Part shown: positions 1-32,636 of the stretch, one piece after another
Layout: every line of letters starts with the position of its first letter
How positions within the stretch are numbered: the stretch's first letter is position 1
Virus record (IMG/VR): IMGVR_UViG_3300046003_008003
Span: 1 to 32,636 of that record
Length of the DNA stretch: 32,636 nt
Direction: 5' to 3' (one strand)
Origin: a virus
Lineage: Duplodnaviria > Caudoviricetes
Made by a program: the position numbers and the translations under genes
The notes under the pieces: generated by a model
Seen by the model: the letters and a program-made list of their open reading frames with translations, nothing else
Told to the model about the DNA's origin: nothing
The model's database searches: none

Positions 1-25
1 GAATAGACCTCGCCGTCGTCGCTCA

Positions 26-460
26 TCAGCAGGCCGCGTTGATCTTGGCCTTGAGGTCGGCCGGGAACGGGGTCTGGCGGTCATAGTCGCGCAGCGCGAT
101 GCAGAGCGTGGACTGCGCCGGGGCGGCGTCCTCAACCCGCAGAACGTTCTGGTAGGTCGAGAACAGCGGGAACCGGTAGCCGCCGACCCGCATCGTATAG
201 GTCTGGCCGCGAACCAGACGGCCCTGAACGTCGGACGAGTTGAACTTGGCCGCCATCCAGTTGTCGGTGTTCTTGAACGTCCCCTTGTCGGTGAAGACCA
301 GATACTGGCACTTCGTCCCGCGACAGACGTTGTCGGTGTTCGTGACGGTGGCCGTGACCGTGCTCTGGAACAGGGTCTGGGGGAAGAAGAATGCCCCGCT
401 CAACACAACGAGGCCGACAACGGCCCCAACGATCAGCAGGATGGGCATGATCTTACGCAT
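26..460 (-). CDS. Membrane-anchored phage protein (DUF1523-like)
   Basis: N-terminal hydrophobic helix, then YLVFTD..FKNTD..KFNSSD..G.RFPLFSTYQN pattern; GAGG RBS upstream. Confidence 0.6.
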   Translation of the reverse strand: MRKIMPILLIVGAVVGLVVLSGAFFFPQTLFQSTVTATVTNTDNVCRGTKCQYLVFTDKGTFKNTDNWMAAKFNSSDVQGRLVRGQTYTMRVGGYRFPLFSTYQNVLRVEDAAPAQSTLCIALRDYDRQTPFPADLKAKINAAC

Positions 461-543
461 TTCAGTCTTCCTCGTCTGGTTCTAGGGCTGCTCTACGGTC
501 GCGCTCGGCGGCTGAGCAGGCCACGGAGCAGAAGAAATAGTTA

Positions 544-574
544 CGTCCCAGCCCACGACCTTGGGGCTGGGACG
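544..574 (-). terminator. Strong hairpin, probable terminator downstream of 630..1349
   Basis: CGTCCCAGCCC/GGGCTGGGACG 11-bp stem followed on the minus strand by a T-rich tract. Confidence 0.5.
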
Positions 575-629
575 CATCATAGCGTCTACAGGTCCCGCAC
601 GTGCGGGTGTTGCAGTCTTCGATCAAGGC

Positions 630-1349
630 TTATTTCTTGCCCTTCTTGTCGGCCTTCGCGGCGGCCTCGGCGGCGGCGGCGGCCTTGGCGGCGGCGGCCA
701 TCGACGGGACCAGCGAGTTGATGAGTACGAAGGCGTCGGTCACGGCGGTCTCGCCTTCCAGCGTCGGGCGAACCGAGGGGATGGCGACCAGCGGCATCAG
801 GTCACGAACCAGATCGGCGTCTGCGAGCTTGAAGACCGCGTTCATCGCATCTTCGTTGGCGACGGCCTTCTTCTGCTCCTGCTTCATGATGAAGTCGGCG
901 GGCAGGCCCTTGACGCCTTGCAGGGCCTTGGAGACCTGTTCCAGCAGCTTCTGGTCGTCCTTGTAGGCCGGGTTGATGATGAAGCACTCTTCGACTTCGT
1001 CGATCAGGGTGACCGGGATGTCGTGCTTGTTCAGGATTTCGACTTCTTCCGGCTTCAGGGGCGAGTTGCCGCCGCGAACCTTAAGCTGGCAGGAAGCCGT
1101 GGCGACACCCTCGGTGCCCTCGAAATTGTCGGGGCGCGACTTGCGCTCCATGCCGACCTTGATGAAGTGGTCGAGCATCGTGCCCTTGACCCGGCCTTCC
1201 AGCGTGGCCTTCAGGCCGCCCAGCGCGGTGATGGCGGCGCAGACGGAAGCATAGGCGAGCATGCCGGGGACGGAGACGGTCTCGGCCTTCTTCGTAGCCT
1301 TGGCGGGCTTCTTGGTGGTGACCGTAGTGGCGGCGGCGAACATGTTCAT
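630..1349 (-). CDS. Hypothetical protein (Ala/Lys-rich termini)
   Basis: 239-aa ORF with strong GC3 bias, GGAG RBS and a TTGACA-N16-TATGTT promoter upstream. Confidence 0.8.
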   Translation of the reverse strand: MNMFAAATTVTTKKPAKATKKAETVSVPGMLAYASVCAAITALGGLKATLEGRVKGTMLDHFIKVGMERKSRPDNFEGTEGVATASCQLKVRGGNSPLKPEEVEILNKHDIPVTLIDEVEECFIINPAYKDDQKLLEQVSKALQGVKGLPADFIMKQEQKKAVANEDAMNAVFKLADADLVRDLMPLVAIPSVRPTLEGETAVTDAFVLINSLVPSMAAAAKAAAAAEAAAKADKKGKK

Positions 1350-1403
1350 CGGTTTTCTCCAAGACCCGTTGTTGAACTCAACATAGAGGAAGCCCTACAC
1401 TTG

Positions 1404-2234
1404 TCAAGCAAAAAGATGTGTCGCGCGTTCGGACAGGAAGAGGAAGTTCTCCCTGTATTCCTCGACCTCATGATACCCCTTGTTGATGGCCGCATGGTAG
1501 GCGGCTTCAATGATGTGGGGCGTCGTGTAGCCGAGGTAGTGGCGGAACTCCCCGTGGGGCATTTCCAGCATGAGCCGGATGGCCCTTGTGGTCATCCGGT
1601 GATCGAACTCGCTCTCGGCCAGGGCGATGACGTCCTTGCCGCATTTGATCAGGGCGTGGTTGAGCCGCGCCTCGATAGTGGGGTCGCTGCCCAGATAGCG
1701 AGCGAACGTCACGAAGGCGTGCGGATTCGTCAGGCCGTTCTCGCGCAGGAAGTTGCCCAGCTTCTCCTCGTGGGCTCCAGTGATGACGACGTCGTCGATG
1801 AAGACGAGCATCTTGTCTTTCACGAAGTCCCGGTTGAGGAAAATTTCATCACCGGCCAGGAGCTTGCGACGCGTCTCGTGGTCGAGGTGATGATAGTCCT
1901 GCTGGTAGGAGAGGTTGCGGTGGATGAGGGTCCAGTCCACGGTGCGGAGACCGCGCGAGGCCATCATGTGGTTGATGCGGTTCATGAAGTGCATCGACAT
2001 CAACGTCGAGGCAACGGGCACGACCGTTCCGGGAGCCGGGACCACGACGCAGTGGTGGGCTTGCAGGATGTCCGCGTGGGTATTGAAGAAATGATAGGCG
2101 AGATCGTTGGCCAGCCTGCGGGCCGACCGATCAGAGCCGAATTTCATTTTCGAATACTCGTGCACGTCGAAGGGCGCCGTGGCGACCTCCAAGAAGGCGT
2201 GCGCGGAGAAACTCAGGGGATGGAGTTCGGTCAT
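1404..2234 (-). CDS. Type I phosphoribosyltransferase-like protein
   Basis: PRPP-binding motif LVFIDDVVITG; VVVPAPG strand; ATGA overlap with the upstream gene. Confidence 0.75.
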   Translation of the reverse strand: MTELHPLSFSAHAFLEVATAPFDVHEYSKMKFGSDRSARRLANDLAYHFFNTHADILQAHHCVVVPAPGTVVPVASTLMSMHFMNRINHMMASRGLRTVDWTLIHRNLSYQQDYHHLDHETRRKLLAGDEIFLNRDFVKDKMLVFIDDVVITGAHEEKLGNFLRENGLTNPHAFVTFARYLGSDPTIEARLNHALIKCGKDVIALAESEFDHRMTTRAIRLMLEMPHGEFRHYLGYTTPHIIEAAYHAAINKGYHEVEEYRENFLFLSERATHLFA

Positions 2235-2446
2235 GAACCATTCTCCGACTTTATATCGAAGAGCCCGAGTTTCTCGCAGATCGCGAACAGCATGGTCTGC
2301 TGCTCGTCGAGCATTTCTTGTGTGGCCGCCTCGGACGCTAGATCAATGACGTCGTCATCCGGTTGCTGCCCCGGTGCCTTAAACTGGTCCAGGTAATGGC
2401 GGAAGCGTTCGCTGAACACGGTAGGTGAAACGTCATCGATTTTCAT
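2231..2446 (-). CDS. Hypothetical protein (71 aa, MKIDDVSP...)
   Basis: Fills the gap with ATGA overlaps at both ends. Confidence 0.7.
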   Translation of the reverse strand: MKIDDVSPTVFSERFRHYLDQFKAPGQQPDDDVIDLASEAATQEMLDEQQTMLFAICEKLGLFDIKSENGS

Positions 2447-3111
2447 GCGAAGACCTTCTCGGCAGGCAGAACGTCGAAGACGGTCGGCAGGGCTTCCGGG
2501 CCCGAGATGATATGGGTCGCCATACCGTGCTGGGCAGCCGCACCGTCGCAGACAGCGTTGTCGCCGACGTGGAGGATGTTCTCCGGGGCGATGTTGAACT
2601 CGCCGGCCTTCGTGATGACGGCGGCGAAGAACTCCGGCGCGGGCTTGGAATGGGTTCCGAGCAGATCGCTGAAGACCATGAAGTCCCACGGGCCGAGCAC
2701 GTTTTCCAGCACGTTGGCGAGAACCCGGCCGGACGCGAAGTTGGTGTTCGACGCGATGCTGAGCGTGTAGCCACGCCCGCGCAGTTCCGAGATGGTGTCG
2801 ATGGTCGAGCCCAGGATGGTGGGCGGGTGCTGCAAGAACAGTCGCTCGGTCTCGAAGCAGATTTCTTCCCACGGATGGTCGAGACGGCCGAGGTTGGCCA
2901 GCAGGGTCCGATAGACCGTCGCGCTGTCCCAGCCCGTGCCTTCGGCCTCTGCGATCTTGTCGAAGCCGTCCTTGGTGGTCTTGTAGACCTTTCGGACCAC
3001 GGCCCGGTCCATGCCGAGAAGATCGGCGACATGGTCTGAGCGGGTCTCTGAGAAGGTTTTGTTCGGCCAGAACAGAGTTTTCCAGACGTCGAACGAGATG
3101 TGGGTGATCAT
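2443..3111 (-). CDS. HAD-superfamily hydrolase
   Basis: Motif I-like FDVWKTL, motif II ASNT, motifs III/IV KP...HVGDNAVCD; AGGAG RBS. Confidence 0.85.
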   Translation of the reverse strand: MITHISFDVWKTLFWPNKTFSETRSDHVADLLGMDRAVVRKVYKTTKDGFDKIAEAEGTGWDSATVYRTLLANLGRLDHPWEEICFETERLFLQHPPTILGSTIDTISELRGRGYTLSIASNTNFASGRVLANVLENVLGPWDFMVFSDLLGTHSKPAPEFFAAVITKAGEFNIAPENILHVGDNAVCDGAAAQHGMATHIISGPEALPTVFDVLPAEKVFA

Positions 3112-3135
3112 TATTTCGTCTCCTGAGCAGAGGAG

Positions 3136-3163
3136 ATAATATGGGTAATGATTTGGTAGTCAA
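3136..3163 (-). promoter_or_regulatory. Sigma70-type promoter for the HAD/PRTase operon
   Basis: TTGACT-N16-TATTAT on the minus strand. Confidence 0.65.
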
Positions 3164-3194
3164 GCAGAATGAAAAAATCTTCGACCCTGAACGC

Positions 3195-3297
3195 AAAAAC
3201 CCGCCCGCGCCGGAGGGGCGAGGGCGGGTTTCGCGTCGCCTACGAGGCGTCTTCCGTAAGGAAGACAGGGTGAGGAGGAGGGTGCCTCGTCGCGACA
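3195..3297 (-). ncRNA. Putative small RNA with anti-Shine-Dalgarno (CCUCCUCC) loops
   Basis: Own promoter TTGACG-N17-TAATCT (3303-3331), stem-loop exposing CCCUCCUCCUCACCC, then an intrinsic terminator (3195-3231); no coding ORF. Confidence 0.65.
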
Positions 3298-3394
3298 CCA
3301 TTAGATTAGTCGTGGCCCGAAAAAACGTCAAGAACTATTTCCACAGGGGGTGAAAAATGTTGACTACCGTCACGCACAGGGGCAAAATACCCCC

Positions 3395-4036
3395 ATGGCA
3401 AAAATATATGTGACCCGACACGGGCAGTCGATGACGAACATCGACATCGATATTGCACGGCGAGACGCCGGGCATAAAGTCGTTCTGAACACTCGGAACA
3501 ACATCCTCACCGAGACCGGCATCGAACAGGCGATTGCTTTCGGCCGCCGCCTCAAGGAAGAAAATGTGGTGATCGACCACATCATCGCGTCCCCCTATGG
3601 GCGCACCAAGCAGACCGCCTTCACCATCGCCTCAGTTCTGGCAACGTGCGTGGACATCACCTACGAGAAAGCCTTCCAGGAAATCGAGTGGGATGTCGGC
3701 GGGGCGTTCGACCGTCTGGAGAACTACCTCCCAGACTTCGATTCCAAGACGCTGCCCTACAACGAACGCCCGATGATCGATCATCGTCGCGGCGCCATCA
3801 CTCTGGAGAGCCAGGAAGACGTCTTCAATCGCGTCGTTCCGAAACTCATCACCGTCGCCAAGCGGGCCGCCAAGAAGGACGAGAATATTCTCATCGTCAC
3901 CCACTTCTTCGTCGTGCGCGCCATCGAAGCCTTTATGGCCACCGGCCATGCTTCGCAGATGGTTGACTTCTCCCCGAAGAACCTTTGCATGAACAGCTAT
4001 GATGCTGACGATATTTTGGAAAGAATTACTGCATGA
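3395..4036 (+). CDS. Histidine phosphatase (phosphoglycerate mutase family)
   Basis: RHG motif (YVTRHGQS), SPYGRTKQTA, LIVTH; start 6 nt after TTGACT-N17-CAAAAT (leaderless). Confidence 0.88.
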   Translation: MAKIYVTRHGQSMTNIDIDIARRDAGHKVVLNTRNNILTETGIEQAIAFGRRLKEENVVIDHIIASPYGRTKQTAFTIASVLATCVDITYEKAFQEIEWDVGGAFDRLENYLPDFDSKTLPYNERPMIDHRRGAITLESQEDVFNRVVPKLITVAKRAAKKDENILIVTHFFVVRAIEAFMATGHASQMVDFSPKNLCMNSYDADDILERITA

Positions 4037-4188
4037 CCCCATCTGGTTTCAAAGTCTCCGAGGAGCATCGCCCCGGACAATTCCGCTCGTTCTACTGGGC
4101 GGCCGAACTCTCCGAGGCCGAACAACACGCCGAGTGCATCCGCGCCCTATTCCCTGACCGGAATATCGTCGTCACTCCTTCGGAATAG
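4033..4188 (+). CDS. Small hypothetical protein (51 aa)
   Basis: ATGA-coupled to the phosphatase; open frame MTPSGFKV...TPSE. Confidence 0.5.
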   Translation: MTPSGFKVSEEHRPGQFRSFYWAAELSEAEQHAECIRALFPDRNIVVTPSE

Positions 4189-4528
4189 CTTTCGTCCGTC
4201 CCCAGGTTTCGGTTTGCTGGTGGCAGTTCGGACAGAGGAATCTCACATTTTCTCGGCGATTGTCGCCGTGGATGCCGTTGATATGATCGACGTGTAGCGT
4301 GATCGGGCACCCTAGCCACGTCCCATCGTTCGGACACTTGGCACATTCATAGATAAACCCAGTTTCGATCATTCGGGCCCGGAGCCGGGCACCGTGGGCT
4401 TTCGAATTTTCGCAAAAAACTTCGTCAAGCGTCAGGGCGTTTTTGCTCGCATACGCGGCAATACTCGGGTGTTGGGCGGCGGTCTGGCCCTTGTTCCATA
4501 GCTGGCCAGTGAAATGAGACGTGTCCAC
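4172..4528 (-). CDS. HNH endonuclease, probably N-terminally truncated
   Basis: CAKC...LHVDHINGIHGDNRRENVRFLCPNCHQQT; begins abruptly at DTSHF with a GTG and no RBS. Confidence 0.7.
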   Translation of the reverse strand: MDTSHFTGQLWNKGQTAAQHPSIAAYASKNALTLDEVFCENSKAHGARLRARMIETGFIYECAKCPNDGTWLGCPITLHVDHINGIHGDNRRENVRFLCPNCHQQTETWGRTKAIPKE

Positions 4529-4529
4529 T

Positions 4530-4685
4530 TCATAGTGACGGCAGAGGGTGCGCGTAACAATAGGCGTCGGCCATCCGGCCAGCCAAAAGGGCGTGCACGT
4601 AGCTTCCTGGCGTCAGACCCCACAGAACATAGCAGATGAACGAATCCCAACAGGTCGCGTCGATCTCGAAACTCTGATCAGGCAT
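4530..4685 (-). CDS. Short hypothetical protein (51 aa), possibly truncated
   Basis: Overlaps the TyrRS stop; Y..WG..PGSY..A.L pattern. Confidence 0.5.
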   Translation of the reverse strand: MPDQSFEIDATCWDSFICYVLWGLTPGSYVHALLAGRMADAYCYAHPLPSL

Positions 4686-5946
4686 CCCATTCGACCACGA
4701 CAAAGGATTTCTTCCCCACGGCCAAAACTGCGGTTCGACCGTCTTCGCGCTTGAACGAGCCACCCATCAGGACACGGACATCATCGACCGCGTCGCCGTT
4801 GATGCGCACACCCCGGTTGGCCGCCATGCGGTCGGCGTCCTTGCGGGATTTTACCAGCCCGGTCTCGACCAGAACGTCGGCCACCGTCTTGGTCGCCATG
4901 TCGGCGATCACCACGGAGTGGACCGGGATGTTGGTATCATCGACCAGATCACCATTGAGGAACCCCTTGGCGATCTTCTCCATGGCGTGCGCGACTTCGC
5001 GACCATGCACGAAGGCAGTCACCTCGGTGGCCAGCACCGTTTTGGCGACATTGATGCCGCCGTCCATCAGATCGTCGATCATGTGGAGTTCCAGCAGGGT
5101 GAAGAGCTTGAGGAACTCCTCGACCTTCTCGTCCTCGACGTTGCGCCAGAACTGCCAGAAATCGAACGGCGCGGTCATGTCGGGGTCGAGCCAGATCGCG
5201 CCTCCCGCCGTCTTGCCCATTTTCTCGCCCGCCGTATTGGTCATCAGCGGCGTGGTGAGCCCGTAGGCCGCACGCCCGGTCTTGCGACGGATGAGATCGA
5301 CGCCATTGACGATGTTGCCCCACTGATCGGAGCCGCCGATCTGAAGGATGCATTCCGGGCCGGGCATCGCGGACGAGAATTTCTGCGTGGCCTCGTTGAG
5401 GAACAGGAAATCCCCTGCCTGCATGACCATGTAGTTGAATTCGAGGAAGGTCATCGGCTCCTGGCGGGCCAGACGGGTCTTCACCGAATCCAACGCCAGC
5501 ATCTTGTTGATGGTGAAGTGGCGGCCGAGGTCAGACAGGACGTCGAGGAAGCTCTTGTGCCGCCAGAAATCTTCGTTGTTGACCGCGTAGACATGGCCGA
5601 TCAAGCGGTCGAACACCTTCTGGATGCCGACCCGGTTGATCTCGATCTCTTCGGGGGTCAAGGTCGGGCGCAGGGCGGACTTGCCCGTTGGGTCACCGAT
5701 GCGGGTCGTCGCGCCACCGAAGACCACGATGGGGTTGTGGCCCTGCTCCTTGACGTGGTGGAGGGCCATGATCTGAATGAGGGAGCCGACGTGCAGGCTG
5801 GGAGCCGTCAGGTCAAAGCCAATGTAGACCGAGGCCGGGCCATCGGGATGGCGGCGCACGAGGCGGTCGTCGAGGGCCCACTCGTCCGTGACTTGCTTGA
5901 TGAAGCCGCGTTCGCGGAGCGTGATCATGAGGGCTGACGTGAGCAT
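4678..5946 (-). CDS. tyrS: Tyrosyl-tRNA synthetase
   Basis: YIGFDLTAPSLHVGS (HIGH), GDPTGKS, QIGGSDQWGNI, KMGKT (KMSKS), C-terminal S4-like domain; start 6 nt after TTGACG-N16-TATCGT. Confidence 0.95.
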   Translation of the reverse strand: MLTSALMITLRERGFIKQVTDEWALDDRLVRRHPDGPASVYIGFDLTAPSLHVGSLIQIMALHHVKEQGHNPIVVFGGATTRIGDPTGKSALRPTLTPEEIEINRVGIQKVFDRLIGHVYAVNNEDFWRHKSFLDVLSDLGRHFTINKMLALDSVKTRLARQEPMTFLEFNYMVMQAGDFLFLNEATQKFSSAMPGPECILQIGGSDQWGNIVNGVDLIRRKTGRAAYGLTTPLMTNTAGEKMGKTAGGAIWLDPDMTAPFDFWQFWRNVEDEKVEEFLKLFTLLELHMIDDLMDGGINVAKTVLATEVTAFVHGREVAHAMEKIAKGFLNGDLVDDTNIPVHSVVIADMATKTVADVLVETGLVKSRKDADRMAANRGVRINGDAVDDVRVLMGGSFKREDGRTAVLAVGKKSFVVVEWDA

Positions 5947-5988
5947 CCCGTCACGATAGGGCAAAGGACTTTTTCGTCAACCAAATAA

Positions 5989-6783
5989 TCAGAACGGGTA
6001 AGGGGCGTCGGGGTCAGGCGGTATATAGGCGGGCTTGGGTGGTGCGACCCAGGTCTTGCGGCCCGACACGTAGTCGGTCTCTTCGGGACCGTCGCCCCAG
6101 TCGTCCATCTCGGCTCGCATCAGCCGGTCATGAATTTGGTAGGGCGTTTCGCCAGCCCAGAAGGGGTCTGCGAAAACGAGCGTGCCGTCCTCGCGCTTCA
6201 TGATGTTGGCGACGTGAAGATCGAGCGATGCTTCAATCGGCGCCCCATTAAGATGGTCCCAGAAAAACTGGCAGAGGTCGCCTAGCTCGGGTTCCTCTTC
6301 CCAGATGGACTTGTATTCAGCGAGGGCTCTCTCTGAACCAACGTTGTCATAATACTTCAGATAGGCGGCTTCCTTGTCAGGGAAACCGATGATGTTCACC
6401 ATGTCACGGCTGGCTTCGAGGTGGCGTCCCACTGGAAACTTCAAGCCACGCGCCGGGGTCCACGGCAGGAGGCGTTCCATCTTGACCACGCTGACGTAGT
6501 TGTTGTCGCGATGGCGGCGCCAGAAAGGAATTTTCTCCTTCACGGGGGCAAGGAAGCGAGGGAGGTGAGGGCTCGGGTTAGCGGTCGCCCACTTGACGAA
6601 GTCCGTGTAGGGGCCGTCCCAGGAGAAGAACTTGTAGACGTAGTTCCAGCGAGGATGGCCGATCACGGTCGCGTATTTGCCCGCGCCCATGAACTCCCCG
6701 CCAGCGGCATAGAAATCCTTGAGCCAGTCAAAGAGGTCTCTCTCAGCGTAGCGGCGGGTTCCGGTGAGTTCGTCTAGGCGCAT
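5989..6783 (-). CDS. Protein kinase-like protein (T7 gp0.7-like)
   Basis: Gly loop GAGKYA, HP..VYK lysine, catalytic LDLHVANIM, FADP; TAAATA 4 nt upstream of the ATG. Confidence 0.7.
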   Translation of the reverse strand: MRLDELTGTRRYAERDLFDWLKDFYAAGGEFMGAGKYATVIGHPRWNYVYKFFSWDGPYTDFVKWATANPSPHLPRFLAPVKEKIPFWRRHRDNNYVSVVKMERLLPWTPARGLKFPVGRHLEASRDMVNIIGFPDKEAAYLKYYDNVGSERALAEYKSIWEEEPELGDLCQFFWDHLNGAPIEASLDLHVANIMKREDGTLVFADPFWAGETPYQIHDRLMRAEMDDWGDGPEETDYVSGRKTWVAPPKPAYIPPDPDAPYPF

Positions 6784-6839
6784 GCCTTATTTAGAGTAGA
6801 AGAATAAATAACAACACAATACCAGCCGGGAAACTGCAA

Positions 6840-7493
6840 ATGAAATCAATGAGAAATCTGATGGAGTGTGTTGAATACTCGACCTTCACCCCAGAAGACG
6901 AGAGAGTGTTTCTCAAAGAAGCCGCTGACCCGGACTTTGCTAAAAAATTCACCAACTCTTCAATAAGGGTTATGCAGGGTCTCCTGAGCTACTGGCGGAA
7001 AAATGACCCCCAGGCTGATGCCAAGATAGATGCCAAGGCGGAAGCGGCGATTCAAGACGCAACGACCAAAATGCGAAAGCTGAAAATGCCCGAGGACAAG
7101 ATCACGGCGGCTATTGAGCAGTTCAATGCTATCCGGGCAAAGCCTGCTGCGGTAAACGAAAGCTTTGAAGCGGTTGCCGGGGTACTGATCATAGGCGTTT
7201 GTTTTGTTGTGAGTTCCTTCGTACTATCGATATTGACCACCATAGTGTCAGAACCTTTCTACATGGTAGATGATCTTTTGACGATTTGTGGAGTTGACTT
7301 CCCGATTTTCCGTTGGGTTGGGCAGGCGTCACGTTTCATCTTCAACAAGCCCCTAGAATTTTTGCAAATGTTGATCCAGTTCCCTTACGGTGGGTTCAAC
7401 GTCAAGTCGTGGAATGAATGGGACACGGGTTCTGCGCTTTTGGGACGCAACGACAAAGTAATTAGCGGAACCGTTGATCGGTATCACGGATAA
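6840..7493 (+). CDS. Hypothetical membrane protein
   Basis: 217-aa ORF with one hydrophobic helix (AVAGVLIIGVCFVVSSFVLSIL); TAAATA upstream. Confidence 0.7.
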   Translation: MKSMRNLMECVEYSTFTPEDERVFLKEAADPDFAKKFTNSSIRVMQGLLSYWRKNDPQADAKIDAKAEAAIQDATTKMRKLKMPEDKITAAIEQFNAIRAKPAAVNESFEAVAGVLIIGVCFVVSSFVLSILTTIVSEPFYMVDDLLTICGVDFPIFRWVGQASRFIFNKPLEFLQMLIQFPYGGFNVKSWNEWDTGSALLGRNDKVISGTVDRYHG

Positions 7494-7501
7494 CCACCAT
7501 G

Positions 7502-7780
7502 CTAGAGCGCGAGTTCGTTCACACGGCGAACGAGATCATCGTGCTGAGCTTGCAGGGTTTCGTCCTGCCAGCCCTTGTAGCAACCGCTTGTCCACGTCGA
7601 GTGGACTCGGATGGGGCGCAGGCCTTGAGCCATCAGGACGGCGGCTCCGTAAAGGAGCGCAGAGTCCGGCCCGTTGAAGCGGTCGCCGGGGGCGTCGAAC
7701 TCGGGGTCGTAGTCGCCCGCCGTTTTGGCATGGCGTTCCAGGAAATCCATGACCTCCTCGGAGAGAGCGGACATGTCCAT
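7502..7780 (-). CDS. Hypothetical protein
   Basis: TGATG-coupled to the terminase C-terminal gene. Confidence 0.7.
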   Translation of the reverse strand: MDMSALSEEVMDFLERHAKTAGDYDPEFDAPGDRFNGPDSALLYGAAVLMAQGLRPIRVHSTWTSGCYKGWQDETLQAQHDDLVRRVNELAL

Positions 7781-8892
7781 CAGAATAGCACCGGCATGGG
7801 TTCACCCTCGTAGATTTCTTCGTCACCGATGTATTCTTTGAGGTCACCGGTATCGTTGCTCCACCCCAGGACGACCTCTAGCATGCGGACGACAAGAAGA
7901 GTAGCAGAAACTAGATCGTCGTGTTCACCCGGTTTGGCGCCGAAGCTGTTCTCGGTGCTGACGAAGTTCTTCAACTCAGTCAGGAGTTGCAATGAGTTGA
8001 TGATGGCACGGTCTGATTCCACGAGCGACTTCAAGCGGGCGCACGCTGACATCTTTTTGGAATTGTTGGTGTTGAAACCCTTGCGGAAGCGACGCACCTG
8101 ACCCTTTTTCTTTTTCTCAGAAATGAACATGCCGGGGAAGCGTTCTTCACCAGTGTCTTCGATGACCTGGAGGACGGCCTCGCCGAGCCCATTGTTCTCG
8201 ACAGTCCAGAAGATTTCCGGTTCGCCGTGCTGATCTGGGTTGTCCCGCAGGGTCCCGTCGAGGAAGATCAGAATCTGCATCAGGACGCGGACTTGGTTAC
8301 GGGTCGTGGATTCGTTGTGCTGCCACTCGCCGACTTGAATCATCTCCGGGAGTTGGAAAATCTGGATGGCGGCGTAGTCGCGACCAACACCGTGACTGGG
8401 GTCAAGAGCCACCACGTAGGTCTTGTTCGGCTCCAGGCTCTCAACATACCAGCGGGCCCGGCCGGTGTAGAAAGTCGGGTTGACGACGTGGTGGGTCATC
8501 GCCGCGAGTTTCATAGGCGCGATCAGGGTTTCGTCGTCGGTAACGAAGTTGCAGTTATGCGATACCAAACCGTTAGTTGTATAGAGGTGTCCACCATCGA
8601 CTTCGACGAGGTCGAACACTGGCTGGAGCTTGCCGGTCTCTTTCTTCTTCGTGATAGCGACTGCGGTGCCATCTCCGCAGAGAACAGCATCTCCCTTGGA
8701 CAGGTCTGCAATAGTTTTGACCCCGGTTGAGGTCAGGAGTTTGTGGTTTAGTGTGCACTCAAGTTTCTTGCCATTGGCGAACTCAAGAGCCCAAATAGGG
8801 AAATCACCCATGTGAGCAACGCCCGAGAAACCCATCAGGCCGTTCGGGGTCATTACTTTTAGTCCGAGTGAGTTATGCGCGTAGTCTCTCAT
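7780..8892 (-). CDS. terL: Terminase large subunit C-terminal (nuclease) half, preceded by a split-intein C-fragment
   Basis: 113-aa IntC ending ..YTTNGLVSHN|C, then RNase H-like VALDPSHGVGRDYAA, VENNGLG, HDDLV motifs of T4 gp17-like terminases. Confidence 0.9.
   Translation of the reverse strand: MRDYAHNSLGLKVMTPNGLMGFSGVAHMGDFPIWALEFANGKKLECTLNHKLLTSTGVKTIADLSKGDAVLCGDGTAVAITKKKETGKLQPVFDLVEVDGGHLYTTNGLVSHNCNFVTDDETLIAPMKLAAMTHHVVNPTFYTGRARWYVESLEPNKTYVVALDPSHGVGRDYAAIQIFQLPEMIQVGEWQHNESTTRNQVRVLMQILIFLDGTLRDNPDQHGEPEIFWTVENNGLGEAVLQVIEDTGEERFPGMFISEKKKKGQVRRFRKGFNTNNSKKMSACARLKSLVESDRAIINSLQLLTELKNFVSTENSFGAKPGEHDDLVSATLLVVRMLEVVLGWSNDTGDLKEYIGDEEIYEGEPMPVLF
8554..8892 (-). mobile_element. 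Split intein C-fragment (IntC, 113 aa)
   Basis: Block B CTLNH, block F VFDLVEV, block G SHN followed by Cys+1; no block A. Confidence 0.88.
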
Positions 8893-8930
8893 GCGAATAT
8901 TTAGGCTTTCGAATCCTAAATACACCTAGC

Positions 8931-9215
8931 ATGCGTGATCACATCCATCTCATCGAAGGCCTGTTTGGCATCACGGACCCCTCAATCCTGGTTGTGGAAG
9001 AGGTTGAGACCTCCAACCGCATCGAGATCACCGAAGGCGTAGACGACTTCACCGCGCGCTGGGATGATCTGCCGTCCAAAAAAGACCTCGGATACCTGTT
9101 CGAGAGCATCAAGGAACGCCCCGACGTCGAGGCCTACTATCTGAACCGGATGGTCTTCCTGACCAAGCGTCAGGCCCTCGTGGCAATCAACAGCCTAGCC
9201 CGCGACGCAGTCTAG
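8931..9215 (+). CDS. Hypothetical protein between the terminase halves
   Basis: 94-aa ORF with TAAATA 8 nt upstream. Confidence 0.7.
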   Translation: MRDHIHLIEGLFGITDPSILVVEEVETSNRIEITEGVDDFTARWDDLPSKKDLGYLFESIKERPDVEAYYLNRMVFLTKRQALVAINSLARDAV

Positions 9216-9628
9216 ATTTCGCCCTCGACGTCTATGATCGTCGGGCTCAGCGGGACCATGTAGGGGAGCGTGATTTCCTCCTCGCTTTCGGAGTTGAAAT
9301 ACATCTCGCCAATCGAATCTCGGAACGCATATTTCTGCGTGTCATAGATACGACCGTCGCGGCGTTCGATCTGTAGGGCGCGGCGATGAACCTCGATAGT
9401 GCCAACCTGATACCACTGGTCCGGGTGATCACATACCTCCGTCAGCGGTTTGCAATGCCATAGGCGCAGGAGGACATCATCGGTGAACTTGTTGGTCATG
9501 ATAGCGTAGAGGCCCTTGAAGGCGTCCTCAACACCAACAAGGTCTTCCCGGTCGTTCATGCCGATCAACCGCACCTCGGCGATCTTTCTGTCGATGTATT
9601 GCTGCTCTGGCGCCCGCTTCCTGGTCAT
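9212..9628 (-). CDS. Hypothetical protein between the terminase halves
   Basis: 138-aa ORF; TATAAT 6 nt upstream of the ATG. Confidence 0.7.
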   Translation of the reverse strand: MTRKRAPEQQYIDRKIAEVRLIGMNDREDLVGVEDAFKGLYAIMTNKFTDDVLLRLWHCKPLTEVCDHPDQWYQVGTIEVHRRALQIERRDGRIYDTQKYAFRDSIGEMYFNSESEEEITLPYMVPLSPTIIDVEGEI

Positions 9629-9643
9629 TCGACCATTATAGCA

Positions 9644-11587
9644 TCAGGTTGCGCCGCTGGCCAGCTTCAATACACGATAGAGATCGCCGATCTTCATCGA
9701 ATAGTCGCGAGCACTATCGTTGAGGTCGAGACGGGTGTCGTTTGCAACGCACTCGAACTCCTGCTGGAAACGAGCTTCACCAAGCTGAGCCCGGTACGGC
9801 GCCGCCCAATCTTCGTCACGGTCGGGGTGAGCACTCCATGGAATCGTGACTGCGAAGAAATTGTTGGTTCCCAGCCCGCCAGGGCGGAAGTTGCCGTATT
9901 CGTCCTTGTTGTCGATGGCGGCCTTGTAGATTTGCGCGAACTGATCGACGTCGGATTTGGGAGTCGAGGTGATGATGCAGTCACCACCGGTCGAGAGAAC
10001 GGGGGCAATGGAGGTCCAGAACTCCTTGGCCTGATTCGGCGGCACGAACGCGAATTCGTCCAGATACAGGAGCGAGATCGACAGACCACGACCGGCGTCC
10101 GACGTGGTCGCGCGCGAGATGATGCGCGAGCCATTGTCGAAGCCGACGTTACCCTTGTTGTATTCGGTGACGCCTGCGCGGATGTGGTTCGGGAGGTTCT
10201 CGTAGCAGTAGCGGATTCGCTCCATGATCTCCAGGGCCTGCGAGAGCTTGTTCGCGGTCAGGAGGATGGTGGTGTCCGGCGTGAACATCGCCCGCCAGAG
10301 CAGATACCCGGCCGCACACGTGGTGTTGTGGGTCGGGACCAGTGTTTCACCGGCCAGGAAGAGGTGATCGGTGTTCTCGACCTGAAGGCAACGCATCGGG
10401 ACGCTATCGACTGGCGTGATCGACTTGATGTAGATGCGCTTGTTCTTAGGATGATTTTTCAGAGCGGAGAGACGTTCTGCTTTCCTCGGCAGAGTGCAGA
10501 CCTTGAGGTCTGTCGCGAACGTGAGGACGAAGCAGTCTTTCTTCGGCGTCGTCTTGACCCGAAGCGTGCTCTTGATGCCAAGCGTCGAAAGCAGGAAACG
10601 AACCTGCTTGATAAGTTTCTCATCGGACTGGTAGAAACGACAGACACCGTTCTTCTCTACGGTTCCGTCAGTATCCATCAGGCCCTGAAGGAGAGTCAGC
10701 CTCTTTTCAAAGCTCGTGTAGAGCATCTCGTGGGGTATGAGTTTTCGCCGTTCAGGATTAGACTTCGTTTTTTTAAGGCCAGCCCGTCGCATCTCGTCCG
10801 AAAATCGGCGACCCAAACCGAAGCAGCCGGTATTCTCCGTCCGTTTGTCGAGACGCCAGTCGTGGGCATCGTATCCCAACGACCTTGCTGCCGAGACGTA
10901 GTGTTGATAATCATCTCGGTGGCAGGTTATCTCCGAGCCCGACACACTACCGTCTCCGAGCCAGACGCCGAACAGATACGGGTCAACCGGTGAAGGCGCA
11001 TCTTCAAATTCCAGAGCTTCGCAGTGGTTGATGCTGATGCTCTGGCCACCCACCATGCCACGGTAATAGTTTTGCAGTTCGATCATACGGTCGGTCGTGA
11101 CCGTTTCGGTGCGCTGGTTTTTGTAGCCTGGGATGTTGATAGTCCACAGATGTTCAGCATCCGCGACAATGGTTTCGCCATGGGTGAACTCAATCTTGTA
11201 GCTGTTGCAATCGGTCATCGTTTCGGTGATGAATGAAACCGTGGCGGGCTTCCCATCCTTACCGAAAATAGTGTCTCCGACCTTGAGATCGCCCATTTTC
11301 GAGAACCCGGTGGGGGTCAGAATTGGCGTTTCGTTCCACAACCGCTTGCCCATTTGCCTCGCCGTGAGCGCAACAGTGAAGCGGTTCTCGTGGAAGGCCC
11401 GAATCATGTCCACCTGGAAGGGGTAGGGGATGAACGGGATTGCACCCTGGAGGGGGTGCTGAATTTTCATGAACGTGCGCATGAAATACATCGGGTCTTC
11501 GACGCACTGCACGAGTTCGGTTAGCATTTCAGTCGTATAGTCGGTCTTCGTATACGGCTTCTTGAGGATATCGGGGTCTTCAGCCAT
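9644..11587 (-). CDS. terL: Terminase large subunit N-terminal (ATPase) half with a cis intein and a split-intein N-fragment
   Basis: PYPFQ, Walker A RQMGK|TT (interrupted), Walker B LYLDEFAFV, ITSTP, ARFQQEFE then intein block A. Confidence 0.92.
   Translation of the reverse strand: MAEDPDILKKPYTKTDYTTEMLTELVQCVEDPMYFMRTFMKIQHPLQGAIPFIPYPFQVDMIRAFHENRFTVALTARQMGKRLWNETPILTPTGFSKMGDLKVGDTIFGKDGKPATVSFITETMTDCNSYKIEFTHGETIVADAEHLWTINIPGYKNQRTETVTTDRMIELQNYYRGMVGGQSISINHCEALEFEDAPSPVDPYLFGVWLGDGSVSGSEITCHRDDYQHYVSAARSLGYDAHDWRLDKRTENTGCFGLGRRFSDEMRRAGLKKTKSNPERRKLIPHEMLYTSFEKRLTLLQGLMDTDGTVEKNGVCRFYQSDEKLIKQVRFLLSTLGIKSTLRVKTTPKKDCFVLTFATDLKVCTLPRKAERLSALKNHPKNKRIYIKSITPVDSVPMRCLQVENTDHLFLAGETLVPTHNTTCAAGYLLWRAMFTPDTTILLTANKLSQALEIMERIRYCYENLPNHIRAGVTEYNKGNVGFDNGSRIISRATTSDAGRGLSISLLYLDEFAFVPPNQAKEFWTSIAPVLSTGGDCIITSTPKSDVDQFAQIYKAAIDNKDEYGNFRPGGLGTNNFFAVTIPWSAHPDRDEDWAAPYRAQLGEARFQQEFECVANDTRLDLNDSARDYSMKIGDLYRVLKLASGAT
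9647..9751 (-). mobile_element. Split intein N-fragment (IntN, 35 aa)
   Basis: CVANDTRL...MKIGDLY (block A) after QQEFE, then a stop codon. Confidence 0.85.
10325..11344 (-). mobile_element. 340-aa intein with LAGLIDADG homing endonuclease, class-3-type signature
   Basis: Inserted in Walker A; GVWLGDGS and LQGLMDTDG motifs; ADAEHLW, MRCLQV, PTHN|T. Confidence 0.9.
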
Positions 11588-11670
11588 GGCGTAGGAGGGC
11601 GAACATGGACCCGTGGGCCCCACCCTCAATAAAGTTGCCAGTTATTTAGTATCGTGGTATCCGGCAAAGC

Positions 11671-12066
11671 ATGTCTCTGCTGCCCAAACCATGCTCGCGT
11701 GTACCCCTCCACGAGACTGAGTTCTATCGCTATCATTTCGACAGTAGCGAAGTTATTCACAAGTCTGGACGGCATGGACTGATAACGATGCGGGCAAACT
11801 TCCACGAGTTCTATGGGAAGCTGGGTTGGGGCCCCAACTACTGGAAGATCATCGACTGGACATGCGCCGACGCTGAGCCCCTTATCCGCAAGGAGTTCGA
11901 CATCCTGGTCAACATGCATTTGGGTGGCTTCGAGAACCTCCCACCGCGCAATATGCTTCTCGTGATCGACCGCTTGGTCAACGAGACCGCGTGCGGTTAC
12001 AGTCGCCGGAACCTCGTCACAGTCCTGCGTCTCGCGATGTGCGATTCGGAGTTGTTCTGGCTATGA
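11671..12066 (+). CDS. Hypothetical protein (paralog of the next gene)
   Basis: C-terminus VNETACG..LRLAMCDSELFWL. Confidence 0.7.
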   Translation: MSLLPKPCSRVPLHETEFYRYHFDSSEVIHKSGRHGLITMRANFHEFYGKLGWGPNYWKIIDWTCADAEPLIRKEFDILVNMHLGGFENLPPRNMLLVIDRLVNETACGYSRRNLVTVLRLAMCDSELFWL

Positions 12067-12476
12067 AGGTCTACACCCAGAAACAGTTCCCGTGTGCGTT
12101 CACGCACGTGCACGAATGGAACGATTACTTCTACTATCACGCTGTCCGCGAGCGTATGTTCAGTTTCACGTCGGTCAACGACCCCAAGACCTATTCAGAA
12201 ATGCGGGGCGAGCACACCCATGAGGTCTGGCGGCGGGGCCGCCATGGAGAGTTGACGAAGGTCAGGTTCGATTTCCCCTTCAACGGCATTTTGCCGAAAG
12301 AGGTGTTCGTCTTCCTGGCCCGCTGTCTCGAAATGGGGACGAAAGAGCTACCCCGGATGAGCACGATCAAGAAAGTGTTCGGGGTCGTCAACGACACACA
12401 GTGCGGGTGGGAACCAGTCAAGCTGATCACCACCCTGAGGCTCGTCATGGACGAGAAAGACCTATACTGGCTCTAG
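12063..12476 (+). CDS. Hypothetical protein (paralog of the previous gene)
   Basis: ATGA overlap; C-terminus VNDTQCG..LRLVMDEKDLYWL. Confidence 0.7.
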   Translation: MKVYTQKQFPCAFTHVHEWNDYFYYHAVRERMFSFTSVNDPKTYSEMRGEHTHEVWRRGRHGELTKVRFDFPFNGILPKEVFVFLARCLEMGTKELPRMSTIKKVFGVVNDTQCGWEPVKLITTLRLVMDEKDLYWL

Positions 12477-12652
12477 GATTCCTGCACGAGAAAACGCTCG
12501 GCATGCAGCCGGTCATAGACGCGAGTGAAAGCTTGACCAACGCCAGACGCAAACCAGACGTGCACGCGGGTCTTCAACACTTTGGTGACCACTCCGAGCA
12601 CAATCGGATTGCCGCGATCATGGACGTGGTCCTGGAGTTTGGCGGTATACAT
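12473..12652 (-). CDS. Small hypothetical protein (59 aa, MYTAKLQD...)
   Basis: TGATG-coupled to the upstream gene; below the ORF track cutoff. Confidence 0.6.
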   Translation of the reverse strand: MYTAKLQDHVHDRGNPIVLGVVTKVLKTRVHVWFASGVGQAFTRVYDRLHAERFLVQES

Positions 12653-12858
12653 CAGGCAATCGCCTCGCCGAGTTCTTCGGCGACCTTGTCCAGAATCCAG
12701 AGGTAGGGGTCACCGGTCTTGGCCTTCATGGTCCCGTAGGGCATCTCGCCGCTCGCGCAGTAATGATCGAACAGGCGATCATGCATGTCCTGCGAGATTT
12801 CGCCGGTCGCCTTGAAGGCAGCAATGGCGTCGTGAGTCATGATTTGTTCGAAGGTCAT
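12652..12858 (-). CDS. Hypothetical protein (68 aa)
   Basis: ATG 6 nt after TTGACA-N16-TATGAT (12865-12892). Confidence 0.75.
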   Translation of the reverse strand: MTFEQIMTHDAIAAFKATGEISQDMHDRLFDHYCASGEMPYGTMKAKTGDPYLWILDKVAEELGEAIA

Positions 12859-12896
12859 AGGGGCATCATAGCCAGCCCCGAACACTTGTCAAGTAA

Positions 12897-14537
12897 TTAT
12901 TGCGGGCGATACTTGGCGTAGGCGGCTTCTTGGACCCGCGAGTTGAACTCACCATAGCGGTCGAATGATTCTCGCCATTTCCGTTCAGCGTCTACCATCC
13001 CCTCGTAGGATATCCCCTTGCCGTCACGGATGACGACGGTGTGGCGCCAGAAACCCGATGCGACGTGCTTTCCGCCCACGATCTCCAGGTACTCTTCCGG
13101 GACGTCCTGGATATCCTCGGCGTCCACGACGAACATGACGTCTTCCTTGGCGCAATACTGTGCTGCGATACGGAGCATCAGAGCTTTGATCTTCTCGTTT
13201 TCGCCGCCATAGGCGTGAACGATGCCGTATTTTTCGCCAGGAACGACGTAGATCATCCCCTTGATCATCTTCTCCATGAAGTGGTCGTAGCGGCCAGAGT
13301 CGTCGATGGCATCACGGAGCTTGCGGTCATAGAGGATGAAGGAGCCGTATTCGTCGCCCATGAGCAGCCATGTGCTCGGGTCGGAACTCGACATGTCCGT
13401 GGCCTCTTTCTCGTATTCCTTGAAACCACTCTCCTTGGCGGAGGCGATGATCTCCTTTGCGCGCTCGGCGGACATCTCCTTGGCCTTGACGAGGCGGACG
13501 TATTTGCCGTTCCTCAGGGCTTCGTTAACGAACATCGTGTGGACCTTGCGGAAATTCTGGGCGCCGCCCTGCGTGAACCCTCCCGAGGTTTTGCTCGGGT
13601 AGATGGTTCGTCCCATCTTGGTCAGCATGGGGCCGAAGCCGAAGCCCCGGTATTCGCTGGCGACCATGATGAGGACGCATCCCCACTCGTCCTGGAACGT
13701 GGCGACTCGTTGACCGTCTTCGTTGAAGATCGCGAGCATGATCTCGTAGAGGGCGAGGCCCTTGGCCACGGATTCCTCATCTGTAAAATATTCTGCGTTT
13801 CCATCCGGGCCCAACACGATGCTGGTGCCATCGGCGCCGCGCTTCACATAGGAGTTCTTCTCCTTGCGCATCTTGATGTCGAACCACAGGCCACGGACCT
13901 TCAGACGACGGAGTTGAGTCTGATACTGTTCCGGCTTGTCGGAATCGTAGCCGCGATTGAGATCAGCGAGGTTGACGTTGTAGGCAGAATCCGGGTGAGA
14001 TTTGCCCCCGCCGCAGAGTTGAAAATATTCGCGGAAGGTTAGCAGCGCGGGGTCGATGAGATCGCGCCGATGTGCTTCCTGGTGTTCGGCCATATCCTCG
14101 TTGAGGTCTTTGAGGTAGCTCTTGATCTTCGCCTGAGCGTAGTCGTCTTCCAGACAGATGCGGAATCCCGGATGCAAATCATCAACGGGCAGATCGGCCA
14201 GTGCAAACCATTCGGCCGCAGCGGTCTCGTAGTTGGTCGCAGCATAGAACTCGTGATCGATCACGGACAGGTAGTTCCAATAGGTGAAACCGGCCTTCTC
14301 GTAGCAGTAGAGGGGAACAAGGCTGTAGTCGGCGTGGTAGCCGGTCTCTTCTGAGATTTCGCGCCGGGCGGCTTCATCTGGGCTTTCGCCCTTCTCGATA
14401 CCGCCACCGAAGCATGCCCAGGTTCCAGCCGCATCGCCGTGCTCGCTTCTCTGTTGGAGGAGAACCCGACCCGTTTTCGAGCACAGGAACAGAACTCCCG
14501 CCGCTCCGCGTTCCATTTCCTCCGAGTAGTCTTCCAC
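12897..14537 (-). CDS. Nudix hydrolase fused to a GNAT-like domain
   Basis: Nudix box GGGIEKGESPDEAARREISEETG; later IMVASEYRGFGFG resembles the acetyl-CoA motif V..xRxxGxG. Confidence 0.75.
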   Translation of the reverse strand: MEDYSEEMERGAAGVLFLCSKTGRVLLQQRSEHGDAAGTWACFGGGIEKGESPDEAARREISEETGYHADYSLVPLYCYEKAGFTYWNYLSVIDHEFYAATNYETAAAEWFALADLPVDDLHPGFRICLEDDYAQAKIKSYLKDLNEDMAEHQEAHRRDLIDPALLTFREYFQLCGGGKSHPDSAYNVNLADLNRGYDSDKPEQYQTQLRRLKVRGLWFDIKMRKEKNSYVKRGADGTSIVLGPDGNAEYFTDEESVAKGLALYEIMLAIFNEDGQRVATFQDEWGCVLIMVASEYRGFGFGPMLTKMGRTIYPSKTSGGFTQGGAQNFRKVHTMFVNEALRNGKYVRLVKAKEMSAERAKEIIASAKESGFKEYEKEATDMSSSDPSTWLLMGDEYGSFILYDRKLRDAIDDSGRYDHFMEKMIKGMIYVVPGEKYGIVHAYGGENEKIKALMLRIAAQYCAKEDVMFVVDAEDIQDVPEEYLEIVGGKHVASGFWRHTVVIRDGKGISYEGMVDAERKWRESFDRYGEFNSRVQEAAYAKYRPQ

Positions 14538-14539
14538 GA

Positions 14540-15379
14540 TTACTCCTGACCGATGAACGCGATAGCTTGCTTGCGAATCTCTGGGCGCATGGCGTCGGCG
14601 TCGCGCGCCTCGCCGTTTTGGTCGCGGATGCTGATGACACTGATCTTGAAGCCCTTGCCGTCTCCGCTATAGGCTGCCGTGGCGGTGCCCGAACGACCCT
14701 GGAGGTTCCAAGGGAAATTGAAGGAGCCGGTCTCGTTCCTGATCTCAGCGGCGAAGTTGACCTCGCCGGGCTCGATAGCAGCCATGGCCTCTGCGCTTTC
14801 CGAGAGGTTGTCGGAGAAAAACTGTCGCAGGATGGATTGCTCGGCTTCGCTGTCCTTGGCGACCATTTCGAGACGGCCAAGCAAGTTGGCTCCCTCGGAA
14901 CCAGAGACGATCACGGATTCTCCAGACTGATTGTCATTGATCGAGACGGTGCCGAGAACGTCGGCTTCGTAGCCATAGCGGATGACGGACTCTTCGATTT
15001 GTTCGACGTTTTCTTCCCTGTGCTGGGTGCGAAGGGTTTGGAGGAGGACACGCACATCATCAATCGACACGCCGAGTTGGCCCGCGACTTTGTTCATGCC
15101 CTTCATCGTCAGGCGGACGCCATCCTTGATCTCGGCCTGAGAGACATTCGCTTTGTGGAGGATGTCGTGCAGGCGGTCGAGCATGCCCTGTTGATCTTCG
15201 TCCTCGTTGAGGGCCGAAGGGTCTTCCATGGCGTTGTCAGCATAGTTTCCGGTCGGCTTGACCTTCATGTCAGACTGGCTCTTGAAATCGTAAGCCTTGA
15301 TCTTGAACGACTTGGTCCGCGAAGCATCGCGATGACCGTAATCGTATTGGCCGCTGATGTTCTCCGGCGGTTTAGCCAT
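14540..15379 (-). CDS. Hypothetical protein (late operon)
   Basis: 279-aa acidic ORF, TAATG-coupled. Confidence 0.75.
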   Translation of the reverse strand: MAKPPENISGQYDYGHRDASRTKSFKIKAYDFKSQSDMKVKPTGNYADNAMEDPSALNEDEDQQGMLDRLHDILHKANVSQAEIKDGVRLTMKGMNKVAGQLGVSIDDVRVLLQTLRTQHREENVEQIEESVIRYGYEADVLGTVSINDNQSGESVIVSGSEGANLLGRLEMVAKDSEAEQSILRQFFSDNLSESAEAMAAIEPGEVNFAAEIRNETGSFNFPWNLQGRSGTATAAYSGDGKGFKISVISIRDQNGEARDADAMRPEIRKQAIAFIGQE

Positions 15380-16164
15380 TATTTGCCCTTTTTCTTGTCA
15401 ACAGCGATGCCGGTCTGGGACAAGACTTTTTCCTTGCCAGCCTTGGTCGTGTAGGTCTTCTTGTAGGTGCGGGTGTTGTCGTCGAGGTTGCCAGCACGGG
15501 ACACGCCAGACGCCGAGGCCGGGGCAGCGCGCTTTTTCTTGCCAGTGATGTGATCGTTGAAGTTGTCGGTCGGCTGGCCGGGCTCCTGGTCTTTCGGCTC
15601 CAGCCACTTGAACGGCTTAGGAGCGTTGGGGGCCTTGACCTCCAGATCACGCTCGGAAGCCAGCTTGGCAAGATAGCCCGTCAGACGCGAGTTGTATTCG
15701 TCGCCGTAATAGTCGGTCGCCGTCACTTCCTGGCCTTCCGGGTATTCCGGGGTGTCTATCAGGGCGGCGACCTTCAGACCCTTTTTGGCAGCTTCTGCTT
15801 CCATGTCCGCAAATGCGTTCAGACGCTGCGTCTCGACTTCCGTGGGTTCATTCTCGCCACGAACGACGATGAACTTCTCAGGGATTTTGAGCGCGTAGCG
15901 GATATCCTGCTGAAGGATGTAGGAAGAGGCTGCCAGCGTGAGGGTCACATCCACAAAATAGACCTCGGCATTATCGACGCCGGGGAAATCGAGCGGATGT
16001 TGTTGAAGAATGGTCTTGTGAACGCGGCCGATATTCAACGGAACATACTTGGCGAGAGTGCGCTCAATGATGTCCATGAAATCATCTTCCAGCGGAACCA
16101 CGGTCTTGATGCGGTAGTTGAAAGTGCGTTCGGTCTTGGCGAGGTATTCTTTGAGCATGCTCAT
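15379..16164 (-). CDS. Hypothetical protein, possibly virion-associated
   Basis: 261-aa ORF with GGAG RBS; TAAATA upstream. Confidence 0.75.
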   Translation of the reverse strand: MSMLKEYLAKTERTFNYRIKTVVPLEDDFMDIIERTLAKYVPLNIGRVHKTILQQHPLDFPGVDNAEVYFVDVTLTLAASSYILQQDIRYALKIPEKFIVVRGENEPTEVETQRLNAFADMEAEAAKKGLKVAALIDTPEYPEGQEVTATDYYGDEYNSRLTGYLAKLASERDLEVKAPNAPKPFKWLEPKDQEPGQPTDNFNDHITGKKKRAAPASASGVSRAGNLDDNTRTYKKTYTTKAGKEKVLSQTGIAVDKKKGK

Positions 16165-16219
16165 TCTGTGTGGTGCTCCAAAATAGAGTCTATGCCCTAT
16201 TTATGCCGAGCCGCAATTA

Positions 16220-16828
16220 TCATCTCGCACAAAAAACGGTGTCTCGGATTTCCTTCGCGAGAGTTATAGATCGGTTGTCTCGTCGCACGGCGGAGATGAT
16301 GCCGACGATTTCTCCGCTAGAGTTAACGATGGGGCCACCAGACATGCCCTGCTCGACGCGGCCATTGAGAGCGTAGAAGGTGCCATCCTCGCCGCCGATC
16401 TCATACATTTCGTTGCGGGCGACGAGCGCGACACTGCGGAAGCTACGGCCATTCGCATATCCACCAGCTTCATAAGTCTCCCCGGCTATGAAGCCATCGC
16501 AGTTCAGCCTGTAGGGCTGGACGTTTGCGGGGCTCGTGCGCAGGACTGCGAAATCATTTTCAGACTCGATGGAGCGAATCGTGAATTCGCGACCGTTCGG
16601 GGTCGTGCAAACGTCCGAGGCCACGACGTGACTGGCGGTGATGACCGTGGTGGACGAGATGTAGACGCCAGTGCCGGTCATGCGACCGCAGATCAGTTTA
16701 GGGATGGCATCGTCGTCAATGAGAACCGGCGCCACAGACATTTTCTCGACTGGTGGTGAGTGATCACCCGTCGCACCAAAGAGAATAATAACGCACATGA
16801 CTACAGCCCAGATGAATTTCTTCATCAT
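16220..16828 (-). CDS. Exported trypsin-like serine protease
   Basis: Signal/anchor helix; triad motifs TASHV, DFAVL, GMSGGP; GGAGG RBS; TAAATA upstream. Confidence 0.85.
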   Translation of the reverse strand: MMKKFIWAVVMCVIILFGATGDHSPPVEKMSVAPVLIDDDAIPKLICGRMTGTGVYISSTTVITASHVVASDVCTTPNGREFTIRSIESENDFAVLRTSPANVQPYRLNCDGFIAGETYEAGGYANGRSFRSVALVARNEMYEIGGEDGTFYALNGRVEQGMSGGPIVNSSGEIVGIISAVRRDNRSITLAKEIRDTVFCAR

Positions 16829-16860
16829 CAATCACCTCCCGAACCCGAAGTATTTAGAGG

Positions 16861-17583
16861 TCAGGGGGTGGGGGTTTGATCAGGGCTTTTCTCTTCGCAG
16901 AGGTAGGTATCTTTGAATTCTCGGATGAGGGTCTGATTGCGGCCAATCGACGTGGCCAGGATGGTGCCGATCTGCTCGCCTCTTTGGTTGAGGACAGGAC
17001 CCCCAGACATCCCGCTGTGAACCTTCCCTCGCATCACCCGTGCGTGGCGGAATTCCTGCCCGGAGCGGTAATCCTTGCTGTTCTCGTAGCCGGGCATGGC
17101 GACGCCAAGATTGAGCGTCAGTTGATCACCGTGTGCGTAGCCGACCATGAAATAGGTCTCGCCGGTAACGGCTCCGTTGCAGTTTATCGGAATTCGACGA
17201 GCGTGATGATTGAGGGCAGGATACAGGACAGCGAAATCCTGGTCGGGACGACGATAGGCAACCGGCGCAGGCTGGCCGCCAACGTGGCAGACGGGGGTGT
17301 TGGTGACGACGTGATTAGCCGAGACGATGGTGTTGGGTCCGACGATAGACGCGGTGCCGACGAAGGACCCGCAGGTGATGCGCACAATGGTGTTGAAGTT
17401 GATCGTGTCGTCGATCACGGGGATGTTTGGTGTACTGGGTTGGGGCGATGCGGGCGGAGGCGGCGCCTCGGGTCGGCTGAAGATGCTCGTCAGGTCTTTC
17501 TCTGGCACAGGAGGTTCCTGAACCACGGCCTCAGAGCAAGCTCCTAGAACCAACACACCAATAAGGAACAGCCAACGCTTCAT
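16861..17583 (-). CDS. Lipoprotein trypsin-like serine protease
   Basis: Lipobox LGAC, Pro-rich linker, SANHV, DFAVL, GMSGGP; GGAGG RBS. Confidence 0.85.
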   Translation of the reverse strand: MKRWLFLIGVLVLGACSEAVVQEPPVPEKDLTSIFSRPEAPPPPASPQPSTPNIPVIDDTINFNTIVRITCGSFVGTASIVGPNTIVSANHVVTNTPVCHVGGQPAPVAYRRPDQDFAVLYPALNHHARRIPINCNGAVTGETYFMVGYAHGDQLTLNLGVAMPGYENSKDYRSGQEFRHARVMRGKVHSGMSGGPVLNQRGEQIGTILATSIGRNQTLIREFKDTYLCEEKSPDQTPTP

Positions 17584-17758
17584 GGGGCCACCTCCCCTCT
17601 TCACATCTATTTAGTTTCCTTGACAGAAATGATGTGGTCGTCTAAAGTGGAGTTTCGCGGGTTTTTTGGAACAATCTTCCAACATCTTGCCAAGAAATGA
17701 TTCGATCACCGGTTACTGCCGTTCAGTTGGCAATAAAAATGCTCCAAAGAGGTTTATC

Positions 17759-18280
17759 GTGGAAGTTGTAGGCTGGCGGTGCGATCACACTGGCGAATAT
17801 TTCCCGCACAAGGATACCTACCTCCTGCACCTCAAGAGGATGGCCACGGGTCGCCGCTTCCGTCGAATCGAGAAAGCTGAGCAGATCAGGGTGGCGGATG
17901 ACCACGGTCAAGCGATCTGGAACCTGACATCGGTTGAGGCGATTTTCGAATACGTCGCCAACAACACCGACAGCATCGGCTTCCGCTATTATGCTGACCG
18001 TATCCCGAGGCCCAATATCGGGTTTTCGGTCGATAGCTACGTCTATGATGACGACACCGATGAGTGGGTCGTCGAAGTCACGATGCGTTTCCAGACCGAC
18101 AACCAGTCCACCTACGCTCTCATGCATGGTCTCCGGGCTATCGACATCAATCACCAGGACCTGATGAGCCGGTCGATCAGCCGTTTCGAGAAAGTTGGCC
18201 GCTTCGTCATCACCAACAAGAACCACCACTGGGACAAGCTCAAGATGACCGAGATGCTTCACGGTCGAATAAATGCTTGA
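17759..18280 (+). CDS. Hypothetical protein (dispersed paralog family)
   Basis: GTG start after AGAGG; start position uncertain. Confidence 0.6.
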   Translation: MEVVGWRCDHTGEYFPHKDTYLLHLKRMATGRRFRRIEKAEQIRVADDHGQAIWNLTSVEAIFEYVANNTDSIGFRYYADRIPRPNIGFSVDSYVYDDDTDEWVVEVTMRFQTDNQSTYALMHGLRAIDINHQDLMSRSISRFEKVGRFVITNKNHHWDKLKMTEMLHGRINA

Positions 18281-18334
18281 CAGGTAGGCGAACTCGTCTA
18301 CCCTTCCCTGAGTTAAACAGAAAAGGAACTACCA

Positions 18335-18631
18335 ATGACCATGTAGATTAGCTACCAATGCATCGCGACCGAGACCTATACGGGCTGGGGTCGTTTCGAC
18401 CGTCTGGAAACAACCCAGCGGACCAAGGTCTTCGAAGCCGAGACGCTCGAAGCCCTCTACGAGGCCATCTCGAAGTATGCTTCCGAGATCGCCTATCGTA
18501 ATGCGCACATGTGCGAAGACCGGGAGAGCTACTCGGTCGAATACAGTGACATCAACGTGATCACATCCCGTCAACCTATTGACCGGGAGCGCATCATCGT
18601 CCCGGCCACCTTTGAGCCGGAGCAAGACTGA
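18335..18631 (+). pseudogene. 98-codon gene with an in-frame TAG at codon 4
   Basis: Promoter TTGACA-N16-TACCCT, AAGGA RBS, ATG ACC ATG TAG, then 94 open codons ending in a TGATG overlap with the next gene. Confidence 0.65.
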
Positions 18632-19125
18632 TGAACTATAACCGTATCCTGGCCGCCCAGAACATCATGGAGCGCGCCCAAGAGCGCATGGACGATTTCT
18701 ACCGCGAGCAAATCCGTTTGGAGGCCGAGCACTTCAAGGGCCTCGAACCCGAGTTCGCCAAGACCTTCCGGGCAACCTTCAGGAAAATGAATGGCGAGAG
18801 ACAGGTCGGTCGAACCTGGGGGCAGTCCTCGTTTCGGGACGCCAAGATCGTCCCAAAAGACACCGGCATCTTGCTCGAACTCGAATACGAGGACTACTGC
18901 CGGGGCTGCTACATGGGCACCGCCACTGACGAGATGTTCATCCCCCGAGAGTTCATCGACGACCCCGAGGGCGGCCAGAAGTTCTTCGAGCAACGCGTCC
19001 GCGCCATCGAAGAAAAGATTGCCAAGGATGCTGAAGAAGCGCAAGAAGCTTCCGAACGTGCGCGATTGAAAGCAGAAGCTGAGGCCCGCGCCACCTATGA
19101 GCGGCTGAAGGAACAGTTCGAGTGA
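18631..19125 (+). CDS. Hypothetical protein with a coiled-coil C-terminus
   Basis: 164-aa ORF with typical codon bias. Confidence 0.8.
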   Translation: MNYNRILAAQNIMERAQERMDDFYREQIRLEAEHFKGLEPEFAKTFRATFRKMNGERQVGRTWGQSSFRDAKIVPKDTGILLELEYEDYCRGCYMGTATDEMFIPREFIDDPEGGQKFFEQRVRAIEEKIAKDAEEAQEASERARLKAEAEARATYERLKEQFE

Positions 19126-19460
19126 GAATACCGTCGCGACACTGCCCGGTCACCCCGGAACTCCTCCGTGTGCACAAGGAAGAGGAAGGGGTGATCGATT
19201 CCCACCTGTCCAAACTGGCGCGGGAAATCTATCTGTTCCGAGTCCGCGAGACCGGCGTCAAGAAATACGACACCGTCATCAAGGGTTACATGACGGGGTG
19301 GGACATCGACGAGAAGTTCATAACCGTGGAGTTCGAGAACTGGAACTTCGGCGACCGCGAGCACAACTCGATCAGATTCCCGACCGCTTACCTGACCGAG
19401 GACTGGATGGAACTCGAAAAGGCCGCCGAGGCATTTCAGGCCAAGCTGGAAGTGGCTTGA
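19122..19460 (+). CDS. Hypothetical protein
   Basis: GTGA overlap; 112 aa. Confidence 0.75.
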   Translation: MRIPSRHCPVTPELLRVHKEEEGVIDSHLSKLAREIYLFRVRETGVKKYDTVIKGYMTGWDIDEKFITVEFENWNFGDREHNSIRFPTAYLTEDWMELEKAAEAFQAKLEVA

Positions 19461-19489
19461 CAGGCCAGCGCGCATGAGTAGGTTGAAGG

Positions 19490-19590
19490 GGCATTCGGTC
19501 TGTCGAGCTTAATCGCTCACCAAGGCTGGGGGCTAGTCTGGTGGTTCGGGACCCTGAAACGGAACCCCTCCCGAACCATCAGACAAACAT
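19490..19590 (+). ncRNA. Putative small RNA
   Basis: TTGACA-N16-TAGGTT promoter (19457-19484); 16-bp stem 19536-19551/19569-19584; no ORF. Confidence 0.4.
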
Positions 19591-19666
19591 TTCTTATTGA
19601 CACCAAATAAGTGGTGTGCGATAAATAGGTTCATTGGGGGCACAACGCCCTCCAGAGAAGGTTTCC

Positions 19667-19759
19667 ATGTTCGTTTCGTCGTCCTCGCATTGTTCGTCAA
19701 GTCATTCGACGCAAGTCGAAGGCGGGAACGTGTGCGTGGAACCGGTGACCGGGGGATAA
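19667..19759 (+). CDS. Putative attenuator leader peptide MFVSSSSHCSSSHSTQVEGGNVCVEPVTGG
   Basis: GAAGG RBS; 11 consecutive Ser/His/Cys codons; lies between promoter elements (TTGACA 19597, TAAATA 19622) and an intrinsic terminator upstream of the Ser/His/Cys tRNA cluster. Confidence 0.75.
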   Translation: MFVSSSSHCSSSHSTQVEGGNVCVEPVTGG

Positions 19760-19787
19760 CCCCAACCACCAAGACCAAGTGAACATA

Positions 19788-19812
19788 GGCCCCGCCGCAA
19801 GCGGGGTTTTTT
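19788..19812 (+). terminator. Intrinsic terminator (attenuator 3:4 hairpin)
   Basis: GGCCCCGC-CGCAA-GCGGGG-TTTTTT. Confidence 0.8.
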
Positions 19813-19843
19813 AATGCCCAAAATCCACAGGGAGGGTCTGAAG

Positions 19844-20083
19844 ATGCGAGTGAGTCTGCTGATTGAACTGCTTCTTCAGATGCCGAAGAACGCAGAAGTG
19901 TTCGTCAACGGTGCCGAGGTCCAGGGCGCCGAAATTACCAAGGGGCGGGTCCGCAAGGACGTCGTCTCGCCGGGGAAAACCTTCAAGGCTCTGCCGCAAG
20001 GCCGAGACGAAGCGGTTGTCCTCACCCGCCTAACCGAGTTCAGCGATGGCTCGATTGATCACACCGGGGTCTTTGTCCCCTAG
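19844..20083 (+). CDS. Hypothetical protein (79 aa), first gene after the attenuator
   Basis: GGAGG RBS; ATG at 19844. Confidence 0.7.
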   Translation: MRVSLLIELLLQMPKNAEVFVNGAEVQGAEITKGRVRKDVVSPGKTFKALPQGRDEAVVLTRLTEFSDGSIDHTGVFVP

Positions 20084-20116
20084 GAAGAGAAGGAAGACTA
20101 CCGGAGACGGTTCAGA

Positions 20117-20205
20117 GGATGGCTGGCTGAGAGGCTTAAGGCGTCCGATTCGAAATCGGGAGGGGGCAGAGATGTCCTCCATGGGTTCAAATCCCATGCC
20201 ATCCT
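20117..20205 (+). tRNA. tRNA-Ser(CGA)
   Basis: GGATGGC/GCCATCC acceptor, TCCGA-TTCGAAA-TCGGG anticodon arm, long variable arm, TTCAAAT T-loop; no CCA encoded and T at position 73. Confidence 0.8.
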
Positions 20206-20230
20206 CTGAACCGTCTCTGTCAAGATTTAT

Positions 20231-20306
20231 GGTGGCTGTAGCTCAGTGGTAGAGCGTCTGACTGTGACTCAGAAGGCCGGGGGTTCGATACCCCTCAGCC
20301 ACCCCA
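20231..20306 (+). tRNA. tRNA-His(GTG), canonical G-1:C73 type
   Basis: G-GTGGCTG...TCTGA-CTGTGAC-TCAGA...CAGCCAC-C-CCA. Confidence 0.93.
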
Positions 20307-20330
20307 AATCTTCTAGAGAGTATTGATGCT

Positions 20331-20420
20331 GGGCCGGTGGTAGAGTCAGGCTTATTGCGACGGTCTTGAAAACCGTAGAGGGTAAAACCTCCGGGGGTTC
20401 GAATCCCTCCCGGCCCGCCA
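20331..20420 (+). tRNA. tRNA-Ser(TGA)
   Basis: GGGCCGG/CCGGCCC, ACGGT-CTTGAAA-ACCGT, long variable arm, G73, CCA. Confidence 0.92.
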
Positions 20421-20450
20421 TCAATACTTTCAGATCGGAGACTAGCCTGC

Positions 20451-20537
20451 GGAGCGCGGGCAGGATGGTAATGCAGCGGTTTGCTAAACCGTAGGGGGCC
20501 GGAAGGTCCCCACAGGGTTCGACTCCCTGGCGTTCCG
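20451..20537 (+). tRNA. tRNA-Ser(GCT)
   Basis: GGAGCGC/GCGTTCC, GCGGT-TTGCTAA-ACCGT, long variable arm, G73; no CCA encoded. Confidence 0.9.
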
Positions 20538-20575
20538 CTGGCTAGTCTGTGGTCTACTGGTTGACTAAATACTGG

Positions 20576-21064
20576 ATGAAAACCAGTATTCGTAAACCAA
20601 ACTGTGAGTGTTCTACATGCGGCAAGTCGCACTATGCACGACCCGCAAAACTAGAGAGTCAGGACGGGCGAAGCTATTGTAGCAGAGCCTGCTTTGGAAA
20701 GTGGTCTAGGAAGTCAACTGTTCTTTGTGGAGTCTGCGGAAGAGACATCACGGGGAGCAATAACGCAAAAACCTGTTCGAGAGCTTGCTCAAACAAATCT
20801 CGAACGGGCGTCAAATACGGAGAAGGTAGAAAAAGTTGTAAAGTTTCAAAGGGAAATGCTGTTCGTCTTGCCTTGATTGCAGTCAAAGGTGAACCGAAGT
20901 GCGAGAGGTGCGGGTATGACAAATACCCCGACGTGGTTCAGGTCCACCACGTCATAGAGAGATGCCAAGGGGGTTCAGATGAGCCCGAGAACCTTGAGTT
21001 CCTCTGCCCCACCTGTCACAGCGAAGAGCACCACCTTAGAAGGACGGTTGGCCGAGTGGTTTAA
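20576..21064 (+). CDS. Zn-finger HNH homing endonuclease within the tRNA cluster
   Basis: YCSRAC/TCSRAC repeats, CERCG...VHHV...GGSDEPENLEFLCPTCHSEEH; TAAATA 4 nt upstream; more AT-rich than its flanks. Confidence 0.85.
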   Translation: MKTSIRKPNCECSTCGKSHYARPAKLESQDGRSYCSRACFGKWSRKSTVLCGVCGRDITGSNNAKTCSRACSNKSRTGVKYGEGRKSCKVSKGNAVRLALIAVKGEPKCERCGYDKYPDVVQVHHVIERCQGGSDEPENLEFLCPTCHSEEHHLRRTVGRVV

Positions 21065-21133
21065 GGCGCGCGCCTGGAAAGTGCGTGTGGGCAGAAATGT
21101 CCACCGAGAGTTCGAATCTCTCACCGTCCGCCA
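21042..21133 (+). tRNA. tRNA-Ser(GGA)
   Basis: GGACGGT/ACCGTCC, CGCGC-CTGGAAA-GTGCG, long variable arm, G73, CCA. Confidence 0.93.
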
Positions 21134-21144
21134 TTTACTGGTAT

Positions 21145-21220
21145 GCTGGAGTAGCTCAATCGGGAGAGCGCGGGTTTGTGGAGCCCGAGGTAGTGAGTTC
21201 GAAACTTACCTTCAGTACCA
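21145..21220 (+). tRNA. tRNA-His(GTG), alphaproteobacterial type (no G-1, G1.U72, A73)
   Basis: T-GCTGGAG...CGGGT-TTGTGGA-GCCCG...CTTCAGT-A-CCA. Confidence 0.9.
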
Positions 21221-21307
21221 GTAAAGTTTCCGAGGAGGCAGGGGTTCTGACAAAGCCTTCTCGGTAGGGATGCCAGTCGTAGCCCAAAAGGCATCCCGTG
21301 CGTTTTC

Positions 21308-21383
21308 CGCCCTGAGGTCGAAGAGTCGAGGCACTCGCCTGCAAAGCGAGACGAAGTGGGTTCGAGTCCCACCAGGGCGTCCA
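21308..21383 (+). tRNA. tRNA-Cys(GCA)
   Basis: CGCCCTG/CAGGGCG, CTCGC-CTGCAAA-GCGAG, U73, CCA; D-loop lacks the usual GG. Confidence 0.85.
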
Positions 21384-21444
21384 AAAAGAATTTCCATTTG
21401 GGTGAACCAGATAATAGGGTCTGTTCACCCCAGAGGAAGTTCCC

Positions 21445-21786
21445 ATGACGAAGACCGAAGCCGACGCCCTAGCCCGTGAGATCGCCGTGATTGAGGTTCG
21501 GCTCCGGGCCATCCAGTTCGCCGCAGGCCTGAGGGCCCGACGCGCAGGACTCGGAGAAGGGGCCTGCCGTTGGCGCGGTTGCAAGAACCGGAAGTGGTGG
21601 ATGGAAGGCTTCGACGCCGACCCAAACGCCAACCACGGGGAGGTGATGTTCGATGCGATTCCGGCCGGGGAATATCCCGAGCTTCTTGGCAGCGAAGAAC
21701 GCTTCAACGCTACCCTCAAGGAGAGGTTCGGCGCACGACAAAATGAAATCAAGACGGTCTTCGCCATCATGAAGACCGGCTGGTAA
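21445..21786 (+). CDS. Hypothetical protein
   Basis: GAGG RBS; 113 aa. Confidence 0.7.
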   Translation: MTKTEADALAREIAVIEVRLRAIQFAAGLRARRAGLGEGACRWRGCKNRKWWMEGFDADPNANHGEVMFDAIPAGEYPELLGSEERFNATLKERFGARQNEIKTVFAIMKTGW

Positions 21787-21802
21787 ACCAAAGGGGACTA
21801 CC

Positions 21803-22421
21803 ATGCTGCGAGGCACACGAATCATCACCGGCCAGGAGGCCGCCGCCTACACGAATGCAATCAATACCCTCCGGGGGTTGGTTCATTGAAGCTGGCTACG
21901 AGGAAGTAATCCTGCCTGCTCTGTGGGAGCAGCAAACCTTTATAGACAAGGCCGGACCTGAGATCGTCAATCAGATGTGGGCCTTCCAGGACAAGGGCGG
22001 ACGAGACGTCTGCCTCATCCCCGAGGTCACCGGGCTCGTCCAAGAGACGTGGCGAGACGACTGGTCGAAGACCTCCAAGAGCCGTCGCATCTTCTACGTC
22101 AGCCGTTGCTACCGCTATGAGCGTCCGCAGGCTGGCCGCTATCGGGAGTTCACCCAGTTCGGCATCGAACTCCTGGGCGAGGCCGAGAACGGGCGCGAAG
22201 AAACCATGGAACTTCTCGACCGCTGTCTCGGCAGCCTATGCGAGAATTACACCTTGAATGGCAGCGTGAAGCGTGGTCTAAGCTACTACGTCGAAGATGG
22301 CTTTGAAGCAGAGTGCAGTGCGCTCGGTGCTCAGAAGCAGATCGCGGGGGGTGGACGCTACGCCGAAGGCATCGGCTGGGCCATCGGTGTGGATAGGCTG
22401 TTGCTCGCCATGGAGAAGTAA
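21803..22421 (+). CDS. hisS: Histidyl-tRNA synthetase, catalytic domain only (about 205 aa), +1 frameshift near 21875
   Basis: MLRGTR.. N-terminus in one frame; GYEEVILP, motif 2 YRYERPQAGRYREFTQFGIE, RGLSYY, GGGRY and motif 3 GIGWAIGVDRL in the next frame. Confidence 0.82.
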
Positions 22422-22645
22422 TGAAACGCGCCGTTCAGGAAGCCGCTACGAAATGGCTGGTCGCGCAGGACAAAATCCGGCGTCTCCAGGTACGATTTGA
22501 AGAGATCAACAAGGAACTGGGGGAACTTCCTCTGGGCTCCGAGCGGCGTCTCGTCGATCTCCTGAAAGAATCTTGGCAGATTGAGGCCGATCTAGCCATG
22601 ATGGATGATGAGCAGGCGGCGGTCGAGAAAGTGATCACGGAATGA
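22421..22645 (+). CDS. Hypothetical coiled-coil protein
   Basis: TAATG-coupled. Confidence 0.65.
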   Translation: MKRAVQEAATKWLVAQDKIRRLQVRFEEINKELGELPLGSERRLVDLLKESWQIEADLAMMDDEQAAVEKVITE

Positions 22646-22833
22646 AAGACGTTCTCGGCATGGACGCCATCATTGGCTTGACGGTCGAGCAGGCCGAGAA
22701 ACGTCTCCTGTCCTTCGGATGCACCATTCGGGTCGTGTCCGTTGACGGCGTCGGTGGGGCGATGACAGCAGACTTCGACCCGTCCCGCATCGACGTCTGC
22801 GTTCGGGGCGGCATCATCGTGAGCTTCAAATGA
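22642..22833 (+). CDS. Potato inhibitor I / I78-like small protein
   Basis: IIGLTVEQA..IRVV..MTADFDPSRIDV..GII pattern. Confidence 0.55.
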   Translation: MKDVLGMDAIIGLTVEQAEKRLLSFGCTIRVVSVDGVGGAMTADFDPSRIDVCVRGGIIVSFK

Positions 22834-22960
22834 AGTTCCGACTCATCAAGGACGGCCATGTATGACCCATCCCAGCAGGTTGCGCTGCTCCTGGCCGAGG
22901 ACATCGCCCTCGACCTCTACGGCATGATCACGCGGCGGGCCGTCAAATGGAGACACGAGC

Positions 22961-23287
22961 GTGACTGATTTCATCTCGCAGAACCTTCAGACCAACCTCC
23001 TCTGGCTGACCGAGCACGCGCTCATGTTCACGATCTCGGTGAACGATCATCGAGGTTCATACGCAACGGTTGCAGAGGAACTCGAACGATTTCCAAGGAG
23101 GAAAGCGGATTTCGAAAGTGAGGCCGACATGTTGGCTGCCGTTTTGGCCAACGTGGAGTTTGACCTCGTCGTGTACCCCAGAACGCCGGTTGGATACTAT
23201 AACCTGTCGGGAAGCACGCTGGAGCGTCTGGTCGAGCGCGCCTGCGAGATCACCGCTCACGCCAAGGGTTATCGCCCCACGCCCTAG
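22961..23287 (+). CDS. Hypothetical protein
   Basis: GGAG RBS, GTG start, 108 aa. Confidence 0.65.
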   Translation: MTDFISQNLQTNLLWLTEHALMFTISVNDHRGSYATVAEELERFPRRKADFESEADMLAAVLANVEFDLVVYPRTPVGYYNLSGSTLERLVERACEITAHAKGYRPTP

Positions 23288-23670
23288 ACCAGTCGGCCCT
23301 TTTTCTTATCCCAACCCACAGTCTCGTAGAAAGACCAGAGGTCTTTATAGCGCAACACGGGGACGCCCCGCTCGTGCTCTGGGACCCAGTCCGTAATGCC
23401 GCATCTCACCATCGACGCGGTCGTGCGGTCCTGTTCGGCCTGCCATTCTTCAAAGCGATAGCCGGTGAACCAACGGGTTGGACGCTTGCGTTTGTTCTCT
23501 CCGAACTTCGCTTCCAACTGTTTGTTGCGGAAAGATTCCCAACTGGTTAGCTGGACGTAGCCAGTGGGCATCGAGACGCCCGCCATGGTGATGATATGCA
23601 GAGCCACCATGTTGCCATGTTCGCGTTCGATGGCAATCCAATCGTTGGTGGTTTTCATGCTGTAGGCCAT
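23284..23670 (-). CDS. Hypothetical protein
   Basis: 128 aa from MAYSMK; promoter-like sequence immediately upstream. Confidence 0.65.
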   Translation of the reverse strand: MAYSMKTTNDWIAIEREHGNMVALHIITMAGVSMPTGYVQLTSWESFRNKQLEAKFGENKRKRPTRWFTGYRFEEWQAEQDRTTASMVRCGITDWVPEHERGVPVLRYKDLWSFYETVGWDKKKGRLV

Positions 23671-23714
23671 ATTCTCTAGTATGGCGGTTCGGGCCTGCGC
23701 GCAATAAATGATTG

Positions 23715-24413
23715 CTACAATACTCGCATGGTCTGGTGTTTCACATCGTCGGGAAGGGCCACGATCTCGCTCTCGTTGCGGCGCGACAAATAAGCGAGCA
23801 CGTTCGCTTTCTTGACTCGGCCACGAACGAGCGTCGGCGTCCGGCTGCCGCCTTCCCATCGATTGGCGAACCAGACGGCTCGCTTGCGGTCGGTGGTCCA
23901 CGACATTCCGTATTCGCTGCCCGAGAGGGCGATGCCCCGATAGACGACGATCTCGTCGTCCATCTTCTCAAGGGCGGCACGATCATTGGCATCCATGGCG
24001 AGATGGCGATGAGGAATGTCGGCGTCCCAGACTTCCATCCATTCGTCCAGCGACTGGTAGATGTTCTCGCTATCGACCCAGACGGAGGTGACGAGCGGCC
24101 ACACAATCGCGGGGTCCTGAATCCAGCGGTCAAACATGATCTCGCGCAGGATGTCGATGCGATAGGGACGTTCGTGAAGGAAGACGTAGGTGTGCCAGTC
24201 CTCGGCGGCCTCGGCCTTCTTCAGGGCCTCGGTCTTGGCGGCGACCTGGAGGTTGATCATCCGGTTGAACGCCGGGGAATACATGACGTGGATGTTGAGC
24301 GGGTGATGGAAAATCTGACCCAACCCGTTGGCGGATTCGGTGACGTATCCCTTCAGGTGCGGAGCAAGCTCCTCTTCGCGGAAAATGTCCCTGATGTCAG
24401 ACTCGATGCGCAT
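23715..24413 (-). CDS. Protein with a C-terminal ADP-ribosyltransferase-like (R-S-E) domain
   Basis: VVYRG ... GMSWT ... NESEIV motifs; start 6 nt after TTGACA-N16-TAGGAT. Confidence 0.55.
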   Translation of the reverse strand: MRIESDIRDIFREEELAPHLKGYVTESANGLGQIFHHPLNIHVMYSPAFNRMINLQVAAKTEALKKAEAAEDWHTYVFLHERPYRIDILREIMFDRWIQDPAIVWPLVTSVWVDSENIYQSLDEWMEVWDADIPHRHLAMDANDRAALEKMDDEIVVYRGIALSGSEYGMSWTTDRKRAVWFANRWEGGSRTPTLVRGRVKKANVLAYLSRRNESEIVALPDDVKHQTMRVL

Positions 24414-24443
24414 CCCAACATCCTATCTCCGGGATAGGAACTG

Positions 24444-25505
24444 TCAACGGGAAAGTAGTATGAGGAGTTCTTTATTCTGTTGCCCTGCTAGGGGATTTGC
24501 GTGCTTTGCTGCATTCCCGATCTGCGACATGATATTTCGACGATAATCGACCTCCGAAACGGTCACTCGGCCGTATTTCGACAGCACGTCGAGCAAAACG
24601 TCACGTTCGACGATGCTCTCATCGGAATATGAGATCAGGCAGTGACGGGTGGGCAGCCGGGCGACTAGCGTCTCGAATGCCCCCAAAGCCGTCTTGGGAG
24701 AGTTCCACAGCGACGACATCGAGCCATCGAAGTCGGTGTCCTTCGTAACCCTGTCGGCTCTCCTGCGGGCCTTCAGGGCGGTCCTGGGCTTATCCCAACG
24801 GGCGATGCTGTCCCAGATGTGGTAGTAGGTCGAATACGAGTGCGGACTATATGGCGGGTCCAGGTAGGCGACGTCTGCCTCGCGGTAGTCGATGTCGAGG
24901 CAGTTGCCCTCGTGATGAATGCCGACCGGTCCCTCGACGATGGGTGGGACCTTGAACTCGATGTCATTGTAGGACCGCTTGCACCATTCTTTCAGGTAGG
25001 CCTGTTGGACCCCCACGGTGTTGTCCACGGCGTCGAGGGCGCGGATGATCGACGTGATGAGAGAATAGTAGAGCCAGGGCTGGTCTTTGAAATCCTCAGC
25101 ACAATCTCTTGCCCAGTCCGCCCGCATCGCGTTCTTGAGTTGGAAACACCGGCCGTCTCCGCGTGGCGCATCTTGAGGAACGTCCCCGGTATAGTTCTCG
25201 CTCAGCCATCCGGGTTGCCGAACCACAGACTCGTTCATGACCGAAATCCATAGGGGCAAATCCTTCCGCGCAGCATTTGGGTTGTGCACGAAAGTATTCG
25301 CGTAAGCGGTCGTGGCCCAACTCAGATCGGAGGTGTCGGTTCTGACGCCCATCTGGCGCAGATGCTGCGCGACCCTGGTGGTTCCACTGAATACGTCTAT
25401 GGCGGTCTTGGCGCCGAGATCGGCCACGGCTTGGCCAATGTAGGGGAGGAGCTTCTTCTTGGACCCGAGATACTTGACCCCATGGGTCTCAATGTTGGTG
25501 CTCAT
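24444..25505 (-). CDS. DNA adenine methyltransferase (D12 class)
   Basis: KYLGSKKKLL, DVFSGT (motif I), YLDPPY (motif IV), LISYS. Confidence 0.88.
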   Translation of the reverse strand: MSTNIETHGVKYLGSKKKLLPYIGQAVADLGAKTAIDVFSGTTRVAQHLRQMGVRTDTSDLSWATTAYANTFVHNPNAARKDLPLWISVMNESVVRQPGWLSENYTGDVPQDAPRGDGRCFQLKNAMRADWARDCAEDFKDQPWLYYSLITSIIRALDAVDNTVGVQQAYLKEWCKRSYNDIEFKVPPIVEGPVGIHHEGNCLDIDYREADVAYLDPPYSPHSYSTYYHIWDSIARWDKPRTALKARRRADRVTKDTDFDGSMSSLWNSPKTALGAFETLVARLPTRHCLISYSDESIVERDVLLDVLSKYGRVTVSEVDYRRNIMSQIGNAAKHANPLAGQQNKELLILLSR

Positions 25506-25581
25506 CAGAGGAGTGTCGCATAACATCCCTCTGGACTTCAAAATCATTGACAGAAATCAGCATAGCGGCCATAGGGGGCTG

Positions 25582-26076
25582 GTGAAACTCGAACCCGGCT
25601 CCCCCTTTAGCGACTACAGGCATGCGCTCAAGCATCTCGCTGAGCCGCACATGATTCCCGATTTTCTGAAGAAACACCTGTCTTTCATGGCGGACGCGGG
25701 AGCATTCTTCACGACCGACAACCCCACCGGAGCGTTCACCGTGCGGGCCATCGAGTGCGGAACGATGACCAACGTCGAGCGGGTTTTCTATCATGACTTC
25801 ACGATGGGACCGGCATGGTCGGCCCGACTGGCATGCAACCTCCGCCTCTGCGATCTCCCGTCTCTCATCGCTCTCCTGGCCGAACTCGGGATATATCTCG
25901 ACACAGGCATGCGGGTGACGCAGGACCATCAGCCACACAAGAGCGGCATGACGCGAATCACAATGGGGGTCTATTTCCCCTACCGGGACTGGAATGAAAT
26001 GGTGACGCGCTGCTTGCTCATCCGCAGCCACGCCAGACCCAAGCCGCCCGGCACATCAACATGGGATGGCTGGTAA
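25582..26076 (+). CDS. Hypothetical protein
   Basis: GTG downstream of a TTGACA promoter; start uncertain. Confidence 0.55.
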   Translation: MKLEPGSPFSDYRHALKHLAEPHMIPDFLKKHLSFMADAGAFFTTDNPTGAFTVRAIECGTMTNVERVFYHDFTMGPAWSARLACNLRLCDLPSLIALLAELGIYLDTGMRVTQDHQPHKSGMTRITMGVYFPYRDWNEMVTRCLLIRSHARPKPPGTSTWDGW

Positions 26077-26447
26077 TGCCCTTCGTTCCTTCCGGGCCCG
26101 GATCGTTCTCCCGCTACTATTCTCGGTGGCCGGTCGAGTATCCCGACTACGTCAAGACCGAGCGGCAGATTTACCTTCATCTGTCTTCGATCATGGACGC
26201 GTTCGGAAAGCGGGCCCCCGAATGGTGCTCGCCGCCCCTGACCAACGAAGACTATCCTTTCACGTTCGACGAGGACGTGGACGACTACAAGATGATCAGC
26301 ATATACCTGAAGATCATGGAAGACGCGCGCCTGTCTCGCGACCGCCCGTGGGATGTCATCATTCCAGATGGACGAGTGCGCGAGCCCACGGTGCGGTTTC
26401 GGTTCAGCAATCAACTGGACGCCGCTTACGTGCGATTGATCACATAA
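26076..26447 (+). CDS. Hypothetical protein
   Basis: TAATG-coupled; C-terminal FRFSNQLDAAYVRL. Confidence 0.65.
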   Translation: MPFVPSGPGSFSRYYSRWPVEYPDYVKTERQIYLHLSSIMDAFGKRAPEWCSPPLTNEDYPFTFDEDVDDYKMISIYLKIMEDARLSRDRPWDVIIPDGRVREPTVRFRFSNQLDAAYVRLIT

Positions 26448-26811
26448 ACCACGAAAGCTCTTCGGTCATCCGCTCCAAGGTGCGAACCAGGGCCGAAGGC
26501 TTGTGGGCATCCGGCTCCGGGTCGTCGGCGACCATCCACTGCTTGCGGTGGCGGGTGTAGTCCTTCCAGGACTTGCCGAAGTTTCGGCAGACGGTGTAGT
26601 CGCCCCACGGGTCGAGCCAGTGGGGGTTCCGCTTAGGACGCGGGTAGACCTTGAGATCGCGCAGTTCGGGGTCGGTGTCGGCGGCCACCCATGCGCGGGC
26701 CTCGGCGAAAGTACGCATCTGACGGTGCATGTAAACTGCCCGGTGCTCGTAGTAGAAATCACCGGGATGCTTCGCGCGCCACTGTAGGCACTTCGTATAC
26801 TGTTTTTTCAC
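26440..26811 (-). CDS. Basic Arg/Lys/Trp-rich hypothetical protein
   Basis: AAGGAG RBS, GTG start; RPKRN..W.D..KSWK..RKQW. Confidence 0.75.
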   Translation of the reverse strand: MKKQYTKCLQWRAKHPGDFYYEHRAVYMHRQMRTFAEARAWVAADTDPELRDLKVYPRPKRNPHWLDPWGDYTVCRNFGKSWKDYTRHRKQWMVADDPEPDAHKPSALVRTLERMTEELSWFM

Positions 26812-26835
26812 GTGAACTCCTTATAGTTGTGAAAA

Positions 26836-26871
26836 CTATAAGGTGTCCATCTCCAGGTAATACTTGGTCAT
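26836..26871 (-). promoter_or_regulatory. Leaderless uORF MTKYYLEMDTL ending in an RBS-sequestering hairpin
   Basis: TTGACT-N17-TAAATA-N6-ATG; 10-bp hairpin 26819-26843 covers the AAGG of the downstream RBS. Confidence 0.5.
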
Positions 26872-26958
26872 CAACCATATTTACTAGACGGGGTTCTGAA
26901 AGTCAATACAGGGCGTTTTTTGGTTGACGATTTTACCCCACCGCCTATAGTGCGATGT

Positions 26959-28023
26959 ATGAAACCGCCTGTCCTCCTCGAACGCCGGAAGTTTAGCGAA
27001 GCCGTCCAGGTTCGTGATGGGCTCCGCTGTGTCTTCTGCAAACGCACCGCAGAGGAAACCCCCGAGGGCAAGCTGGACAGTCATCACATCATTGAGCGGC
27101 GACTGTTTGCGGCGCCGCACGAGTTCGGCGGCTACTTCATCGAGAACGGTGCCACGGTGTGCGAGGAGCATCACCTTCAGTGCGAGCAGACCGTGATCTC
27201 GGTCGAGGAAGTCCGCGTTGCCTGCGGCATCACGCGCATCATCGTTCCCTCCCATCTCTACGACGATCAGCAGATCGACAAATGGGGCAATCCCATCCTG
27301 GCCAACGGCACCCGCATTCGCGGTGAACTCTTCTTCGACGAGTCGGTGCAGAAAGTCCTCAAGCAGGGCGGGGTCCTCGACCTCTTCACCCACCATGTCA
27401 AATATCCTCGCACCTACCACATGCCGTGGAGCCAGAACATTCACGACGATGATCGCATCATTCCGTCGATGTCGGCCTTCGAGGGCCAGCGCGTCATCCT
27501 TACGCGCAAGATGGATGGCGAGTGCACGACCATGTATCAGGACCATTTCCACGCCCGGTCCCTCGACAGTCCCAACCACTCGTCGCGCAACTGGGTGAAG
27601 AATTTCTGGGGTCAGATTCAGGGAGACATCCCGGAGTTCTGGCGTGTCTGCGGTGAGAATCTCTACGCCGAACACAGCATCGCCTACGACGATCTGCCCA
27701 GCTACTTCATGGGCTTCTCGATGTGGAACGAGCGCAACGTCTGCCTGTCCTGGGATGAGACCATGGAGTGGTTCTCCCTGCTGGGCATCACGCCGGTTCA
27801 AGTCGTCTTCGACGGCATCTATGACGAGAAAGCCATCCGGGCGATCTGCGAAGGGATGGACTGGCAAACCGACGAGGGCTTCGTTCTCCGGCTGGCAGAC
27901 TCGTTCTCCTACGGGGAGTTCCGGCACAAGGCCGCCAAGTTCGTCCGCAAGGACCACGTCCAGACGGTCAAGCACTGGATGCACGGTCGCGAGATCATCC
28001 CGAACAAACTGGCGGCGCAATGA
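26959..28023 (+). CDS. RNA ligase with an N-terminal HNH domain
   Basis: RDGLRCVFC..DSHHII..NGATVCEEHH (HNH); KYPRTYH, KMDGE (motif I), GENLYA, EGFVLR, AKFVR; start 7 nt after TTGACG-N16-TATAGT. Confidence 0.85.
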   Translation: MKPPVLLERRKFSEAVQVRDGLRCVFCKRTAEETPEGKLDSHHIIERRLFAAPHEFGGYFIENGATVCEEHHLQCEQTVISVEEVRVACGITRIIVPSHLYDDQQIDKWGNPILANGTRIRGELFFDESVQKVLKQGGVLDLFTHHVKYPRTYHMPWSQNIHDDDRIIPSMSAFEGQRVILTRKMDGECTTMYQDHFHARSLDSPNHSSRNWVKNFWGQIQGDIPEFWRVCGENLYAEHSIAYDDLPSYFMGFSMWNERNVCLSWDETMEWFSLLGITPVQVVFDGIYDEKAIRAICEGMDWQTDEGFVLRLADSFSYGEFRHKAAKFVRKDHVQTVKHWMHGREIIPNKLAAQ

Positions 28024-28469
28024 AGGTTCCCAGCGGCACACAGACGGTTGACGAGACCGAGGTTCTGAGTCCGGCTTTCGCGGCCATGCGGGATTGCACG
28101 ACGGTCGAGAGCGTGGCGGATTGGCTCATGGCCAATCCCCAGGTCTTGTTGACCAACATCAACATGCTGGACTTCCCGGACTTCGTCCTCCGGTCGGTGA
28201 TTTTCTCCGAGATGGCTCGCTCCGACGCGTCGTTCGTGGGCTGGATTGAAATAGAGTACCTTGGTCGAATCCTGCGACCCTATCGTCTCCTCGCGGGTTC
28301 CGGCCTCGACGCCGGGTTCCTGGCTGGGTTTTCATCCTGTGTCATCGAAGGCAAGGGCGGCAACGCCACGGTCTATCGGGCCAAATATTCGGTCACGCTG
28401 CGGGGCGATGTCTGGCAGAAAATGTCTGTCTTCCATCGGCTCGCCAACGCTGAACAATATGCAGATTGA
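28020..28469 (+). CDS. Hypothetical protein (paralog family)
   Basis: ATGA-coupled. Confidence 0.65.
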   Translation: MKVPSGTQTVDETEVLSPAFAAMRDCTTVESVADWLMANPQVLLTNINMLDFPDFVLRSVIFSEMARSDASFVGWIEIEYLGRILRPYRLLAGSGLDAGFLAGFSSCVIEGKGGNATVYRAKYSVTLRGDVWQKMSVFHRLANAEQYAD

Positions 28470-28803
28470 ATCCCTCCACCGTCTGGCGACCCTTGAGGGC
28501 ATCACCGCGTGGCTTGTCCGGCGAGGAGAGCCCGACGTCACCGATGTTGTGGTTCGTGGTTTCGTGCGGCGGACCAAGGGATGGAACGTCGCCTTCAAGG
28601 TCTCGACGACCAAGAGTTCGATGACGGTGCCCGACGATCTGTTCTCCGGCACCGGTATCGTGCTCAAACGTCTGATCAAATACAACCCCGCTATCCTCCC
28701 CTACGACACGGGCGGGTCGTGGACAGTTGAGTGCGGGCTGGAGGATGATCTGTTCGTCAATCTGATCGTTCACGCCAAGCTCCTGGGGGAGGTCACAGAA
28801 TGA
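28459..28803 (+). CDS. Hypothetical protein (paralog family)
   Basis: Start MQIESLHRL overlapping the previous gene. Confidence 0.65.
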   Translation: MQIESLHRLATLEGITAWLVRRGEPDVTDVVVRGFVRRTKGWNVAFKVSTTKSSMTVPDDLFSGTGIVLKRLIKYNPAILPYDTGGSWTVECGLEDDLFVNLIVHAKLLGEVTE

Positions 28804-29171
28804 TCGAAGACGTATATCGGCATTCCAACCTCGAAGACGCCGCGAGTTTCATTGAAGAAAACTTTTCGACGTTGTTCGAGGAGGCCTTGGGGCGCAAGTC
28901 CGGTCGGGCCGAACTCTCCAGCCTGAAATTCTCCCAGCTTCGCTTGTTCAAGAGCGTCGGAGTATCGGCCTTCCTGCAATGGAATGCCCTGAAGATCACG
29001 CCTGAAGAAATCATGGGCCTCCTGGCTGCGTGCAAGATATACGTGACCCGTCCGGTGCACCGGAACATGAAGGGCACCCACGTCCTGGTTCTCGATGACG
29101 AGTGGGGCGCGCTCGCGATGCACCTGCGCCTGCTCGGCGTTCTTGACGGGACCTACGACCTGAATGACTAG
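28800..29171 (+). CDS. Hypothetical protein (paralog family)
   Basis: GGAGG RBS; ATGA overlap. Confidence 0.7.
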   Translation: MIEDVYRHSNLEDAASFIEENFSTLFEEALGRKSGRAELSSLKFSQLRLFKSVGVSAFLQWNALKITPEEIMGLLAACKIYVTRPVHRNMKGTHVLVLDDEWGALAMHLRLLGVLDGTYDLND

Positions 29172-29664
29172 GCCGTCCTTCGCCCAGATGCGAAAGCTTG
29201 CCACCCTTGAGGAGATCGAGGCGTGGCTAGAGGCGAATGGCGGGCTCATCAACAGCCGCTACATCGAGCGGATGCTGGAGCGCGAATACGTTGTTCAAAA
29301 CGAGTTCGACCACACCGCCGAAGACCTACTATTCAAGCGCGAGCCGGTAGAGGGCTTTCGGCTTCGGGATGTCAAGATCACCATCAATCCCAGACGGTGT
29401 GATGCGACCCGTTGGGCGGGCGACATCACCTTCATCGCCCCGTTCGACGCGCCCTGGTCGATTGCCTTTAAGCGGTCGGGTCTGAAGTTTACCGGACAGA
29501 GAAACCGCTACCGCGAGCGACAGAAAGTCGTCGCCGACATGGGGCGGTGTATGGGATGGCATTACGTCTATGCGTTCGAGATGCGCAAAACCGCGTGGGT
29601 GAAGTTCACCACCCACGCGATGTTGTCGGACCTCTACATCGAGCAACCGAAGCCGAACGTTTAG
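29164..29664 (+). CDS. Hypothetical protein (paralog family)
   Basis: Overlapping start; 166 aa. Confidence 0.7.
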   Translation: MTRPSFAQMRKLATLEEIEAWLEANGGLINSRYIERMLEREYVVQNEFDHTAEDLLFKREPVEGFRLRDVKITINPRRCDATRWAGDITFIAPFDAPWSIAFKRSGLKFTGQRNRYRERQKVVADMGRCMGWHYVYAFEMRKTAWVKFTTHAMLSDLYIEQPKPNV

Positions 29665-30086
29665 GCCTCGCTGTCCTTGCGCTCCGGGACCTCATCCGGG
29701 AAGACATAGTCGGAATCGCCGCCCAGCTTGGCCTTGATGAAGGCGAGGTCGGCCAGGATGGATTTCTGCTCTTCATCCGTGAACTTGTGCTGATCTTCGA
29801 TCATGGTGCCCATGATTCGGGCGATCAGGAGCGGAAGGATGAAGAACAGCGTGAAGTGCATCAGGACGACGCCCGTCACGCGGCCACCGGTCGTTACCGG
29901 GAACATGTCCCCGTAACCGGTGGTGGTCGCGGTAACGACCGACCACCACAGGGCGTCGAAGAACGGCTTACCCTCGAAGAACGAGTAGGACGTCGAGGCG
30001 ATGGCCAGGGTGACGACATAGAGGAAGATGAGTTCACCGATGGAGTTGGTGGCCCGGATGAGGTGCTTGAGTGCATTATGCGGCAT
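29661..30086 (-). CDS. KcsA-like two-TM potassium channel
   Basis: TM1, pore helix FDALWWSVVT, filter TTTGYGD, P.T..GR, TM2. Confidence 0.9.
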   Translation of the reverse strand: MPHNALKHLIRATNSIGELIFLYVVTLAIASTSYSFFEGKPFFDALWWSVVTATTTGYGDMFPVTTGGRVTGVVLMHFTLFFILPLLIARIMGTMIEDQHKFTDEEQKSILADLAFIKAKLGGDSDYVFPDEVPERKDSEA

Positions 30087-30258
30087 AGGCGATAGCCCCC
30101 TGAATGAGAGTTGTGCAAAAGATCATCATCGAGATGATCGACAGAATGGCGGTCGAGGCCGCCCAACCGTACTTCTTCTTGCTGACGAAGAATCCGGCGA
30201 GGACGGCCTGACCCACCGAGGCAACGAACGTGGCGGCGACAACGATTTCTTGCATCAT
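30076..30258 (-). CDS. Small two-TM membrane protein
   Basis: 60 aa, two hydrophobic stretches, overlaps both neighbours. Confidence 0.65.
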   Translation of the reverse strand: MMQEIVVAATFVASVGQAVLAGFFVSKKKYGWAASTAILSIISMMIFCTTLIQGAIAYAA

Positions 30259-31169
30259 GCCATCCTCACCAGACGCCGGGCTACGGCGTCCAGTTGTTTG
30301 CGCTCGAACAGCGGGGCGGAGTTCTTCAGGCGTCCCTCGGTGAGGAACATTCCAATCGCCCGGTCGGTGGTGATCGGGGGATTGTGCTTGTCGAAGTTGG
30401 CGTCGCTGGGGTTCCAGTTCATCCGCAGCATGTAGGCCAGCACGGCTTCGGCCGAGTAGCCGTCCGCCTTGAACGACATGATGTCGGCGACGTGCGCGTT
30501 GCTGCGCTTGCTCAGCTTGGCCCGCTTACCGTCTTCGCCGATGATTTCGATCAGGCCGACGTGCGCGAACTCGATGCTGCGCGGCGGGGAAAAGACCGCG
30601 TTGCCTTCGATGGCGGCCTTGACCGCAACCTGCTTGGACGTGTTGGCGATGTGATCGACGCCACGGATGACGAGGTTCACGCCAGCGAACATATCGTCCA
30701 CGATGGAGGCGAAGTTGTAGGTCGGCCCACCGCCGTTCGCGGTCGAGCGCATCAGCACCAGCCCATCGATGAACTTGCGGTCGTGATCGTTGATCTTCAC
30801 GTCCTTGCGGCCCAGATAGTCGCGCCACGTGTCCGGCATGTTGTCGGGCAGTTCCAGCGTGATGGCGCCGTCGTCGAGACGGACTGCCTTGTTGGCGTCA
30901 ACGAGCGCGTCCGCGATGCGGCGATACTCGTCCAGCCGGTCGCTTTGGCGGAAGGTGTCGTCCGGGGTCAGGCCGAGCCAGGACAGCGCATCCATGATGG
31001 TGCCGACGTGGGCTTCATCGTTTCGGGCCACGTCGGTGTCGTCGATGCGCAGAATGAACTTGCCACCGGACGCCTTGGCGGCCAGATAGTTGAAATACGC
31101 CGTGCGGGCTGTCCCGAAGTGGAACATGCCGGTCGGCGAAGGCGCGATGCGGGTGATAAGAGGGGTCAT
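30255..31169 (-). CDS. Glutamyl-tRNA synthetase-like protein lacking the anticodon-binding domain (GluRS/GluQ-RS family)
   Basis: TRIAPSPTGMFHFG (HIGH), FILRIDDTD, TYNFASIVDD, RGVDH, KLSKR; only 304 aa. Confidence 0.85.
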   Translation of the reverse strand: MTPLITRIAPSPTGMFHFGTARTAYFNYLAAKASGGKFILRIDDTDVARNDEAHVGTIMDALSWLGLTPDDTFRQSDRLDEYRRIADALVDANKAVRLDDGAITLELPDNMPDTWRDYLGRKDVKINDHDRKFIDGLVLMRSTANGGGPTYNFASIVDDMFAGVNLVIRGVDHIANTSKQVAVKAAIEGNAVFSPPRSIEFAHVGLIEIIGEDGKRAKLSKRSNAHVADIMSFKADGYSAEAVLAYMLRMNWNPSDANFDKHNPPITTDRAIGMFLTEGRLKNSAPLFERKQLDAVARRLVRMA

Positions 31170-31240
31170 GTGTTTTTCTATACAGGACTTGTCTGAATAG
31201 TAAAGTCGTAATACCATACCGGTGTGGAAAATATGTGATC

Positions 31241-31615
31241 ATGATCTCAGACCTCGCAGACCTCGCAGACCTGATCAAGGATAGTGCGCCGCCAGAGATG
31301 CATCTCAAGGCCGTGGAGATTTCGTTTCCGCGCCACATGAAAGAGATCAAAGGTTACGGTGGGGCTGGATGGGCCGTCACCTTCTACCTCTATTTCCCAA
31401 AGGATTTGGTGAAGGGGCGAGGAGCCGCGCAATCCTACGAGGACAAGATGGCGACCTACCTCGAATCCCTCAAACTGTGGCCGAGGAGCGTTGTCGCGTT
31501 GCCATTTGTGGATAGTCGAGACATCGACCGCACCATGCTTGCGCTCATCATTGTACGCGAGAAAGATTGGCCCGGCATCGCGGTCGCGGAACGCCTCAAG
31601 GGCAACCTCGTCTAG
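31241..31615 (+). CDS. Hypothetical protein (paralog family)
   Basis: 124 aa; C-terminal WPGIAVAERLKG. Confidence 0.6.
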   Translation: MISDLADLADLIKDSAPPEMHLKAVEISFPRHMKEIKGYGGAGWAVTFYLYFPKDLVKGRGAAQSYEDKMATYLESLKLWPRSVVALPFVDSRDIDRTMLALIIVREKDWPGIAVAERLKGNLV

Positions 31616-32175
31616 TCCTCGGTGGGCTCGGCGGTGGCTTCGATCTTGTCAGACTTCATCTGCTCGCGGGCTCGCTTGATGAGTTCGTTGCGGTCCTCCA
31701 CGATGGTCGCCTTGGCTTCTTCGGCCTCGGGGAGTTCCCCGCGTTCGGCCTGCCATTTCATTTTTTCGAACTGAAGCTTCTGTCCGTCCTGGATGATCTT
31801 CAGCATCTTGAGTTGGGCTTCGCGTTTCGAGTTCTTGGAATCGATGGCGTTCTTATACATCGTGTTGGCAACTTCGAAGATGCCTCTCTGGGAACGCGGG
31901 TCAGTATTGAAACCCAGGTCCATGAGGTCACGGCTATGCTGGAGGGTTTCTTCGAAAAGGACGTCCAGGGATTTGGCGTGATCGGTTGCTTCCACCGTGG
32001 CCAGATTGGCTTCGATGGCCTTGAGGGCAAGTTGATAGGTGTCGAGTTCAATCTCGGGGACCGGCATCGGAGCAGGCGGAGGGGGCGCAGCGAGTTCGAC
32101 GCCGTCTGCCTTAGCGAGGTCGTCTAGATGGGGTAGATTGAGGAAATCGTCGATACTGGTATTCTTCTTACTCAT
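31612..32175 (-). CDS. Possible terminase small subunit (T4 gp16-like)
   Basis: Helical; PR..IFEVA..M...D and terminal IVEDRNELIK resemble gp16-type proteins; next to the gp4-like gene. Confidence 0.45.
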   Translation of the reverse strand: MSKKNTSIDDFLNLPHLDDLAKADGVELAAPPPPAPMPVPEIELDTYQLALKAIEANLATVEATDHAKSLDVLFEETLQHSRDLMDLGFNTDPRSQRGIFEVANTMYKNAIDSKNSKREAQLKMLKIIQDGQKLQFEKMKWQAERGELPEAEEAKATIVEDRNELIKRAREQMKSDKIEATAEPTED

Positions 32176-32178
32176 TGT

Positions 32179-32628
32179 TTACCTTTTGAAACCGAACATC
32201 TGCTGTTCCGTGGCGACTCGGAATCCGATTTTCCGCTGAATGCAGTATTTCATCGCGGCCTGCCATTTGGCGGCGTTGATGGTCTGAATGAGCTTGGTTT
32301 TTTCACTGATGCGCTCTTTCGGGCCGGGGCGGTATTCGGGATGCTCTTTTGCCGGTTTGATCTCGATGATCTCGGCGTTGTATTTGCCGTCCTTGTCTAC
32401 ATAGATGACGAAGAAGTCAGGGATGTAGAACGACCACTTCCCAGTCAGGGGATTCTGATAGGAAATGGAGATAGACTCCGACGACCATGCCGCAACGTTG
32501 GGATGGGTGTCGAACTTGTTCATGAGGGTATACTCCCACGACGACCTAAACTGGATAGGTTTCGCAGTATTGCCACAGTATTTTTGAGGATTTTGAGGGG
32601 TAAAAATACCCGACGAAAACTTACTCAC
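32179..32628 (-). CDS. Head completion nuclease (T4 gp4 / TnsA-like)
   Basis: FTPQNPQKY, FRSSWE, WSSE, YIPDF, EIKP, NAAKW..A. Confidence 0.88.
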   Translation of the reverse strand: MSKFSSGIFTPQNPQKYCGNTAKPIQFRSSWEYTLMNKFDTHPNVAAWSSESISISYQNPLTGKWSFYIPDFFVIYVDKDGKYNAEIIEIKPAKEHPEYRPGPKERISEKTKLIQTINAAKWQAAMKYCIQRKIGFRVATEQQMFGFKR

Positions 32629-32636
32629 GATGCATC

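Follow-up and report, generated by a model that had tools for sequence, protein, structure and literature searches.

Organization of the tRNA unit

The window (the whole 32,636-nt stretch of DNA analysed here) belongs to a 107-kb contig of a giant lake phage. It harbors a unit composed of seven tRNA genes (4 Ser, 2 His, and 1 Cys, with no other species), an HNH gene, two orphan ORFs, and one gene for a truncated histidyl-tRNA synthetase (mini-HisRS), and includes no biosynthetic enzyme. The features are as follows.

19597..19627, plus strand: predicted promoter, with a -35 box TTGACA and a T4-late-like TAAATA box that doubles as the -10 region
19655..19661, plus strand: ribosome-binding site (RBS) GAGAAGG of the leader, ending 5 nt 5' of the ATG
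19667..19759, plus strand: leader ORF of 30 codons, supported by the sequence and by homologues in six relatives
19676..19708, plus strand: control codons 4-14 (8 Ser, 2 His, 1 Cys), which form segment 1 of the RNA switch
19721..19740, plus strand: segment 2, of which 19721-19726 is the anti-terminator strand
19790..19812, plus strand: predicted intrinsic terminator (segments 3:4, six T)
19844..20083, plus strand: ORF of 79 codons that matches no family and has no relative beyond this phage
20117..20206, plus strand: tRNA-Ser(CGA), acceptor stem lengthened by a 13-bp flanking inverted repeat
20231..20306, plus strand: tRNA-His(GTG), canonical, with G-1 and C73
20331..20420, plus strand: tRNA-Ser(TGA), called by ARAGORN
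20451..20538, plus strand: tRNA-Ser(GCT), called by ARAGORN
20566..20571, plus strand: second TAAATA box, with no -35, ahead of the HNH gene
20576..21064, plus strand: HNH endonuclease inserted among the tRNA genes (Pfam HNH, 1.9e-11; PHROG 1271)
21042..21133, plus strand: tRNA-Ser(GGA), called by ARAGORN
21145..21220, plus strand: tRNA-His(GTG), Caulobacter type, without G-1 and with U72 and A73
21308..21383, plus strand: tRNA-Cys(GCA), found with Rfam (48.6 bits) and missed by ARAGORN
21445..21786, plus strand: ORF of 113 codons, no family
21803..21889, plus strand: first frame of the HisRS gene, 27 codons followed by a His codon (21884-21886) and a stop
21873..21889, plus strand: predicted +1 frameshift cassette, made of a G-rich SD-like run, 3 nt, GTT, the His codon, and the stop
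21885..22421, plus strand: catalytic core of HisRS, read in the +1 frame, without insertion domain, anticodon-binding domain, or His residues

The cluster content given in a preliminary description of this DNA (tRNA-Ser CGA, TGA, GCT, and GGA, two tRNA-His, and one tRNA-Cys, followed by a HisRS) was borne out by ARAGORN, Rfam, and Pfam, with ARAGORN calling the four Ser and both His tRNAs. The second tRNA-His was assigned to the Caulobacter type by the identity elements described in PMC3064791. Among 72 candidates, no relative of the 79-codon ORF was found beyond this phage.

The leader ORF and its control codons

The leader ORF encodes the peptide MFVSSSSHCSSSHSTQVEGGNVCVEPVTGG. Both the 30-codon ORF with its RBS and the restriction of codons 4-14 to Ser, His, and Cys are exactly as previously described, and all 11 control codons are readable by tRNAs of the downstream cluster. 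Runs of at least 10 Ser/His/Cys codons did not occur in 30 simulated 107-kb genomes, and the opposite strand of the real contig contains three poly-Ser runs, 7-12 long. The Ser codon types had also been proposed to map onto the four isoacceptors. The coverage itself stands, as the 8 Ser codons span all four classes, but it is not significant alone given the phage's own codon usage (P 0.41), and it was dropped as stand-alone evidence. All four classes are likewise covered in 5/5 homologues counted, which share ancestry.

The leader ORF is conserved in six relatives (L002, L003, L004, L007, L099, and L103), which share the layout with a different sequence and in which homologous leaders lie ahead of Ser/His/Cys/Tyr clusters. 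The C-terminal halves of the leader peptides show no conservation among relatives. Contigs from four DNA sequencing runs confirmed parts of the sequence only. One of them, at a depth of 2, shows third-position differences at Ser codons 10 and 11, which is too weak to use.

A predicted ribosome-dependent RNA switch

The intrinsic terminator that had been placed at 19788-19812 was found by a custom script, with a stem at 19790-19806 (about -13.4 kcal/mol) and six T. The pairing of segments 1 and 2 was also recovered, with limits slightly different from the proposed 19683-19698 and 19721-19739: 19682-19695 pairs with 19726-19740, and 19701-19703 with 19721-19723. The leader fold has a z score of -3.75, and none of 200 shuffles is equally stable. 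In the ribosome-free leader of the window, segment 1 pairs with segment 2 (P 0.89). When a ribosome is masked at codons 3-14, the GGCGGG of segment 2 (19721-19726) pairs with CCCGCC (19791-19796) at P about 1, which is the alternative pairing put forward in the preliminary description. The fold thus switches with ribosome position, as had been anticipated for masked control codons, and antitermination is predicted for stalls at codons 3-14 only. With the whole transcript at equilibrium, the terminator remains preferred for most of the stall sites (P 0.28-1.0 across codons 4-14), and switching therefore relies on the order of folding during transcription.

The anti-terminator forms from differing sequence in 5/5 homologues tested (P 0.80-0.94) and is concealed by helix 1:2 without a ribosome in 5/5 (P 0.73-0.89), and 0-4 of 100 shuffles switch as well as the real leaders. 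Among 23 hand-picked leaders whose codons match their own tRNA set (matched leaders), the predicted switch falls at most 3 codons from the end of the control run in 18, with 7.2 expected; the window is one of the five misses by the whole-arm metric (switch at codon 19).

A translated, codon-matched leader might instead control Rho loading, precursor folding or processing, or RNA stability, without intrinsic termination. A U-tract terminator ahead of the first tRNA is lacking for eight matched leaders (Gly/Glu/Asp, Ala/Pro, Glu, Thr, and Arg), among them two of this phage, an Ala/Pro and a Gly/Glu leader, and the long stems that flank the tRNAs in this unit point to structure-dependent processing. 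This explanation is nevertheless unlikely here, because the unit and 23/23 hand-picked leaders have a U-tract terminator 23-66 nt past the stop, with a complementary strand just past the control run.

Promoter boxes and possible bypass of the switch

TTGACA at 19597 and TAAATA at 19622 are present as first reported; they are 19 nt apart, and a 17-nt register gives GATAAA as the -10. The same pair precedes the leaders of L002, L003, L004, and L007. In the 107-kb contig, TAAATA occurs 35 times, with 34 copies outside ORFs of 250 or more codons. A standard promoter and terminator scan of the window called neither the leader promoter nor the terminator. A sigma-70 search, made with regard to the polymerase that reads the promoter, gave a match in one of five genomes.

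A switch that is real in origin could be bypassed in infection by late TAAATA promoters or by phage antitermination, leading to constitutive tRNAs. An independent promoter 3' of the terminator had been named as a possibility, and for the distal genes there is a candidate: the TAAATA box at 20566, to judge from the sequence, may feed the Ser(GGA), His, and Cys tRNAs and the HisRS. The tRNAs of many relatives are, moreover, expressed from leaderless promoters. Against such a bypass, no promoter-like site was found between the terminator and the four proximal tRNAs, the units of L002, L004, and L007 contain no internal TAAATA box, and the co-variation of leader codons with clusters implies ongoing selection. 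We therefore regard it as very unlikely.

Co-variation of leaders with tRNA clusters

Leader codons co-vary with cluster content both within and between genomes, as a check proposed in the preliminary description had sought. Tyr is found in both leader and cluster of all six relatives, and in neither in the window; as the window contig is only 21% complete, a tRNA-Tyr may lie elsewhere. Asp is present in the Gly/Glu leader and cluster of G002 and G003 and absent from their large leader, is present in the large leader and cluster of G004 and G005, and is missing from both leader and cluster in the Gly/Glu units of G001 and G004. A look at the other tRNA clusters of this genome, also suggested beforehand, gave two further matched leaders on the 107-kb contig, the Ala/Pro and Gly/Glu leaders mentioned above.

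A rule-based selection reduced 111 cluster starts to 35 with a promoter and a short ORF (the other 76 lacked this combination). Of these leaders, 24/35 matched their own tRNA set against 1.9 expected (0/20,000 permutations) and 11 did not, numbers to be read with the promoter rule having been written after many leaders had been viewed, and with homologous units not being independent. A second rule applied to further stretches led from 27 starts to 9 units, 2 of them seen before, with matching leaders in 7/9 (again 0/20,000 permutations). No matched leader was found in the stretches read of Phosso, a cultured relative, or in the 40-plus-tRNA arrays of L005, L006, L008, and L009. In the cultured Thalassospira xianhensis MCCC 1A02616 (L185), a related unit combines a Pro/His/Leu/Tyr leader and a terminator with tRNAs of the matching set and the HisRS junction described below. 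A degenerate DNA pattern searched over viral contigs returned six loci. One was on the contig of the window and two were in relatives already known; the other three were copies of a single hit, rejected as a chance hit without tRNA. When the leader and tRNAs together were compared with cultured phages by blastn, 95 records matched single tRNAs only, none spanning most of the query.

These data bear on whether RNA structure, or chance, accounts for the codon content. Ser, His, Cys, and Tyr codons are pyrimidine-rich, segment 1 must pair with the G-rich segment 2, and isoacceptor coverage alone is not significant. However, leaders for purine-rich sets (Arg/Leu/Lys/Trp, Asp/Glu, Asn, and Gln/Ser) match their own clusters equally, and both permutation tests leave such an origin hardly credible. 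That the ORF, short and rich in Ser and Cys, encodes a functional or modified (RiPP-like) peptide can practically be dismissed, since the scanned neighbours include no modifying enzyme (the only families found being HNH and HisRS), leader composition tracks tRNA content and not chemistry, and the C-terminal halves are not conserved.

A mini-HisRS with a predicted +1 frameshift

The HisRS behind the cluster is present as described, but its start at 21803 and the frame change at 21881-21889 had been missed. The 188-codon frame 21855-22421 matches Pfam HisRS (7.7e-18). The same junction occurs in 18/25 homologues and, as [C/G]TT-CAY with both CAT and CAC, in 90/99 further homologue loci. The core is free of His in the window and in 20/25 cores; the SD-like run is weak in some loci (L014, L015). 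A sequencing error was rejected as the source of the frame change: contigs of runs X3 and X4 contain no other letters or gaps across the junction, and the junction recurs in homologues, including that of Phosso. From these sequences, HisRS synthesis is predicted to depend on +1 frameshifting at a His codon, which would make it a second gauge of His-tRNA and a new one.

Proposed mechanism and significance

The trp/his-type attenuator reading of the preliminary description is supported by the conserved ORF, the codon co-variation, and the ribosome-dependent fold, and the unit likely works by transcription attenuation, with the ribosome on the leader gating a tRNA operon. With no ribosome, helix 1:2 would form and the terminator would follow. 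A ribosome at codons 3-14 would let 19721-19726 pair with 19791-19796 and block the terminator, and a ribosome beyond codon 15 would cover segment 2, so that the terminator forms again. Slow decoding would result from a shortage of charged Ser, His, or Cys tRNA, whether cut, uncharged, or diluted, and read-through would produce these same tRNAs and close a negative feedback loop. A leader core restricted to Ser/His/Cys and a predicted two-state stop in front of the corresponding tRNAs imply that these are likely made mainly on slow decoding. The mini-HisRS presumably arises only when ribosomes slip into the +1 frame at a hungry His codon, and it probably charges the G-1 type tRNA-His, which a Caulobacter-type host enzyme would not prefer.

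As for the selective trigger, we lean slightly toward the loss of particular tRNA species, whether these are attacked by nucleases or toxins of the host or host tRNA is turned over by the phage itself. General supply during infection is possible with a lower probability, and amino-acid starvation is improbable. A broader proposal, to which we give a little less than even chances, is that jumbo phages practise modular tRNA surveillance: codon-matched leaders would sense, operon by operon, the tRNA loss caused by nucleases or toxins and direct resupply, complemented here by an orthogonal tRNA-His/mini-HisRS pair with its frameshift gauge. If so, leaders would be a readable record of the tRNAs attacked by hosts. 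What tRNA genes do for phages has been an open question for a long time, and a codon-specific feedback switch would answer that they meet a conditional shortage. Attenuation would also extend from genes of amino-acid synthesis and loading to tRNA genes, and portable sensors for tRNA-cleaving defences would follow. Annotation benefits as well: the leaders had been unannotated, and the mini-HisRS annotation of Phosso omits the first frame.

Comparison with known systems

Attenuation is known for amino-acid genes; a search of the texts of openly accessible papers yielded neither attenuator control of tRNA genes nor a HisRS frameshift. The leader-peptide attenuators of thrL, ilvGMEDA, trpL, hisL, pheL, and leuL have a control-codon run, 1:2 / 2:3 / 3:4 helices, and a U-tract terminator 20-60 nt past the leader stop. 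Our unit shares with them the short ORF, the control-codon run, the exclusive helices, and the U-tract terminator, but it is viral and gates tRNAs instead of biosynthetic enzymes. Regulated genes that make or load an amino acid, as expected of an attenuator, are not what this unit offers, and its amino-acid sets, unlike theirs, do not follow biosynthetic families, a grouping that was considered and fails to account for the tRNA sets. Searches with the Rfam leaders (His, Trp, Thr, Leu, and Phe) and T-box gave no match, whether at the gathering score or with E values up to 10.

Synthetase genes can also be attenuated, as in E. coli pheST, which has a leader-peptide attenuator. His leaders have been predicted for Bacillus hisS* and hisZ (PMC2965389). 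The common point is a HisRS gene 3' of a His-containing leader, and Rhodospirillaceae homologues of the mini-HisRS are preceded by plain His leaders (L183, L188, L189). By contrast, our unit contains mostly tRNA genes, and its synthetase consists of a truncated core to which a predicted second, frameshift-based gauge is added.

The prfB gene (RF2) is autoregulated by a +1 frameshift, with an SD-like run 3 nt before the slippery codon and a UGA stop in the A site. The mini-HisRS has the same SD-like run 3 nt 5' of a slippery P-site codon (21873-21883), a conserved frame change, and a product predicted to relieve the shortage that triggers the shift; its A-site codon is however His (CAT/CAC) instead of UGA, with a stop one or a few codons on. 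Such +1 shifting at a 'hungry codon' is covered in PMC5009743.

In Anabaena, the trn operon is an array of tRNA genes that is induced when translation is under stress (PMC8421152). It shares with our unit spare tRNAs on a mobile replicon, an HNH gene, and activity when translation suffers, but its regulation lacks codon specificity and relies on a repressor that binds DNA (PMC8421152; TrcR, PMC10272220); the words attenuat, leader, and terminator are absent from the text of PMC8421152. Finally, phage tRNAs rescue infection from tRNA-cleaving defences, namely PARIS and retrons (PMC11464382, PMC11555353, and PMC10264068). Sensing or regulation of phage tRNA genes was not found in the portions of this work available ('attenuat' and 'promoter' have 0 occurrences in PMC10264068). 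What these tRNAs share with those of our unit is their proposed purpose, the replacement of depleted host tRNAs.

Leader, tRNA cluster and predicted RNA switch

All elements named in the preliminary description are present in the window. The tRNAs of the cluster are specific for Ser, His and Cys only, and the 11-codon control run of the leader (19676-19708) contains codons for these three amino acids only; Ser/His/Cys runs of at least 10 codons were found in 0 of 30 simulated genomes. The codon-matched leader before the tRNA cluster is a real feature. The reported correspondence between four Ser codon types and four Ser isoacceptors is true, but its chance expectation is 41%.

Folding bore out the proposed alternation of structures. 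With no ribosome on the leader, the control codons are bound up in a helix with segment 2 (19721-19740), and the terminator forms. When RNA under the ribosome was hidden and the transcript folded as far as the terminator 5' arm, the anti-terminator (19721-19726 with 19791-19796) formed with P about 1 for a ribosome at codons 3-14 and was lost from codon 15-16 on, in agreement with the end of the control run. In folds of the complete transcript, the probability of the terminator is still 0.28-1.0 with the ribosome at codons 4-14, so that the outcome depends on folding order. The outcome of classical attenuators is likewise set by the order of folding.

Both the anti-terminator and the helix of control codons with segment 2 are kept in five homologues despite different sequences, and only 0-4 of 100 shuffles of these switch equally strongly. 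Of the matched leaders, 23 were picked by hand, and 18 of these have their predicted switch at most 3 codons from the end of the run (7.2 expected; length-corrected r 0.80); the window is one of the five misses, by a metric coarser than the masked fold. Ten additional leaders have the same pattern, as judged by eye.

Other structures accompany the unit. A 16-bp hairpin without a U tract on the + strand lies directly upstream of the promoter (19536-19584), and two other hairpins lie between tRNA-His and tRNA-Cys (21230-21297, z -3.4) and 3' of tRNA-Cys (21388-21442). A TAAATA box at 20566, which likely came with the HNH gene, may supply distal genes late in infection. Flanking inverted repeats, possibly processing or protection signals, lengthen the acceptor stem by 3-19 bp in five of the seven tRNA genes, the first of these regions having a fold z of -7.2:

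tRNA genes with flanking inverted repeats in the window
20104-20217, first region
20222-20312
20316-20431
20432-20555
21134-21225

Conservation and co-variation

The viral contigs contain 23 HisRS loci besides that of the window. Four of them have a Ser/His/Cys/Tyr cluster, each together with promoter boxes, a terminator and a leader homologous to that of the window, and two more such units were found among 99 further HisRS loci. Tyr codons and tRNA-Tyr are present in 6/6 of these relatives' units; both are missing from the window unit, and the 107-kb contig of its phage (estimated 21% complete) yielded no tRNA-Tyr. In the comparison that the preliminary description suggested, leader codons co-vary with the tRNA content of their own cluster, within and between genomes. 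Separate leaders serve Arg/Leu/Lys/Trp, Gly/Glu(/Asp) and Ala/Val/Ile/Met/Phe/Thr/Pro/Asn/Gln(/Asp) clusters, and single-amino-acid units exist for Thr, Arg, Glu, His, Asn and Ser. The Asp tRNA moves between units in four genomes, and Asp codons move with it.

A rule blind to tRNA identity (nearest promoter-like site, then first ATG ORF of 8-65 codons) yielded an ORF at 35 of 111 cluster starts, the comparison in relatives covering tRNA-bearing stretches. Of these leaders, 24/35 match the tRNA set of their own cluster (1.9 expected), and the observed sum was reached in 0/20,000 permutations, for a rule devised after many leaders were known and with homologous units sharing ancestry. In further stretches, a terminator-anchored rule reduced 27 starts to nine units, two of them already known beforehand; seven match (0/20,000 permutations). 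These rules found no matched leader at Phosso or the large 40-plus-tRNA arrays, and the system is therefore optional in the group.

Matched leaders without a U-tract terminator were also seen 20-103 nt upstream of the first tRNA in the window phage's contig G001 (L031:7295-7402, L031:19503-19616) and in relatives (L034, L037, L043, L051, L041, L039). A CGCCGG:CCGGCG pairing ahead of a hairpin is common to those of Gly/Glu type, and those of Thr/Arg type are able to pair with the tRNA itself. Some units therefore have another, second output.

Proposed mechanism

The leader very probably acts as a ribosome-read attenuator that adjusts tRNA supply by negative feedback: a ribosome stalled on the control codons would favour the anti-terminator, and the resulting read-through would restore the supply. 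Amino-acid starvation fits less well than tRNA shortage as the condition sensed, because extra tRNA is no cure for a missing amino acid and because the tRNA sets cross biosynthetic families. The split Ser/His/Cys/Tyr, Arg/Leu/Lys/Trp, Gly/Glu/Asp and remainder recurs in four relatives (G002-G005), where biosynthetic family does not account for the grouping; G007 and G009 are split differently. That the tRNAs are divided among modules, each with a gate of its own, fits a loss of particular tRNA species, for which host defences are one possible cause.

Phage, host and HisRS

The window covers part of the genome of a T4-like jumbo phage, with terminase and HisRS-like genes and the following:

Translation-support genes of the window
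4678-5964, - strand, TyrRS
26920-28023, + strand, RNA ligase
30255-31217, - strand, short GluRS-like protein

G001 (107 kb, estimated 21% complete) is identical to the window over the 3,100 bases compared, and the DNA runs containing most of the stretch come from lake water. By HisRS, the closest relatives are Sinorhizobium phage Phosso and mostly 400-600-kb contigs. One of the two tRNA-His of the cluster has G-1/C73; the other lacks G-1 and has U72/A73, the Caulobacter identity set (PMC3064791). Both types are clear in 3/5 units checked. The HisRS relatives and the Caulobacter-type tRNA-His together point, at the sequence level, to an alphaproteobacterial host. CTA-anticodon (amber-suppressor-like) tRNA genes occur in two relatives (L004:10400-10556, L002:11816-11903).

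The HisRS gene starts at 21803 and runs for 27 codons to a His codon and a stop; the part for the catalytic core follows in the +1 frame. The junction, [C/G]TT-CAY, is found in 18/25 first loci and 90/99 further loci (of the other nine, eight are unsplit and one is unclear), and in most cases a G-rich run precedes it by 3 nt. The core is devoid of His residues in the window and in 20/25 loci. This layout resembles that of the RF2 frameshift, but the A-site codon is His. Slow A-site codons favour +1 shifts (PMC5009743), and the predicted frameshift would be a second His gauge. The protein lacks both the insertion domain and the anticodon-binding domain. We infer that the phage pair of tRNA-His and mini-HisRS works apart from the host enzyme. 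The deposited Phosso HisRS (L026:4045-4686) begins inside the +1 frame, omitting the conserved first frame.

A contig of the cultured bacterium Thalassospira xianhensis MCCC 1A02616 (L185) holds a unit at about 3290-5810 with a Pro/His/Leu/Tyr leader, a strong terminator, nine matching tRNAs and a split mini-HisRS; the L145, L146 and L149 units resemble it. In bacterial genome bins (L183, L188, L189), the split mini-HisRS is preceded by a terminator and a simple leader rich in His codons, and no tRNA was detected at these loci.

Comparison with known systems

tRNAs are named as counter-defence in two jumbo-phage reviews (PMC13282480, PMC7824862), whose accessible text has 0 matches to 'attenuat'. 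No Rfam leader family matches the window leader, and no published attenuator of tRNA genes was found in the literature searched, which was largely open-access. The Anabaena trn operon differs in being induced by stress via a repressor. Multivalent attenuators of the thr/ilv type work in the mode proposed for the window leader but are defined by gating synthesis or loading enzymes, a feature that the window unit lacks. The leader is very probably a variant of a known attenuator type, here placed before tRNA genes.
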